Source of the DNA: a bacterium
Lineage (GTDB): Bacteria > Patescibacteriota > Minisyncoccia > Moranbacterales > GWC2-37-73
Assembly (NCBI GenBank): GCA_003251635.1
Contig: QKEW01000012.1
Location: 53,333-117,332, forward strand
DNA: 64,000 nt
Direction: 5' to 3'
The notes under the pieces were generated by a model. The model searched no databases, was not told where the DNA came from, and saw only the letters and a list, made by a program, of their open reading frames with translations. The translations under genes were made by a program, and so were the position numbers. Positions 1-64,000 of this stretch are shown here, piece by piece (positions within the stretch are counted from its first letter, which is position 1; the number at the start of each line of letters is the position of its first letter).

Positions 1-856
1 GACGTTTGGAGAGTTTAGTTTTGTCTGGGTTTAACAACAACGGCAAATGAGCAAAAGTTGGCTCCTCCCAACCAAAAGTTCGATAGAGCAAAATGTGTTT
101 GGGCGTGCTGGGCAGCCACTCTTCCCCACGAATCACGTGGGAAATTTTCATCAAATGATCATCCACCACGCTGGCCAAGTGGTAAGTTGGAAAGCCATCT
201 GATTTGATCAAGACCTGATCATCAATCGTGTTGGTGGAAAAAGAAACTTTGCCGCGAATCATGTCCTCAAAAACGATTGTTTCGTCATTTGGCACTTTCA
301 AACGAATCGTGTGCGCACAGCCTTTTTTCAGATTTTCATTGATTTGATCTTGAGAAACATTTTTCAAACAATAGCGGTCGTATTTGTGCGCTCTTTTTTG
401 GGCAATTTGCTCTTCGCGCATTTGTTCCAGACGCTCCGGCTCGCAAAAGCAATAATAGGCTTTACCTTCTTGGACTAACTGCTCGGCATATTTTTGATAA
501 ATTTCCAATCTTTCCGATTGGATATAAGGGCCACTATCCCCAACCTCAATGATGCCAGGATAACTTTCGGAAGTGACAACGGTAGTTTTGTTATCTTTAA
601 TTTCAGCCGTTTGAAAAGCTCCCTCTTGCCAATCCAGATTAGCCCAACGTAATGATTCAATCAATTTTTCCACAGAACCTTCGACATATCGCTTTTGATC
701 AGTGTCTTCAATTCGAAGAATCATCGTGCCTTGATTTTGCTTGGCGAAAAGGAAATCGTAAAGGGCGCTCCGTAGATTGCCCACGTGCAAATAACCGGTT
801 GGTGACGGTGCAAAACGAACTCTAATTTCTTTTTTTTCTTCAATTTTTTTTGTCAT
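1..856 (-). CDS. gltX: glutamyl-tRNA synthetase (GluRS), N-terminal part; 3' end of gene lies beyond window start
   Basis: Reverse-strand translation from ATG at 856 gives [40 protein letters not shown], the class I HIGH motif context ([13 protein letters not shown]) typical of GluRS. The ORF runs off the window without a stop, so it is absent from the ORF track. Confidence 0.85.
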
Positions 857-1583
857 ACGTTCTGATTTTATCGAAAATTACTTTCCAGGGAAAAACAATT
901 ACGGATCGAAAAATTCTTTGTCCCCTTTTTACTTTTTGGCTTTTGGAAGTTTTTTGGGTTTGCAGCCAGCGCCAAATCCATTCCAGTCCAAATTTTTGCA
1001 TCCATTTGGGAGCTCTTTGAGTTTTTCTAGTCAGAAAATCAAAAGCCCCTCCCACTCCCATGGCTAGTCTGATTGTATCATTTTTTTGGCAATTTAGGAA
1101 CTTTTCTTGCCAAGGCGCGCCGAAATTACAAAAAACAATCAGGCTTTGAATATCCAACTTTTGAGAAACGTTTTTTCGGTCCAAATCTTTCCCGGTTACT
1201 TTCAAATTTGGATATTTTTGAATCAGACTTTTTTTAATCTGCTCAAGACTGCTTAGACCGTCTTTATTATTTGCCAGAAAAATTTCCAATTGTTTTTTTT
1301 TGGCAATTTCCAAAATTTTTTGCAACAGGTCTGCTCCAGTAAAACGTTTTGGCGCCCTCTGAAAACTTAACCAACTAGCAAATTTTAGGCCAATTCCATC
1401 AACCACGCTTAAGGCGCTTTGATTTAAAATATCTCGAAACTCCGAATCATCTTGGGCTAATAAGATAAATTCCGGGTTGATCGTCGCAATTTGATGAAAT
1501 TTATTTTCTGCCAAAAAAAACTCCACTTTTTGCAGAATTTCTTTTCGATTAAATTTATCAATCTTAACTCCTAAAATTTTCAT
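840..1583 (-). CDS. WecB/TagA/CpsF-family glycosyltransferase (GT26, N-acetylmannosaminyl-type transferase)
   Basis: 247 aa with the GLEWIWRWL motif and overall TagA/WecG-like layout. Its 3' end overlaps the gltX start by about 17 nt. Confidence 0.75.
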
Positions 1584-1695
1584 AGGTTACAAGGTCTTAG
1601 GTTTTTAGGTTGTTAGTGATAAAATATCTAGACTCCAAGTGTCTGCAATAGCAAAGTGGTTAAAGTGCTCAAATTGAAAACCTATAAGCTATGAG

Positions 1696-2247
1696 CTAAC
1701 AACCTGCTAAGGGGCAGATTTCAATTGGGTGGTATTCTTCCCCGCCCTCCTGATCGGCTTTCTCAACTACCCAAACATTTTCCACTCCCAAAGAAATCTG
1801 ACACTTTTCTTGAATATCGGGTCGAGGATCCAATTGCTGCCATTTGTCTCGACGGAGCTTACCTAAAATTATTTGGGGAGAAAAACTTTTCTTGGAACTT
1901 TGAAAAATATCCAAAGCCTTTTCAATTGTTTCGTGAAGCTGCAACAATTGTTCACTGGATTTTCCAATTAGTCTGACGTATTGCGGTTTTTCCAGATTTG
2001 GTCCAATTTCAATTTGTTCAAATTCCAAATCAAAAATATCCAAACCCTTCAGGCTTTCGGATATTTTTTGGCAGATTTCCGGCAGTACACTTTCATCCAA
2101 ATAGCCCAAAGAAAAAAGCGCCACGTGCAAATTTTCGCTGCGTTGCCATTTGACCGGTAGATCCGACCACTTTTGAATTTTCCCAGCCAATCTTTTTTTG
2201 ACCAGCGGTGGAACTTCGATTTCCACGAAGATTTTTCGTTTACTCAT
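1696..2247 (-). CDS. 2H phosphoesterase superfamily protein (LigT/ThpR-like), catalytic motifs degenerate
   Basis: 183 aa with LigT-like length and spacing. The first H-x-T/S motif reads LHVALFSLG (Thr replaced by Ala). The second position reads PQIILGKL (His replaced by Gln). It may be catalytically inactive. Confidence 0.5.
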   Translation of the reverse strand: MSKRKIFVEIEVPPLVKKRLAGKIQKWSDLPVKWQRSENLHVALFSLGYLDESVLPEICQKISESLKGLDIFDLEFEQIEIGPNLEKPQYVRLIGKSSEQLLQLHETIEKALDIFQSSKKSFSPQIILGKLRRDKWQQLDPRPDIQEKCQISLGVENVWVVEKADQEGGEEYHPIEICPLAGC

Positions 2248-2340
2248 AAATTCATCCTAGCACACCAAAGGCTTTTTTCAAGGGCTTGCAGCCAACAAAA
2301 AACCGGGGGCGTCGAATTTTCAAACGCTCCCCGGCTATTA

Positions 2341-2496
2341 TTATTCACTTTTGATCTCTCCATAGCTAGCTCCGCTAGCAAAGAGAATGCCTCCTCCAAA
2401 AAAAGCGAGGATGGGAATTTTCCAGGCAACTGCCGCTGCGAGAGCAGCAAAGCCAACAGTTGTTCCGATGATACAGAACAAAGACTTCTTCTTCAT
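2341..2496 (-). CDS. small hydrophobic membrane protein (51 aa)
   Basis: The internal ATG at 2496 is preceded by AAGGAGG at ideal spacing. The product MKKKSLFCIIGTTVGFAALAAAVAWKIPILAFFGGGILF has one or two TM helices. Confidence 0.4.
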   Translation of the reverse strand: MKKKSLFCIIGTTVGFAALAAAVAWKIPILAFFGGGILFASGASYGEIKSE

Positions 2497-2622
2497 AATT
2501 TCCTCCTTGAGTTTTTGGATAAAAAACCAATTGTCAACAATTGCCTGACTTGCCATTTAAGCATATTTATGACTTTTTGTCAAGGGGCTGATTTTTGCCA
2601 AAATTTTTGCTAAAATTGAAAA

Positions 2623-4638
2623 ATGCAAAAAGAAAAAGGCTTCATTATCGATGTTATCCCCCTAGCCCGCCTGCCCCTCGGTCGGCAGCAGTTTTTTTCC
2701 TATCTTTCTGAGAAGGAAATCCCGACCGGCTCATTGGTCAGTGTGCCACTTTTTCGTCGTTCAATCTCGGGCATCGTCCTGCAAAGTCGCCAAGATTTTG
2801 AAAGGCTGGGTAATTTTCGACTCAAAAAAGTTTTGGCCGTCGAGCGTGAAAATTTCCTAACTTCAAACCAACTTCAACTGGCCGAGTTCATTTCGGACTA
2901 TTATTTTTCGTCTTTAGGAGTCACTCTTCGTCACTTCATGCCTAAGATTGTGCAGGAGCGTTCCAAAAAATCTCTAGCTGATTCTGCTCAAACATCCAAC
3001 AACAAAAAAGTAACTCTGACAGCAGCTCAAGATAAAATTGTCCAAAAAATTCTGACCAGTAAAAATCCAAGAAAGTTTTTACTGCAAGGTCCGGCCGCCG
3101 CTGGCAAAACCGAGATTTTCCTGGAAGCTATTTGGCGAATCCAAAAGCAAAATTCTCAAGCTCAATTTTTGATTCTATTGCCAGAACTTAATCTGGCCGC
3201 CCAAGCTCTGGAAAGATATGGCCAACGATTTAATCTAGATGAAATTGTGATTTTGAACAGTCAAATCTCCAAGGGACACTTTTTTACCAATTGGGAAAAA
3301 ATTCGCACCGGAGAGGCTAAGATAATTTTGGGCACTCGAGCTGCCTTATTTGCTCCGTTTAAAAACCTAGCTTTAGTGATTCTTGATGAGGAGCAGGACA
3401 TTTCTTTCAAACAATGGGACTTGAGTCCTCGTTATGACGGCCGAACCGTAGCCCAAAAATTGGCCGACATTTTTAAAGCTAAATTAATTTTAGCCAGTGC
3501 CACTCCCCGCATCGAAGATTATTGGCAAACCCAAGAAGACAAGTTGCAATTACTAAAGCTTCCCTCTTTTAGTCAGCTGAATCCCCAAGTAGAGATTATT
3601 GATATGCGAAAAGAAAAATGGACCGACTTTAAGGGCAAGAAAAAGCCCAATTTTTCTTTTTTAAGTTTGAGACTGCAGCAAGAAATTACTTGGGCTTTAA
3701 AAAATAAACTGCAAACAATCTTGTTTATCAATCGCCAAGGCATGAGTCGTTTTTCAGTTTGCGCCCAGTGTAAAGCGGTCCTCCGTTGTCCCAAGTGTGA
3801 GCGAGCCTTGATTTATGACAAGGCTGGACATTATCGCTGTCTGCATTGTTCCTATCAAAGCGACCTTTTTGCTACCTGCCCCAGTTGCCAATCCAATGAG
3901 TTTAAAAATGTCGGGCTAGGCACTCACCGGGTTGAAAAAGAAGTAGCCAAATTTTTCCCCCAGGCTCAGATTGAAATTTTGGACTCCTCCGTTACTAAAA
4001 AAAGTGGCGCATTGGAAAAAATATATCAAAATTTTGCTAACAAAAAAATTGACATTCTGATTGGAACCCAGATGCTGACCAAGAACTGGGATTTTCCCAA
4101 TGTCGGCCTGGTTTCAATTATTGATACTGATTCCCTTTTTGATTTCCCGGATTTTCTGACTGACGAACAAGCTTTTGCTCACATCGTTCAATTGATCGGG
4201 CGAACAGGACGCCCTGGCGCTAAATTTGCCGGTCGCGCTCTCATTCAAACCTATGTTCCAGACAAAGACACCTTGAAACTTGCCGCGGAAAAAAACTGGG
4301 AAAAATTCTACCAAAAAACTCTCAATCAAAGACAGGATTTGAATTACCCGCCTTTTTCCAAAATGGTAAAGCTGGTTTGTCAGCACACGGAAATTGAAAA
4401 AGTCAAGAAAGAAAGCCGCAAAATTTTTGAACAACTTTCGGCTGCTAGTGAGATTTCTGCACCAGTAAAAATTATCGGCCCAATCGAACCGCTAATTGCC
4501 AATGTTCGCGGTCGCCATCGACAACAAATCATTTTGAAATTTCCAGTCAACCAGGAAATTCCACTTCAAATCGAAAGTGTTTTACAGAAACTTTCCTCCG
4601 ACTGGATCATTGATGTCGACCCGATTGGAATTGTTTAA
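2623..4638 (+). CDS. priA: primosomal protein N' (PriA helicase)
   Basis: Walker A LLQGPAAAGKTEIF, DEEQ box (VILDEEQD), and a Cys-rich zinc-binding region CAQCKAVLRCPKCERALIYDKAGHYRCLHCSYQSDLFATCPSCQS that is characteristic of PriA. Confidence 0.9.
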   Translation: MQKEKGFIIDVIPLARLPLGRQQFFSYLSEKEIPTGSLVSVPLFRRSISGIVLQSRQDFERLGNFRLKKVLAVERENFLTSNQLQLAEFISDYYFSSLGVTLRHFMPKIVQERSKKSLADSAQTSNNKKVTLTAAQDKIVQKILTSKNPRKFLLQGPAAAGKTEIFLEAIWRIQKQNSQAQFLILLPELNLAAQALERYGQRFNLDEIVILNSQISKGHFFTNWEKIRTGEAKIILGTRAALFAPFKNLALVILDEEQDISFKQWDLSPRYDGRTVAQKLADIFKAKLILASATPRIEDYWQTQEDKLQLLKLPSFSQLNPQVEIIDMRKEKWTDFKGKKKPNFSFLSLRLQQEITWALKNKLQTILFINRQGMSRFSVCAQCKAVLRCPKCERALIYDKAGHYRCLHCSYQSDLFATCPSCQSNEFKNVGLGTHRVEKEVAKFFPQAQIEILDSSVTKKSGALEKIYQNFANKKIDILIGTQMLTKNWDFPNVGLVSIIDTDSLFDFPDFLTDEQAFAHIVQLIGRTGRPGAKFAGRALIQTYVPDKDTLKLAAEKNWEKFYQKTLNQRQDLNYPPFSKMVKLVCQHTEIEKVKKESRKIFEQLSAASEISAPVKIIGPIEPLIANVRGRHRQQIILKFPVNQEIPLQIESVLQKLSSDWIIDVDPIGIV

Positions 4639-4651
4639 AAATATTTTTTAA

Positions 4652-4885
4652 TTATTCCTCACTTACAAATTCAAACCTTGGTACAAGTTTGCCTTCAACC
4701 TCAACTTTTTCCAAAAACATCTCCAGAGGACGAATCCAGATCGATCCTTTGCCATAGGTTCGACACTCATAGAGAGCTTCTTAGACCACAAATTTTTCCA
4801 AAGTCTCACTGTGACTGGCTACATGCAAAACCTTGACGGTTCCACCCTTAAAATGGCGATAAACTCCTTTTTTTAATTCGTCCAT
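4652..4885 (-). pseudogene. DUF1653-family small protein interrupted by an in-frame TAA
   Basis: Minus-strand translation gives MDELKKGVYRHFKGGTVKVLHVASHSETLEKFVV*EALYECRTYGKGSIWIRPLEMFLEKVEVEGKLVPRFEFVSEE. The DUF1653 signature (YRHYKGG...HSET...VVY...WVRPLEMF) continues on both sides of the stop at 4781-4783. TAA replaces what would be a Tyr codon (TAT/TAC). Confidence 0.5.
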
Positions 4886-4963
4886 ATTGTTTATTGGAAA
4901 ATTATTGTTTTAATATCCGTTTTATTATATCATATTAAGGAACGAGGCTTTAAACAAACCACT

Positions 4964-5434
4964 ATGATTTTAGATATCCGAAAAAATCCCGATCCGATTT
5001 TGCGTCAAAAAACTCGTAAAATCAAAGATCCTCAAACCAAAGAAATTCAAGACTTGGTAGCTTCAATGTTGGAAACCATGTATAGCGCTGACGGGCTTGG
5101 CTTGGCCGCACCCCAAATCGGTCAAGATTTACGACTTTGCATTATCGACGAAGGAGGTCAGGTTTATGTTCTGATAAATCCACAAATAACCGCCAAATCA
5201 AAAGATGAAATTGTTATGGAAGAGGGCTGTCTAAGTTTTCCCGGACAATTCTATGAAATTTCCCGACCGGAAAAAGTCCAGGTTCGCTATCTGGATCAGC
5301 ATGGAGTGCCTCGAAAAATTAAAACCGGCGGACTTCTGGCGCGCGCGCTGCAACATGAAATCGATCATCTTGAAGGTAAACTTTTAATTGACTATGTTAA
5401 GAAAAACAAAAGAAAAAATATCAAAGAAAAATAA
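4964..5434 (+). CDS. def: peptide deformylase
   Basis: The three canonical PDF motifs are present: GLGLAAPQIG, EGCLSFPG and QHEIDHLEG. Confidence 0.92.
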   Translation: MILDIRKNPDPILRQKTRKIKDPQTKEIQDLVASMLETMYSADGLGLAAPQIGQDLRLCIIDEGGQVYVLINPQITAKSKDEIVMEEGCLSFPGQFYEISRPEKVQVRYLDQHGVPRKIKTGGLLARALQHEIDHLEGKLLIDYVKKNKRKNIKEK

Positions 5435-5435
5435 T

Positions 5436-6404
5436 ATGTCAGCTCAAGAAAAATCGAAATTTAAAGTTGTTTTCATGGGAACTTCTGACTTTGCTGCGGA
5501 TATTCTTAAGGCCTTAGTAAAAGCTAACTATAATCTGGTTACTATTTATACTCGGGCAGATAGCAAAATTGGTCGTAAACAAGAAATCAATGAAACACCC
5601 ATAAAGCAGATTGCTCAAGAAAAAAACCTTTTGGTTTTGCAGCCCGAAAAGTTCACTCCGGAAGTCATAGCTGAATTGGAAAACATTAAACCTGATTTGA
5701 TAGTAGTAGCAGCTTACGGCAAGATTTTACCCAAGAGAGTTTTGGAAATTCCGAAATTTGGCTGCCTAAATGTGCACCCTTCCCTTTTACCAAAATTTCG
5801 CGGACCTTCTCCGGTTCAAAACACTTTGCTTTTCGGAGCCAAGCAAACAGGCACCACCATCATGCTGATGGATGCAGGAATGGATAGTGGTGATATTTTA
5901 GCTCAAGAAAAAATAGATATTAAGCCCAAAGAACTTTTCCCTCAATTACTCAAAAGACTAGCTCTTTTGAGCGCTGAGCTTTTAGAAAAAACTATTCCGC
6001 TTTGGCTTGAAAAGAAAATAGAGACTGAAAAACAAAACCCTCAAGAAGCCACCCTTTGTCAACTGATTGAGCGTGGGGATGGAAAAATAAACTGGAATCA
6101 GGAAGCCTATGAGATTTTTAATCAATACCGCGCCTTGTATCCTTGGCCAGGAGTTTTTACTTTTTGGGAAAGCAAAGAAAATCTGATTTTACGTTTAAAA
6201 TTAACTGATATTGATTGGAAAAAAGACAATTCTTCATTTGAAAATGAAATTGGAAAAGTTTTCCAAAAAAATGATTCGATCGGAGTGCAAACTCTTCAGG
6301 GAGTCATTTTGCTCAACGAAGTGCAACTTGAAGGTAAGAAATCCATGAAGATCAAAGATTTTCTCAATGGCTATCCTGATTTCCTAAATAGTTTCCTAAA
6401 ATAA
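5436..6404 (+). CDS. fmt: methionyl-tRNA formyltransferase
   Basis: The formyltransferase core VVAAYGKILPKRVLEIPKFGCLNVHPSLLPKFRGPSPVQ is present and the position after def is the usual one. The start was chosen at ATG 5436, immediately after the def stop, not at the upstream ATG at 5388 that overlaps def. Confidence 0.88.
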   Translation: MSAQEKSKFKVVFMGTSDFAADILKALVKANYNLVTIYTRADSKIGRKQEINETPIKQIAQEKNLLVLQPEKFTPEVIAELENIKPDLIVVAAYGKILPKRVLEIPKFGCLNVHPSLLPKFRGPSPVQNTLLFGAKQTGTTIMLMDAGMDSGDILAQEKIDIKPKELFPQLLKRLALLSAELLEKTIPLWLEKKIETEKQNPQEATLCQLIERGDGKINWNQEAYEIFNQYRALYPWPGVFTFWESKENLILRLKLTDIDWKKDNSSFENEIGKVFQKNDSIGVQTLQGVILLNEVQLEGKKSMKIKDFLNGYPDFLNSFLK

Positions 6405-6410
6405 TTTAAA

Positions 6411-7217
6411 ATGAACAAAAATACCAAAGAAGTATACGTTTTATTTTTTGGATTATTCTTGATAATTTTGGTAGTTGTTTTCTTTTGGTTTCGTTTTCAG
6501 AAAAAAAATTCTGACAACAATGAATCGCTGCCAACTCAAACGATTTCTTTAGCCTATGAAAATATAACTGCCAAAGATCTTTTTCAAAAGAAGAAAGAAA
6601 AAGAAAGTTTCAAAATTATCGATACGCGAAGCTATGAAAACTATTCCACCAGTCATATATTAGATTCCGTTCAGGTTTTACCGGAAGAGATTGAAAATTC
6701 CCTGGAAAGCTTCAAGACTCAAATTGTTTTTATAAATGACCAAACCAGTGAGGAGTTTTTGGATACAATTGCTCAAGCTTTCATCAAAAGAGGGGCTGAA
6801 AAAGTTTATTACCTGATCGGCGGCGTCCAAGATTGGACAAATGCAAGCCAGGAGACCCCAATAACCTACGGCGATCCGGACAGTTTTTCTGATCGAGCCA
6901 AAGTTTCTTTTGTTTCTCAAGAAAATTTCAAAAAAACCCTCCAGGAGTCGCCTGATAAAATTTTCATCCTGGATGTTCGGACCGCGACAGAATTTAGTCA
7001 GGGACATATTCCCGGAGCCACCAACATACCTTTAGTGGAAATTGAAAAAAGACGTCAAGAAATACCTTTTGGTAAATTAACTATAGTTTATTCCAAGGGT
7101 GAAATCGAAGCCTTTCAGGCTGCTGTAAGACTTTTTGATTCGCGTCTTTTGAAAGCCCCCGTCCTAACCAACGGTTTTGTAGCTTGGCAAGACAATGGTG
7201 GTGAAATTGAAAAATAA
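6411..7217 (+). CDS. membrane-anchored tandem rhodanese-like domain protein, apparently lacking catalytic Cys
   Basis: N-terminal TM helix, then two rhodanese-like repeats (KIIDTRSYENY...; ILDVRTATEFSQGHIPGATNIPL). The active-site loop positions read FINDQTSEE and IVYSKGEIEA with no Cys. Confidence 0.65.
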   Translation: MNKNTKEVYVLFFGLFLIILVVVFFWFRFQKKNSDNNESLPTQTISLAYENITAKDLFQKKKEKESFKIIDTRSYENYSTSHILDSVQVLPEEIENSLESFKTQIVFINDQTSEEFLDTIAQAFIKRGAEKVYYLIGGVQDWTNASQETPITYGDPDSFSDRAKVSFVSQENFKKTLQESPDKIFILDVRTATEFSQGHIPGATNIPLVEIEKRRQEIPFGKLTIVYSKGEIEAFQAAVRLFDSRLLKAPVLTNGFVAWQDNGGEIEK

Positions 7218-7231
7218 TCAAAAATAAAATA

Positions 7232-8500
7232 TTATTTTTGAATTTTATTTTTTAGTATATCCAAAGCTCGATCCAATTGCGGATCTTTTTTGTTTTTATA
7301 GTCATCTAAGGTTAAGTCTACATCTTCATCCGGCTCAATCCCCTTTCCATTGATTTGATTGCCATGAGGAGTTAACCAATGAGCCACTGTTATTTTTACG
7401 GCCATATTATCACCCAAATCAATCAATTGTTGCACCGAACCTTTGCCAAAAGATTTTTTACCTACTAAAGTCAGATTATCTCGATTTTCCTTGAGAGCCC
7501 CAGCCACAATTTCCGAAGCGCTGGCGCTTCCTTCATTGATCAAAACAACCGTTTCAATTTGACTGGCCACATCCAATCCGCTGGCGTAAGTCTCATTTCT
7601 TTTTCCCTGCGCATCTTCCTCGATTACCACCGTCTTACCTTTTGGCAGCATTCTTTCTGCCACGCTTATCGCTCCATCCAGGTAGCCACCTGGGTTGTTT
7701 CTCAGATCCAAAACAATTCCTTTCACGTTCTCTTTGTAAACTTCTTTTAAAGCAGCATTGAATTCCTTGACGGTATCTTCGCCAAAAAGACTAAGGCTTA
7801 TATACAAAATGTCGCCATCTTTCTTTTCGAATTCTACGCTTTTTATATTTATAACATCTCTCCTGATGGAAATGTCGAGTGTCCCTTCTTCGCCCTCGCG
7901 ATAGATGGTCAAAACCACTTCGCTGCCTTTCGGACCGCGTATCAAATCAATGGCGCTATCAATAGTCATGTCCTGGGTTGATTTTCCGTCAATCGCAAGA
8001 ACCTTGTCTCCGGCTCTAAGTCCGGCTATTTCGGCTGGTGCTCCTTTTAGTGGAGCGATTATGGTCAAGATTTCATCTTTCATACCAATTTCAGCTCCAA
8101 TTCCCTCAAAACTGCCTTCGATTTCTTCGTTAAATTCTTGAGTTTCTTTGGGATCAAAAAAAGTTGTATAGGGATCACCAGTAGCTTTCAACATGCCATC
8201 GATTGATCCATAGAGCAGATTCTTAGCATCTAAAGAATCAGCGTCCACGTATTTTTCTTTTAGCAAATCCCAAACCTCCCAAAAAAGCGAAAAGTCTATT
8301 TCCTGTTCTTTTTGAGTATTTTCAATCTGGGCATCTTTCAAGGGAACAACTTGTTCGGAGTTGTTTTTTATGGCATTAACGTGGCCAAACTCAAAGCCGA
8401 TCCAAAAAATTATAACCAGCATCAAAAAGGATCTCCAATTTTTTCGAAGTCTGTTGGGTTTTTTTTCAGTTGTTTTTACGGATTGATTTTCTCCAGACAT
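7232..8500 (-). CDS. ctpA: carboxy-terminal processing peptidase (S41, CtpA-like) with PDZ domain
   Basis: PDZ segment GIGAEIGMKDEILTIIAPLKGAPAEIAGLRAGDKVLAIDGKS. S41 catalytic region VVLINEGSASASEIVAGALKENRDNLTLVGKKSFGKGSVQ. N-terminal TM anchor. Confidence 0.85.
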   Translation of the reverse strand: MSGENQSVKTTEKKPNRLRKNWRSFLMLVIIFWIGFEFGHVNAIKNNSEQVVPLKDAQIENTQKEQEIDFSLFWEVWDLLKEKYVDADSLDAKNLLYGSIDGMLKATGDPYTTFFDPKETQEFNEEIEGSFEGIGAEIGMKDEILTIIAPLKGAPAEIAGLRAGDKVLAIDGKSTQDMTIDSAIDLIRGPKGSEVVLTIYREGEEGTLDISIRRDVINIKSVEFEKKDGDILYISLSLFGEDTVKEFNAALKEVYKENVKGIVLDLRNNPGGYLDGAISVAERMLPKGKTVVIEEDAQGKRNETYASGLDVASQIETVVLINEGSASASEIVAGALKENRDNLTLVGKKSFGKGSVQQLIDLGDNMAVKITVAHWLTPHGNQINGKGIEPDEDVDLTLDDYKNKKDPQLDRALDILKNKIQK

Positions 8501-8532
8501 ATTGTCAGTTATTTTTCAAAAAGTCGTGGCTA

Positions 8533-9723
8533 TTAATTTGAATTGGAAGTTCCCGAATTTGTTTGACTGCTTCCAAAGATATTTTTGGCCAAATCCTGAA
8601 TGCGACTGTAGTTATCGCCGATTGGCAAAACAATGCTTCCGGCTCCCGGATAGCGATCAGCTGATGGATAGTAAAGCAAACCTTCCTCATTCGTCTCCAA
8701 AACTTTATTGATTATCTGAGGATTGCTCATGCCTTGATAAAGTTCGAAGATCCTTTTCATTTCCCAAAGTTGCATATCGGTCTGGGCATTATTTCCCAAG
8801 CTGTCTATTACAGCGTTAACCTTGTCAAAATTGGTTAAAGTTCCCAGCTTGAAAGCCTTCTCTTTGATTTTTTGAATAATCAATTGTTGACGCTTGGCTC
8901 TCTCGAAATCACTTGAAGTTTTTCGAGCTCTCACGTAGCACAAAGCTTTGGCTCCATCCAGAGTCTGAGTTCCGGCTGGCAAATAAAATTCACCGCCACA
9001 TTCTTCATGAGCGTTGTAGCAAAGAGGATATTGAGCTACAATCTTACCTTTCTCATTTTTCTTATATTCATAGTTACCACTAGGAACTGTGAATACTCCT
9101 CCATTGGTACCATCGCAAACTTTTTCTTCATGAAACTGCAAAGGCTCCGAAAAAGGTTCACTCAATGTCACGTCAACTCCGCCCAGCGCATCTACCAAAT
9201 CAGAGAAACCTTGAAAATCAATAACTCCGGCATAGTGAATCTCCAACCCCGTAATTTCACCAATAACTTTTTTCATTTCTTCAATTCCCTTACCCTTTCC
9301 TTCCTTTTCACCATAAACATAGACGGCATTTAATTTGCTTTTGGCTCCTAAAGCTGGGTTGTCCACATAGAGGTCGCGCGGAATTGAAAGCATGGAGACT
9401 TTATTTTCTTTCGGTTTGACGCTGGCTACAATTATTGTATCCGCCAAAACATCCCCGCCAGCCCCTCGCATTCCCAAAAGCAAGATATTGATTCGGTCTT
9501 CTTGCTCACCTTTTACCTCATCATTAACGCCTGGCAAAACCCCAACGATATTAGAAAAGAAACTTCCATTAGTAGAAACCTTATTAAAAACACTTCCAGC
9601 CTTCCACAGCAAAAGACCCCCAACCAAAAAAACCACGCCTAAAAAAATCAGAAAGATTTTTAACCATTTTCTTTTTTTAGATTTGACCTCGATATTTGTT
9701 CGCGAAAACCTGTTTGTGTTCAT
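8533..9723 (-). CDS. LytR-CpsA-Psr (LCP) family cell-envelope glycopolymer transferase
   Basis: N-terminal TM helix, then the LCP core INILLLGMRGAGGDVLADTIIVASVKPKENKVSMLSIPRDLYV. Confidence 0.8.
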   Translation of the reverse strand: MNTNRFSRTNIEVKSKKRKWLKIFLIFLGVVFLVGGLLLWKAGSVFNKVSTNGSFFSNIVGVLPGVNDEVKGEQEDRINILLLGMRGAGGDVLADTIIVASVKPKENKVSMLSIPRDLYVDNPALGAKSKLNAVYVYGEKEGKGKGIEEMKKVIGEITGLEIHYAGVIDFQGFSDLVDALGGVDVTLSEPFSEPLQFHEEKVCDGTNGGVFTVPSGNYEYKKNEKGKIVAQYPLCYNAHEECGGEFYLPAGTQTLDGAKALCYVRARKTSSDFERAKRQQLIIQKIKEKAFKLGTLTNFDKVNAVIDSLGNNAQTDMQLWEMKRIFELYQGMSNPQIINKVLETNEEGLLYYPSADRYPGAGSIVLPIGDNYSRIQDLAKNIFGSSQTNSGTSNSN

Positions 9724-9740
9724 ATATTTATAATATTTCG

Positions 9741-10883
9741 TTAAACTAAACTCTCAAAAACTTTCCGGACTTTTTTTGCGGCATTTTCCCATAAAAAAAC
9801 CTTGGCTCTTTGCACGGCCAGGTCAGTCAAGTTATTGCGCAAGTTATCATTAATGCATATATCATATAATGCTTTGGCAAATTTATCAATATCTCCCGGA
9901 TTAACTAAAAGAGCACTGTTTTGGGCCACTTCTTGCAAGCTCGGGATGTTGCTAGCCAAAACCGGAGTTTTTACAGCAAAAGCCTCTAGCAGTGGAATTC
10001 CAAATCCTTCATAAAGCGACGGAAAAACAAAAACTTGCGCCAGTTTATAGATAGCCGCCTTATCCTCCTCATCTGCGAATCCAGGAAATACTACGCAATC
10101 TTCCAGGCCATGTTTTCTGATTGTCTCGTCAATTTTTTGATCAAAATTATGAGCCTGACGATTGCCGACCAAAACCACCTTGAAATTTGGCAACTTGTCT
10201 CTTGTTAGTGCAAAGCTTTCCAGCAAAAGGGGGATATTTTTGCGTGGCTGCAAGGTGCCCAGATAGAGCATGAATTTTTCTGGCAAATGATATTTTTTTT
10301 GAACTTGTTCCAACTTTTCCGGTGAAATATCTTGCTTTTTATAATCCTCACTTAGGGCATTTTGAAAATAATCCAATTTGCTTAATGGAAGACTATAGTA
10401 TTTTTCCAGCTCATCCCGAGTAAATTTTGAAACCCCCAAAATTTTATCCGCTCGCTTCAAACTCAAGGGCAATAAGAAACGCAAAAAAAAGAGGTCGGAT
10501 TTTTTGATAAATTGCGGAAAAAAATTCCAAGAAATATCATGAATGATCGTAACTATTTTTATCTTCTTGGGTACAAAAAACGGTGTAATATATTGAGTCA
10601 AATAGACATCTACCGGGGTGCTTTTTAACTGACGCGCCAGGTCCCAAAAATTCCAAGAAAAACGATTCAATGTCTTGATTGAAATTATTTGAAAATTTTT
10701 CCGCTCGATAATTCCCAAGTTTTTAGCAATTTCGGCAATTTTCAACTCATCAACAACATCCGTAAACAAAAAATAGCTATTTTGTTCATCAATTTTGGCT
10801 AAATGTTGAACCAGATTAAAAAACACCACCTCATCGCCAGTTCGTTTTTTGCCAATCAAACGAATATCAATTCCGATTTTCAT
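9741..10883 (-). CDS. glycosyltransferase family 4 (GT-B, RfaB-like)
   Basis: C-terminal GT4 signature EGFGIPLLEAFAVKTPVLASNIPSLQEV (E-x7-E region). Confidence 0.8.
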   Translation of the reverse strand: MKIGIDIRLIGKKRTGDEVVFFNLVQHLAKIDEQNSYFLFTDVVDELKIAEIAKNLGIIERKNFQIISIKTLNRFSWNFWDLARQLKSTPVDVYLTQYITPFFVPKKIKIVTIIHDISWNFFPQFIKKSDLFFLRFLLPLSLKRADKILGVSKFTRDELEKYYSLPLSKLDYFQNALSEDYKKQDISPEKLEQVQKKYHLPEKFMLYLGTLQPRKNIPLLLESFALTRDKLPNFKVVLVGNRQAHNFDQKIDETIRKHGLEDCVVFPGFADEEDKAAIYKLAQVFVFPSLYEGFGIPLLEAFAVKTPVLASNIPSLQEVAQNSALLVNPGDIDKFAKALYDICINDNLRNNLTDLAVQRAKVFLWENAAKKVRKVFESLV

Positions 10884-10887
10884 GCAA

Positions 10888-12537
10888 TTATTTTCTCTTA
10901 TTTTTTATAAAACAAATTTCGCTTGTCAGTGAAACTGCTACCGCCAAATACACCCACAAAAATCCTAAAAATATCCCGGCATTAAACAAATTAGAAAACG
11001 TTATAGCAGTCCAAGCTAAAAGTAGGCCAATCGGCCAAGTTTTTTCCTCGGATTCAGTTAAATAGAACAACTTGATCGATTTTGCCAAGATCCCAAACCA
11101 AACAATCAGCCAAGCCAAAAATCCCAACAAGCCGGCTCCCAGCCAAATTTCCAGAAAAATATTGCTTGAATTTAGCTGGGTTCCCCGCTCATCCTCTCCC
11201 AATATTTTTCCGATATTTCCCCAGCCAATTCCTCCCAGCCAATGCTGGCCAATTTGTTGCCAGGATTTTTGATAAATTTCAGAGCGCACACTGACATTCG
11301 GATCGGGTCGTAAAATTGTGGTCACCCAATTACCTTGGGATTTTTCCATTTCAATTTCTTCCAAATTAATATGATGGCAACCCAGAACAGACAATTCTTC
11401 GACACTTTGGATTTTCTCCGGCAAGGCAGCGCGATCTTTGCCCAGTTTTACTTGGCAAGAAATTGTTATTTCCTGATCACCCGACGAAATACTTTGGGCT
11501 CGATTTAAAAACTCGAAATTACTTAAACTGAAAATCTTTATCAAGAAAAAAGCCGCGACTATGGAAACTATAATCCTGGATCCGATTTGACCAGACAATT
11601 TCCAATCCCATTGATTGTATCGCCAAGAACCCTTAGTCAAGGTCAACTTGCCCAAAAGGATAATCGAAAAAGCTCCAGCCAACCAAGCACTTCGAGTTAC
11701 GCTCAAAAATAAAACGACCCAAGACAAAGAAAAAATTACATAGACAAAAAAAAGATTAAGACCAGCAAACTCATGCCCAGTTTTTTCCTTTTTGTTTTTC
11801 TTTTTTATTTCCCATTTATAAATAAGCGCCAAAACGATTGCTTGAAAAAATGCCACGAACATACCCAGCCAATCAGCCTCCGCAAAAGTTCCATTGGGTC
11901 TGCCAGGCATAACCTCGAAAGAATCAAGCCCTCGCATAAAAAGCCAATTTTGCCAGATTGACCAAAACAGAACCAGCAAGCTCGACAAAAAGAAAAAAGG
12001 CAAGACTTTTTGCAGATCTTTTTTGTTTTGCAAAAACAGACGAGTCAAGAAATAAAGTACGCCCAAAGAAAGGGCCACCAAAGATTGCTTGAGAGCCAAA
12101 CCTTTTTCATTTGCGCCCAAAGCACTCACGAAACCGGCCAGAACAAAAAGAATAATCAAAATATCAAAAAAATTGATTCGAAATAAATTCAGTTCATTTT
12201 TGCGCCAAGTAAGTCTCAATCCCATGGCCAAAATCACCAACCCGGCTATCCACTGATAGGGTCGCAAAGAAATACCCAACAATCCAGGAGAAATGTTAAC
12301 ATTTTCCAAAACAACCGCTGCCAAAAAAAATGCAAAAGACCAAGCAGGTCGATAGAGAGCAAAAAGCAAAGCCAGGAAAGTTAGAACGCCAAAATCCGAC
12401 CAGTTGTTTAGAGGTAAAATATTTATATTAGAAAACCAAATCGCAAAAACCAGAAGCACCAAGACCGCACCCAGCAAATAAAGTCGGATATTTTTCCTCT
12501 GGTCACTATTGACAAATTGTCTAAAATATGCTATCAT
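10888..12537 (-). CDS. polytopic membrane protein, O-antigen ligase/Wzy polymerase-like
   Basis: At least 10 predicted TM helices with a large loop, sitting between GT4 genes. The start was moved to the internal ATG at 12537 (MIAYFRQFV) to avoid a 59-nt overlap with the upstream GT4. Confidence 0.5.
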   Translation of the reverse strand: MIAYFRQFVNSDQRKNIRLYLLGAVLVLLVFAIWFSNINILPLNNWSDFGVLTFLALLFALYRPAWSFAFFLAAVVLENVNISPGLLGISLRPYQWIAGLVILAMGLRLTWRKNELNLFRINFFDILIILFVLAGFVSALGANEKGLALKQSLVALSLGVLYFLTRLFLQNKKDLQKVLPFFFLSSLLVLFWSIWQNWLFMRGLDSFEVMPGRPNGTFAEADWLGMFVAFFQAIVLALIYKWEIKKKNKKEKTGHEFAGLNLFFVYVIFSLSWVVLFLSVTRSAWLAGAFSIILLGKLTLTKGSWRYNQWDWKLSGQIGSRIIVSIVAAFFLIKIFSLSNFEFLNRAQSISSGDQEITISCQVKLGKDRAALPEKIQSVEELSVLGCHHINLEEIEMEKSQGNWVTTILRPDPNVSVRSEIYQKSWQQIGQHWLGGIGWGNIGKILGEDERGTQLNSSNIFLEIWLGAGLLGFLAWLIVWFGILAKSIKLFYLTESEEKTWPIGLLLAWTAITFSNLFNAGIFLGFLWVYLAVAVSLTSEICFIKNKRK

Positions 12538-12550
12538 AATAAAAGAGTGG

Positions 12551-13786
12551 CTAATTTCTTTTCGATCTTTTCTTCCCTTTTTTAAGGGATTTTTCTTTTT
12601 CCCTGACAATATTTAAAAATCTATCCACAAAACTGTCCCAGGAAAATTTTTGACTTCGACCCAAACCTCTTTCTTGAAGCGCCTTTCGTAAACTATCATT
12701 AAGTAGGATATTACGCATTGTCAGGGCAATATCTTCCACATCATCAGGATTGGCATAAAGCACGGCATCATTTCCAACTTCCGGTAAAGAGGATTTTTTT
12801 GAGGTGAGAGTTGGAATTCCTTGCGACAAAGCTTCCAAAACTGGCAAACCGAAACCTTCATAAAAGGAGGGATACACAAACATGCTTGCATTGTGATAAA
12901 GTGCCGGCAAATCTTCTTGAGGCACAAATCCCAACAATTTGACCTCTTTTTTTAATTTCAATGATTTTGCTAAAACCTCCACATCTGTCACTAACGGCGC
13001 TAGCTGCGGCAGAAGCTTCCCACTAACTACTAAGCTGGGGACTTCTTTGAGTTTAACCGAGCGATTTTGATTGTAGTCAACCAACATCTTGTAGGCTCTC
13101 ATAGTGCCTTCCGCATTTTTTCTAACCTCCAAACCGCCGCCGGTATAAATATAGCCCTTTTTTAGACCGTATTTCTTCAAAACTCGCTGACTTTCAGCTT
13201 TGGAAACTTTTTGTCGAAAAATTTCATCCACGTCAATATAATTGGTAGCAATTTTCTCGGCGGCAATTTTCAAATGAGCAATCAAATCCTTTTCGCTTCT
13301 TTTGGAAACCGTCCAAATTTTATCAGCCCCACCAATCCCCTTTTCCGTCAACTTCCAGTAAAGTTTTTTGCGCCAATTGCTAAGATATTGTGGGAATAGT
13401 TTTGGAATAAGATCGTGGACCAGCATCAAATGTTTTGTGTTGTCATTTTGACAAATTATCGTCGGGCTCTGATAAAGACTAAAGAAAAAATCACAGCCAT
13501 CGCGACGAATTTTTCCAGGCAGACAAAATTTTTCCCACCAAATTTTGCGAATCAGATCATCTCGCTTCCAAGCTGGCAGAAAAATTCTTTTTTTAAAATT
13601 TCTGGGCAATCTACCGCCTAGCAGTTTATTTGGAAAATCTTCCTCTAAATACAAAAAATACTGCGTTTTGGAAACGCCTTTGGAAGCCCTCTCTTTTTCA
13701 ATTAATTTCTTGAGAAAATTGACACTTACCTGCCCAATTCCAGTGCCTGGTTTTCGCAAAAAAGAAGCATTTATTCCAACTTTCAT
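12551..13786 (-). CDS. glycosyltransferase family 4
   Basis: EGFGLPVLEALSQGIPTLTSKKSSLPEVGNDAVLYANP signature. Confidence 0.8.
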   Translation of the reverse strand: MKVGINASFLRKPGTGIGQVSVNFLKKLIEKERASKGVSKTQYFLYLEEDFPNKLLGGRLPRNFKKRIFLPAWKRDDLIRKIWWEKFCLPGKIRRDGCDFFFSLYQSPTIICQNDNTKHLMLVHDLIPKLFPQYLSNWRKKLYWKLTEKGIGGADKIWTVSKRSEKDLIAHLKIAAEKIATNYIDVDEIFRQKVSKAESQRVLKKYGLKKGYIYTGGGLEVRKNAEGTMRAYKMLVDYNQNRSVKLKEVPSLVVSGKLLPQLAPLVTDVEVLAKSLKLKKEVKLLGFVPQEDLPALYHNASMFVYPSFYEGFGLPVLEALSQGIPTLTSKKSSLPEVGNDAVLYANPDDVEDIALTMRNILLNDSLRKALQERGLGRSQKFSWDSFVDRFLNIVREKEKSLKKGKKRSKRN

Positions 13787-13994
13787 ATGAATTCATTATA
13801 ACAGATTTTCAAAAAAAGAGAATAAACTTAGCAGGCACTAAATTTTGGCTTATTTTACTATTATTAAAGTTTTTATTGGAAAATATATTCATCAATTCAA
13901 ATCTCAAAGAAAGGCTTTTTTAACTTGTGTCTTAATTGAAAATGTTTTATTATTTAACAAGTATAAATAATGTAATGATTTTGAAGGAAACTCT

Positions 13995-15275
13995 ATGAAA
14001 ACAGAAAAAGGAAGGGTTTGCATAATTGGTTTGGGCTATGTCGGCCTCCCATTGGCAGTTCAATGCGCCCTAAAAGGATATCAGGTTTTTGGTTTGGAAA
14101 ATGATGCCAAAAAAATTCAAAAAATCAATGCCGGGAAAAGTCCGATTAATGAGGATTTCTTAAACGAAAATTTACCAAAAGTTGCAATAAAGGCCACGTC
14201 AGATCCTTCAATTATCCAAAAATGCGACATTTCCATTGTCTGTGTGCCAACTCCGATTGATGAAAATTATTTTCCAGATTTGACTCCGGTCAAAAATGCG
14301 GTCAAAGCGGTAGTGGAAAATTTGAAAAAAGACCAATTGGTAGTTATTGAATCCACCATCAATCCGGGTGTTTGCGAAGAAGTGGTTGAACCGATCTTTG
14401 CCGAAGCTGGTTATAAAATTGGCCAGGACTACGAAATGGCCCATTGTCCGGAAAGAATAAATCCCGGAGATCCTAAATGGAATGTGACCAACATTCCTCG
14501 CGTAATAGGCTCATTCACCAAAAAGGGTCTTGGCGAGGCGGCCAAGTTCTATGAGGATATTATTGATGCCCCGATCATGAAGATGAAATCGATTCGGGAA
14601 GCCGAAGCGGTTAAAATTGTTGAAAATTCTTTCCGTGATATCAATATCGCTTTCGTTAATGAATTGGCCAAATCTTTTGATAAACTTGATATTGACTTAA
14701 ACGATGTTATCAAAGGCTGTGCCACTAAACCGTTTGCTTTTATGCCACACTTCCCTTCCTGCGGTGTTGGTGGCCATTGTATTCCAGTTGATCCGTATTA
14801 CTTGATTGAACGAGCCAAAGCCAGTGGTTTTGATCATGAATTTTTGAAAATTGCCCGCAAAGTTAACAATTCCATGCCAGAATATACGGTTGAATTGATG
14901 CAAGATGCTCTCAATAAATTAAAAATCGCCCTAAATGGCACAACGGTTGGTGTGCTGGGAATTTCCTACAAAGCCAATGTGGCTGATTTGCGCGAATCAC
15001 CGTCACTAAAAATCATCAAGCACCTAAAAAGACATGGCGCCAATGTCATCACTTTTGATCCCTACGTTTTGGAAAGCTCCAGTGAAAAAACTTTGGAAAA
15101 ATTTTTGCAAAAAGCCGATGCTATAATTTTGGCCACTAATCATCGAGAATTTGAACGGCTCGATCCTCAAATTTTTGAAAAATATAAAGTTAAGGCGATT
15201 GTTGATGGCAAAAATTGTCTTGATCCTGTCGCCATTCGAAAATTAAAAATTGTCTACAAAGGAATCGGCCGCTGA
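13995..15275 (+). CDS. UDP-glucose/GDP-mannose dehydrogenase family nucleotide-sugar 6-dehydrogenase
   Basis: N-terminal Rossmann VCIIGLGYVGLPLAV, catalytic Cys context CGVGGHCIPVDPYYL, and a C-terminal UDP-binding domain. Confidence 0.85.
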   Translation: MKTEKGRVCIIGLGYVGLPLAVQCALKGYQVFGLENDAKKIQKINAGKSPINEDFLNENLPKVAIKATSDPSIIQKCDISIVCVPTPIDENYFPDLTPVKNAVKAVVENLKKDQLVVIESTINPGVCEEVVEPIFAEAGYKIGQDYEMAHCPERINPGDPKWNVTNIPRVIGSFTKKGLGEAAKFYEDIIDAPIMKMKSIREAEAVKIVENSFRDINIAFVNELAKSFDKLDIDLNDVIKGCATKPFAFMPHFPSCGVGGHCIPVDPYYLIERAKASGFDHEFLKIARKVNNSMPEYTVELMQDALNKLKIALNGTTVGVLGISYKANVADLRESPSLKIIKHLKRHGANVITFDPYVLESSSEKTLEKFLQKADAIILATNHREFERLDPQIFEKYKVKAIVDGKNCLDPVAIRKLKIVYKGIGR

Positions 15276-15294
15276 GAAAAATTAAACTAAATTT

Positions 15295-15531
15295 ATGTTT
15301 CATTTGATAAAATATACATTGATTTTGATTGGACTGTTAACGGTTGCCTATTTTCTCTTGCCTAGATTCGGCTACAAAATTAATATGAATTATTTTACCG
15401 AAAGCAAGCAGGAATGTCAGCAACGTCTCAATGATTGTGGTCAAGAGTTGGTCAGACAGGGTACTGAAAATGCCCAATGCAGTCTTGATTGTGTTGATCC
15501 TAAATTGATTATTAAAAAGTCAGAAAATTAA
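15295..15531 (+). CDS. small membrane-anchored Cys-containing hypothetical protein
   Basis: 78 aa with one N-terminal TM helix and a C-terminal tail containing 4 Cys. It is tightly packed inside the GT operon. Confidence 0.3.
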   Translation: MFHLIKYTLILIGLLTVAYFLLPRFGYKINMNYFTESKQECQQRLNDCGQELVRQGTENAQCSLDCVDPKLIIKKSEN

Positions 15532-15551
15532 ATAAATTAGAGTAAATAATT

Positions 15552-16508
15552 ATGAAACTAATCGTTAATCTCCCTGCTTTTAATGAAGCGGAAAAGATAG
15601 CTCAAACCATTCAAAAAATTCCTCGAAAAATCGAAGGGATTGATGAAATTTTTGTTCAAGTTATCGATGATGGATCCAAAGACGGTACCGCCAAGATAGC
15701 CAAAGAAGCCGGAGCTGACTATGTTTTTTCGCACCAAGTTAATCGAGGAATCGGCATCACCTTCCGCACTGCCGTAGAAAAATCTCTGGAAAATGAAGCT
15801 GACATCATGGTCAACATTGATGCTGATGGTCAATTTGATCCAAATGATATCGCAAAAATCATCAAGCCGATCTTAAACGGCGAGGCAGATATGGTCAGTG
15901 CTGACCGCTTTGGGGATCACAAAGCTCAAAACATGCCGGCTGCCAAATATTATCTCAATCGTATTGCCGCTTGGATCATTGGAAAATTCATGAATTTCAA
16001 CATAAAGGATCTAACTTGCGGTTTTCGGGCCTACAACCGCGAAACTCTTTTGCGTCTGAATTTACCAGGACAATTCACCTACACCCAAGAAGTTATAATT
16101 GATGCCCTGGGTAAAAATCTTAAAGTCATGTGGATTCCGGTAATCGTTACCTATTTTGCCGAAAGAAAATCCCGAGTGGTAAAAAGCATCTATAAATATG
16201 TCAACAACAGCGCTCGCATTATTCTCAAAGCCGTGCGCGACGTCAGACCGATGAAATTTTTCGGAATCCCGGCTTTAATTTTAATTACCATCTCTGTTGG
16301 AACCTTCATTTACTTTGCGTCGCTCTACTTCCAAGATTTCAAAATAACCCCCTATCGAAATTATTTGCTCTTAGCTATCACTTTTCTCTTGATCGGTTTG
16401 CAATTTTTAGTGTTCGCTTTAATGGCTGATATGATCAAATCCAATCGCAAACTAACCGAAAGCCAGATGTATCTTATGAAAAAGGAAAAATACCAGAAAA
16501 AAAATTAG
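15552..16508 (+). CDS. GT2 polyprenyl-phosphate glycosyltransferase (Ppm1/GtrB/ArnC-like) with C-terminal TM helices
   Basis: VIDDGSKDGTAKIAKEAGADYVF ... DADGQFDPNDI (DxD context), plus two C-terminal TM helices as in GtrB/DPM1-type enzymes. Confidence 0.8.
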   Translation: MKLIVNLPAFNEAEKIAQTIQKIPRKIEGIDEIFVQVIDDGSKDGTAKIAKEAGADYVFSHQVNRGIGITFRTAVEKSLENEADIMVNIDADGQFDPNDIAKIIKPILNGEADMVSADRFGDHKAQNMPAAKYYLNRIAAWIIGKFMNFNIKDLTCGFRAYNRETLLRLNLPGQFTYTQEVIIDALGKNLKVMWIPVIVTYFAERKSRVVKSIYKYVNNSARIILKAVRDVRPMKFFGIPALILITISVGTFIYFASLYFQDFKITPYRNYLLLAITFLLIGLQFLVFALMADMIKSNRKLTESQMYLMKKEKYQKKN

Positions 16509-16520
16509 TCATATTGTTAT

Positions 16521-17594
16521 ATGAAAATTCTTTTTATATCTCATACTTATCCGCCCATCAGAGGCGGGGTTGAAACTCAAAATTTTGAAATTTTCTCCTG
16601 GCTGTCAAAAACCGAAGATGTAAAACTTATTGCCAACAAAAAAAGATGGCTGATCCCGTTTTTTTTCGGTTACGCAGCTATTCGAGTACTTTTTGAAGCC
16701 AGAAAATATGACGTTGTTTTGCTTGGAAGTTGTATCTTGGCTCCAATAGGCTGGCTAATAAAAAAAACCGGTCGAACTCCGGTTATTTCAATAGCTCATG
16801 GATTAGATTTAAACTGGAACAATCCCCTTTACCAATTTTTTTGGCCAAAATTTTTCGTTCCGGTTCTAGACAAATTGATTGCAGTTGGTAATGAAACCAT
16901 TGCGGTTGGCACAGCTAGAAATATACCTGAAGAAAAATTTGTTTTCATTCCAAATGGAATCGAAATAGAAAAGTTTTTCAAGCCACACTCCACAGTTGAA
17001 CTTGAGGAAATAATCAATGAAAAACTAAATGGACGAAAAGTTATCCTATCAACCGGAAGATTAGCTAAACATAAAGGCCTCGATTGGTTTTGCGAAAAAA
17101 TTCTGCCGTCACTTCCGGATGATATTATTTTCTTGATTGCCGGTGATGGAGAGAAAAGATCTGATATTGAAAAAATAATCAAAGAAAAAAAATTACAAAG
17201 CAAGGCGAAAATGTTGGGACGTGTGAATGATCAGGAATTAGAAGTTTTATACAACACGGCTGACATCTACGTTAAACCTAACATTAAAGTTGAAGGAACA
17301 ATGGAAGGCTTTGGCATAGTTGTGATTGAAGCAGCCTCCTGTAAACTTCCGGTGGTAGCAACAGACTTGGAAGGATTAAAAGACGCCATCAAAGACAATC
17401 AAAACGGATTTTTGATTGAACCAGGCGATGCCCAAGGCTTTGTCGACAAAATTAAGCAACTTTTGGATGACGAACGATTCAGAAAAGAGTTTGGTGAAAA
17501 AGCCCGTCAGTTCATTTTGGAAAACTACCAGTGGAAAAATATTTCACAAAAATATATCGAAGAGATTTCTAAGGTTTTGCAAAAAAATAAATAA
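16521..17594 (+). CDS. glycosyltransferase family 4
   Basis: EGFGIVVIEAASCKLPVVATDLEGLKDAIKDNQNGFLIEPGD. Confidence 0.8.
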   Translation: MKILFISHTYPPIRGGVETQNFEIFSWLSKTEDVKLIANKKRWLIPFFFGYAAIRVLFEARKYDVVLLGSCILAPIGWLIKKTGRTPVISIAHGLDLNWNNPLYQFFWPKFFVPVLDKLIAVGNETIAVGTARNIPEEKFVFIPNGIEIEKFFKPHSTVELEEIINEKLNGRKVILSTGRLAKHKGLDWFCEKILPSLPDDIIFLIAGDGEKRSDIEKIIKEKKLQSKAKMLGRVNDQELEVLYNTADIYVKPNIKVEGTMEGFGIVVIEAASCKLPVVATDLEGLKDAIKDNQNGFLIEPGDAQGFVDKIKQLLDDERFRKEFGEKARQFILENYQWKNISQKYIEEISKVLQKNK

Positions 17595-17609
17595 TCAAAA
17601 ATATTCACA

Positions 17610-19586
17610 ATGTTCGCTTTTATTTTCAATCAAATTTTATTTTATTTTGGTGTAGTCTTGTTGCTTTTTTTGCCAGGCTATTTTTTGCTTAGAGTCATCT
17701 TTAAGCAAAAAAGTCCTTTTTCAAGTGAAGAAAAGTTTTTGCTTTCTTTGGCTTTGAGTGTCGGAATAGTTGATTTTTTTATGCTGATTTTAGGTAAAAT
17801 CGGCCTACCCTTGAGCCGCGGCTTTTTATTTGGCACGGTTTTTCTTTTCATTGTCCTTCTGATTTACCTGCCTTCTTTATTTGATAAGATAAAATTTTTA
17901 CGCCAAATCAAAAAAAGATTGGCTATTAAAAAAGCTGGGATAACTTTTGAAAAATTACCCAGACTTTCTCAAAAACAAAAACTTCTGATTATCCTGACTC
18001 TATTTTTGACTGTTTTTATAAAAACGATTTATCTGGAAAAAACGGTTTTTCCGACTTCAACTGACATGGGCCATCACATGTATTGGGCAAAACTGATTAC
18101 TACCAGTGAGCAGTTACCCGTTTATGTTGAATCCGATATCATTCAAACATCCGGTGGCTATGCCATTAGCCAACCCGAACCAATCGCTGATTTTATTATT
18201 GGCGAACATTTAATTTTTGCCGCTTTGGGTTCCCTGACTAAAGCGGATTTTGTTTCGGCCTTCCCTTCCTTGGTTTTATTGCTTTTTAATATAGCCACCG
18301 CTTTAGCAATTTTTGTTTTGGCTCGTCAAATTTTTCAAAAACATCCACAAGGATCAAACATTGCGATCTTGGCCTTGTTTCTGGCTGGTCCCCTTTTCGC
18401 CTTAGCTTCTCCTCAAGCTAAATTTGTCAGTGGCGGTGTCATTGGCAACACCTTGGGAAACTTTTTTATTCCCATCATCCTGTTGCTTTTGTTGAAAGCT
18501 CTTGAACAAAGAAAATCCGTCTTTCTTAGCTTGGCCTTATTTTTGAGCCTAACCTTGGTTTATACTCATCACCTCAGCACCTTTGTTTTTCTTTTTTCTT
18601 TGATTTCTACTTTTTTGATCTTTTTTCTTTTTAATCTCAAGAAAATCCCAGCCTATCTGAAAAATTGGCTACGACTTATAGCTAGTCCCTGGATTTGGCT
18701 GGTTATCGTTTTTGGAATTTGGATGGTATTTGAAATTTATATTCCCAGCTATCTCAATTCTTCAGCGGTAGGAACAGCTGTCGGCACACCATCTAAATCA
18801 ACTCGAACCGGATTAAGCTTTCAGCAATTAGCCTCAGCTACCGGTCAAATTCGTCTAATTTTGGCGCTCTTAGGAATGATCTTGATTGTCTGGCAAAAAA
18901 GATTGCGCAACTATGGTGAAACACTGTTGTTTGCTTGGGCTTTCGTTATTTTCATCATGTCCCTTTTCCCAGGATGGCTTTTTGTGGATATTCCTTCGAG
19001 TCGAATTGGCAATTATCTAATTTTTCCACTAATAATCCTTGCGGCTTTTGCCTTGGTAGAATTTTTCAACTTTTTCAAAACTCAAAATTCGTCCAGATTC
19101 ACCTTTTTGAAACCTTTCTATGTTATATTGATTTTCTTCATTCTTAGCGCCCTGATTGCTCAAAATGGAATGTCAGACAATGCTACTTCACTTTCTGATG
19201 GTGGAAATTCTCAAGCTGCCCTTCAAACTTTTCAAGCCTCAGCTTATTTATCCAAATTTACCAATTCCAAAGACGTGGTTTTGAAAGACCATAACTATCT
19301 GACTGCTGATTCTTGGATTAAACTCTATTTCATGAACGGCTACAACTTCCCCTTTTCTCGCAGTTATTTCAAGCGCTATGAGGATGCCGTCAATGAGCGG
19401 GAGCAGTGCACCTTGCAAATGATCTCAACGCCCAATTCTCCCGAGGCGCAAAAATGCTTTGAAGGAACTGGCGTAAATTTCTTAATGATCAATCCGCTCT
19501 ATGACAGCGCCCAATTCAAAAAAAATCGAGAATTTTGGCAAATTTATTCTTCGGATGAAATCGGAATTTTCTATAAAACTGACTAA
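17610..19586 (+). CDS. large polytopic membrane protein (658 aa), possible GT-C-fold glycosyltransferase/polymerase
   Basis: At least 12 TM helices and a 150-aa C-terminal extracytoplasmic domain, with no recognisable named motif. Its position after the Ppm1-like GT2 and a GT4 prompts the GT-C guess. Confidence 0.45.
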   Translation: MFAFIFNQILFYFGVVLLLFLPGYFLLRVIFKQKSPFSSEEKFLLSLALSVGIVDFFMLILGKIGLPLSRGFLFGTVFLFIVLLIYLPSLFDKIKFLRQIKKRLAIKKAGITFEKLPRLSQKQKLLIILTLFLTVFIKTIYLEKTVFPTSTDMGHHMYWAKLITTSEQLPVYVESDIIQTSGGYAISQPEPIADFIIGEHLIFAALGSLTKADFVSAFPSLVLLLFNIATALAIFVLARQIFQKHPQGSNIAILALFLAGPLFALASPQAKFVSGGVIGNTLGNFFIPIILLLLLKALEQRKSVFLSLALFLSLTLVYTHHLSTFVFLFSLISTFLIFFLFNLKKIPAYLKNWLRLIASPWIWLVIVFGIWMVFEIYIPSYLNSSAVGTAVGTPSKSTRTGLSFQQLASATGQIRLILALLGMILIVWQKRLRNYGETLLFAWAFVIFIMSLFPGWLFVDIPSSRIGNYLIFPLIILAAFALVEFFNFFKTQNSSRFTFLKPFYVILIFFILSALIAQNGMSDNATSLSDGGNSQAALQTFQASAYLSKFTNSKDVVLKDHNYLTADSWIKLYFMNGYNFPFSRSYFKRYEDAVNEREQCTLQMISTPNSPEAQKCFEGTGVNFLMINPLYDSAQFKKNREFWQIYSSDEIGIFYKTD

Positions 19587-19597
19587 ATTTTAAGACC

Positions 19598-19990
19598 ATG
19601 CTAAACAAAATAAACAAAAAAATTATCCGTCAAAACATTTTGGTTTTTATCCTAAGTTTTTTTATCTTGATAAGCTTTTTCTATTTGGCCCTATTGGAAA
19701 AAAAGCAACAGGATTTGGATTGGCAGAAAAATTGGTGGTCGCTCTATTTCAACAGTCCCAAAGGCAACGGGCTGGATTTCACCATTGAAAATCACAGTGA
19801 AAGTGAGAATTTTCATTGGGAAGTCTATTTGGAAAAATCAAAAAGCTATGAAGGCAATTCCACCATCCCCAAGGGTGATAAAAAATCAATCCTAGTAAAT
19901 TCCCTGGGCTTAAATGACAAAAAAGTTGTCATCAAAGTAACCAGCAATGACAAAAATAAAGAAATTTACAAAATAATCAGCACAAAATAA
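19598..19990 (+). CDS. small membrane-anchored hypothetical protein
   Basis: 130 aa with an N-terminal TM helix and a Lys/Asn-rich soluble tail. Confidence 0.35.
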   Translation: MLNKINKKIIRQNILVFILSFFILISFFYLALLEKKQQDLDWQKNWWSLYFNSPKGNGLDFTIENHSESENFHWEVYLEKSKSYEGNSTIPKGDKKSILVNSLGLNDKKVVIKVTSNDKNKEIYKIISTK

Positions 19991-19992
19991 TC

Positions 19993-21105
19993 ATGAAAAA
20001 AGTCTTATTAGTTACTCGTCCAATCGCCCCACCCTGGGATGAAGCTTCCAAAAACTTTGCCTATTTTCTAGCCAAGAACAATCGAGATTTTGAATTTAAT
20101 CTGCTTACTCCCGGCCAAATTGATTCGCTAGAAAAACACATTCAACAAATACCCATTTACACTTCCAACAGCCTGAATCTTAATTGGAAACAGCGCCTGA
20201 AGCTTTTTAAACTTCGCAGCAAATTGAAGGATTTCGATTTGGTTCACTTCATGCTTACCCCAAGCCGCCTGAATTCTTGGGCATTTAAAACTTTTTTGAC
20301 CAATTCAAAGATTAAAACCGTCCAAACCGTGGCCACTTTGCGCCAAGATCTTTTCTCCGACGAGCAACTCAAAAAAATAATGTTTGCCGATCTAGTCATC
20401 ACCTATTCCGATTGGGCCAAAAACAAGCTGGAACAGGTCGGGGTCAAGAACGTCAGACGCATATATCCCGGTATTGATCTTGAGCTTAATCGACCGACCG
20501 AAAAAGACCCGGAAACCCTGAAATTTTTCAATCTTTCTTCTCAAGATTTTGTCATTACCTACCCAGGTGAATATGTGCGCTTGGGAGCTACTGATTTTCT
20601 AGTTAAGAGCCTTCCGCTAATTTTTCAAAAAATACCTACGGCTAAATTTGTTTTTGCCTGTCGAATTAAAAATGAAAAAGATGCTCAAAAAAAAGCAGAG
20701 GTACAAAAAAGTTTGCAACAAAAAAATATCTTGGATCGAGTGGTTTTCACTGACACTTTTGCCCAAATGCCTAAACTTTATAATCTTTCTGACATAGTTG
20801 TTTTCCCAGTGCAAAATATGCACGGTAAATTTGACGTACCATTGGCCGCCATTGAAGCCATGGCCTGCGCCAAACCGTTGGTTATTTCCAACTTGCCGAT
20901 TCTGCAAGAATTCGCAAAGCCTGATAATTCTGTTATAATAAACCCGACTGATCAAGCCGAATTTATCAAAGTTTTGCAAGAATTGAAAAATGATCCGCTC
21001 AAATGCGAATCTCTGGGGAAAGCCGCCAGAAAATATGCCCAAGAAAATTTTGATATTCTCAATGTCAGCCAAAAATATTCGGAGATTTATAACTCGCTAA
21101 TTTGA
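19993..21105 (+). CDS. glycosyltransferase family 4/GT1-like
   Basis: FDVPLAAIEAMACAKPLVISNLPILQEFA. Confidence 0.75.
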   Translation: MKKVLLVTRPIAPPWDEASKNFAYFLAKNNRDFEFNLLTPGQIDSLEKHIQQIPIYTSNSLNLNWKQRLKLFKLRSKLKDFDLVHFMLTPSRLNSWAFKTFLTNSKIKTVQTVATLRQDLFSDEQLKKIMFADLVITYSDWAKNKLEQVGVKNVRRIYPGIDLELNRPTEKDPETLKFFNLSSQDFVITYPGEYVRLGATDFLVKSLPLIFQKIPTAKFVFACRIKNEKDAQKKAEVQKSLQQKNILDRVVFTDTFAQMPKLYNLSDIVVFPVQNMHGKFDVPLAAIEAMACAKPLVISNLPILQEFAKPDNSVIINPTDQAEFIKVLQELKNDPLKCESLGKAARKYAQENFDILNVSQKYSEIYNSLI

Positions 21106-21111
21106 TTTTCC

Positions 21112-22608
21112 ATGAAATATAAAGTTAAGGATATTAACGCCCACAAAAAAGAATTTCAACTTCCTGACATGAAAGTGCCAGTAATTTTTCATACCGGCCA
21201 AGAATTATTACCCAATGATCACACTTTTGAACAACTAGAAAACTTGGCCAAAGATGATCGACTCTTTCATCACATCGCCGCCATGAGCGATGTTCATCCA
21301 AAAAAAGGTCGCAAAAATCCGACCGGAACCGCTATTGCCAGTCAAAATATTTTGATGCCTCAAATAAACGACACTGCCCCTAACTGTGGAATGCGCTTTT
21401 TGAAAACCGATTTAAATGAAGAAAATTTGAGCGAGGAACAGATAAGCGATATTTTCCGACAACTTGTTGAAGCCGTGCCAACCAAAAAATATTTCGGCAC
21501 GACAATTTCCCATCAAATGGCTTTGGATGTGGCCCGCTTTGGCAGTAAACCCCTTTTAGATCATTTCCAAATCAGGACCAAAAATGAATTGGAAAATACC
21601 TATGCCAACGGCAATCTTTTTCGCGATCAAAAAATTTCACAAAAGGATATTCTCGATTGCGTTCCTTCACTCTTTTTTCATATTGGCAAATATCGCTTGG
21701 GAATCTTGGGAGCAGCTGGCAATCATTTTTTGGATCTGATGAAAATCACCGAAATCAAAGATGAAAAACTGGCGGAAAAATTAGGTGTCAAAAAGGGTCA
21801 ATATATTTTTCTGCTTCATACCGGCTCTGGTCTTTTGGGACAATATGCTTCCTACATGTACACACCCAAAAAGAAAGAGCATCTCAGTCAGCAAATTATT
21901 CTAAAATTAGGTACTACCCTTTTTTCTAGTCAGAAAAAACGAATTTATGAAAGAGTCAGCCAGAAATTGAAAGAATACAAAAATCGCGACGAATTTTTAG
22001 GTTACGATGAAAACAACTTGGAAGGTCAAATGTTTCTGGTCGCCCATAAAACCGCAGCTAATTTTGGTTTTGCTAACCGCACTATTTTGACTGATCAAAT
22101 TGATCGCACACTGGAAAAAGTTCTGGGACGCCAAGTCGAATTGGATTTGCTCTATGACAACACCCACATTTCCATTGAAAAAGAAAATCATTTTGGCCAA
22201 GACGTTTGGATTCATCGTAACGGCGCCGTTCGTGCCAATGGTCCAAGTCGCATGAAAGATCATTCTCTTTTCAGCCAAACTGGCGAGCCGGTTTTCATCC
22301 CTTCCTCCATGAGCACCCCGGCCTATTTGGGGGTTGGCACTGATAACAACGAATCGACTTTCTTTTCCGCCGGACATGGAACTGGCCGCCGAGCCGAGGC
22401 ACAAAAAGACAGAGCTGCCGACAAAAAAGAACTTTTTGAAAAAATGGAAAAAAGCCAAGTCAAACTTTTCAATGCTAAGTCCAAAGGTGTCATCAATCAG
22501 GACAGCGCCTATTATAAAGATGTAGAAGAAGTAATTTCCGGCATGCAAGACAATCAAATCATAAAGTTAGCAGCTAAAATGCAACCAGTGGCTGTTTTGA
22601 TGTATTAA
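21112..22608 (+). CDS. rtcB: RNA-splicing ligase RtcB (3'-phosphate/5'-hydroxyl RNA ligase)
   Basis: Metal-binding GAAGNHF motif (LGAAGNHFLDLMKI), IHRNGAVRA (HRKGA-type) motif, and C-terminal SAGHGTGRR (HGAGR-type) motif. Length 498 aa. Confidence 0.85.
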   Translation: MKYKVKDINAHKKEFQLPDMKVPVIFHTGQELLPNDHTFEQLENLAKDDRLFHHIAAMSDVHPKKGRKNPTGTAIASQNILMPQINDTAPNCGMRFLKTDLNEENLSEEQISDIFRQLVEAVPTKKYFGTTISHQMALDVARFGSKPLLDHFQIRTKNELENTYANGNLFRDQKISQKDILDCVPSLFFHIGKYRLGILGAAGNHFLDLMKITEIKDEKLAEKLGVKKGQYIFLLHTGSGLLGQYASYMYTPKKKEHLSQQIILKLGTTLFSSQKKRIYERVSQKLKEYKNRDEFLGYDENNLEGQMFLVAHKTAANFGFANRTILTDQIDRTLEKVLGRQVELDLLYDNTHISIEKENHFGQDVWIHRNGAVRANGPSRMKDHSLFSQTGEPVFIPSSMSTPAYLGVGTDNNESTFFSAGHGTGRRAEAQKDRAADKKELFEKMEKSQVKLFNAKSKGVINQDSAYYKDVEEVISGMQDNQIIKLAAKMQPVAVLMY

Positions 22609-22612
22609 ACTT

Positions 22613-23287
22613 ATGAAAATTATTTCCATTTCCGGGTTGGATGGCAGTGGCAAATCCACCCAGATCGAAAAACTCAAAAAACATTTTCTCAGAAAGAACC
22701 AAAAGGTTTTTTATCTTCACGCTATCGAATTTTCTCTGGCCAATAAATTCAAGAATTTTCGACAAAAATATTGTCCGCTTTGTCGGATTTTCAAACGTTG
22801 CAAAATTTCGACCGAAAATTCCCAAAGCGTCACTCGGGCCAATTGGCTGCAAATCCAGCTGCGCAAAATCCAACTCTTGATTGATATTTTGCGGTTTCGC
22901 AGCTTTATGCGCCAAAATAAAAATCATTTTGATGTTATTCTTTCCGATCGTTATTTTTTTGATTCAATAATCAACATTCAATACCTCTCGCTCTCTGGTC
23001 ATTCTGAGCAAAGCGAAAGACCTGATCCGGATTTGATGAAAAAAAATAGCCTGGGTTTTTTACTCAAAATGGCTGCCAAAATTATTCCCCAACCAAATCA
23101 GACTTTTTTCCTGGACGCCGAACCAGCTCTAATCATGCAAAGAAAAAGAGTGCCAGATCAAGGCTTGAAATACCTCCAAGCTAAACGTGAACTTTTTGAA
23201 GAGAAAATCACCGATTGGCAAATGCAGCGAATTGATGGCAATCGAAATGAAGAAGAAGTTTTTGGAGAAATTACAGAAAGTCTTTAA
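22613..23287 (+). CDS. thymidylate kinase-family P-loop kinase (Tmk-like, divergent)
   Basis: GLDGSGKSTQ P-loop of dTMP-kinase type, LSDRYFFDSI (DRY motif), and a C-terminal ...RIDGNRNEEEV resembling the Tmk C-terminus. The typical LID arginine cluster is lacking. It starts 4 nt after the rtcB stop. Confidence 0.55.
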   Translation: MKIISISGLDGSGKSTQIEKLKKHFLRKNQKVFYLHAIEFSLANKFKNFRQKYCPLCRIFKRCKISTENSQSVTRANWLQIQLRKIQLLIDILRFRSFMRQNKNHFDVILSDRYFFDSIINIQYLSLSGHSEQSERPDPDLMKKNSLGFLLKMAAKIIPQPNQTFFLDAEPALIMQRKRVPDQGLKYLQAKRELFEEKITDWQMQRIDGNRNEEEVFGEITESL

Positions 23288-23308
23288 TCTTTTTTAGCAA
23301 TTCAAAAA

Positions 23309-23347
23309 CCGCCCGAACGACACTGCGTCCCGGGCGGTTTTTATTTT
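23309..23347. terminator. bidirectional rho-independent terminator
   Basis: CCGCCCG-N15-CGGGCGG stem followed by TTTTTATTTT on plus and a T-run on minus. It sits between the + operon ending with the Tmk-like gene and the minus-strand small ORF. Confidence 0.7.
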
Positions 23348-23351
23348 ATAT

Positions 23352-23669
23352 CTAATTTCCTTCTGTTTTAGAAAGTTCCCCCCAAAAAAGAATAGAGGAT
23401 GTCAGCGCTCCATGCAAAAGCAAGGAAGCAAACAAATATGCTTTCATTAAAGACGTGTCATGGTCCAACTCAACTAACAAAGCCTGTAAATTCACCGATA
23501 AATTAAATCCTAACAAAAAGAAACAAGACCCAATTGCTAGAATGAAAATAGCTTCCATTCCCTTGGTTTTTCTCACAGCAACACTAAGGGAACAAAAAAA
23601 GGCTAACGATATCATAATCACCGGAAAAGACCCCAAAAGAATAATCATTTTGATCCTACCTTTCATCAA
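23352..23669 (-). CDS. small polytopic membrane protein, hypothetical
   Basis: 105 aa, three predicted TM helices. Confidence 0.3.
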   Translation of the reverse strand: MMKGRIKMIILLGSFPVIMISLAFFCSLSVAVRKTKGMEAIFILAIGSCFFLLGFNLSVNLQALLVELDHDTSLMKAYLFASLLLHGALTSSILFWGELSKTEGN

Positions 23670-23808
23670 AAAGAGTTTAAAAAAAGTTTATATGAATCTA
23701 ATCTTTCCCTTATCCCTTATTTAAATAAACGATAAATTTTCAAATCAACTATTTGATGCTAAAATATAGTATATTAGCAACGTTTATTCATAGCATAAAA
23801 TCAATCAC

Positions 23809-25275
23809 ATGTCAAGCAATTTCCTTTTAAAGAGCGCTTTCTGGCTCACGGTTTCTGAAATTATCTATAACCTTTCCGGCTACATCATCCACTCCGCGGT
23901 AGGGCGAATTTTGGGCCCAGCCGACTACGGTCGCTATGGCTTGGTGGTAACTTTGACCACCATGGTCATCATCTTGATCGGCAACGGCATTCCGACCGCC
24001 ATGAGCAAATATTTGAGTGAAATTTTCCACAGCCATCCCGAAAAAGTCCAGCCCATCAAAAAACAGGCTCTGAAACTGCAGATCCTGATTATTAGCGCAA
24101 TCACCCTGCTTTTCTTTCTGGCCGCTCCCTTGATCGCCCGAATTTTGGGAGATCTGAGCCTAACCAATTTGTTTCGCCTTTCCACTTTGATTATTCCAGC
24201 TTTTGCCAGCGCCTCTTTTTATTTTTATTACTACACCGGCATCCATCATTTCAACTTGCAATCAATCCTCAAAACATTGCGCTCTCTTTTTCGAGTCATT
24301 GCCATCATCACCTTGGCCTTTTTTTTCCACGTTGAAGGTTCAGTAGCTGGCTATATTGTTGCTCCCCTAGCCGTTTTCTTGATAGCTTACCTTATTGATA
24401 AATTTAAAATTTCTTCAAAATTTCCCAAAAACAGCACTGAATCATTTGACTGGAAAAAGTTGGCCAACTACGCCTGGCCGGTCACTCTATTCATGCTTTT
24501 CTATGAACTGTTCATCTCCATCGACCTCTATCTGGTCCAAGGAATTTTGCGCAACGAGCATCTGACGGGAATCTATAACGGCGCCTTGACCGTGGCCCGT
24601 ATTCCCTATTTTCTTTTCTATGCTTTGACAATTATTTTGCTTCCAACTATTTCCAAGTCAACTTCTCAAAATAATCATCAGGAAACTTTTTCAATTATTT
24701 CCAGTTCTCTGCGCCTGATGTTGATCATGCTTTTTCCGGCCGTGCTGCTGCTATCTTTTTATTCTTCTCAGGTTTTGACTTTGTTTTATGGCGCAACTTT
24801 TTCCGAAGGGGCCGCAGCCATGTCAATTCTTTCCGTTGGAGTCGGCTTTTTAACTATTTTTTATGTTCTGAGCTTCGTTATGAACGGAGCTGGCAAGGTT
24901 AAGATTCCCATGTGGATTTCCCTGGGCGGGCTAATTTTTAACACTGCCCTAAACTACATTTTGATTCAAAAATATGCTCTGCTTGGTAGCGCCAGCGCTA
25001 CTGCCCTAGCCTCATTTTTGATTATGATTTTAATGCTAAGCTGCATTCGTCAGAATTTTGCCGTTTCAATCAAGCTAGCCTCTCTTTTCAAGATAATCGC
25101 GGCTTCCATAACCACATTAGCCGCCCTATTTTTGCTGCCAAATTCCCAGTTGTTATTCATTCTGTCCTCAATTGTGGCTCTGGGTATTTATTTTGCAATT
25201 CTCTACACTTCCAAAGAAATATCTTCTCAGGATTTGCAGCTAGTAAAAAGCTTATTGCAAAGAAAAAAGAAATAA
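23809..25275 (+). CDS. Wzx-type polysaccharide/oligosaccharide flippase (MOP superfamily)
   Basis: 488 aa and 12 to 14 TM helices. The N-terminal region LTVSEIIYNLSGYIIHSAVGRILGPADYGRYGLVVTL is typical of RfbX/Wzx flippases. Confidence 0.8.
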   Translation: MSSNFLLKSAFWLTVSEIIYNLSGYIIHSAVGRILGPADYGRYGLVVTLTTMVIILIGNGIPTAMSKYLSEIFHSHPEKVQPIKKQALKLQILIISAITLLFFLAAPLIARILGDLSLTNLFRLSTLIIPAFASASFYFYYYTGIHHFNLQSILKTLRSLFRVIAIITLAFFFHVEGSVAGYIVAPLAVFLIAYLIDKFKISSKFPKNSTESFDWKKLANYAWPVTLFMLFYELFISIDLYLVQGILRNEHLTGIYNGALTVARIPYFLFYALTIILLPTISKSTSQNNHQETFSIISSSLRLMLIMLFPAVLLLSFYSSQVLTLFYGATFSEGAAAMSILSVGVGFLTIFYVLSFVMNGAGKVKIPMWISLGGLIFNTALNYILIQKYALLGSASATALASFLIMILMLSCIRQNFAVSIKLASLFKIIAASITTLAALFLLPNSQLLFILSSIVALGIYFAILYTSKEISSQDLQLVKSLLQRKKK

Positions 25276-25294
25276 CTCTTGTTCGAAAAATAGT

Positions 25295-27073
25295 TTATTC
25301 CTCCAACAAATCATCTTGGCTTTCGTCGTCTTGTTCAAAACACTCTCCTTTGCGAAAGATTTCGTTCCAAGTATAACGCTTTTGAACATTTGAACTCTCA
25401 CCACAATCAGCTTTAGCCGGTTCAATGACTTGTTTTTGAGCTGTGATTGAATCAGGTTTGGGTTTGAGCTGGAAAACAGTCAAGGTTCCGAATTCTTTTT
25501 TACCAACCGTTTCGTAGTTTACCAAATATTTTGCCAACCGATCCTCCCAATTAGCTGCCGTACGATAAATCAGAAAATGATTACCTTCAGCATAAACAGT
25601 ATTAACAGCCAACATATCTTGGGGAATTTTTCGATCGTTTAAAATATAAATGAACGATCGAGCGTAATAGGATTCACTTTGCAGATAAATCGGGTAACCA
25701 TTTTGGCGATAAAAATCCTCTAAATAATCGACAATCACATTTTGCTGCTGATAAGTTACCCTGGCCCTTTCTTTCAAAATCCGATCCGGTTGAATTTCAA
25801 CATCTTGTGTCAAAGCACTACCCAATTGCCAGAATCGCTCCTGAATCGCCGACAAATTCAAGCCGACTAAAACTACTACCAAAACCCAAAAAATAACTCG
25901 GCGAGAATAAAATTTTTCCAAAAATTCAAAAATCAGTCCCAACCAAACAAAAGCCAGTGGAGCCGTCACCAGAAAAAATCGTGGCGCAATATCATAGGAT
26001 AGCGGCGTCATCACCCCAAAAGAAACGATCAGCCAAATCAAGCTCAAAATCAAAAAATCCTTTTTATGTCCTGCTTCTTTATTCCTAAAAAATTCAAAAA
26101 TCAACAAGATTATTCCTCCGGCATAAAAAACTCCCGCTACCAAACCCGGAATCAAATTTTTTCGACAATCATAATCACACTTAATATCCAAGGGGGCTAA
26201 AATTTTGGATCGAGTCTCAATTTTGGGAAGTTCAGCCTGCTCTCGTCCGGAAATTATCAAGAAATGACCGAGAGCATGTTCCGTGAAATTACGCGTAGCT
26301 TTTTCCAAAAGATTATGATCACTTTCATCTGATTTATTGGTTACCGCTGCCAAAAATTCCTGGATGTTCTCCCCTCCCGTTTTGACATCATTGATAATCA
26401 TGGGCGTATAAATCAAAACGATAATGCCCAGGGCTATCAACCAAGCCTGAATTTTAAACTTCGGTCTTTTGATTAGCAAGAAAATTCCCACAATTGTCGG
26501 CAAAATCAAAAAAACCAAAAAATGCAATTGGGTGCCGATAGCTACTGAAAAAGCCAAGGCATAGAGCCATCTTTGTTTGTGACCTTCCTGGTGATCAACT
26601 ATTTTGAGCAAGGAATAGGCGCTGAGTAACATGAAAAATGGAATCAGATTCGGATTCCAAGCAAAGCGCGAATACATTACCAAGAAAATTGAAGTTGAAA
26701 AGATTGCCAGCAGACCAGCCGAGATTCGGGTATTAAAATAACGTCTGGCAAATAAATAAAAAAGTGGCATGGTCAAAATCGACAAAATCAAGACTCCCGC
26801 TGCCATAGCCGGTGGCGTGGCCCCAAAAACTTTAGCTGTTAGATATTGCATATAATAGAAAGCTGGGCCCAAACGCAAGAAAGAACCGGCTGCCCGCGGA
26901 CCCTGAAGCGGCAGATAGCCAATTCCATCCTCAGCTGCCTTGAGGGCAATTTTAGCGTCACGTGCTTGATCCAATTCAAAGTGCAACCAGTCTCCAAAAT
27001 GAAAAGAGCGCAAAAAAACTCCAACTGCCATTATCAAAATCAACGTCCAAATAACTTTTTTTCGATTTTTCAT
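25295..27073 (-). CDS. GT-C fold glycosyltransferase of the ArnT/PMT (GT39/GT83-like) family
   Basis: 592 aa. The first extracytoplasmic loop carries HFELDQARDAKIALKAAEDG (acidic D-E/D-Q motif region). It has multi-TM N-terminal and soluble C-terminal domains. Confidence 0.65.
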   Translation of the reverse strand: MKNRKKVIWTLILIMAVGVFLRSFHFGDWLHFELDQARDAKIALKAAEDGIGYLPLQGPRAAGSFLRLGPAFYYMQYLTAKVFGATPPAMAAGVLILSILTMPLFYLFARRYFNTRISAGLLAIFSTSIFLVMYSRFAWNPNLIPFFMLLSAYSLLKIVDHQEGHKQRWLYALAFSVAIGTQLHFLVFLILPTIVGIFLLIKRPKFKIQAWLIALGIIVLIYTPMIINDVKTGGENIQEFLAAVTNKSDESDHNLLEKATRNFTEHALGHFLIISGREQAELPKIETRSKILAPLDIKCDYDCRKNLIPGLVAGVFYAGGIILLIFEFFRNKEAGHKKDFLILSLIWLIVSFGVMTPLSYDIAPRFFLVTAPLAFVWLGLIFEFLEKFYSRRVIFWVLVVVLVGLNLSAIQERFWQLGSALTQDVEIQPDRILKERARVTYQQQNVIVDYLEDFYRQNGYPIYLQSESYYARSFIYILNDRKIPQDMLAVNTVYAEGNHFLIYRTAANWEDRLAKYLVNYETVGKKEFGTLTVFQLKPKPDSITAQKQVIEPAKADCGESSNVQKRYTWNEIFRKGECFEQDDESQDDLLEE

Positions 27074-27173
27074 TTTATTGTTAATCCCTTTATTTTTCCA
27101 ATAAAAAGATGTACTATTAATATGATTAATTAACCTTATTTTAATACATTTTCAACCTCTAATCAAACCTTTT

Positions 27174-29525
27174 ATGTTTAAAAAAATTCTTTCCAAAACC
27201 CAGACTGTCTTGAACCAAAAGGCCATTTTTAATCTCAAAAATACCCGAACGATTTTGCTTTTCAATTCTCTGTTTTTCGTCTTAATCGCCAAATTTGTCA
27301 GCGATCCACAAATTCTGAAAATAATCCCGCTTTTTTACTTCATATACGCTTTGGAGTTTTTAATTTTGATTATTAATTTGTTTTTCAACTCGGCCACAAA
27401 ATATTCCCTGACTGAAAAATTGGGAAAATTTCTGAAAACCTTTTTGCCGGCCGAGATTATTTTGATTTTTGGATTATTATCCGCCCCGATCAATTTTAAC
27501 GTTCTTTTTCATTTGGCTGGCGGGTTATATTTGATCCTAACTGGAATTTGGCTGATTCGAATTCGTCATTTTCATTGGACAGAAAAAGAAAAATCTTCTC
27601 AAAGTCCAGCTAGCTTGGCCAAATCTTATCTTCGCTCTCAAGGCAAAGTTATCTTGACGTTGCTTTTACTTGTCATGGCGATCAACTTTCTCTTCGGCAT
27701 CGATCATCTGGCCAAATTTGCCGCCGTGGATGAACCGCTTTGGACTTTCGAAAGAGTTCCCCAATTTTTCCGCAACATCCTCGATGGCGATTGGGACAAA
27801 ACCAACATCAGCGATAAACCTGGCATAACCGTGGCCTTGATCTCCGGTTGGGGAATTTTCTGGGAAAATCCCAGGGTTTACAAAAAATATTACAAGGACG
27901 GAGAAGTGGATTCTAACCCCTATGACATAGCTGATTTGAATCTGGCCATGCGCCTCCCAATTTTTCTTTTCGCGATTTTTTCCCTGCCGATTTTTTATTT
28001 TTTTCTAGAACGCTTATTGGGCAAAACCGCGGCTATTTACAGCACCATTTTGATCGGACTTTCTCCAATTTTATTGGGAATTTCCCGGATCATTAACCCG
28101 GATTCCCTGCTGTGGATTTTTGCTCCTCTCTCTTTAATTGCTTTTCTGACCTACTACCGAAAAAGAATCCCGTTTTTTCTCTATGCCAGCGGTTTTTTTC
28201 TTGGTTTGGCCCTGCTGACCAAATACGTTGCCAATATCCTACTCATCTTTTTTCTGGGTTGGATTTTCTTGGAATATATTTTTAATTCCAAAAAATATCA
28301 AAACATTTCATTATCTCAATACTTAAAACAATCCCTAACTGATTATTTGGTTTTAATTTTTGTCGCTTTGGCCACTTTCTATTTGCCTTTCCCAGCAGCC
28401 TGGGTTGAACCGAAATTGATATTGAACGACACTATTTTTTCCCAGGCTTTTCAAAAAACTTGGCCGGTTTTCTTAGCATTTTTCTTGTTTTTGTTGATTG
28501 ATACTTTAGTTTTAAAAAGCAAGATTTTAAAAACAATTTTAGATTTTCTAAAAAAATATCAAAAAATTATTTTCGCCGGAACAATTCTATTTTTTCTCCT
28601 ATGCCTGATTTTGACTTTTATTAATGTCTATCTCGGCATGAGCTGGTTTGATTTTGTGGAGATCATCAGCTCACCCAAAACCTCCTATTCGGCCGCCGGT
28701 TATCGCGATCTTTTTTTGGCTAATTTCTTTCCATTTGTTTTCACTTTGACACCGATTACCATCTTGGCTTTGATTATTTGGTTATTTTTACAGTTTAGAA
28801 TTTTTCACAAAAAAACGATCAATCCAAAAATCTCCCTGACTTTCGCTTTGATTGTTTTTATCTTGCTTTATTATCTGGCCACCACCGTTAACCAAGTAGC
28901 CGCCACTAACCGCTATCAAATAATACTCTTTCCTTTGGCTATGATTTTGGCCGGATTAGCCTTGGGCACCGCCCATCTTTATTTGAAAAATAAGTTTACC
29001 AAAATCAATCCGAATATTTATTATTTTTCAATCATCTTGATTTCAACGATTTCCTTGTGGTCGACAAAACCGCTCTTCATGAGTTATGATTCGATTCTTT
29101 TGCCTAATCAATATTATACCAATTTGAAGGATATGGGTGATGGCAGCTACGAAGCTGCGGAATTCATCAACTCCCTGCCCAACGCCGATCAACTGCACGT
29201 CTGGACTGACAAGCGCGGGGTTTGCTCATTTTTGAAAGCTAAATGCTTTTCCGGTTTTGATTATGATATTTTCTGGCAAGAAGGTATTGATTTAGCCGTG
29301 ATCTCAGCTGGTCGGCAATCCCGAACCACCAAACTCATCCACACTTATTTGAATTCAACTAAAAAAGCCATCGTTCGATTTGATTGGCTCTATGACAAAA
29401 GCGACCAGGATGTAATTTTCGACTTACCAATCAATCAACGCCCAGCCAATTTCATAAAAGTCATCAAAATAAACGACTTGGAAGATTACCGCAATATTCC
29501 AGATCCAGCTAAGATAAAACCTTAA
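27174..29525 (+). CDS. large GT-C fold (PMT/ArnT-like) membrane glycosyltransferase, 783 aa
   Basis: FAAVDEPLWTFERVPQFF (DE motif in first loop) followed by many TM helices. It is divergent from its neighbour at 25295-27073. Confidence 0.5.
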   Translation: MFKKILSKTQTVLNQKAIFNLKNTRTILLFNSLFFVLIAKFVSDPQILKIIPLFYFIYALEFLILIINLFFNSATKYSLTEKLGKFLKTFLPAEIILIFGLLSAPINFNVLFHLAGGLYLILTGIWLIRIRHFHWTEKEKSSQSPASLAKSYLRSQGKVILTLLLLVMAINFLFGIDHLAKFAAVDEPLWTFERVPQFFRNILDGDWDKTNISDKPGITVALISGWGIFWENPRVYKKYYKDGEVDSNPYDIADLNLAMRLPIFLFAIFSLPIFYFFLERLLGKTAAIYSTILIGLSPILLGISRIINPDSLLWIFAPLSLIAFLTYYRKRIPFFLYASGFFLGLALLTKYVANILLIFFLGWIFLEYIFNSKKYQNISLSQYLKQSLTDYLVLIFVALATFYLPFPAAWVEPKLILNDTIFSQAFQKTWPVFLAFFLFLLIDTLVLKSKILKTILDFLKKYQKIIFAGTILFFLLCLILTFINVYLGMSWFDFVEIISSPKTSYSAAGYRDLFLANFFPFVFTLTPITILALIIWLFLQFRIFHKKTINPKISLTFALIVFILLYYLATTVNQVAATNRYQIILFPLAMILAGLALGTAHLYLKNKFTKINPNIYYFSIILISTISLWSTKPLFMSYDSILLPNQYYTNLKDMGDGSYEAAEFINSLPNADQLHVWTDKRGVCSFLKAKCFSGFDYDIFWQEGIDLAVISAGRQSRTTKLIHTYLNSTKKAIVRFDWLYDKSDQDVIFDLPINQRPANFIKVIKINDLEDYRNIPDPAKIKP

Positions 29526-29535
29526 ACTTTTAGAA

Positions 29536-30462
29536 TTATTTCTTTCGATTTTGTAAATAGAAAGGCAGCGCTAAGCAACTAATTAGCATTTGTAAAATCC
29601 GACTAACAAAAGCTACCAACACGGCCACGCCCAGTGGTATCCCAAAAAAACCAAAAAAAGTCGCGTAGGCCCATTCTTTTATGCCGATATTATTGATGCT
29701 GATTGGAATGGAAGAAACTATACTACAAAGAAAAATTACCGAGAGGTAATTTAGCACATCAATTTTTATTCCCAAAGCTAAAAACAAAACGTAATTAGCC
29801 AAGGCCAAGCCAACCAAGGAAAATAAAAAAGACATCAAAATTGATTTGGCTAAAATTTTAGTCTCTGAATATCTTCGCAAAATCGAGCTGAAATTTACCA
29901 CTTTTTGAGGTAAAAAATTAAAAAAACGACGCCAAATATCCAAATTAAAACTAAACTGCAAAATTACCAAAAAAACCAAACTAATCCAACCCCCCAGCAG
30001 CAGAAAAAACAAGATAGGACTGTTCTTGATAATGGCCAGATTCCAGGTAGCGAAAACTAAGAATAAAATCAGAGCGCCAATCAAGCCACTTAGCCGATCC
30101 ATCACAACTCCGGCCGCCGCTTCTTTCATTTTCCCGTTCTTCTTTCCCAACTGATAAATTTTAAAACCGTCTCCCCCAATAAATCCAGGCAGAAAATTAT
30201 TAATAAAAGTTCCCGTCCAATATAGCTTCAAAAAGTAAAAAAACTTGCCGCTAACTTCAAGGTAGGAGCTCAAAACTCGCCACTTCCAAGCCGAAATAAA
30301 CACGCCAACAGCAAATAACAATAAATAGAGGAAAATCCAAAAAAGATTGGCTTCGTGCAGATCCAGCCAAGTTTGATGCCAATCAACTCGCCAGATCAGA
30401 TAGCCGATCAAACCCAAACTGACAATTAATTTTAAGAAAAACTTAGTGATTTTTTTGCTCAT
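29536..30462 (-). CDS. flippase-like domain protein (lysylphosphatidylglycerol synthase TM region / UPF0104 family)
   Basis: 308 aa polytopic; the N-terminus KLIVSLGLIGYLIWRVDWHQTWLDLHEANLFWIFLYLLLF is typical of this family. It overlaps the upstream GT4 stop by 20 nt. Confidence 0.55.
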   Translation of the reverse strand: MSKKITKFFLKLIVSLGLIGYLIWRVDWHQTWLDLHEANLFWIFLYLLLFAVGVFISAWKWRVLSSYLEVSGKFFYFLKLYWTGTFINNFLPGFIGGDGFKIYQLGKKNGKMKEAAAGVVMDRLSGLIGALILFLVFATWNLAIIKNSPILFFLLLGGWISLVFLVILQFSFNLDIWRRFFNFLPQKVVNFSSILRRYSETKILAKSILMSFLFSLVGLALANYVLFLALGIKIDVLNYLSVIFLCSIVSSIPISINNIGIKEWAYATFFGFFGIPLGVAVLVAFVSRILQMLISCLALPFYLQNRKK

Positions 30463-31612
30463 GAATTTTTTGATAAAGCTGGAAATATTGCTCAGCCACT
30501 TTTTGCCAACTCAATTGTTCAGCCTTGATTCGACTGTTTCTGCCCATCTCTTTTTGCAAATTTGGGTCCAAAATTAATTTCTCTATTTTAATTGCCAAAT
30601 CATCCGGATCATTTTTCTTTACCAAAAAACCATTGCAACCATCTTCAACCAATTCATCCGCCCCGCCGGTTCGAGTGGAAACTATCGGCAAGCCCGAAGC
30701 TAAAGCCTCCAACATGGCGTTGCTCATGCCCTCATTAAGTGAAGGCAAAACAAAAACCTTGGATCGTTGATAGAAAGACAGAATTTTTTCATGCGCCACT
30801 TTTCCAACAAACCTGATTGGTCCTTCCATTTTTTTCTCCCGTACCAATTCTTCAAGTTCAGTCTTTTGATTGCCCTCACCAATAATATCCATCTTGATTT
30901 GAGGATATTTCGGCAATAATTTCTCCAAAGCCAAAATCAAATATTTAATTCCTTTGCGATGAGTGATACGGGTGCCTCCTAGGGTCAGATGAAAATCCAA
31001 ATCTTCCCTATCAGAAACCGGGAAAAATTTTTCCGTATCAATCCCATTATAAATCACTTCGATCTGTTGATTGGAGTCGGTTTTCAATGCCAATTCTTTG
31101 AGTCCCTGACTATTGGAAACGACTGCCTTTGCCTGATTCCAAATCTTTTTTACCAATGATTCGGTTAACTTATAGATAAAACCGAAGCGATCGCTATAAC
31201 CCGGCACATCAGAGCCCCGCAAAGAAATGACGTAAGGTATTTGATATTTTCTAAACAATCTCCAGGAAATCGCCCCACAGGGAATCGTAAAAAAAGAGTG
31301 CGACAAATCATAGTGATTTTTTCGGCAAAGATTTTGAGCAAATTTCCAAGCCTTCCAAGTGTAGAGCAGCAAATCCTTCTGAGATTGATAGTGCAGATTT
31401 TTTGCATTTTTGCCGATTGGCAATTTATGGATTCTGACGTTGGTCGAAATTTCTTCCAAATGATAGTCACCGTCAATTGAAGAGGTTACCAAGTCAACTT
31501 CCAGATTCGGCATTTTGGCGTATTCTTGCAAAATATAGGCGGTTGCATTGGCCGCCCCGCCACCCAAAGGTGGATATTCGTAATTAAAAAATAAGACTCG
31601 AACTTTTTTCAT
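30443..31612 (-). CDS. glycosyltransferase family 4
   Basis: NEGMSNAMLEALASGLPIVSTRTGGADELVEDGCNGFLV. Confidence 0.8.
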   Translation of the reverse strand: MKKVRVLFFNYEYPPLGGGAANATAYILQEYAKMPNLEVDLVTSSIDGDYHLEEISTNVRIHKLPIGKNAKNLHYQSQKDLLLYTWKAWKFAQNLCRKNHYDLSHSFFTIPCGAISWRLFRKYQIPYVISLRGSDVPGYSDRFGFIYKLTESLVKKIWNQAKAVVSNSQGLKELALKTDSNQQIEVIYNGIDTEKFFPVSDREDLDFHLTLGGTRITHRKGIKYLILALEKLLPKYPQIKMDIIGEGNQKTELEELVREKKMEGPIRFVGKVAHEKILSFYQRSKVFVLPSLNEGMSNAMLEALASGLPIVSTRTGGADELVEDGCNGFLVKKNDPDDLAIKIEKLILDPNLQKEMGRNSRIKAEQLSWQKVAEQYFQLYQKIHEQKNH

Positions 31613-31621
31613 AAAGTTTTT

Positions 31622-32230
31622 TTATTTTCCACAATTCTTTTTTTGTGCGATTTTTTTGCCGATCGCTTTGTCAAAAATTCTTTCCACCACCAAAAATGCC
31701 AAGAAGATTACCAATAAAGACAAGGTGAACTTATTGAATTTGTGAGCAATTGATAAGGCCGCCTGACCGAAAAAGTAGCCCAGCGTCAAAAAAATTATCA
31801 CCCACAAAAAAGAAGCTCGCAATTGCACTCGAAGAAAATCCCAAAAATTAATTTTCAAAAATCCCAAAACTAAAATAGTCGAGTGGTTGAAACCATACAA
31901 AAATTTGGAAATAAAAATCAAACGGAACGGATTGCACTCAATTGAAGGAAACATTCGCTTAACTCTTCTTTCGGCAAACTTGATTAATCTTTGACGCGGA
32001 TATTTTTCTTTCAAAAAACGACCGGTCCAGTACCATAAAACATCCCCCGCTAAAACCCCCAGCATAGATACCCAAAAAACATCCACGAAATCAAAAGCTC
32101 TGAGTCGGGAAAGCACACCGGCTGCCAGCATGAAAAGTTCTCCTTCAAAAATCAAGGCCACAAACAAAACCAGATATCCAATATACCGATGATTCTCTAC
32201 CAAAAAAATAAAACTTGTGACATTATCCAT
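31622..32230 (-). CDS. DedA/SNARE-associated (VTT domain) membrane protein
   Basis: LVLFVALIFEGELFMLAAGVLS ... VSMLGVLAGDVLWYWTGRF, characteristic of the DedA family. Confidence 0.75.
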   Translation of the reverse strand: MDNVTSFIFLVENHRYIGYLVLFVALIFEGELFMLAAGVLSRLRAFDFVDVFWVSMLGVLAGDVLWYWTGRFLKEKYPRQRLIKFAERRVKRMFPSIECNPFRLIFISKFLYGFNHSTILVLGFLKINFWDFLRVQLRASFLWVIIFLTLGYFFGQAALSIAHKFNKFTLSLLVIFLAFLVVERIFDKAIGKKIAQKKNCGK

Positions 32231-32238
32231 AAAACACG

Positions 32239-33951
32239 TTATTCCTTTCTTAGATCCACTAGGACTAGCTGGATTTTTTGATTACCGTTCCAATTATCTT
32301 TTTGCAAATTAAAGGCCGCATCTATTATATCGCCTTTTTGCAAATGTGAAAATTCCCCCGCCTTATAGAAAAAGATGGCCTCCAAAATCTTTGGGTCATC
32401 GGAATTTCCACTCAAAAAAAGTTTGAGGTGGTTTTCCTTACTACCCATTTTTCGAACTTCCATTATTTCCATTTGGCGACTTGCCAAAATTGGCTCAGGA
32501 TTTCCTTCCCCAAATGGACGAAGCTGTTCAATTTCAGCCGCCAATTCAAAATTTAGATCACCCGAGCTAACCTCAACATCGATTCCTAACTCCGGATCAG
32601 TTTCCTGGCCATCTAAAATCTTTTCGATTTCCGAATCCATTTTTTGATAAAACTTTTCCAAATTTTCATTTTTTATTGAAATTCCAGCTGCCTGAGCGTG
32701 ACCGCCAAATTTCAAAAGCAATTCGCTGCATTTTTCAATAACTTCAATGATATTGACTGCTGGGATCGAACGAAAGGACCCAACACTTTCAGTTTCTCCT
32801 TTTTGCAAAACAGCTGCCGGCTTATTGAATTTATCGCTAATTTTGCCAGCCACCAGACCAACGATTCCAATGGGAAAATCTTCTTGGCAGGCAAAAATAA
32901 ATTTCTTGGAAGCAAATTTATCCGCTGCCATAGCTTTAACTTTCTCCGTCACTGCTTCTGTCATTTTCTGGCGATTAGCATTATTCTCCTCTAGCTCCAA
33001 AGCCAGTACTCGCGCCGCTGCAATATCCTTTTCAACCAACAAATTATAGGCTAGATTGGCGTGATTGATCCGACCAGCCGCATTGATACGCGGAGCAATT
33101 TTGAATCCCACATCGCGACTTGTTGGCAGATTGTTTTCATCAATATTAAGCCGAGCCACCGCAAAAATCTGTTGCAAGCCAATCCGCTTGGTCTTAGATA
33201 AAACCAAAAGGCCAAACTTGGCAAAAAGACGGTTTTCATCCAACAAAGGAACGCAATCTGCAATAGTTCCGATCGCCACCAAATCTAAAAACCACTTAGT
33301 CTGATCCAACTCCTCTGGCAACAACTTTTCAAACAAAGCTTGCGCCAACTTGAAAGCCACTCCAACCCCAGCCAAATCGCTAAAAGGATAACCACAGTCC
33401 TTTACCTTTGGATTGATAATCGCCAAAGCCGTTGGCAGTTTTTCCGGTACATGATGATGATCAGTTATGATCACATCCAAACCTAGTTGCCGTGCCAACT
33501 CAACTTCCTTTACTCCTGTAATTCCACAATCAACCGTGATGATCAATTTTATTTCCTTTTGAGCTAATTCTTGAATAGCTTTTGAGTTCATTCCATAGCC
33601 TTCACTTTTTTTATCCGGAATATACACCAAAACCTCCAGGCCGACTTTTTCCAGGGTTTCTTTCAAAATAACTGAAGCCGTGATTCCATCGGCGTCATAG
33701 TCTCCAAAAACCGCCACCTTTTCGTGCTTCTCTAGAGCTTGGGTAATTCGTCCCACCGCTTTTTGCATGTCCTGAAAAAGCCAAGGACTGTGAGAGTTTT
33801 TTTGATAATCCAATTTGAGAAAATTTTCAATTTCTCCCAAATTTTTCAAACCACGCTTACTCAAAATTTTCAACAAGACCTCAGACCATTTTTTTTGGCT
33901 GATTCCAATATTATCAAAAGAAATTTTATCTGAATTAATTTTCCACTTCAT
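32239..33951 (-). CDS. recJ: single-stranded-DNA-specific exonuclease RecJ
   Basis: DHH motifs VAVFGDYDADGITASVIL and IITDHHH, plus DHHA1 and a C-terminal OB-like region. 570 aa. Confidence 0.88.
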   Translation of the reverse strand: MKWKINSDKISFDNIGISQKKWSEVLLKILSKRGLKNLGEIENFLKLDYQKNSHSPWLFQDMQKAVGRITQALEKHEKVAVFGDYDADGITASVILKETLEKVGLEVLVYIPDKKSEGYGMNSKAIQELAQKEIKLIITVDCGITGVKEVELARQLGLDVIITDHHHVPEKLPTALAIINPKVKDCGYPFSDLAGVGVAFKLAQALFEKLLPEELDQTKWFLDLVAIGTIADCVPLLDENRLFAKFGLLVLSKTKRIGLQQIFAVARLNIDENNLPTSRDVGFKIAPRINAAGRINHANLAYNLLVEKDIAAARVLALELEENNANRQKMTEAVTEKVKAMAADKFASKKFIFACQEDFPIGIVGLVAGKISDKFNKPAAVLQKGETESVGSFRSIPAVNIIEVIEKCSELLLKFGGHAQAAGISIKNENLEKFYQKMDSEIEKILDGQETDPELGIDVEVSSGDLNFELAAEIEQLRPFGEGNPEPILASRQMEIMEVRKMGSKENHLKLFLSGNSDDPKILEAIFFYKAGEFSHLQKGDIIDAAFNLQKDNWNGNQKIQLVLVDLRKE

Positions 33952-33991
33952 TTAGCCATCATTTTCAACAATTATCGCCCAAAGCCCGACA

Positions 33992-36064
33992 CTAAAAAAT
34001 AATTTTCACATCAACTGCCACCGCGGCTTGTCCATCATTATAGACAAATAAGGGATTAATATCCAGCTCTGCAATTTGCGGCAAATCCTGGGCCATATTC
34101 ATCAAGCCTTGAATTATCAGAGCAAGCTCTTTGACATCAAACTCTTTTTGCCCACGAGTTTGCCGGAATAAGAAACTGGTTTTTCCTTTTTTGAGTTTTT
34201 CTTCAATTTCAACCAAATTCAGCGGGGCTACAAAAAAATCTACCATCTTGAAAACTTCCGTATAAATCCCACCCAAACCAGCCACCACTATCGGACCAAA
34301 AATTGGATCACGGTTAATTCCCAAAATCAATTCCATACCCCTTGAAAGCATTGACTGGACCAATACTTTCTCGCCATTAAATCTGGTTTGAAAATCAGCC
34401 AGGGCCGCTTTCAATTCATCTGCATTTTTTATATTTAAAACCAAAGCTTTCTGATCGGTTTTGTGCAAGACTTGGTCGCTGTCAATCTTAGCCACCACCG
34501 GATATTCAATCTCTTGGGGAATTTGATCTGTTCCACTCAAATGAAAAGACTGGACCGTCTTAATCCCATAAAGCTCCATGACCTTAGCGGCTTCCAAAAA
34601 ATCCAAAGCTTTGCGTCCGCTTTTTTGAGCTTTTTCCAAAATTTCCCCAGCCATTTTCTGGTTTTCAGTTTGACTTTCCGCTAGCGACTCTCCATTTTCA
34701 ATTGTCAGATTTTTTCGTTGCTGCCAAACATAGAATCTGTTTAAAATTTCCACAGCTTTTTCCGGAAAATCAAAAACTAAAATTCCATTTTTTTGCATTT
34801 TAGCTCGAGCCTCTTCAACCAACTGGCCACCGACAAAAGCCGCTGCCACGTTTTTGCTTGACCGTTTTTTAAAATCAATCAACAAATCCGCAACGGCCCC
34901 TACCGGGGTTTTTTCTTGTGGAGTCAAAATCGCGATGATAGCTCCCAGCTCCTCTTTTTCCAAATTCTCCAAAGCCCAAGCGTAACGCTTCTCATCAGCA
35001 TCCCCCAAGATATCAATCGGGTTATTGACCGAGCCTTCGGCTGGCAATTCTTTTTGAAGTTGAAACTTGAACTCATCAGAAAAATCTGCCAACTGAATCG
35101 TTTTACCCTTGAAAGCATCGGTAGCCAAAACTCCACCTCCACCAGCATTGGTAATTACCGCTACTTTCTCATTAGAAAACTCCCTGGCCGCTGAAAATAT
35201 CTTCAACGTTTGCAAGAAATCTTCCAAAGTCTCGGTTCGCACCACTCCGACTTTTTCAAAAACTGCCTCTACAATCTCATCACTGCCAGCCAACGCACCA
35301 GTATGTGAAGAAATGGCCTGTTGAGCCTTGGCAGTTTTGCCAGCTTTCAAAATCACAATCGGTTTTTGACGCGCCACTCTTTCAGCCGTTTCAATAAATT
35401 GCGCTCCATTTTTTATTCCCTCCAAATACATGCCGATAACTTTGGTTTTTTGGTCTTTTTCCAGTTGCTCCAAGATTTCAGTTTCACTTAGCTGCATTTT
35501 ATTGCCCAAAGAAACCAACAAGGAAAAACTTAAATTTTCTTTTTTGGCCACATCCAAGATAGCCACCAGCAAAGCTCCGGATTGCGAACCAAGAGCAATC
35601 GAACCATCTTCCGGCATCCCAACCGCGAAAGAAGCGTTCAATTTCAAACTGGGATTGAGAAATCCCAAACAGTTTGGCCCCAAAATGTTCAAACCTTTCT
35701 CGCGAGCCAAATCAGCCAATTCTTTTTCCAATTGAGCCCCCTCTTTGCCAGTTTCAGCAAAACCGGCTGAGATTATCACAAAATTCTTGACTTTGGCGGA
35801 ATTTTTAACCACATCCAAGACAAATTTGGCCGGCACTACCACCACAGCCAAATCAACCTGACTTTCGATTTCATCCAGATTCTGATAACATTTTTGCTTA
35901 AAAAGCTCAGTATAGGAAGGATTAACTAAAAAAATCTCTCCGGCAAAGCCAAGTTTCAAAACATTTTCTGCAATGGCTGTGCCAATTTTGCCTGGCTTTT
36001 CACTGGCTCCTACCACTGCTACCGACTTGGGCTCAAAAAAAGAAGAAAAGTTTGCTTTTTCCAT
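33992..36064 (-). CDS. acyl-CoA (acetyl-CoA) synthetase, ADP/NDP-forming, fused alpha-beta (ACD family)
   Basis: N-terminal CoA-binding KSVAVVGASEKPGKIGTAIAENV, succinyl-CoA-synthetase-like flavodoxin and ATP-grasp regions. 690 aa. Confidence 0.8.
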   Translation of the reverse strand: MEKANFSSFFEPKSVAVVGASEKPGKIGTAIAENVLKLGFAGEIFLVNPSYTELFKQKCYQNLDEIESQVDLAVVVVPAKFVLDVVKNSAKVKNFVIISAGFAETGKEGAQLEKELADLAREKGLNILGPNCLGFLNPSLKLNASFAVGMPEDGSIALGSQSGALLVAILDVAKKENLSFSLLVSLGNKMQLSETEILEQLEKDQKTKVIGMYLEGIKNGAQFIETAERVARQKPIVILKAGKTAKAQQAISSHTGALAGSDEIVEAVFEKVGVVRTETLEDFLQTLKIFSAAREFSNEKVAVITNAGGGGVLATDAFKGKTIQLADFSDEFKFQLQKELPAEGSVNNPIDILGDADEKRYAWALENLEKEELGAIIAILTPQEKTPVGAVADLLIDFKKRSSKNVAAAFVGGQLVEEARAKMQKNGILVFDFPEKAVEILNRFYVWQQRKNLTIENGESLAESQTENQKMAGEILEKAQKSGRKALDFLEAAKVMELYGIKTVQSFHLSGTDQIPQEIEYPVVAKIDSDQVLHKTDQKALVLNIKNADELKAALADFQTRFNGEKVLVQSMLSRGMELILGINRDPIFGPIVVAGLGGIYTEVFKMVDFFVAPLNLVEIEEKLKKGKTSFLFRQTRGQKEFDVKELALIIQGLMNMAQDLPQIAELDINPLFVYNDGQAAVAVDVKIIF

Positions 36065-36173
36065 AGATTCTTAGTGTAATTTATCCATTTATCTTTCAAT
36101 TATACACCAATTCCCAAGCGACCGAAACACCCATGACAAAATTTAATACGTATTATAATCCTTACCAAATTTT

Positions 36174-36884
36174 TTATTTCAGATCCAAATAATGTTTTCT
36201 CTTTTTCTCCTCAAATTTTTCAATAGCATAGCGCAGCATTGTACGGGACATTTTCAGGGCATGCTGATCCAAAAAATCACATTCAACTTTTTCGCTGCAG
36301 CGCTTGCCAACTTCGCGCAGCATCCAACCAACCGCCTTGTGAATCAAATCCTGCTCATCGCCCAAAAGCTTTTTGGCAATCTTCAAGGTCCATTCGCATT
36401 CACCGTTTTTAGTGAAATGAAAGGTGGCCAAAATGGCAATTCGTCTTTCCCATAAAATTTTCGACTCGGCCAGTTCCAGCAAAATTTTTCGATCTCGATT
36501 TTTCAAATAGGCTCCCGCAATTTTGTCAGCCGTCAAATCAACCAAATCCCAATTGTTGATAAATTTGGTATTTTGCCAATAAATTTCAAAAATATCTTTT
36601 TGGGTTTTCTCGTCACCTCTTTCAAATTGATCCACCAAAACCAGCAAGGCCCAGAGACGCTCTTCGTGAAAAGCGGAGTGCAGCAAAGTCAAAATATCTT
36701 CGCGAGAAGCCTCTCGATATTTTTTGACCAAACGACGAATTTCCGGCACCACGATTCCCAAAAACTGATCGCCTTCACCATACTGCCCCTGACCAGTCTT
36801 GAAAAACCGCCGCAAAATTTGGGCTTTTTCAATACTAGCCACTTGTCTCAAATCTTTTTTAATTTTGGAAATTTCACTTTTCAT
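36174..36884 (-). CDS. DNA alkylation repair protein (AlkC/AlkD-like HEAT-repeat glycosylase family)
   Basis: 236 aa all-alpha protein. The N-terminus LRQVASIEKAQILRRFFKTGQGQYGEGDQFLGIVVPEIRRLVKKY matches the AlkD family hallmark. Confidence 0.7.
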   Translation of the reverse strand: MKSEISKIKKDLRQVASIEKAQILRRFFKTGQGQYGEGDQFLGIVVPEIRRLVKKYREASREDILTLLHSAFHEERLWALLVLVDQFERGDEKTQKDIFEIYWQNTKFINNWDLVDLTADKIAGAYLKNRDRKILLELAESKILWERRIAILATFHFTKNGECEWTLKIAKKLLGDEQDLIHKAVGWMLREVGKRCSEKVECDFLDQHALKMSRTMLRYAIEKFEEKKRKHYLDLK

Positions 36885-36929
36885 TTATTTTTCCGCTTAA
36901 CATCAAACAATTTTTCATTTACGTAAACA

Positions 36930-36949
36930 TTACTTACATATGTAAGTAA
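36930..36949. promoter_or_regulatory. perfect 20-nt palindrome TTACTTACATATGTAAGTAA upstream of the AlkD-like gene
   Basis: Seen directly, 46 nt upstream of the alkD-like start (36884, minus strand). Candidate operator. Confidence 0.3.
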
Positions 36950-36973
36950 ATCTATCACACTTTAGTGTTACTA

Positions 36974-37003
36974 AAAAATAAAAAACGGCCGACAATCGAC
37001 CGC
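36974..37003 (-). terminator. rho-independent terminator downstream of dnaJ
   Basis: On the minus strand, GCGGTCGATTGTCGGCCG hairpin followed by TTTTTTATTTTTT. Confidence 0.55.
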
Positions 37004-37013
37004 TTTTAGTCTT

Positions 37014-38099
37014 TTAATCTAACTCTCGAAGTTGCTCGACCAGTTTTTTCTGCTGGCGAGAAAGTTTTCTGGGAACGTCCACCACGATTTTAACCAGATG
37101 GTCACCTCGCGAAGATCCCTGCAAAACTGGCACGCCTTTGCCTTTGATTCGGAAAGTTTCACCTGACTGAGTTCCCGACGGCACTTTCATGGTAACTTGA
37201 CCTTCGATTGTTTTGATTGGAATTTTGTCACCCAAAACTGCTTGAGCAAAAGAAACGTGTTGGGAAGAAAGGATATCATTGTTTTTTCGCTGAAATTCCC
37301 GATGCGGTCGCACATGCACATTCACATAGAGATTGCCATTGGGAGCACCTTTCTCTCCGGCCTCTCCGGCACCGCGAATTGAAATTGTTTGACCCGAATC
37401 GATTCCGGCTGGAATTTTGATATTTATTTTTTTCTCCTGTTTAATGCGACCGTCTCCTCCGCACTTGTGACATTTTTTGGAATAGGTCTTGCCTGATCCC
37501 TGACAGGTTGGACAAGTTGAAACCTGCGCAAATGATCCAAACATACTGCGCACCGTTTGTTGAACTTTGCCAGACCCCTTGCAGGTCAAACAGGTTTCTT
37601 CTTTGGCACCCGGTTCTCCTCCTGTTCCATGACAAACATCACATTCGGTTTTCAAATACAAATTTATATCCCGATCTGCACCATTGACCATTTCTTCAAA
37701 AGAAATCTCCACATCCACCTGCACATCGTTGCCTGGTTGTTTTTGACTGCGCGAGCGACCACCCCCAAAAATATCAGAGAAAATATCTCCAAAACCTTCG
37801 CCGAAATCTCCGGAAAAACCACCTTGAAAACCGGAAAAATCAAATCCGCCTTGAGAAGAAAAACCGCCAAAGCCACCCTGTCCGCCACTGCCAAAAGTTT
37901 GACCAAACTGATCATATTGAGCTCGTTTGGTTTTGTCAGAAAGAGTCTGATAGGCTTCGTTAATTTCTTTGAATTTTTTTTCATCCCCGCCAGCTTTGTC
38001 GGGATGATATTTGTGGGCCAGTTTTCGATAAGCTTTTTTGATCTCATCATCTGAAGCTCCCTTGGAAATGCCTAAAGTATCGTAAAAATCTTTTGCCAT
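37014..38099 (-). CDS. dnaJ: chaperone DnaJ (Hsp40)
   Basis: J-domain with [12 protein letters not shown], a Gly/Phe-rich linker, and four CxxCxGxG zinc-finger repeats. Confidence 0.92.
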
Positions 38100-38164
38100 A
38101 ATCTTTCAGAAAAATTAATTGCTATTTTTTCCTTGCCCAACCATTCTACAACCAAAATCAAAAC

Positions 38165-38191
38165 TTAGCAATCCCCTCGGACGAGTGCTAA
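38165..38191. promoter_or_regulatory. CIRCE-like HrcA operator (one mismatch) upstream of dnaJ
   Basis: TTAGCAaTC-N9-GAGTGCTAA, versus the consensus TTAGCACTC-N9-GAGTGCTAA. Confidence 0.6.
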
Positions 38192-38206
38192 TTAATAACT
38201 TTTTAT

Positions 38207-39181
38207 TTAAACGATTATTTCCGCCAAACGATCTTCCAATTTTACCCGCACAATGGCTGTTTTTTTCAAAATCCAAAAAACCATTGAAGCCAGATATAGC
38301 CAAAAAAAACGCAAAAATGGACCGAGCGAAAGCAGAGTCAAAAGCAAAATTAAGGCCAAGACAAATGAAAGCAGCTGGGGAGAATTTTCTTGTCCCCTCA
38401 CAACCGAAAATTTGCTCATCCTGGAATTTATTAAGGCCACAAAAACATCGTTTACCTTCTCGTCTCCCGCAATTTTGAAACCAGCCGTCTGAGAAAGTTG
38501 TTTCTTCCAATCATCAACAACGATCTGTCGCAATTCGCTCTCACTGACCGAAGCGCTGCTTGAAAGAATATCATTCATCTTATTGTCAGATTGCTTGGCG
38601 GAAATGACCTCATAGAGTTCGGCCAAAAAATCGTCCATGGAAATCTGATCACTCTTCATTTTGGAAAAATCGGGAGAGACCTTGGATAAACTCCAATCAA
38701 TAATTCCATTTGTAAGTTTATTAGAATCAAGTGACAAGTTTATTTCAGGTAAATTTCTGACCGTAAAATAATATTGACTGGTTACAATCAAAGAAAGAGC
38801 GACAATTATGTAAAAAATGCTTCGCTGAGAATTGCGGCGAAAACTTATTTTCAAACTGGAATCAAAATCTCCACAAGCAATTACCCAGCCCTTGAAAAGA
38901 AGCAGGACTCCAACCAAAACAAACAACAAATGGCCGGCCTTAAAAACAAAAATTAGACTCAAGGCCGTCACTCCAAAACAAACGGCCAGAATCATCAATC
39001 TTTGGCGCTCCAGAGCAAAAAACAAAACCAGACAAACAGCCAAAATGGAAAATATCAAAAAGGGCCACCAAAAATTACTAGCCGATTCTACCATTATTGC
39101 CCGATCGATTGACCACCAAGACAATAAAGCGCTTACCAAAATCACAACCATCAGGATTTTATTCAAATTCTTTTTTAACAT
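38207..39181 (-). CDS. hypothetical membrane protein (4 N-terminal + 2 C-terminal TM helices around a soluble domain)
   Basis: 324 aa with no recognisable family. It lies between dnaK and dnaJ on the same strand. Confidence 0.4.
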   Translation of the reverse strand: MLKKNLNKILMVVILVSALLSWWSIDRAIMVESASNFWWPFLIFSILAVCLVLFFALERQRLMILAVCFGVTALSLIFVFKAGHLLFVLVGVLLLFKGWVIACGDFDSSLKISFRRNSQRSIFYIIVALSLIVTSQYYFTVRNLPEINLSLDSNKLTNGIIDWSLSKVSPDFSKMKSDQISMDDFLAELYEVISAKQSDNKMNDILSSSASVSESELRQIVVDDWKKQLSQTAGFKIAGDEKVNDVFVALINSRMSKFSVVRGQENSPQLLSFVLALILLLTLLSLGPFLRFFWLYLASMVFWILKKTAIVRVKLEDRLAEIIV

Positions 39182-39300
39182 TATTTTTGTTTTAGTTTTT
39201 TGTTATTCATATGTTTTCATTTTAACATAAAACCTGAAAAATTTCCTTGGAAATTGAAAAAGGCGAAGTCCGTTTGGACTTCGCCTTTTCGCGAAACAAT

Positions 39301-40176
39301 TCAATCGCCCGAGTCTTCACCACCCAAAACCAGTGGCTCAGACTCATCTTCATCAAAATCATATTCTTCCAAATCTTCTTCCTCGGGAAATAAAGCGAGA
39401 AACTGCTGAATTTCCACAGGGATTTCCGGGATGATAAACATCGGGAGGTAAGAGCAATAAGCCAACATTCCATCTATTGATTTTTTCACGGCCAAGGCTT
39501 GGTGATGAGTTCTGTTCGGATTATATATCTTATAAAGCTCAAAAACTTTTTCACATCCCAAGAAAAAAGCCAATAAACTTAATGTCTCATCATTAATGCT
39601 GAGTTTTTTAACCGGGTCAACACTTTCCGCACCATAAGGATCCTCGTCCAGAGGCACAACCCAGAGATAGCCGTTAGTGATTTTTTTATTCTTACAAGCT
39701 CGATAAATATCGCGCTTGTATTCGCTAACTGCATTGAATAATAAAGTTTGATATCCGGCCAAAATGTCCATATTGGCCGGATTAAAAACCCAAATATTTT
39801 CCAAATGGGTTCGCAAACCATTTTTGAGAAAATCCAAAAAGTCAGCTAGATAAAACTCCACTCTTCCGACATTTTCAGCGTTAACATCATCGCCGAAGTA
39901 AAAAGTTATATCGTTATAATCAGTATCAACAATCATCAGCTGCGCTAAATCGTCATCTAATGAAAAATTAAAATTAAGCTTGGAATTCCATTTATTACTA
40001 TTGCAAATTGCCACGCTCATGCCCGTCAATAGCCAACCCGGGATTTTTAAGTGTTTAATAACAACCAATGCTCTGTTACTTTCCCTGGCGTTAAAAATTT
40101 TTTTCAAGCCTTGATATCCAAGACACCACTTACCACCACCTGTTACCAAAGTCAAAAATAAGTTTTTCATCTTCAA
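39301..40176 (-). CDS. hypothetical protein with poly-acidic C-terminal tail
   Basis: 291 aa with no recognisable family. The C-terminus is EEEDLEEYDFDEDESEPLVLGGEDSGD. Same strand as dnaK, immediately downstream of it. Confidence 0.4.
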   Translation of the reverse strand: MKMKNLFLTLVTGGGKWCLGYQGLKKIFNARESNRALVVIKHLKIPGWLLTGMSVAICNSNKWNSKLNFNFSLDDDLAQLMIVDTDYNDITFYFGDDVNAENVGRVEFYLADFLDFLKNGLRTHLENIWVFNPANMDILAGYQTLLFNAVSEYKRDIYRACKNKKITNGYLWVVPLDEDPYGAESVDPVKKLSINDETLSLLAFFLGCEKVFELYKIYNPNRTHHQALAVKKSIDGMLAYCSYLPMFIIPEIPVEIQQFLALFPEEEDLEEYDFDEDESEPLVLGGEDSGD

Positions 40177-40351
40177 ATACCCTTTCTCCAGAAATTTTAG
40201 CCCCTCGCCTAAAAACCTAATTGTTAAGCTACTTTTTTTAAACTTCCCAAAACTTTAGCACAAAGTCTGAGAAAAATCAAGCTTGGGACACCAAAAAACG
40301 AGGGATTGCTCCCTCGTTTCTGGTCAGAAAATATTCAACTAAAAGTTCAAC

Positions 40352-42271
40352 TTATTTTTTCTCCTGATCGTCTTTTTTATCCTCTTCAACCTCGGCGTCT
40401 TTCGGTTTTTCTTCGCTGCCTTCGGTTTTCTTTTCTCCTTCAGCCCCAGCCGCCGGGCCTTGAGCTTCTTCACTGGCTTTATAGAGCTTTTCGCCAATCT
40501 TTTGCGCGACTGCACTCAAGCCTTCAGTCTTAGCCTTGATTTCTTCCAAGCTGTCGCCGTTTTTGACCTTGTTCAATTCTTCAATAGCTTCTTCAACCGG
40601 CTTTTTCTCTTCGGCGGTAATTTTATCCCCAGCATCCTTCAAAGCTTTTTCAGTGGTATAAACCAAAGTGTCCGCCATATTGCGCGCCTCGATCAATTCT
40701 TTCTTGCGCTTATCCTCTTCGGCATGCATTTCAGCTTCTTTGGTCATTCTTTCAATTTCCTCTTTGCTCACTCCAGAGGAAGCTTCAATCTTGATTGACT
40801 GTTCCTTGCCAGTCGCCTTATCTTTAGCAGTTACGTGCAAGATTCCGTTGGCATCAATATCAAAAGTCACTTCCACTTGCGGCACTCCGCGCGGAGCCGG
40901 TGGAATTCCATCCAACATAAACCTTCCCAAGGTTTTATTGTCAGTCGCCATCTCGCGTTCACCTTGAAGCACGTGAATTTCCACACTCGGTTGATTGTCA
41001 GCGGCGGTTGAGAAAATTTGCGATTTAGCGGTTGGCACAGTCGTGTTGCGGTCAATCAAAGGTGTACGAACCCCGCCCATAGTTTCGATTCCCAAAGTCA
41101 ATGGAGTCACATCCAAAAGCAACACATCCTTAACCGAACCTTCCAAAACTCCGCCTTGAATGGCTGCGCCCAAAGCCACGACTTCATCCGGATTAACTGT
41201 GATGTTTGGTTTTTTGCCAAAGAATTTTTCAACTGTTTGCAAAACCAAAGGCATTCTGGTCATTCCTCCCACCATCACTACTTCGTTGATTTTCTTAGCA
41301 TCCAATTTAGCATCCGCCAAAGCCTTCTTAACCGGTTCCAAAGTTTTTTCTACCAATTCACTCACCAATTCTTCCAATTTAGAGCGAGTCATTTTCATCA
41401 CTAAATGTTTCGGACCGCTGGCATCGGAAGTAATGAAGGGTTGGTTGATTTCCGTTTCCATGGAAGTTGAAAGTTCAATCTTAGCCTTTTCAGCTGCTTC
41501 TTTAATTCGTTGCAGCGCCAAAGGATCTTTGGATAAATCAATTCCCTCCTGTTTTTTGAATTCCTCCAAAATCCAACTGATGATTTTTTGATCAAAGTCG
41601 TCTCCACCCAAGTGCGTATCGCCATTGGTTGACTTCACTTCCACCGTATCATCGCCAACTTCCAAAATGGAAATATCAAAAGTTCCTCCTCCCAAATCAT
41701 AGACGGCAATTTTCTCATCTTTCTTCTTGTCAAAACCATAAGCCAAGGCGGCTGCTGTCGGCTCATTGATGATGCGACGCACTTTGAGTCCAGCAATTTC
41801 CCCAGCTTCTTTGGTAGCCTTTCGCTGTGAGTCATCAAAATAAGCTGGCACGGTGATCACGGCTTCTTCAATTTTTTCCCCCAATTTCTCTTCGGCATCC
41901 GCTTTAAGTTTTTGCAAAACCATGGCGGAAATTTCTCGTGGAGTATAGTCTTTGTCTCCCATGGTTACTTTCACTCCGCTTTCTGCTTTGACAATTTTGT
42001 AGGGTAAAATATCCAAATCCCTCTGTACTTCCGGATCCTCGAAACTTCTTCCAATCAAGCGCTTGATTGAATAAAGGGTGTTACCTGGATTGGTCACAGC
42101 TTGACGCTTGGCCAAAAGACCCACCAAACGCTCGTTGGTTTTGGAAATTGCCACCATTGAAGGTGTGGTACGATTTCCTTCTTTATTTTCGATAATTTCC
42201 GGTTTACCACCTGAGATCACCGCCATAGCACTGTTGGTTGTGCCCAAATCGATTCCTAAAATTTTTGCCAT
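40352..42271 (-). CDS. dnaK: chaperone DnaK (Hsp70)
   Basis: [18 protein letters not shown]..., DLGGGTFD, and the full Hsp70 architecture. The start was chosen at the [13 protein letters not shown] (42271), not the upstream ATG of the ORF track. Confidence 0.95.
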
Positions 42272-42447
42272 ATTATTTGCGAGAATTTTCATTTCATTTT
42301 GCCACAAAATGACATTCTCAAAATTAATTGTTTTTTATCTAAAAATTTATTATACTTAGATTAGTTATTTAGCTCTATCCGCTCTCTCAGCGCACGAACT
42401 GCCCGTGTGCTTTTCCGCCCCGTTGCCCACAAGGTGACGGGGAATTT

Positions 42448-43020
42448 TTATCCCACTATCACTTTTACCGGACGGATCACTTTCTCTCCAATCCGATACC
42501 CCTTTTGAATAATTTTTTTAATTTTATTTTCTAACTTATGAGCCTTATCCTCGTCATCATTTTTCTTGTCACTGCTTTCTTCCAAAGCTTCATGTAAATT
42601 CGGATCGAATTCATCTCCAATCCTAGCCTCAATTTCATTCACTCCGTTTTGCACCAAAACATCTTCCAATTGTTTTTGAATATACATAATTCCTTGCACC
42701 CAACCTCCACCCTGCTGATCCTCGGGCACATGCGCAGTCGCCGCATGAAAATTATCAATAACCGGAATAATTTGCAAAATCACGTTTTGAGCCGCATAGC
42801 GAATCAAGTCTTTTTGATTATCACTCTGGATTTTTTTGTAATTTTCAAAATCCGCCTGACATCTTTTCCAACCCTCCAAATATTCCTTGCTCTTCTTTTC
42901 CAATTCAGAAATCTCCTGACCCTGTTCAACCACAATTTCCTCTTCCACGTCTTTGAGATCTTTTGCCTCCTCTTTGGAATCTGTTTTTTTAAAAGGTTTC
43001 TTTTTCATATTTATTATCAA
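42448..43020 (-). CDS. grpE: nucleotide exchange factor GrpE
   Basis: RCQADFENYKK motif (RxxADFENYRKR-type) and a long N-terminal acidic coiled coil. Confidence 0.85.
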   Translation of the reverse strand: MIINMKKKPFKKTDSKEEAKDLKDVEEEIVVEQGQEISELEKKSKEYLEGWKRCQADFENYKKIQSDNQKDLIRYAAQNVILQIIPVIDNFHAATAHVPEDQQGGGWVQGIMYIQKQLEDVLVQNGVNEIEARIGDEFDPNLHEALEESSDKKNDDEDKAHKLENKIKKIIQKGYRIGEKVIRPVKVIVG

Positions 43021-43028
43021 TTTAGTAC

Positions 43029-43769
43029 TTAAATAATATTTACAAAAATTATCATTACCATCGCTCCACCCAACATTTTGCGGACATATTCGATGATTGA
43101 TTTATTTTTGGCGTATTTCATCCTTTTCGGACCAATCAAAGCCAAAATCCCTTTTTCTCCATCTTTAGTTTGATAGGGCGAAACAATCATGGAACAATTG
43201 GAAATTTCTCCAATCGGATTTTCCTGACCAATATAAATTTTGGTTTCATTTTCTCCCAACTCTCCGATCAATTTATCAAATTTTTCATCAATATAATCCA
43301 GAGCTTCCACCAAACGACAAACTTCATCAATTTCTCGAAACTCCGGTTGCTCCATCAATTCCTTCATACCAAAATCAAAAAATTCATCTCGGCCTGAACC
43401 GCTAATGGCCAAATTACCGGATAGATGCGAAATCAATTTAGCCATGGTTCGAGTCAAGCGGGTGTTTTGAGCTTTGAGTTTCAGAAATTCTTTTTGCAGT
43501 TTTTGTTGTTCAACTCGCGACAGTTCTTTGTCGCCCATAATCTCCTCGACAAAATAACGATAACCCTTATCAGTTGGAATGCGTCCAGCGCTGATGTGTG
43601 GCTGGTAAAGAAAACCTTCTTCTTCCAACTCAGACATATCGGCTCGGATAGTGGCACTGCTAACGCCAAAATCATAATTCTCGACCAAAAAAGCTGAACC
43701 AACCGGTACTGCATTTTTGGTGTATTCCTCAATCACCGCCGCTAAAATTTTTTCTTGTCGAGTATTCAT
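43029..43769 (-). CDS. hrcA: heat-inducible transcription repressor HrcA (short form, 246 aa)
   Basis: N-terminal winged helix ILAAVIEEYTKNAVPVGSAFLVENYDFGVSSATIRADMSELEEEGFLYQPHISAGRIPTDKGYRYFV. A perfect CIRCE sits immediately upstream. Confidence 0.8.
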   Translation of the reverse strand: MNTRQEKILAAVIEEYTKNAVPVGSAFLVENYDFGVSSATIRADMSELEEEGFLYQPHISAGRIPTDKGYRYFVEEIMGDKELSRVEQQKLQKEFLKLKAQNTRLTRTMAKLISHLSGNLAISGSGRDEFFDFGMKELMEQPEFREIDEVCRLVEALDYIDEKFDKLIGELGENETKIYIGQENPIGEISNCSMIVSPYQTKDGEKGILALIGPKRMKYAKNKSIIEYVRKMLGGAMVMIIFVNII

Positions 43770-43801
43770 AAATTTAGTTCAATTTCATTATAATTCATCC
43801 A

Positions 43802-43828
43802 TTAGCACTCGTCAAGTGCGAGTGCTAA
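43802..43828. promoter_or_regulatory. CIRCE operator (perfect) upstream of hrcA-grpE-dnaK
   Basis: TTAGCACTC-GTCAAGTGC-GAGTGCTAA, 33 nt upstream of the hrcA start codon. Confidence 0.88.
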
Positions 43829-43844
43829 TTGGGAAAACAAGGCA

Positions 43845-43884
43845 TGAAAAAACCGCCCTAGATTAAACTTCGATCTAGGGCGGC
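43845..43884 (-). terminator. rho-independent terminator ending the small-ORF cassette
   Basis: CCGCCCTAGAT-N9-ATCTAGGGCGG hairpin, followed on the minus strand by TTTTTT. Confidence 0.6.
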
Positions 43885-43909
43885 TTATAAAATATACAAT
43901 ACCCCTTAT

Positions 43910-44074
43910 CTATACAACTATGGTTTCATGTTCCAGAAAATGACAATTTGTGCATCCGTCACAATCTTCCGGATGCTTTTCCAAAACTTCCATTGCTAAC
44001 GACAGAGGCATTTCTGCCTCTAGTTGTTGACAATGTACCGTTTTCTCAACAACCCCGCCATCAACTACACACAT
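43910..44074 (-). CDS. small Cys/His-rich protein (54 aa), function unknown
   Basis: AAGGAG 8 nt upstream of ATG. Product MCVVDGGVVEKTVHCQQLEAEMPLSLAMEVLEKHPEDCDGCTNCHFLEHETIVV. It falls below the ORF-track size cutoff. Confidence 0.45.
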   Translation of the reverse strand: MCVVDGGVVEKTVHCQQLEAEMPLSLAMEVLEKHPEDCDGCTNCHFLEHETIVV

Positions 44075-44088
44075 CAGCACATCTCCTT

Positions 44089-44219
44089 TTATGTGAGACG
44101 CAAGTAGCCCCGGCAGTTAACACAATGCTTTGTGGTTCCGGTGCATTCCGTATTGCCAGAACCACCTACGCACGGGACAAGATTAGTGACCGCCTTCTTA
44201 AATTCTTTCCTTTTTGCCA
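44089..44219 (-). CDS. small Cys-rich protein (43 aa), function unknown
   Basis: GGAG 8 nt upstream of ATG. Product MAKRKEFKKAVTNLVPCVGGSGNTECTGTTKHCVNCRGYLRLT (C-x9-C ... C-x2-C). Its stop overlaps the RBS of the next small ORF. Confidence 0.45.
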
Positions 44220-44287
44220 TGTTCTTTTCTCCAATCTCTTGAGAGTTTAGAAAAATCGCCACAATATAAATGGCGGGCGAAAATATC

Positions 44288-44521
44288 TCAAAAAAAGTTT
44301 CTCACTTTCCTGTGGGAACAATTATTGCAACCATTGAGCTGAATTACTTTGTCATTTTTTGCAAGCGAGATCCACTTATCATATCTTCGCTTGCAAGTTG
44401 CATCGTTATATTTGACTTTTTCATCCAAATAACATTTTTTCTTTATTTGATTAGCTCCATGGGGTTTCTTGTTTTTTTTGAAATAGCTTGACATACCTGA
44501 TGCATCATCACCTCCACACAC
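44288..44521 (-). CDS. small Lys-rich, Cys-containing protein (68-77 aa), start uncertain
   Basis: ...MSSYFKKNKKPHGANQIKKKCYLDEKVKYNDATCKRRYDKWISLAKNDKVIQLNGCNNCSHRKVRNFF (C-x12-C ... C-x2-C, zinc-ribbon-like spacing). The ORF-track start is GTG at 44521; an ATG at 44494 is also possible. Confidence 0.3.
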   Translation of the reverse strand: MCGGDDASGMSSYFKKNKKPHGANQIKKKCYLDEKVKYNDATCKRRYDKWISLAKNDKVIQLNGCNNCSHRKVRNFF

Positions 44522-44635
44522 AAAAAAGGTTAAAAAGATTTATCAGAAAAACAAATAATGCCTTCCATATTCTAAATTTTTAAAGATCCAACCACTATCT
44601 TTAAAAAATAACTTTCAACTAAAATTTTTTCTTTT

Positions 44636-44881
44636 TTACTTTTTTGGTACCGGATCATAACCACCCTCATTCCAAGGATGACAGCGTAACACTCGCTTAC
44701 TGCCCAATCTTAAACCTTTCCAAACCCCAAACCGTTCCACTGCTTCAAAAGTGTATTGTGAACAGGTTGGATGAAAACGACAAACTCGCGTCGGCCAAAT
44801 TTTTGATAGCCAACCCGAGTCCAGAGAAAGGGTTTTTTGATAGAGCTTGATCAACAACAAAACAATCTTTCGTAACTTCAT
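44636..44881 (-). CDS. yidD: membrane protein insertion efficiency factor YidD
   Basis: [46 protein letters not shown] matches the YidD signature. Confidence 0.8.
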
Positions 44882-44979
44882 ATTATCTTAAAGATTAAAC
44901 CTTTTTTCTCACTTTGTCAACCAGGCTTTTCGTTGTATAATAAAGAGGATCCCAAACACAAAAACCTTAATACAATCTC

Positions 44980-45888
44980 ATGAAAAGAATCCAGTTTGAA
45001 AACCTGACCTGGCTCAACTTTGAAAATCCCTCGGCCGACAACATCGTCTATCTGCAAGAAAATTTCAAAATTCATCCATTGGCCATCGATGAATTCATTA
45101 CCCCAACCATTCGACCGCGGGCCACTCAATACAAAAATTGTCTTTTTTTGACTGTGCACATCCCACTTTTTGATACCAAAACCCGAACCACCTACCCGGG
45201 AGAATTGGATATCGTGCTGACCAAAGATCATCTAATCACGGGACACAAAGAAAAAATTCACCAATTGACTGATTTTTTCAGGGATCTAGCTGAGAGTCCC
45301 AAGCTGCAAAAAAAGCACATGGCCAAAAGTCCGGCTCATCTTTTGCATCAAATTCTTTCAATTTTGCTTGATAGTTGTTTTCCCCGTCTTGATCATATCC
45401 ATGAAAATCTTTTGGAAATTGAAACTCAGGTTTTCAATGGCCAAGAAAAAGAAATGGTTTTTGAAATTTCAGTGGTTAAAAGAGATATCCTCAATTTTCG
45501 TCGCACCCTCAAACCTCAGCGTTCAGTTTTGGAATCTCTGACTCAAAAAGACATGCCTTTTGTTCCGGAAGACATCAAGCCTTATTTTTTCGATCTGATC
45601 GGTACCAACATTCGTCTTTGGAATTCATTGGAATCCAACAAGGAAACCATTGAATCTTTGGAAGAGACCAACAATTCACTGCTTTCCAACAAGCTGAACT
45701 TGACCATGAAAGTTTTGACCATTTTTTCAGCCATCATGCTTCCCATGACTGTTTATTCCAACGTCCTGGCCATGAGCGCCGACATTCCGTTTGGTAAAAA
45801 TCCCTACGGTTTTTGGATCCACATGGTTATCATGGGCATCATCTCCCTCTTCACAATTTCAGTTTTCAAAGCTAGGAAGTGGTTTTAG
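44980..45888 (+). CDS. CorA-family divalent cation channel with non-canonical selectivity motif (AMS instead of GMN)
   Basis: Cytoplasmic alpha/beta domain plus two C-terminal TM helices. YSNVLAMSADIPFGKNPYGFW sits where the YGMNF...MPEL signature is expected (nt 45769-45777 encode AMS). Confidence 0.7.
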   Translation: MKRIQFENLTWLNFENPSADNIVYLQENFKIHPLAIDEFITPTIRPRATQYKNCLFLTVHIPLFDTKTRTTYPGELDIVLTKDHLITGHKEKIHQLTDFFRDLAESPKLQKKHMAKSPAHLLHQILSILLDSCFPRLDHIHENLLEIETQVFNGQEKEMVFEISVVKRDILNFRRTLKPQRSVLESLTQKDMPFVPEDIKPYFFDLIGTNIRLWNSLESNKETIESLEETNNSLLSNKLNLTMKVLTIFSAIMLPMTVYSNVLAMSADIPFGKNPYGFWIHMVIMGIISLFTISVFKARKWF

Positions 45889-46182
45889 GCATTTTTTTAT
45901 TTAAATAAAAAGAGACGATGCGCAGAATCATCCACGCACCGCCTGAAATTTCATTTATTTCCAGGCTCTTCCTCATCTACAAAAGATACCCGAATTCATC
46001 TTTCACCCTCGCCATTTTTTGCTTTTAAATAATCAACGATTTTCATAAAAATCCTCCTTAATTCCTTGATGTTGATTATTAACATATCTATTATCTATTC
46101 CGTATTTTTGCCACAACCATTGTGACTTTGTATCATACACCATTTTTCCGAATTTGTCAATAGCTTGACGGAAAAATGGCTT

Positions 46183-46222
46183 AAAAAAAAGAACGTTTTG
46201 GTCATTGCCAACGTTCCTTTTT
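46183..46222. terminator. hairpin plus T-run (bidirectional terminator candidate)
   Basis: GAACGTT-N12-AACGTTC followed by TTTTT; an A-run precedes it, so it also works for the opposite strand. Confidence 0.45.
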
Positions 46223-46611
46223 CAATAAATTTTAATTTTTTTGTCTTTAAAAATTTTTGACTCTGACATTTTATGCAAAGCCATGCGCGCATCCGGAAAA
46301 GAGTGGAAAACCCCCAGTCGAATTATACCGTTTTTAGATTTCAAACAGGCAAAATAATGCCTTTTCACTATTCCCAATTGCATCTTATCCAACATTCCAT
46401 CCAAGCACCAAACAACAAAGATTTTTTCCGATCCAGAGAAGCAACTAACGATCCGAACTGGAAATATTTCAGCCTCGCCCCTGACGTCTCTCAAAAAATT
46501 TTCAATATCCATCAAAACCTCTCCTCTTATATCTTTTCTATTTAGAATTTGATATTTCCAAGTAATTCGCCCACCTCTCCTGATTTTGTAAAATTTCAGC
46601 CTCTGCCCCAT
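46222..46611 (-). CDS. hypothetical protein (97-129 aa)
   Basis: No recognisable motif; possibly starts at the internal MDIENFLRDV. It is divergent from cysS. Confidence 0.3.
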   Translation of the reverse strand: MGQRLKFYKIRRGGRITWKYQILNRKDIRGEVLMDIENFLRDVRGEAEIFPVRIVSCFSGSEKIFVVWCLDGMLDKMQLGIVKRHYFACLKSKNGIIRLGVFHSFPDARMALHKMSESKIFKDKKIKIY

Positions 46612-46683
46612 TTTTAGCTGAGCATTTTCAAGCCACTGATTCTATGCTAGCATAAAGTTGGAATATCCGAAATAAACGTCCCT

Positions 46684-48111
46684 ATGCTAAAGTTATATAA
46701 CACTCTTACCAAACAAAAAGAAGTTTTCGAACCGCTCAATCCCGGCAAAGTTTCCATGTATGTTTGCGGACCGACAGTCTACGATTTTGTTCACATTGGC
46801 AACATTCGATCCTATCTTTTTTCCGACACTCTCCGGCGCTATCTGGCCTATCTCGGCTTTGAAGTCAAAATGATCAAAAACATCACCGACGTTGGGCACC
46901 TAACCGAAGATTCCCAGGGTCAAGGTGACAGCGGCGAAGATAAAATTACCCGCAAAGCTCAAGCCGAAAAAAAGACGCCAGAAGAAATCGCCCGTTTTTT
47001 TGAAAAAGATTTTCATCAAGTCGAAGAAAAAATGAACATTCTGCCAGCCCAATACTTTCCTCGCGCCACCGCCCACATTGACCAGATGATTAAAATTGTC
47101 GAAAAACTTTTGGAAAAAGGTCATGCCTATAAAAAAAATGGCAATGTTTTTTTTGACGTAACCAGCTTTCCCGATTATGGACAACTTTCCGGCAACACTT
47201 TGGAAAATCTCAAGGTCGGCGCCCGCGTCGAAGAACACCCGGACAAGAAAAATCCTTGGGATTTCGCCCTCTGGATCAAAGCTCCCAAAGAACATATTTT
47301 GAAATGGTCATCACCTTGGTCGATCGGCTATCCCGGTTGGCACATTGAATGCTCGGCCATGAGTACTGAATATCTGGGCAGCACCATCGACATTCACACT
47401 GGCGGCGAAGATAACATTTTTCCTCATCACGAAGCTGAGATCGCCCAAACCCAGTGTTACAGCGGTCAAAAATTCGTCCACTATTGGCTCCACGCCCGTC
47501 ACCTTTTGATGAACGGCGAAAAGATGAGCAAATCCAAGGGTAATCTTTTTACCTTACCAGATATTATCAAAAAAGGATTCTCTCCAATGGATCTTCGCAT
47601 GCTTTTTCTCTCTTCGCACTATCGCTCACCTTTGGATTTTTCCTGGGAAGCTTTGGAACAAGCCAAAAAGAATTTGCAAAAAATCAATGATTTCGTTTTG
47701 GAATTGGAAATCGTGGCCAAACAAAAAAAATCCGGCCAGGATCCGAATTTGGAAAATTTCGGCACTGAAATTGAAAAAGCTCTGAATGATGATCTCAATA
47801 CTCCGTTGGCCCTGAGTTTCCTTTATTCACTAATCAGTGAAACCCACAAACTTTTATCCAATAATTCTCTCTCGTCTCAAAGTGCTCAAGAAATTTTGAG
47901 TTTTTGGCAAAAAATAAATTTGGTTTTTGGTTTTATTTTGCAAGGCCAAGCTCAAATCCCCAAAGAAATTCAACAAATCGCAGAGGATAGACAAAAAGCT
48001 CGCCAACAAAAAGATTTTCAAAAATCTGATCAGCTCCGCGATCTCTTGGAGCAAAAAGGTTTCCTAATTGAAGATTCCGGCGAAGGCTACAAAATCCGCA
48101 GCAAAAAATAA
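46684..48111 (+). CDS. cysS: cysteinyl-tRNA synthetase
   Basis: CGPTVYDFVHIGN (HIGH), zinc-binding Cys, KMSKSKGN (KMSKS), and the DALR-type anticodon-binding C-terminus. Confidence 0.92.
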   Translation: MLKLYNTLTKQKEVFEPLNPGKVSMYVCGPTVYDFVHIGNIRSYLFSDTLRRYLAYLGFEVKMIKNITDVGHLTEDSQGQGDSGEDKITRKAQAEKKTPEEIARFFEKDFHQVEEKMNILPAQYFPRATAHIDQMIKIVEKLLEKGHAYKKNGNVFFDVTSFPDYGQLSGNTLENLKVGARVEEHPDKKNPWDFALWIKAPKEHILKWSSPWSIGYPGWHIECSAMSTEYLGSTIDIHTGGEDNIFPHHEAEIAQTQCYSGQKFVHYWLHARHLLMNGEKMSKSKGNLFTLPDIIKKGFSPMDLRMLFLSSHYRSPLDFSWEALEQAKKNLQKINDFVLELEIVAKQKKSGQDPNLENFGTEIEKALNDDLNTPLALSFLYSLISETHKLLSNNSLSSQSAQEILSFWQKINLVFGFILQGQAQIPKEIQQIAEDRQKARQQKDFQKSDQLRDLLEQKGFLIEDSGEGYKIRSKK

Positions 48112-48121
48112 TTTTTATTTT

Positions 48122-48179
48122 CGTACGTACGCTTGTCCGTACGGTCGTACTGACTAACGTACGTACGTTTTTTATTTTT
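48122..48179 (+). terminator. rho-independent terminator built from two copies of the self-complementary decamer CGTACGTACG
   Basis: CGTACGTACG ... CGTACGTACG followed by TTTTTTATTTTT, directly after the cysS stop. Confidence 0.6.
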
Positions 48180-48238
48180 CAGATATAGCAAACCCCCCGT
48201 CCGACTTTCCGAACGAGGGATTTATAGTATAAATGGCA

Positions 48239-48268
48239 AAGGGTCTTTGATTTTAATCAAAGACCCTT
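48239..48268. repeat. perfect 12- to 14-bp inverted repeat hairpin AAGGGTCTTTGATT/AATCAAAGACCCTT
   Basis: Seen directly. It lies downstream (on minus) of the small ORF 48302-48424 and is probably a second terminator. Confidence 0.4.
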
Positions 48269-48301
48269 CATTTTATGCTTGTCGTTTTCTTATTTTATTT
48301 T

Positions 48302-48424
48302 TTTATTTTTTTGTGGAATATTAGACCGGTTGGAACAAAAATATCCAACACTAAAAGAAAAATTCCCAAATAGCAAAAACCCTTGACTACCATCCAGCCC
48401 AATGCAACCCAGTCAGTCATGTTC
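48302..48424 (-). CDS. small hydrophobic peptide (41 aa)
   Basis: AAGGAG 9 nt upstream of ATG. Product MTDWVALGWMVVKGFCYLGIFLLVLDIFVPTGLIFHKKIKK. It lies immediately downstream of the DsbA-like gene. Confidence 0.3.
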
Positions 48425-48450
48425 CAATCTCCTTCTTTTTCCCTTATCGT

Positions 48451-49515
48451 TTATTTATTTAATTGCTCGTCAATCAGAGCCTTGAAGTCCTCATAGGTAG
48501 TCAAACCACCCACAAATTCATCTCCCACAAAAGCTGCAGGGGTTCCGCTGATTCCAAAGTCTTGGGCCGCTTGAACACTAGCATCAATCTTGTCTTGATA
48601 TTTAGCTGAATCCAAACATTCATTAAATTGCGTTGCGTTTAAACCAAGTTGACGGGCATAGGCTTTAAAAATTTGAGTGTCCTTGCTTGCGCCCCAGTCA
48701 TCCTGCGAAGAGAAAAGCTTATTGGCATAGTCCAAGAATTTTCCTTGTTCGTTAGCACATTCGCTAGCTAGAGCAGCGCTATTGGCTTGCAAATGAAAAC
48801 TCAAAGGCATCTGCTTGTACACGAAATAAACCTTATCGCCGTATTCCTTTAAAATTGGTTCGATCACGGTTGTGTGCATTTTGCTGCAGTAAGGACATTG
48901 AAAATCAGAATATTGAATGATGGTTACTTTATCATCTGATTGCTCACCTATTTTAATGTCATCTTCATTGATTTGAGGAGCTTCTATGTATTTGCAAGAA
49001 GCAATTCCAATCGCTTCAGAACTTAGCAAATATTGATCATCTTTCTTTTTGAAAACACTTTGAGCCTGAGGAAAAATTACTGATTCTTCAACTTCTTTAG
49101 AGAAAACAAAGAATGGAACTGATTTTATTTCATACTTTTCCGCTAGCATTTTGCCTTCTTCAGAATTGATATCTATCTTGTTTACCGCTACGGTTGGCAA
49201 ATCAGTTTTCAAAGCCAAGATAGCCTGAGAAACATCACAACTCTCAGAAGAATCGTCAGTTAAAACTTCTACGTTAATCATCGGCTCATCATAGGCCACC
49301 CAAGTTTTATCGTCCAAAGTAAAAACATCCGCTCCGTTTAGAACTTTTTGAGAAAAACCTTCGCTACGGAACATCTGAGCCACATCCACAAAAAGACTAC
49401 CCACAAAAAGACCACCCAATAAAATTGAAAGTGAAACCAAGTTCTTAACCAAATTTTTATTCTCTTTCTTTGAATGCGATTTTTCCTCCTTTTTTTGTTT
49501 ATCCTGCGTTTCCAT
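48451..49515 (-). CDS. membrane-anchored DsbA-family thiol:disulfide oxidoreductase
   Basis: N-terminal TM helix and a thioredoxin-fold domain with the CPYC active site (FQCPYCSKMH). Confidence 0.7.
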   Translation of the reverse strand: METQDKQKKEEKSHSKKENKNLVKNLVSLSILLGGLFVGSLFVDVAQMFRSEGFSQKVLNGADVFTLDDKTWVAYDEPMINVEVLTDDSSESCDVSQAILALKTDLPTVAVNKIDINSEEGKMLAEKYEIKSVPFFVFSKEVEESVIFPQAQSVFKKKDDQYLLSSEAIGIASCKYIEAPQINEDDIKIGEQSDDKVTIIQYSDFQCPYCSKMHTTVIEPILKEYGDKVYFVYKQMPLSFHLQANSAALASECANEQGKFLDYANKLFSSQDDWGASKDTQIFKAYARQLGLNATQFNECLDSAKYQDKIDASVQAAQDFGISGTPAAFVGDEFVGGLTTYEDFKALIDEQLNK

Positions 49516-49557
49516 ATTTTTTATTATTAATAATTTCTAGTTAGCCTGAACTTTTCT

Positions 49558-49860
49558 TTATTCTTGAGCCTCTTCAACATTCTGCTCAGTTTCAGTTGTC
49601 TCTTGCTCCTCCATAGCCTCTTTTTGAGCCTGTTCTATCATATCAGCTTTCAATTGAGAAACATTATAATCATCAATTGCGGTCTTTACCTTGTAGTCAT
49701 TATAACCAATTGTAATTTTCTTTACAGCCTCACTTTTCAAAGTAATTCCCAACAAGATTCCCAACACAAAAAAAGAAATTAACTCGATTTTCAAGTCCCG
49801 TCTGGCTTTGCGAGCTTCCAAAACTTCGTCCGTCGAATTTTTTATGGCGTCCTTTTCCAT
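49558..49860 (-). CDS. small membrane protein with acidic C-terminus, hypothetical
   Basis: 100 aa, one TM helix. Confidence 0.3.
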   Translation of the reverse strand: MEKDAIKNSTDEVLEARKARRDLKIELISFFVLGILLGITLKSEAVKKITIGYNDYKVKTAIDDYNVSQLKADMIEQAQKEAMEEQETTETEQNVEEAQE

Positions 49861-49962
49861 ATTTATCGTTCTTTATTAATTAACAACGTGTTTAGTTTAA
49901 CACAATTCGAAAACCCCAACAATATTGACGCTTATCGGTTTTTCCAGCATAATATCGGAAAA

Positions 49963-51228
49963 TTATTCTTTCCTCAGCGCTTCCATCGGACTAAGTTGAG
50001 CCGCTTTTCGAGCCGGATAATAACCAAACAAAATCCCAATCATAACCGAAAAACTAACTGCTAAAACAACTGCTTCTTTGGTAACGGAAAAAATCAAATC
50101 GTAGCCCAAGCTTTCCAATAAGCTTGAGATAGCCAAGGAAACCACAAAACCCAAAATGATTCCAATTAAACCGCCCAACAAAGTCACAATCACTGCTTCC
50201 AATAAAAATTGAAACATGATGTCACTTCCCTTGGCACCAACCGCCTTGCGCAGTCCAATTTCAAAAGTTCTTTCAGTAACCGCCACATACATAACATTCA
50301 TAATTCCAACACCTCCCACTAATAAGGAAATCAGCGTTATAGACAAAAGCAAGGCTTGGATAGCTCCAAAAACATTGCCAATAATTTTTCGAGCCTCTTC
50401 AATTGAAGTGACGGAAAAATCATCTTTGTTTGGGTCATCGATATTATGCCTTCGTCGCATCAATTCAGTAATTTCAACTGAAGTAGCTTCTACCAAATCA
50501 GGATTTTTCAGTTTAACCGAAATAAACTTCACGTGGTCAACTCCCAAGATTTTTTTCTCCAGAGTTTGAACTGGAATATAGATTATTTCATCAAAATTAA
50601 AAAAGGAAACAGTACCACGAGGTTCCAGAATTCCAATTACTTTGTAATTTTGTCCTTTGATCTTAAGATTTTTTCCCAAAGCTTCTTCATTGCCAAAAAT
50701 TTTCTCCTCAATATCGCTGCCAATTACCGCCACCTGGGCCAATTCCCGATCATCGTTTTGGGAATAAAAAACCCCTTCTTTAAGTTTAATGTTTTCATCA
50801 ACCTCGGAAGCGGCCGGACCAGCCCCAAAAAGCAAAGCCCGCTTATTTTCACTGCCGTAGCTAACAACTTCCTGACCGATCGTTCCAGCATAATAACTTT
50901 CCACGTTAGAAATTTTTCCGATAGCCTCAGCATCTTTGATTTTCAAAGTCGTAATCTCCACTCCCATTGCTTGAGTGGTAGCGTTTTCAGTCGAAGTTTT
51001 ACTAACCGACGGAACTTTAACTTCAACTTGTATGATATCGGTTCCGAAACTTTCAACTTGCCCCATCACAAAACTTTCCAATCCGCTACCGAATGACATG
51101 ACCAAAATGATCGCCGTAGTCGCTATGATAACGCCGAATAAGGTTAAAAATGTCCGACCCCAATTGGAATTTAAATTTTGGAAGGCCAGCTTCAACGAAA
51201 CTATATTTTTTTGCCAAAGTTTTTTCAT
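49963..51228 (-). CDS. ABC transporter permease, FtsX/MacB-type
   Basis: N-terminal TM helix, large periplasmic domain, C-terminal FtsX 3-TM bundle. Confidence 0.8.
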   Translation of the reverse strand: MKKLWQKNIVSLKLAFQNLNSNWGRTFLTLFGVIIATTAIILVMSFGSGLESFVMGQVESFGTDIIQVEVKVPSVSKTSTENATTQAMGVEITTLKIKDAEAIGKISNVESYYAGTIGQEVVSYGSENKRALLFGAGPAASEVDENIKLKEGVFYSQNDDRELAQVAVIGSDIEEKIFGNEEALGKNLKIKGQNYKVIGILEPRGTVSFFNFDEIIYIPVQTLEKKILGVDHVKFISVKLKNPDLVEATSVEITELMRRRHNIDDPNKDDFSVTSIEEARKIIGNVFGAIQALLLSITLISLLVGGVGIMNVMYVAVTERTFEIGLRKAVGAKGSDIMFQFLLEAVIVTLLGGLIGIILGFVVSLAISSLLESLGYDLIFSVTKEAVVLAVSFSVMIGILFGYYPARKAAQLSPMEALRKE

Positions 51229-51241
51229 GCTAAGTAAATAT

Positions 51242-52483
51242 TTATTCGGATCTCAACGCTTCCATTGGAGAAATCTTAGCAGCTTTGAAAGCTGGATAAA
51301 TTCCGAAAATAATTCCAATTAAAATTGAAACTAGCGTTGCCAAAAAGATGGATAAAGGTGAAATAATAAAATCCCATTCATAGCCCAGTCTGGAAATTAT
51401 AACCGCCGCCAAAAAAGAAATGACGATTCCCAAAATAATTCCCACAATTCCTCCGATCACTGTCACAAAAATCGCCTCGGCTAAAAATTGAACTATGATG
51501 TGATAGTTGTGAGCCCCGACTGCTTTTCTAAGTCCAATCTCCTTAATTCTCTGATTAACTGAAATCAGCATGATATTCATAATCCCAACCCCACCAACTA
51601 TCAAAGAAATTGCCGCGATTGATACTAGAAAAAATTTCAACACATTGGTAACATTGGTCAGAACCGACGTAGCCTGAGCCACGCTTCTTACGGAAAAATC
51701 ATCTTCTTGATCAGTTTTTAAATTGTGCATCTCTCTCAAGGTGGCCTTGATGTCCACCATAGCTCTTTCCAAATTCTGGGTATTATTAATTTTTATTCTG
51801 GCAAAATTCAGATAATCAATTCCCAGCAAAATTTTCTGAGCTGTAAAAAGCGGAATATAAACAGCCTGATCACTATTGGAAAAAGCTACCGATCCTCTCT
51901 TTTTCAAAACTCCAATAACCGTAAAATTAGAATTACCCAGGGTTACAATTTTTCCCAAAGGATTTTGATTGGGAAAAATTTCCTGAGCCCGATCATTACC
52001 CAACACCATGACTCTGGCCAAATTTCTTTCCTCCTCTTGGGTAAAAAATCGACCTTCTTCCAACTCGACATTTTCCACATCAATAAATCCAGCCGTAACT
52101 CCTTGATAGCTAACACTACCCGAAAAACTTTCATACTTTAAAATCCCCACCCCACTCACGTAACCTGCCACCTCCTTTACGTTCGGAACATTTTTAGTTT
52201 TGGCAATGGCTTGCAGATCACGATATTTCAAGGTGGTGGTCACCACGCCCAAAAGCGAAGCTGGTGGACCTTTTTCATCGGCAGCTCCCGGCAAAACTCC
52301 AATCAAATCACTGCCAATTCCGCTAACCTGATCCAAAACCAACCGCTGAGCGCTTTCTCCGATTGACATGACGATTATGACAGCCGCTACTCCAATAATA
52401 ATTCCCAAGATAGTCAAAAAAGAACGCAGTTTGGCTGCCATTAAATTCTTGTAGGAAATTTTAATCGGAGCAATAACTTTCAT
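51242..52483 (-). CDS. ABC transporter permease, FtsX/MacB-type (paralog)
   Basis: Same architecture; paralogous to the gene at 49963-51228. Confidence 0.8.
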   Translation of the reverse strand: MKVIAPIKISYKNLMAAKLRSFLTILGIIIGVAAVIIVMSIGESAQRLVLDQVSGIGSDLIGVLPGAADEKGPPASLLGVVTTTLKYRDLQAIAKTKNVPNVKEVAGYVSGVGILKYESFSGSVSYQGVTAGFIDVENVELEEGRFFTQEEERNLARVMVLGNDRAQEIFPNQNPLGKIVTLGNSNFTVIGVLKKRGSVAFSNSDQAVYIPLFTAQKILLGIDYLNFARIKINNTQNLERAMVDIKATLREMHNLKTDQEDDFSVRSVAQATSVLTNVTNVLKFFLVSIAAISLIVGGVGIMNIMLISVNQRIKEIGLRKAVGAHNYHIIVQFLAEAIFVTVIGGIVGIILGIVISFLAAVIISRLGYEWDFIISPLSIFLATLVSILIGIIFGIYPAFKAAKISPMEALRSE

Positions 52484-52494
52484 GAAGATTCGGA

Positions 52495-53226
52495 TTATTT
52501 GAGTAAGCTTTCTTCACTTTTAGCGATCATGCGATCTTTTACTGCTTCATCTGACACAATCTTCCCGTCTTTCATGAGCAAAATTCGCTTGGCATGTTTG
52601 GCGGTGTAAGTTTCATGAGTAACCAAAATTATGGTTCGTCCTTGATTATTAAGATCCTGCAAAATCCTCATGATTTGAAGTCCGGATTTGGAATCCAAAT
52701 TACCAGTTGGTTCATCGGCGAAAATAATTTCCGGATCATTAACTAAGGCCCGAGCGATTGCCACCCGCTGCTTTTCTCCTCCGGATATTTGATTAGACAA
52801 ATAATCAATTCGGTGTTCCATATCGACAGAACGCAAAGCCTTTTGAATTTTTTGAGAATTATCCGAGATCATCTCGATATGATTTTCGTCATAGAGAAGA
52901 GGCAACTCCACGTTTTCATAAATTGTTGTGCGCGGCAACAGATTAAAAGATTGGAAAATAAATCCGATTTTTTGATTGCGAATCCGGGCCTTTTCATCAT
53001 CGGAAAATTTGTGCACTTCTTGGTTTTCAAAAAAATATTCTCCACTACTGGCATTCTCCAAAAAACCCAAGATTTGCATCAAAGTTGATTTGCCACTGCC
53101 TGACGGACCCATAATCGAAACAAAATCTCCTCGTTCAATAACAAAAGACGCATCTTTCAATGCGTGTGTTTTTATTTCCCCATCTCCATAAATCTTATTC
53201 AAATTGTGAACTTTTATCAGACTCAT
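52495..53226 (-). CDS. ABC transporter ATP-binding protein (MacB/LolD-like)
   Basis: [10 protein letters not shown] (Walker A), [15 protein letters not shown] (signature), [12 protein letters not shown] (Walker B). Confidence 0.9.
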
Positions 53227-53253
53227 CTCTTTAATCTTAACTTATTTTTAAAA

Positions 53254-54585
53254 TCAACTCTGAGTATCGGATGAAAAAGTTATGACCTCTTCGCCACCAC
53301 TAAGACCGGAAATGATTTCCACCATTCCCTCATCACCTTCAAGACCGGTTTCTACCCAGATCCGCTCAACCTCATTTTTAGGTTGCAAAACTTCCACGTA
53401 TTTTCTTTTTCCTTCTAATTTTATAGCCCTAGAAGGAACTTGAACTACGTTGTCTTTTTGAGCGGTCACAATGTCAACATTGACGCTCATACCCGGTTTC
53501 AATTTCGGTGAAACATCTTCTATTTTTAGCTTTACTCGATAGTAAACAACATCCTGAATAATAGTAGCGTCTGTGTCGATCTGCACAACCTCGGCCGAAA
53601 AAACATCCTCCAAATCCAGAGCATCAAAAGTAATTTGAGCTTTGTCACCCAAAGAAACCTTGACGATATCTGACTCAGGAATGTTTGATTCCAAAATAAA
53701 ATCATTAGCGATAACCTTGGTGAAAGATTCCTTGATCACGCCAGTCCCCAGTACTTCTCCCGTCTTGTTGTTGATTTTGGTAATCTTCCCATTGACCGGC
53801 GATTTTAAGGTGGCTTTAGCCAAATTTTCTTGAGCAATTTCATAGGCCGCCTTGGCGGATAAAACCGAAGCGTCATTAACGGTTTGAGTATATTTGGATT
53901 TGAGAGTTTTCAATTTTGCTTCAGCGCTGTTCAAAGCATTTTCTGCACTTGTCTTGGAAAGATCAGCCTGACTTTCAGCAACCTCTTTATTTTTCTGAGC
54001 ACTTTCGTAGGCATTTAAAGCGCTTTGCAAAGACAGATAGGCATATTTAGCTGTTGAACTGCCTTCCCCGCTGTCATCAACTATTTGATCATAATAATCT
54101 TGGGCTGCTTCATAGTAATCTTTAGCATTATCCTTAGCTGTCTCGGCCGCCGCCAAATTCTCTTCGTTAAGATCTTTGGTGTCATCCAAAAAATCTTCAG
54201 CATTTTCAACCGAAACCTCCATTTCTCGAATCGCATCATCATTGCCTCCAGATTTAGCTACCGCCGCATCCCAAGCAGCCTGAGCTTGAGTTAACTGAGA
54301 ATTTAAAATCGGATTATCAATCATAGCAATCGAATCACCGGCCGCCACCGTCTGACCTTCACGAACAAAAATCGTGCCGATGCGTCCACCAATTTCAAAA
54401 TTCAAAGTAATTTCCCGTTCATCCGTCAAATCTCCAGTGGAAGAAACAGTTTGTACCAAAGGGCCAACCTGAGCGGCTTCGGTCGTATAGGTCACGGCTG
54501 ATTTTTTTGGTCGGAAAATAAAAAACAAAATTAAAACCAGAGCAACTATGACTAAAATCCAAATGATCTTTTTCTTTTTTGACAT
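53254..54585 (-). CDS. HlyD/MacA-type periplasmic adaptor (membrane fusion protein)
   Basis: N-terminal TM helix, long coiled-coil, beta-barrel and lipoyl-like regions. It is the first gene of the efflux operon. Confidence 0.75.
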   Translation of the reverse strand: MSKKKKIIWILVIVALVLILFFIFRPKKSAVTYTTEAAQVGPLVQTVSSTGDLTDEREITLNFEIGGRIGTIFVREGQTVAAGDSIAMIDNPILNSQLTQAQAAWDAAVAKSGGNDDAIREMEVSVENAEDFLDDTKDLNEENLAAAETAKDNAKDYYEAAQDYYDQIVDDSGEGSSTAKYAYLSLQSALNAYESAQKNKEVAESQADLSKTSAENALNSAEAKLKTLKSKYTQTVNDASVLSAKAAYEIAQENLAKATLKSPVNGKITKINNKTGEVLGTGVIKESFTKVIANDFILESNIPESDIVKVSLGDKAQITFDALDLEDVFSAEVVQIDTDATIIQDVVYYRVKLKIEDVSPKLKPGMSVNVDIVTAQKDNVVQVPSRAIKLEGKRKYVEVLQPKNEVERIWVETGLEGDEGMVEIISGLSGGEEVITFSSDTQS

Positions 54586-54591
54586 GATTAT

Positions 54592-55023
54592 TTAAAAAAA
54601 TGATTCCTGCTTTTCTCTTTCGTCTAGAACTTTATTAACCAAAGCGTCAGCAATCGTATTTCTTTCACGTGGAACATGCAAAAATTCCACTTTGGCAAAA
54701 TCCAACATCAAGTTCCAGACTTCCAAAAATAATTCCTGAATATGTTTTTCCTTCAAGCGATATTCGTGTTTGAGTTGTTTGACAACCAGTTCACTATCCA
54801 GATGACATTTAACTGAACTTTTCTTGGCCTGATCTTTTCCCAGTTCTTTTTTCACAGTCTGCAAACCAAAAATCAAAGCCGCGTATTCAGCTTCATTGTT
54901 GGTTTTAATTCCAATATACTTGCCGATTTTTTTTCCTAAAGTTTCAATGTAAACGCCAATAGCTGCCTCCCCCGGATTATTGCGAGAACCGCCATCGGTG
55001 TACATCACGATTTCTTTTTCCAT
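54592..55023 (-). CDS. rnhA: ribonuclease HI
   Basis: MYTDGGSRNNPGEAAIGV ... NNEAEYAALIFGLQ ... ADALVN (DEDD catalytic residues context). Confidence 0.85.
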   Translation of the reverse strand: MEKEIVMYTDGGSRNNPGEAAIGVYIETLGKKIGKYIGIKTNNEAEYAALIFGLQTVKKELGKDQAKKSSVKCHLDSELVVKQLKHEYRLKEKHIQELFLEVWNLMLDFAKVEFLHVPRERNTIADALVNKVLDEREKQESFF

Positions 55024-55064
55024 ATTCCGATTTTAACACTTTCAAGCAAAAACTACAAATGACC

Positions 55065-55841
55065 CTAAATCAAACGAGCCACCAAATAACCGACATCCAA
55101 AGGATATTCATAACTAATTAAATTAAACTGATATTTTTCCTGATACAAAATTCCCAGCATCATCAAAAATGACCGAAGCCCACACTCTTGAACCTGTTCT
55201 AGAGCCTCTCTTTCCATTGAAACCAGCGCCTCGATGTCCCGATTGGCCAAATGATGAATTGCCCAATAGTCGAAAAATCTTCCTTTTTTATCATCATCTG
55301 TAGAATTTTGAAAACCTTTTCGGTGAGAGAGTTCGCCACTAGCCAAAATGGCAATTCGCCTTTTGCTTTTGCGAAAAATATTGGACATGATCTCCCCATA
55401 TTCATAGTGTTTTTGAAAACTTAATTTGGAATGGGAAAGATGAATAATTCTGGGGTTTATATTTTTCAAAAGAAAACTTAGCGGCACCAGAGCCCCATAG
55501 TCCAATTCGTTTTCGTGAAGGTGCACGAAATGATCCACCAACTCGCAAGAATATTTTATCTTTCGCACGAAATCCAAATCGTTTTTTAGGCGCATCTTTT
55601 TTCCGGCCTCAAAATTGGCGCTTGGATTTTTCAAAACCGAAGCTGAGTTTATTACAAAATGGTAATCTTCCATCTGGGCGTGCGGAGAAATCAACACAAT
55701 CACCTCCGGCTTGGTTTTTTCCAAATTCAAACGGAGCTGGTCTAAGGCCAGACGTGTCTTTTTTAGTTTTTCCGGTGAATTTTTACCGGATTTTCCCACC
55801 AGATAAAACGAGTGTGGAACAATTGAAGCAAAAACTATCAT
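55065..55841 (-). CDS. class III extradiol dioxygenase/Memo-like (LigB superfamily) protein
   Basis: IVPHSF and LISPHAQ His-containing motifs, and overall resemblance to the AmmeMemoRadiSam system protein B / DODA-type fold. Confidence 0.45.
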   Translation of the reverse strand: MIVFASIVPHSFYLVGKSGKNSPEKLKKTRLALDQLRLNLEKTKPEVIVLISPHAQMEDYHFVINSASVLKNPSANFEAGKKMRLKNDLDFVRKIKYSCELVDHFVHLHENELDYGALVPLSFLLKNINPRIIHLSHSKLSFQKHYEYGEIMSNIFRKSKRRIAILASGELSHRKGFQNSTDDDKKGRFFDYWAIHHLANRDIEALVSMEREALEQVQECGLRSFLMMLGILYQEKYQFNLISYEYPLDVGYLVARLI

Positions 55842-55868
55842 GTTTTTTCAATTGAACTAACCCTCCTT

Positions 55869-55956
55869 GGGCTATAATAATTTATCCTTCGCAAATCTCA
55901 GTTTTTAGCTAAGTGGGACAAAAAAGGCAATCTCGAATCGAAAACAATTATAGCCC
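55869..55956. repeat. 88-nt element bounded by a perfect 10-bp inverted repeat (GGGCTATAAT...ATTATAGCCC) in the leader region
   Basis: Seen directly, between the terminator of the KH-domain gene and the start of the Memo-like gene. Confidence 0.3.
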
Positions 55957-56044
55957 CCGGCAATGAACCGGCGGGAGCTAACTCAATTTTATTAAGATAC
56001 TTTTCAAATTTATTACAAAAGAAAAATTCAAAAATTTCTACCAA

Positions 56045-56072
56045 AAAACCACCCAAAGTAAGGGTGGTTTAT
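56045..56072 (-). terminator. rho-independent terminator downstream of the KH-domain gene
   Basis: CCACCC-AAAGTAA-GGGTGG, followed on the minus strand by TTTTTT. Confidence 0.6.
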
Positions 56073-56106
56073 GGTCATTTCAAATCAGACCAAGCTGATT
56101 GAAAGA

Positions 56107-56439
56107 TTATATATTCAAATCGCCAACCACGTCATCAATGCTTTTTCCTGAAGATTTCTCTTCTTTTCTTGGTCGACTAGAACCTTCTGGTTCGTTGATT
56201 TTCAAATTTACACGTGCATTGTTTCTTGCACCAATCACTCTTAGAATAGTTCTTAGAGCTTTTGCTGTTTGACCTTCTCGGCCAATAACCATTCCCATGT
56301 CGGCTGGATTCACATCCAAGGTGATGAGAACGCCCATTTCATCAATTTTCCTCTCAACTTTAACATCTTCAGGATGATCAACGAGTGCCTTCACAGCATA
56401 CTCCAGAAAATCCTTGTCAGTTGCCCTTTCTTCTGTCAT
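56107..56439 (-). CDS. KH-domain RNA-binding protein (KhpA/UPF0109-like)
   Basis: FLEYAVKALVDHPEDVKVERKIDEMGVLITLDVNPADMGMVIGREGQTAKALRTILRV, with the GxxG loop MVIGREG of a type II KH domain. Confidence 0.65.
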   Translation of the reverse strand: MTEERATDKDFLEYAVKALVDHPEDVKVERKIDEMGVLITLDVNPADMGMVIGREGQTAKALRTILRVIGARNNARVNLKINEPEGSSRPRKEEKSSGKSIDDVVGDLNI

Positions 56440-56547
56440 TTTAATTTTCTTAATGATTATTAGCTAGGAGCCTTTATTTAAGCGATTTATTGAAAAATCA
56501 CCAACTCACACTCCTCATTACAATTATAGTTCAAAATTAAGTTTTTG

Positions 56548-57981
56548 TCAATTTCTCCTTTTTCGAAATAAAGCCCGAATAGTTTTGAGTGAAATCAGAA
56601 TATCCAGCCAAAAAGTCCAATTTTCGATATAATAAACGTCCAGTTTGTACTCATCCTCAAAGTCCAGATCGCTACGGCCGCTAACTTGGGCCATGCCACT
56701 GATGCCCGGCTTGATTGTCAAAAGGCGTCGGTGATATTCATTATATTTTTCCACTTCCCTTTCCTGATGGGGACGCGGCCCTATCAAACTCATTTCTCCC
56801 TTCCAAACATTGAAAAGCTGCGGCAATTCATCCAGGGAATATTTTTCAATAAAAGACCCGATTGCGGTTTTGCGAGGATCATTTTTAATTTTATAGAGAG
56901 GTCCCTTTCTGATGGAAAGCTTTTCAATCAATTCTTTTTCATATTCTAAAGCCTTTTTTCCATCCTCAGTATCCGAAAAAGTACAAAATTCCCATTTTAG
57001 ATAGCGGAATTTATAGACCGAGAATTTCTTACCATTTGAACCGATTCTTTCATTTTTATAAATTATCGGTCCGCCTTTTTTACTTTCCGACAAAGATTCA
57101 ATTTTGATCAAAATGGCAATCAGCAACATTATTGGCGATGAAATGACAATCAAAACTGAAGATCCAATCAGATCATAGGCTCTTTTGATAATCCGACCCC
57201 AACCTTCCAAGGGAGTGTTTTTAATTTCTATGATCGGTTCATCATTGAAAATTCCCATTTCCAATCTGGTGGTCTGCAAAGTGCTTGGAATAAACTTGAA
57301 AGCAATATTGTTTATAGCACAATAATCGATCAATTTTTCCTGTTCGTCATCAGTCAAAGTCGAATCACACAAAATAATCTCATCAATGCCTTCTTCATTT
57401 TTAATCTCTTTAATCCGACGAATACTGCCATTGTTTATGTGACTGACAATCCTATAGCCAAGTGCCGGATTATTCTTTATAGCCTGACTGACTTTGGTTA
57501 TTTTCCCATTATTGCCAATCAGAAGAACTCGATGGACTCCAAGACCTTTTTTGACTAAAAGATTTTTCTGAATTTTTTGCAAAACCCAGCGGCCGAAAGT
57601 CACATAGGCTACTGCCAAAAACCAGCCAGCTAAAATTATAAAACGGGAAGAAAACCATTCCCTCTTCAAAAAGATGGCCACGATAATCGTCATCAACCCA
57701 ATTGAAGTAGCAGAAAAAACCTTGAAAGTTTCCTGCCAGAATTTTCGCGTGGTTTTGATGTTATAGAGGCCCTCCAAAGCATAAATTATTAGAAAAATCG
57801 GCACCACCAACAAAACCACCTTCATATAGGAGTTAAAAGAAAACACGTAGAGTTTAGGCCTCAAAACCAAAAGTTCCGGAATGTTACGAATTGCAAAGGC
57901 ACTGATTGCTGCCAAAAATATCATCAAAGCATCAATTGGCAATTGAATTCCACTGAAGATCAGTTCAGATTTTTTTTTCAT
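56548..57981 (-). CDS. polyprenyl-phosphate glycosyl-1-phosphate transferase (WbaP/bacterial sugar transferase family, initiating PGT)
   Basis: 5 N-terminal TM helices and the C-terminal catalytic domain KRAYDLIGSSVLIVISSPIMLLIA ... DELPQLFNVWKGEMSLIGPRP. Confidence 0.85.
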   Translation of the reverse strand: MKKKSELIFSGIQLPIDALMIFLAAISAFAIRNIPELLVLRPKLYVFSFNSYMKVVLLVVPIFLIIYALEGLYNIKTTRKFWQETFKVFSATSIGLMTIIVAIFLKREWFSSRFIILAGWFLAVAYVTFGRWVLQKIQKNLLVKKGLGVHRVLLIGNNGKITKVSQAIKNNPALGYRIVSHINNGSIRRIKEIKNEEGIDEIILCDSTLTDDEQEKLIDYCAINNIAFKFIPSTLQTTRLEMGIFNDEPIIEIKNTPLEGWGRIIKRAYDLIGSSVLIVISSPIMLLIAILIKIESLSESKKGGPIIYKNERIGSNGKKFSVYKFRYLKWEFCTFSDTEDGKKALEYEKELIEKLSIRKGPLYKIKNDPRKTAIGSFIEKYSLDELPQLFNVWKGEMSLIGPRPHQEREVEKYNEYHRRLLTIKPGISGMAQVSGRSDLDFEDEYKLDVYYIENWTFWLDILISLKTIRALFRKRRN

Positions 57982-58020
57982 ATATTATTTTTATCATCAC
58001 TAATATCTGAAATTCACAAT

Positions 58021-58360
58021 CCATCAAGGCAAGCTATAAGCCGGATTCTGTCAGGGACAATCATTTATCTGGACCTATTGTTGCCAATAAGTTCGAGCGA
58101 CACAGACCGACGACTGGCGCCGGAATACGGTCTTGCATTCAGGCAAGGATTTAGCCGTTTCACCCCCTTGTTACCAAGGGACTTTCCCGCTTAAAAAGCG
58201 GGCTATTGATCTTGCGATCAAACACGTCTCTGCTCGCACCTCTAAGATTACTCTCGACGGGAGTTACCCGCTGCCCGCACCGATTTTTCAACCGATTGAA
58301 TGTCCGGACTTTCCTCTCTTGGTCCGAAAACCAAAGGTGATTGCCGACTTACCTTGATGG
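58021..58360 (-). ncRNA. rnpB: RNase P RNA (bacterial-type, about 340 nt)
   Basis: The minus strand contains GAGGAAAGUCCGGAC (P4 5' strand / CR-I) and ACAGAAUCCGGCUUAUAG (P4 3' strand / CR-IV), plus GGGGGUGAAACGGC. A P1 helix is formed by 5' CCAUCAAGGUAAG and 3' CUUGCCUUGAUGG. Region otherwise devoid of credible ORFs. Confidence 0.8.
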
Positions 58361-58418
58361 ATCGCATCTTCCAGACATGCCGATATTATGACAGGTTTGG
58401 CTTAAAAAATCAAGGTTT

Positions 58419-59651
58419 TTATTCTTCAATTTCCAACTCGTTACTTTGACAGATTTTGGCGTATTCATAGAAACTCCGGCGCGGTGTACGCTTTTGAGTT
58501 TCAAAATCAACCTCCACTAAACCGAAACGCGGTTCAAAACCATAGAGCCATTCAAAATTATCCATCAAGGACCAATGATTGTAACCTCGCACATCTACGC
58601 CCTCTTCAATGGCCTGGTGAATAAATTTCAGATGATCTTTTATAAAATCTATTCTTTCTTGATCATCGATTCCCACATCCGTCGGGACTCCGTTTTCAGT
58701 AATATATATCGGCAGATTGCGCTCTTTGGCAACTTCTTTCAAAACTTTATAGATACCATCTGGATAAGTGATCCAGCCCATCAAATTTTGCTTATTATCT
58801 TCAACTCTAATTCCAAAATAAATTTGATTTTTCGAATCCATTCTGATGTTTTTCCAATCAAATTTGATTCTTCCCAAACGATAATATTGAACCGCCATAA
58901 AATCAAGTTTGTCCTTGATTTTTCCATCAATCAAATCTACTCGAAACCATTTTGAAACTCGATTTATGATTTTAACTACAAAACCAAGATTTTCAGATTC
59001 ATACCAATTGTACAAATAACTCATCCCAACTGGAACATTGGGATATTTCTTTTTTATAATTTCATATGCTTTTTTGTATGATTCGGCCACACCCGCAGCC
59101 GCTCGAAAAAATTTCCAGGGATTCATGAATCCCGGCGGAAAGACTTTACCCAAATAGCCTTGTCCTAACGGCACCATTGGTTCATTAAAGACTTGATACA
59201 TATCCACAAATTCCCCCAATTCATCCACCACTTTTTGAGCATAATTGGCAAACAAATCCGACGCTTTTTGGTGATGAAATCCGTATTTTTTTGTAAACCA
59301 ATCCGGACTAACCCACCACCATAAAGACAATTGGACATGCAAACCTCTTTTTTTCAAATCACCCAAAACTTCTTTGTAATGCTTGAATTCTTTTTGATCA
59401 AATTTGTCTTTTTCCGGTTGCAAACGCGCCCATTCAACTGACAGACGAAAAGTGTTGCAGCCCAATTGTTGCAGCAAATCATGATCGGATTTAAAGCGAT
59501 TGTAATAATCACTGGCCAGGCCGGACTTGGTTTCGATTTTGCCTTCTTGCTCCCAGCGCCACCAATCGGTATTTTTATTATTGCCCTCAACTTGATAGGA
59601 AGAGATGGCCGTTCCCCACAAAAACCCCTCAGGAAATTTTAATTTTTTCAT
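58419..59651 (-). CDS. glycoside hydrolase family 1 beta-glucosidase
   Basis: FPEGFLWGTAISSYQVEGN (N-terminal GH1 signature), catalytic YITENG motif, and FNEP acid/base region. Confidence 0.88.
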   Translation of the reverse strand: MKKLKFPEGFLWGTAISSYQVEGNNKNTDWWRWEQEGKIETKSGLASDYYNRFKSDHDLLQQLGCNTFRLSVEWARLQPEKDKFDQKEFKHYKEVLGDLKKRGLHVQLSLWWWVSPDWFTKKYGFHHQKASDLFANYAQKVVDELGEFVDMYQVFNEPMVPLGQGYLGKVFPPGFMNPWKFFRAAAGVAESYKKAYEIIKKKYPNVPVGMSYLYNWYESENLGFVVKIINRVSKWFRVDLIDGKIKDKLDFMAVQYYRLGRIKFDWKNIRMDSKNQIYFGIRVEDNKQNLMGWITYPDGIYKVLKEVAKERNLPIYITENGVPTDVGIDDQERIDFIKDHLKFIHQAIEEGVDVRGYNHWSLMDNFEWLYGFEPRFGLVEVDFETQKRTPRRSFYEYAKICQSNELEIEE

Positions 59652-60238
59652 AAATTCTCAAAATAATTTTTGATTTTTTCGGCGGTTTTGGGTTGATCGA
59701 TAACCAAAAGATTTTCTTGCAAGAATTTGACCAAAAATTCACTACCCCTCATTTTGCCGGAAAAAATCATGTCCAAAAATTCTTCCCACTCCACCAGATA
59801 CACTTGAATCTTTTCCCCAGCATCCAATTTTTGTTCAGTCACTTTGCGGCAATCTTTGGCCAGAAAAAAATACAAAGTCCAGTCAATTTTGGAAGTCAGT
59901 TGAGCACTGTGCCAAAGTTTTATTTCTCCACATTCAAATCCGGCTTCTTCCAAAAATTCTCTTTGTACCCCTTCGACCGGCGATTCTCCTTCATCTATCA
60001 TACCACCCGGAATACTAAAAAATTTACCTCTTACCGGTTGCTCCTGTTCTAAAACCACAACTTTTCCTTCTTCAGTAAATGCAATCACGCTAGCTGTATC
60101 AAGTTTCTTTACCACTTTTTCAAAAGTTTCCGTGCTGCCATCAAACATTTCTTGCGGCCATTGGTAAACATCAAAAATCTTTCCGGCAAAAACCTTCTTG
60201 GCATTTTCCGGCATTGATTTTTTCTTTTTTTTCTTCAT
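59648..60238 (-). CDS. NUDIX hydrolase
   Basis: Nudix box GGMIDEGESPVEGVQREFLEEAGF. It overlaps the GH1 start by 4 nt (ATGA). Confidence 0.8.
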   Translation of the reverse strand: MKKKKKKSMPENAKKVFAGKIFDVYQWPQEMFDGSTETFEKVVKKLDTASVIAFTEEGKVVVLEQEQPVRGKFFSIPGGMIDEGESPVEGVQREFLEEAGFECGEIKLWHSAQLTSKIDWTLYFFLAKDCRKVTEQKLDAGEKIQVYLVEWEEFLDMIFSGKMRGSEFLVKFLQENLLVIDQPKTAEKIKNYFENL

Positions 60239-60255
60239 AAAATTAAAACTTATTT

Positions 60256-60924
60256 TTATTTTGTAATACTTTTGACTATTTTATCCAAATCATCTATTTC
60301 TTTCTCTTTCACGAAATAATTATCATAAACTATGGAATCCCTAACCGTAACCACCCAAGCTTTTGATATCAGCTTTTTAATTTTTTTATCTCTTCTCTTT
60401 CTTTGTTTTACACATTCAGATAAAAGAAAGCTATTCAATTTTTTATGATCTCCAAATTTTTCAATTAAAATTCCATATAATGTGAGAAATTTATCATTTA
60501 ATGTTTCCCTACGCTTATTTCCATATAAACTAACAAGTCTAATCTTTCTATTTTTCCTTAATTTATTAACATTTTTTTCAAATTTATCCAAATTAAATTC
60601 TGATCTAATGAGTCGTTTTATGGTCAATCTTGTTGTAACTGTTTGTCTACCATTTGGTAATTTTATAGTGTCTTCTTCAAATGGTTCACTCATAACAAAA
60701 TTTCCATACAAATAAGCAAAGCAGTCGTTTATCTTTTTGGCAATTTTTTCAGCTTGTTTTTTGGCTAAAACCTGATCTTCGGCTTTTACTAAAATTCCAA
60801 CTTTATCTATAACTCCTTCACTATTGGAAACAAAGTCCAAATCCGTATCAAACATCCTGACTTTTAAAGAATTCGATTCAAACATTTCATTGGCCTTAAA
60901 ATAAACATCGTAATCTTCCATCAT
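60256..60924 (-). CDS. hypothetical protein (222 aa), Lys/Asn-rich, no recognisable domain
   Basis: ORF with markedly lower GC than the flanking genes. It lies downstream of the TrpR/YerC-like regulator and its palindromic operator. Confidence 0.4.
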   Translation of the reverse strand: MMEDYDVYFKANEMFESNSLKVRMFDTDLDFVSNSEGVIDKVGILVKAEDQVLAKKQAEKIAKKINDCFAYLYGNFVMSEPFEEDTIKLPNGRQTVTTRLTIKRLIRSEFNLDKFEKNVNKLRKNRKIRLVSLYGNKRRETLNDKFLTLYGILIEKFGDHKKLNSFLLSECVKQRKRRDKKIKKLISKAWVVTVRDSIVYDNYFVKEKEIDDLDKIVKSITK

Positions 60925-61028
60925 AATTACTTTACATTAAAGATTCTAAATCAAGTTCAGAATGACAAAATTTAATTTTCTTATTCTTTTTTTCCATAAA
61001 CTTATTTGCAACAAATATTATCCCACTG

Positions 61029-61052
61029 TTACCATATATTAATATATGGTAA
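61029..61052. promoter_or_regulatory. perfect 24-nt palindrome TTACCATATATTAATATATGGTAA (candidate operator)
   Basis: Seen directly, about 105 nt upstream of the 222-aa hypothetical gene and just downstream of the YerC-like gene. Confidence 0.4.
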
Positions 61053-61093
61053 CGAAACCAATTTATTCTTTAATTCAAAAAAGTTCACACAAA

Positions 61094-61561
61094 TCATTTA
61101 CCAAAAATATTTTTTATAAAACGATGGTATGGATATTTATCCAATAAGCTATCATACTCAATCGTATTATTTATTTGGTTACTTTTGTCGCTCTTCCCGA
61201 TCTTTTGTATTTTATTTTGCAACCAATTGTTATATTTGTCATCTCCACCGTGCAACCATTGATAAGTTCTTTGAACTGTGGCGGTACCAACTTTCAATTT
61301 TTTTCGAATTTCTTCATAACTCTTATCTTCCAATAACATTTGAGCTATCTGAATACGCCTTGCCACCATCAAGGCCTCGCTGGGAGTAAACAGTCCTAGA
61401 AAAAAATTAATAATTTCTTGCTTGGTTTTCAAGCTAGAAACAACCTCAAATAAACTATTAATAGCTTGGTATTTTTCTTTAGGTTTAACTGTATGAGGCT
61501 TAACTTTGGCCATTAGCAAAAATAAAATTCTTACACCAAAATTATACCATACTTTTTTCAA
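61094..61561 (-). CDS. TrpR-like DNA-binding protein of the YerC/YecD family
   Basis: FLGLFTPSEALMVARRIQIAQMLLEDKSYEEIRKKLKVGTATVQRTYQWL matches the YerC/YecD HTH core. The start may be the internal ATG at 61513 (MAKVKPH...). Confidence 0.6.
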   Translation of the reverse strand: MKKVWYNFGVRILFLLMAKVKPHTVKPKEKYQAINSLFEVVSSLKTKQEIINFFLGLFTPSEALMVARRIQIAQMLLEDKSYEEIRKKLKVGTATVQRTYQWLHGGDDKYNNWLQNKIQKIGKSDKSNQINNTIEYDSLLDKYPYHRFIKNIFGK

Positions 61562-61573
61562 AATAATTTTCTA

Positions 61574-61597
61574 TTACCATATATTAAAATATGGTAA
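61574..61597. promoter_or_regulatory. second copy of the palindrome (TTACCATATATTAAAATATGGTAA), upstream of the YerC-like gene
   Basis: Seen directly. It has the same 9-nt arms as the copy at 61029-61052, with one substitution in the spacer. Confidence 0.4.
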
Positions 61598-61751
61598 TGA
61601 AAAAGAATTTGTCAACCGACTAATTCAAGCTCGTCTTTATTACTTTCTTTTATGGATGTCTTTAACTATTTTTAATAGCCAGCCAAACAACTAATCCTAA
61701 CAATAGCAAGATAGCAACGCTTAATATTATTAATGTCATGCTAATTTAAAA

Positions 61752-63026
61752 TTACTTCTTAATCTCAATCTTCTCTAAATTCCCCGGCATCCATTTTTGC
61801 AGGACTTTTGGAATCAGCACACTGCCATCAGCTTGTTGGTGATTTTCCAAGACAGTAATTAGGGCCCGTGAAATGGCCACTGCCGTACCATTGAGCAAAT
61901 GGGCAAATTCTTTGGAACCGTCGCTGTTTTGAACCTTGATATTTAGGCGACGCGATTGATAGTCAGTTGTGTTGGAAGTTGAAGTCACCTCGCCCCAGCC
62001 ATTTTTGGAGACCATGTAGGCTTCCAAATCATATTTGCGATAAGCCGGTCCGCCCAAATCGCCAGTGCAAATATCCACCACTCGAAACGGCACTTCCAAA
62101 TCTTGAAAAATTTCTACTTCAATTTCTTTGAGCTGCTCGTGAATTTTTTCTGAATCAGCCGGTTTGGCATAAATAAACATTTCAACCTTGGTAAATTGAT
62201 GAACTCGATAGAGTCCGCTGCTATGCTTGCCATAGGCTCCGGCTTCAGTTCGAAAACAATGTGAAAGCGCCACATATTTTTTCGGCATGTCTTTTTCCAG
62301 CAAAACCTCTCCGCTGTGATAGCCTCCCATGGTGATTTCAGCCGTTCCAACCAATGACAAATCCGTATTTTCAATATTATAGATCTGCGATTCTTCCCCG
62401 CGCGGATTAAAACCAATTCCTTCCAAAACTTTTTGCCGCGCCAAATCCGGGGTAATCACCGGCACGAAACCTTTGGATACCAATTTATCCAAAGCAAAAT
62501 TAATCAAAGCCATTTCCAAAAGCGCGCCTTCGTTTTTCAGAAAATAAAACTTAGAACCAGTCACTTTGGCCGCTCGTTCAAAATCAGCCAAATCCAAATC
62601 CAACATAATTTCCTCATGGGTTTTTGGCTGGAAGTCAAACTCCGGAATTTTTCCATAAACAGCAATCTCTTGATTTTCTTCGTCAGTTTTTCCAATCGGT
62701 GAATCCGGATGAGTCAGATTTGGCACCGTCAACAAAATTTGCTCAAACTTCTCGGAAATTTTTTTCAACTCAGGCTCTTTGGCTTCCAACTCGGCTTTAA
62801 TTTTTTTGCCTTCCTCAATGATCTTCGGTCTTTCTTCGGCAGAAGCTTTCTGAATTTTCTCGTTGAGAGAATTTTTCTGAGCACTAAAACTTTCCACGTC
62901 TTGAATCAATTTTCGCCTTTTTTCATCCAATTCCAAAAGTCGATCCACCTCGCATTTAGCCGCCCGATTCTCACAATTTTTCTTCACCAAATCAGCATTT
63001 TCCCGAATAAATTTGATATCCAACAT
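61752..63026 (-). CDS. serS: seryl-tRNA synthetase
   Basis: N-terminal coiled-coil arm, class II motif 2 FRTEAGAYGKHSSGLYRVHQFTKVEMF and motif 3 GTAVAISRALITVLENHQ. Confidence 0.92.
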   Translation of the reverse strand: MLDIKFIRENADLVKKNCENRAAKCEVDRLLELDEKRRKLIQDVESFSAQKNSLNEKIQKASAEERPKIIEEGKKIKAELEAKEPELKKISEKFEQILLTVPNLTHPDSPIGKTDEENQEIAVYGKIPEFDFQPKTHEEIMLDLDLADFERAAKVTGSKFYFLKNEGALLEMALINFALDKLVSKGFVPVITPDLARQKVLEGIGFNPRGEESQIYNIENTDLSLVGTAEITMGGYHSGEVLLEKDMPKKYVALSHCFRTEAGAYGKHSSGLYRVHQFTKVEMFIYAKPADSEKIHEQLKEIEVEIFQDLEVPFRVVDICTGDLGGPAYRKYDLEAYMVSKNGWGEVTSTSNTTDYQSRRLNIKVQNSDGSKEFAHLLNGTAVAISRALITVLENHQQADGSVLIPKVLQKWMPGNLEKIEIKK

Positions 63027-63183
63027 TTTTTTAGCCTTTATTTCTTATGCTCCCATTTTACCCGTAAAAAAGACCTTTGGCAAACCAACTGGATTGACTT
63101 TTTGACTAGAAATGTCAGAATTATTTTATACCATGGATTTACGTTTTTTTACGAAATTTACCAATAACCACAAGGGGGGCAAC

Positions 63184-63342
63184 ATGGAAACAACAGGGAC
63201 AGATTTCGATTTAGCAATTTACGTTATGGAGGATTTGCCAGGAAATCATGGTCAAACCAATAGGTCTGAAAAAGATTTTCCAACAAGATTTCTTACTCTT
63301 GACCCAATTCGATGGTTAATTGGATTATTTAGTTACTTTTAA
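63184..63342 (+). CDS. small hypothetical protein (52 aa)
   Basis: AAGGGGGG 6 nt upstream of ATG. Product METTGTDFDLAIYVMEDLPGNHGQTNRSEKDFPTRFLTLDPIRWLIGLFSYF, followed by two hairpin terminators. Confidence 0.3.
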   Translation: METTGTDFDLAIYVMEDLPGNHGQTNRSEKDFPTRFLTLDPIRWLIGLFSYF

Positions 63343-63360
63343 TTTTAAACAAAACAAAAT

Positions 63361-63426
63361 AAACCGCCGTTGAACCTAACGTGCGGTTTTGTTTTTCCCA
63401 AACGCCTATTTCAATAGGCTTTTTTC
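63361..63426. terminator. two tandem hairpin-plus-T-run terminators (bidirectional)
   Basis: AACCGC-N15-GCGGTT TTTGTTTTT, then GCCTATT-TCA-AATAGGC TTTTTT. The A/T runs flank both sides. Confidence 0.5.
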
Positions 63427-63549
63427 AAACATGGCTTGCGCTTTTTTGCAACTTTTTTGGCGCCAAAAAAGTTGAGTCAAGAAATAATAAAATTTAAGCC
63501 ACTTCCTTTACTGCAGACATACTGGCAAAAATAATTATTTTCATAACTA

Positions 63550-64000
63550 CTAAAATCTATTTTCTATAAACCGAATTAACTTATCATTTGTAAAATTATA
63601 AATATATGGAACAAATCTCAAGACATCCTTCTTTTCTATATTTTTCAAGTTCTTAATTGTCCATACTTCAAATCCAAAAGATTTGCCTTTTTCGATCTTT
63701 AAATCTTCAATCCTACCTTCATATATATAGACAAACTCTTTTTTAAAGGCATAATTAATCTTACCACTTACTTCATCCCTAGATTTATCACAAACCTTAT
63801 CGATTGATATCAAATTATTTTCACTTATTATTAGCCCCGTCTCCTCTAGAGTTTCCTTAACAGCAGTCTTTTCATAGCTATCTCCAATTTCTACGTGTCC
63901 GCCGACTGTTCCATCTAGAAGATCAGGGAATGTATCTTTGCTTTTGGCACGATGTTGAAAAATTATTTCATTTTTAGGCGTGACAAAATAAACGTGAATT
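63550..64000 (-). CDS. NUDIX hydrolase, N-terminus beyond window end
   Basis: Minus-strand translation from the window edge gives ...FQHRAKSKDTFPDLLDGTVGGHVEIGDSYEKTAVKETLEETGLIISENNLISIDKV... (Nudix box GGHVEIGDSYEKTAVKETLEETG). The 87-aa ORF in the track is its C-terminal portion. Lower GC than surroundings. Confidence 0.7.
   Translation of the reverse strand, partial: IHVYFVTPKNEIIFQHRAKSKDTFPDLLDGTVGGHVEIGDSYEKTAVKETLEETGLIISENNLISIDKVCDKSRDEVSGKINYAFKKEFVYIYEGRIEDLKIEKGKSFGFEVWTIKNLKNIEKKDVLRFVPYIYNFTNDKLIRFIENRF

Follow-up and report, generated by a model that had tools for sequence, protein, structure and literature searches.

HisR, the YerC protein of Bacillus subtilis, is a TrpR-family histidine repressor that has been validated in vitro for Ruminococcus gnavus, and a Eubacterium eligens protein is an example of it (PMC9413887). 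HisR proteins are under 100 aa long, their operator is cacTTTA-N6-TAAAgtg and their regulon consists of histidine biosynthesis and transport genes; autoregulation is predicted for about half of the hisR genes (PMC9413887). TrpR recognises GNACT half-sites with 8-bp spacing, and the TrpR and HisR motifs are both 20-bp palindromes (PMC9413887). How bacteria of the Candidate Phyla Radiation regulate transcription is very poorly known, and our literature search turned up no paper connecting this group with TrpR- or YerC-type regulators.

TrpR contacts tryptophan through Thr44, Arg54, Thr81 and Arg84, and Lawson and Carey reportedly described in 1993 tandem TrpR dimers in an 8-bp register. Lambda CI (OL and OR), GalR (OE and OI) and LacI (O1, O2 and O3) are looping repressors with flanking operators. 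We analysed a 64-kb stretch of DNA (the window) with 55 ORFs, from contig QKEW01000012.1 of an uncultured Moranbacteria-like genome, in which a TrpR/YerC-family gene lies between two closely similar palindromes. Every gene in the palindrome region is on the minus strand, and the features discussed below are as follows.

58419 to 59651, minus strand: GH1 glycoside hydrolase gene (Pfam PF00232, 1.2e-80); its start overlaps the NUDIX stop by 4 nt
59648 to 60238, minus strand: NUDIX hydrolase gene (Pfam PF00293, 1.6e-15); its start is 17 nt past the orf222 stop
60256 to 60924, minus strand: orf222, 222 aa, the first gene past site D; no family match; ATG at 60924
61017 to 61025, minus strand: extended -10-like TGgGATAAT, putative orf222 promoter; starts 3 nt past site D
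61028 to 61053, no strand: site D, perfect 26-nt palindrome GTTACCATATATTAATATATGGTAAC, putative operator between the regulator stop and orf222; centre 61040.5
61094 to 61513, minus strand: TrpR/YerC-family regulator gene, 139 aa (Pfam PF01371, TIGR02531); ATG at 61513
61541 to 61549, minus strand: alternative extended -10-like TGGTATAAT, second candidate regulator promoter; 27 nt downstream of site U and significant by no tool
61573 to 61598, no strand: site U, palindrome ATTACCATATATTAAAATATGGTAAT, putative operator 5' of the regulator gene; centre 61585.5; ends 60 nt before the regulator ATG

The TrpR/YerC-family regulator

The original prediction had called the bracketed gene TrpR/YerC-like, and this identity held up: the protein scores 70.6 bits against Pfam PF01371 Trp_repressor (cut-off 27; 1.2e-19), with residues 19-101 matching profile positions 3-86 of 88, and 54.7 bits against the YerC/YecD model TIGR02531 (cut-off 42.2), which by model places it in the same subfamily as HisR. 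It fails the TrpR equivalog TIGR01321 (39 bits against a cut-off of 67.25), but shares fold and helix-turn-helix with E. coli TrpR, to which hhalign aligns it with a probability of 87%. It is a bona fide TrpR-fold helix-turn-helix protein. Its best solved relatives are 3FRW, 3G1C and 3KOR, the first two of which are TrpR-like proteins of gut Firmicutes, and family alignment places its start at MAKVKPH. No second regulator paralogue is present in the 64-kb window.

To the TrpR-like helix-turn-helix core the regulator adds a conserved C-terminal tail of ~35-40 aa, which in the family alignment ends SLLDKYPYHRFIKNxF or SLLDKYPxHRFIKNLF. This tail sets the family apart from the shorter HisR proteins; solved YerC/HisR-type relatives are chains of 104-119 aa that lack it and align to profile positions 9-107 only. 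Thr44, Arg54 and Thr81 of TrpR align with conserved family residues, those at Thr44 and Arg54 being near-invariant, whereas the ligand-contacting Arg84 falls on a variable position, which is Arg in the window regulator and Ala, Lys, Ser, Asn or Thr in its relatives.

Paired palindromes around the regulator gene

Two palindromes had been claimed at 61029-61052 and 61574-61597, on either side of the regulator gene, and both are present exactly there. These 24-nt cores (TTACCATATATTAATATATGGTAA in site D and TTACCATATATTAAAATATGGTAA in site U) each extend to 26 nt, and with their direct-repeat flanks the two sites are 91% identical over 32 nt. Their centres are 545 bp apart; site D lies 36 nt 3' of the regulator stop codon and ~104 nt 5' of the orf222 ATG. 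A search of the 64 kb for further copies returned sites U and D alone, both for motif matches at up to 3 mismatches (2 found, 0.01 expected) and for the relaxed core CCATAT-N6-ATATGG with 1 mismatch (0.10 expected), so that a generic repeat is not borne out. A third palindrome, at 36930-36949 (TTACTTACATATGTAAGTAA), had been given the same architecture; it is real and unique in the window, but it is not the same motif and does not match it even at 3 mismatches.

The half-site consensus common to the sites of the family is yTwCCATATA (in full yTwCCATATA...TATATGGwAr), and within the core CCATAT conservation across lineages reaches 81% and 68% for C, 78% for A and 89% for T at core positions. 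The sites show the geometry of a TrpR-type operator (a palindrome of ~20 bp, half-site cores ~5-9 bp from the dyad, an 8-bp register), with CCATA at -9 to -5 from the dyad. Self-similarity of the sites peaks at a shift of 8 nt (0.558 versus 0.283 for shuffled sites, z about 21), the next highest value being 0.356 at a shift of 10 (z 4.9), and this periodicity parallels the tandem-dimer register of TrpR. By eye, the outer arms are spaced either 18 or 18+8 = 26 nt apart. The sequence of the recognition helix agrees with that of the sites, an agreement that is confounded by phylogeny. The HisR operator, too, is palindromic, spans about 20 bp and has a consensus that depends on the lineage, but its sequence differs from the consensus found here, as does the TrpR half-site.

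Conservation of the bracket among relatives

The regulator gene is flanked 5' and 3' by a palindrome pair in 54 of the 60 loci that encode a relative (~90%), a bracket being scored when the 300 nt on the upstream side of the regulator and the 300 nt on its downstream side had at least 18 of 20 nt in common; a cross-locus control gave 8/300 (2.7%). The palindrome sequence varies from lineage to lineage among these bracketed loci. Nine genomes carry two regulator paralogues (42-60% identical), and there each paralogue has its own distinct palindrome, which always adjoins it. The closest regulator relatives (63-68% identity) keep the bracket, and their gene context differs from that of the window. 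A two-sided arrangement of this kind has not been described for HisR genes, and it differs from TrpR as well.

Single exact matches to the palindrome arise by chance in very large metagenome collections. Eight of nine metagenome loci with at least two exact copies also encode a regulator homologue, and in all eight the copies bracket it; a 788-kb metagenome contig has the exact pattern three times, two of them bracketing the homologue and one in another intergenic region.

Site copies are mostly intergenic (136 of 147). The upstream copy lies 5-251 nt 5' of the ATG where a relative has the bracket, and the distance from site to site varies from about 500 to 900 bp. Identity between the two copies of a locus often spans 20-28 nt and in some cases 43-72 nt; for 9 loci the copies match best when one is inverted relative to the other. 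Some loci have tandem arrays of sites (for example L020, with 84-nt spacing), and several have extra copies ahead of successive neighbouring genes. In most loci a co-directional gene begins 20-180 nt past the downstream copy. The gene there is convergent in ~5 loci (L045, L063, L046, L026 and L059), so in these the downstream copy is not an operator of the next gene's promoter.

The genes behind the sites include those for NUDIX, HAD, Maf, HD, CYTH and TatD proteins and orphans, many of them nucleotide "house-cleaning" hydrolases. No histidine biosynthesis or transport genes are among them, which is a difference from HisR, and the putative targets include neither trp nor aro genes, which is a difference from TrpR. 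The family shows the YerC/HisR scaffold put to use outside amino-acid biosynthesis. The putative targets are so varied in function that they point to no particular physiological signal.

Promoter-like elements near the sites

If TGgGATAAT is the orf222 promoter, then its spacer and its -35 region fall within site D. A -10 element also follows site D in the two closest relatives that have a site comparable to the window's, L194 (TGGGATATAAT) and L195 (TGGGTATAAT), and we infer from sequence that these three elements belong to promoters. The best sigma-70-like match near site U on the minus strand consists of TTGACA (61615-61610) and, with 18-nt spacing, TATTTT ending at 61586, which would put the -10 inside site U. 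The alternative element TGGTATAAT, which is the best extended -10 there, implies a transcription start ~51 nt downstream of the centre of site U; this placement of the site suits an activator or a looping site equally well as a repressor. In a consensus scan promoter-like matches were no more numerous than in shuffled sequence, and across loci -10-like and -35-like elements showed no sharp preferred offset relative to the sites.

A predicted autoregulated repressor and its alternatives

We consider it likely, on comparative sequence grounds, that the TrpR/YerC-family protein encoded between the two palindromes is an autoregulated repressor and that they are its cognate operators; it would work as follows. 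The regulator would bind, either as one dimer or with dimers in tandem in the 8-bp register described for TrpR, half-sites yTwCCATATA that occupy -13 to -3 relative to the dyad. Occupancy of site U would give autoregulation; occupancy of site D, which abuts the -10 of the next putative promoter, would occlude RNA polymerase and repress an orf222-NUDIX-GH1 unit, in which the NUDIX gene is probably co-transcribed with orf222 and the GH1 gene is probably the last member. Binding presumably responds to a small-molecule ligand, a part played by tryptophan in the case of TrpR and by histidine in that of HisR. Regulator and flanking operators would form an ancestral, vertically inherited module of Moranbacteria and related Parcubacteria, in which the gene behind the downstream operator changes by lineage and is here the low-GC near-orphan orf222.

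The original prediction had drawn the layout of an autoregulated repressor, with one operator ahead of the regulator and one ahead of its neighbour. This layout is supported, and comparison lends it considerable further weight: site U lies in the regulator's own putative promoter region, the bracket recurs among relatives, palindromes are specific to individual paralogues, the geometry of the sites is of TrpR type and their periodicity is 8 nt, and a -10 lies directly past the downstream copy in the window, L194 and L195. TrpR is likewise autoregulated.

It is unlikely, though worth serious thought, that the bracket acts mainly in cis on the regulator gene, either through a ~545-bp DNA loop, which the conserved C-terminal tail might hold together, or through site D as a protein roadblock, so as to tighten autoregulation or to insulate, with control of orf222 incidental or absent. 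In the known looping repressors, too, the regulator gene is flanked by two identical operators separated by a few hundred bp. They belong, however, to unrelated protein families, and looping at the window sites is a proposal. Their second operator is auxiliary, whereas the one here duplicates the first almost perfectly and also lies on the putative promoter of the next gene. Action in cis would fit the retention of the bracket in 54 of 60 loci irrespective of the downstream gene, and of site D in the ~5 loci with a convergent gene, and it draws further support from the long identities between copies, the tandem arrays such as that of L020, and a family-specific C-terminal extension that has no assigned role. 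It fits less well with the co-directional gene that starts shortly past site D in most loci, with the -10 that abuts site D in the window, L194 and L195, and with the variable distance between sites; extra copies ahead of further neighbours would be needless for a purely cis function.

We regard as highly improbable that the palindromes are RNA hairpins on the regulator mRNA (5' or 3' stabilisers, processing sites or terminators) and not DNA operators. If transcribed they would fold stably (-12.8 and -13.6 kcal/mol, z = -3.6 and -6.9), and both arms change between lineages, as compensatory change in a stem would look; but among 63 arm mismatches in 680 positions just 9 are G:T and 31 are A:A or T:T, and the arms are conserved in sequence beyond their ability to pair. 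An intrinsic terminator was rejected, the arms being AT-rich and followed by no T-run, with no terminator-like site in 60100-61800, and Rfam found only RNase P RNA in the window and nothing at the palindromes. Nor does a hairpin give a rationale for the 8-nt direct periodicity and the 18/26-nt arm spacing seen by eye, and the inverted orientation of copies in 9 loci alters an RNA, not a duplex DNA site.

Quite improbable, too, is a role as recombination or mobility sites that delimit cassettes, with the regulator and its neighbours gained and lost as repeat-flanked units. Close relatives do differ in gene content beside the sites: L001 has an additional AAA_18 gene whose limits are set precisely by two identical copies of the site, at a place where L015 has a single copy, and an extra 63 nt in L015 relative to L001 is likewise site-bounded. 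Recombination or slippage between short direct repeats would account for such indels just as well, however, and there is no recombinase or transposase in the neighbourhood, in the window or in relatives; other replacements break inside genes (a NUDIX N-terminal remnant remains in L001), and orf222 has no second flanking site. It is barely credible that the palindrome lies near the regulator by chance, as a generic REP- or MITE-like dispersed repeat or as a site for some unrelated global factor. Nothing specific speaks for it beyond an AT-rich, simple sequence and the chance single matches in huge metagenome sets, and against it stand the low copy number (two in 64 kb, 3 in the 788-kb contig), the cross-locus null and the paralogue-specific sequences always adjacent to their paralogue.

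A long shot that would give the operators two jobs is that the C-terminal tail of a Moranbacteria-specific TrpR/YerC subfamily bridges the identical bracketing operators for loop autoregulation while the 26-28-bp repeats serve as recombination substrates, accessory genes being gained and lost together with an operator. If this were true, an operator-delimited cassette array would place acquired genes such as orf222 under a resident repressor.

The predicted pairing of a regulator with its operators is concrete and easy to test, and is conserved across dozens of uncultured genomes. The two-paralogue genomes offer natural "orthogonal" paralogue-operator pairs inside single genomes, and the series of operators that differ in sequence and in length (18 or 26 nt between outer arms) could serve in studies of specificity and tandem binding in the TrpR family.

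The downstream gene orf222

As had been noted earlier, orf222 carries no recognisable motif. It matches no Pfam, NCBIfam, PADLOC or PHROG family; structure prediction gave a pLDDT of 41 for a single-sequence AlphaFold model and 56 for a model from a 7-sequence alignment, Foldseek against the PDB returned nothing below E = 0.1, and the family profile found only noise among PDB sequences. A word-index search with orf222 returned only orf222 itself, and no contig on record has the exact protein sequence; an exhaustive HMMER search found 6 distant relatives (25-31% identity). The family is tiny and sporadically distributed. No orf222 hit was obtained with MauJ (PF17419, gathering score 28 bits), and four homologues score sub-threshold (12.5-20.4 bits) over the same stretch, a resemblance that we treat as a lead only.

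A defence or abortive-infection role, offered as one option in the original prediction, is not supported as stated and stays speculative: PADLOC defence models match none of the 7 family members, tblastn against 50,697 phage records gave no match, and the sole hint is that homologues adjoin restriction-modification genes in 2 of 5 contexts. The ~190-aa genes that adjoin three of the homologues are unrelated to one another, so no conserved partner gene emerges, and the resemblance between the NUDIX gene beside orf222 and the one beside its L005 homologue is confined to generic NUDIX-box similarity.

The region had also been called a low-GC islet, and its genes are indeed the poorest in GC among the 55 ORFs: orf222 is lowest (GC 27.5%, GC3 22%, z = -3.8) and the regulator gene second lowest (31-33%, z = -2.5), against a mean gene GC of 38.8% in the window. 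The idea of horizontal acquisition, put forward for the islet, stands for orf222 only, a compositional outlier and almost an orphan, and not for the regulator and palindromes, which form a module conserved across Moranbacteria; in 42 of 43 relatives the GC of the regulator gene is below that of its neighbours (mean gap 4.5 points), so its low GC is a family trait. Probably orf222 was inserted recently ahead of the NUDIX gene, and it appears to be a recently acquired orphan that landed behind a resident operator.

Two palindromes flank the gene for a TrpR/YerC-family regulator

All genes of the regulator region lie on the minus strand, and the features are listed here in transcription order.

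Features of the regulator region (window positions)
61752-63026, minus strand: serS
61662-61739, minus strand: 25-codon, strongly hydrophobic ORF (MTLIILSVAILLLLGLVVWLAIKNS) between serS and site U
61573-61598: site U, 26-nt palindrome upstream of the regulator gene, ATTACCATATATTAAAATATGGTAAT
61094-61513, minus strand: TrpR/YerC-like regulator gene
61028-61053: site D, perfect 26-nt palindrome downstream of the regulator gene, GTTACCATATATTAATATATGGTAAC
60932-60997, minus strand: 21-codon ORF (MEKKNKKIKFCHSELDLESLM) downstream of the putative orf222 promoter, its end 7 nt short of the orf222 start codon
60256-60924, minus strand: orf222, encoding a 222-aa protein
59648-60238, minus strand: NUDIX gene, starting 17 nt past orf222
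58419-59651, minus strand: GH1 gene, overlapping the NUDIX stop codon by 4 nt
58021-58356, minus strand: RNase P RNA, bacterial class A (122 bits), directly 3' of the GH1 gene

The 25-codon ORF could encode a small membrane peptide and the 21-codon ORF a leader peptide, or either could be spurious. Both palindromes lie where the original prediction had placed them, each being longer (26 nt) than described there, and with their direct-repeat flanks they have 32 nt in common at 91% identity. A search of the 64 kb at up to three mismatches returned sites U and D only (0.01 expected), as did a window scan with the relaxed core CCATAT-N6-ATATGG at one mismatch. The perfect 20-nt palindrome TTACTTACATATGTAAGTAA at 36930-36949, between two minus-strand genes and 46 nt upstream of a 236-aa gene starting at 36884, had been credited with the same architecture; its motif differs from that of the regulator's sites, it is single in the window at up to three mismatches (0.01 expected), and it may be the operator of another factor.

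The 139-aa regulator scores 70.6 bits against Pfam Trp_repressor; it passes the YerC/YecD model TIGR02531 (54.7 bits, cut-off 42.2) but falls short of the equivalog model for TrpR (39 bits, cut-off 67.25), and its closest solved relatives are the TrpR-like structures 3FRW, 3G1C and 3KOR. Alignment with E. coli TrpR by hhalign gave 87% probability and matched TrpR Thr44 and Arg54 to near-invariant residues of the family and Arg84 to a variable position. A word-index search returned 37 relatives, about 132-147 aa long, those with names all being Moraniibacteriota; the N-terminus MxKVKPH that they have in common sets the start codon at 61513. The relatives also conserve a C-terminal tail, SLLDKYPxHRFIKNLF, which the shorter YerC/HisR proteins lack.

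The bracket is a trait of the regulator family

One genome per species was scanned for relatives, giving 59 loci, mainly from Moranbacteria or Parcubacteria genome bins. For an unbiased measure of bracketing, the 300 nt upstream of each regulator gene were compared with the 300 nt downstream, and at a threshold of at least 18 of 20 nt the two flanks share sequence in 54 of 60 regulator loci, against 8 of 300 control comparisons of one locus's upstream flank with another's downstream flank. The upstream copy lies 5-251 nt ahead of the regulator ATG and, in nearly all loci, the downstream copy 0-140 nt past its stop codon. Locus L019 is an exception, and so are L067-L069, the remotest homologues, which come from Peribacteria, Saccharibacteria and a further Parcubacteria bin. 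The nearest relatives (63-68% identity; L192, L194 and L195) keep the layout, and in L001, L003 and L004 (60-63% identity) the gene also stands between two 26-nt palindromes, of another sequence, ACTTCCATATATCCATTTATGGAAGT. The bracket is thus a trait of the family.

The sites also appear to belong to the adjacent protein. Nine genomes encode two regulator paralogues, 42-60% identical, and in all nine the palindrome that brackets one paralogue differs from that around the other. (The window has one regulator copy only; two paralogues with separate operator sequences occur in many Moranbacteria genomes, e.g. L045 4109-4400.) When metagenomes were scanned for the exact pattern TTACCATAT-N6-ATATGGTAA, many single matches were found, as chance predicts for so large a collection; nine loci had at least two exact copies, and in eight of these (L084, L104, L121, L149, L152, L157, L163 and L168) the copies bracket a regulator homologue. 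At the ninth, L177, the regulator had no tblastn match in the stretch searched. One 788-kb contig, in which a CYTH gene follows the regulator, holds just three exact copies, two around the regulator and the third in a separate intergenic region, and the motif is therefore no generic repeat; two matches in 64 kb and three exact ones in 788 kb are far from the many unrelated sites that the original prediction had named as evidence against itself.

Sites U and D resemble TrpR-family operators

On alignment by their dyads, 123 distinct half-sites yield yTwCCATATA as the consensus for positions -12 to -3 (C positions 81% and 68% C; A 78%, T 89%), so that the conserved core lies about 5-9 bp from the dyad. 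Shifted by 8 nt, the sites match themselves with an identity of 0.558, versus 0.283 after shuffling (z about 21); the next-best shift, 10 nt, reaches 0.356, and none comes near the 8-nt value. Judged by eye, most lineages have 18 nt between the outer arms, and L029, L045, L047 and L063 have 26 nt (18+8); in these four the site interiors read as repeated 8-mers such as CCATATAT CCATTTAT GG. Tandem TrpR dimers reportedly bind in an 8-bp register (Lawson and Carey, 1993). In the published TrpR consensus TGTAcTnGTnnACnAgTACA the core likewise lies about 5-9 bp from the dyad, and TrpR half-sites have been described with an 8-bp register (PMC9413887); the HisR consensus cacTTTA-N6-TAAAgtg is broadly similar.

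If transcribed, the palindromes would fold (-12.8 and -13.6 kcal/mol), but they have no T-run and no terminator-like site was found there. Mismatches occur at 63 of 680 arm positions, of which only 9 are G:T and 31 are A:A or T:T; the arm sequence itself is conserved, beyond mere pairing; and at nine loci the best copy-to-copy match is in inverted relative orientation. An Rfam search gave no match at the palindromes. These points argue against a role as RNA hairpins or terminators, and sites U and D are probably DNA operators of the neighbouring regulator.

Such a system, a putative autoregulated TrpR-family repressor with palindromic operators, is known in kind. YerC of B. subtilis has been identified as HisR, a histidine repressor of the TrpR family whose operators are 20-bp palindromes; HisR autoregulation is predicted in about half of genomes, and the R. 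gnavus protein shows histidine-stimulated DNA binding in vitro (PMC9413887). The window's regulator is like HisR in passing the YerC/YecD model; it differs in its operator sequence, its target genes, its C-terminal tail and the conserved bracketing of its own gene. Our literature search found nothing on TrpR- or YerC-type regulators in Patescibacteria.

Putative promoters and targets

Of 147 site copies 136 are intergenic, and many loci have extra copies ahead of successive neighbour genes; in L013 and L014, for example, the order is site, nucleotidyltransferase, site, regulator, site, SDR, site, TerC, site, glycosyltransferase. Tandem copies occur at some loci, as in L020 (2409-4568), where arrays of two or three sites, 83-84 nt start to start, precede the regulator and two neighbour genes; copies 63-87 nt apart are also seen in L011, L015, L048 and L056. 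The genes behind the sites have mixed functions, many being nucleotide-directed hydrolases or related enzymes (NUDIX, HAD/NT5C, Maf, two HD, three CYTH, TatD, LigT, cytidylyltransferase, RibD_C/DHFR and an AAA_18 kinase-like protein); the others include SDR, TerC, glycosyltransferases, PAP2, Peptidase_S51, LepA and several without a family.

We infer promoters at both window sites from sequence. An extended -10-like element, TGgGATAAT, lies 3 nt past site D, and the same arrangement is found in L194 (TGGGATATAAT) and L195 (TGGGTATAAT); the operator would thus cover the spacer and -35 region of a putative orf222 promoter. At site U the best consensus promoter is TTGACA-18 nt-TATTTT, with its -10 within the palindrome, and an alternative -10-like element, TGGTATAAT, lies 27 nt downstream. 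Promoter-scan matches were no commoner than in shuffled sequence, and no single site-promoter offset dominates across loci.

We favour a scheme in which the regulator would repress its own gene from site U and orf222-NUDIX-GH1 from site D. The autoregulated-repressor layout of the original prediction is upheld as to the operators and the bracket; we are less confident of the sign of regulation and of what the downstream copy does than of the operator assignment. About five loci retain site D though the next gene is convergent, so the bracket may also act in cis, e.g. by looping or as a roadblock, which is the main rival or complement to repression of downstream genes.

orf222 is the only part that looks acquired

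The low-GC segment had been taken for a horizontally acquired islet, and this holds at most for orf222. Its GC content of 27.5% is the lowest of the window's 55 ORFs (z = -3.8; GC3 22%), and the regulator gene is second-lowest; however, at 42 of 43 related loci the regulator gene is poorer in GC than the genes beside it, by a mean of 4.5 points, so its composition is a family trait and no evidence of transfer. The regulator and its operators form an ancestral module whose chromosomal surroundings vary by lineage: many relatives have pheS-pheT there and some others serS, placed downstream of the regulator rather than upstream as in the window. RNase P RNA accounts for a local GC peak, and another stretch of low GC (26-31%), at the window edge (63450-63900), holds an 87-aa minus-strand ORF (63550-63813).

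Exhaustive HMMER searching of 1.8 billion representative proteins with orf222 found one self fragment and six relatives at 25-31% identity, and a profile search added three. Over the best-conserved part of the family (LLSxFGDxxR...KFLxFYK), around residues 130-190, homologues P0040, P0042, P0043 and P0044 consistently score 12.5-20.4 bits to the start of Pfam MauJ (PF17419), below the cut-off of 28. Structure prediction gave no usable fold match. The homologues have unrelated gene surroundings, and comparison of neighbour genes found no conserved partner. In L007 (3507-8876) the homologue has a 622-aa N6/N4 type III-like methyltransferase on one side and a 915-aa ResIII/RE_endonuc protein (Res endonuclease) on the other, with TerL and ParB genes adjoining; in L197 (1071-4693) it follows RadC, an Eco47II-type endonuclease and a C5 methyltransferase; in L005 and L006 it is ahead of two NUDIX genes; and in L009 and L010 a Y1 transposase and a RhuM gene are close by. 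The restriction-modification neighbours in L007 and L197 are in line with the defence effector first suggested, but orf222 matched neither defence-system models nor phage sequences, and an accessory or defence-island role is a possibility that we put forward tentatively.

Site copies bound insertions and deletions

L001 (4230-4958) has an AAA_18 gene that L015 (3932-3960) lacks; two identical site copies bound the indel exactly, and L015 has one copy. Conversely, L015 has 63 nt extra relative to L001, also bounded by site copies. Gain or loss of the neighbouring gene seems to proceed through the short repeats, in keeping with recombination or slippage between short direct repeats. The indels would allow, and do not require, a cassette-like reading, against which stand the lack of a recombinase nearby and breakpoints elsewhere that fall inside genes. 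One such breakpoint is in L001, where the 39-codon ORF past site D (5446-5565) is an N-terminal remnant of the NUDIX gene (reference L003 1998-2495) found behind site D in L003, L015 and L017; the rest has given way to a HAD hydrolase and a phosphoribosyltransferase, so the slot behind the downstream operator turns over by replacement.
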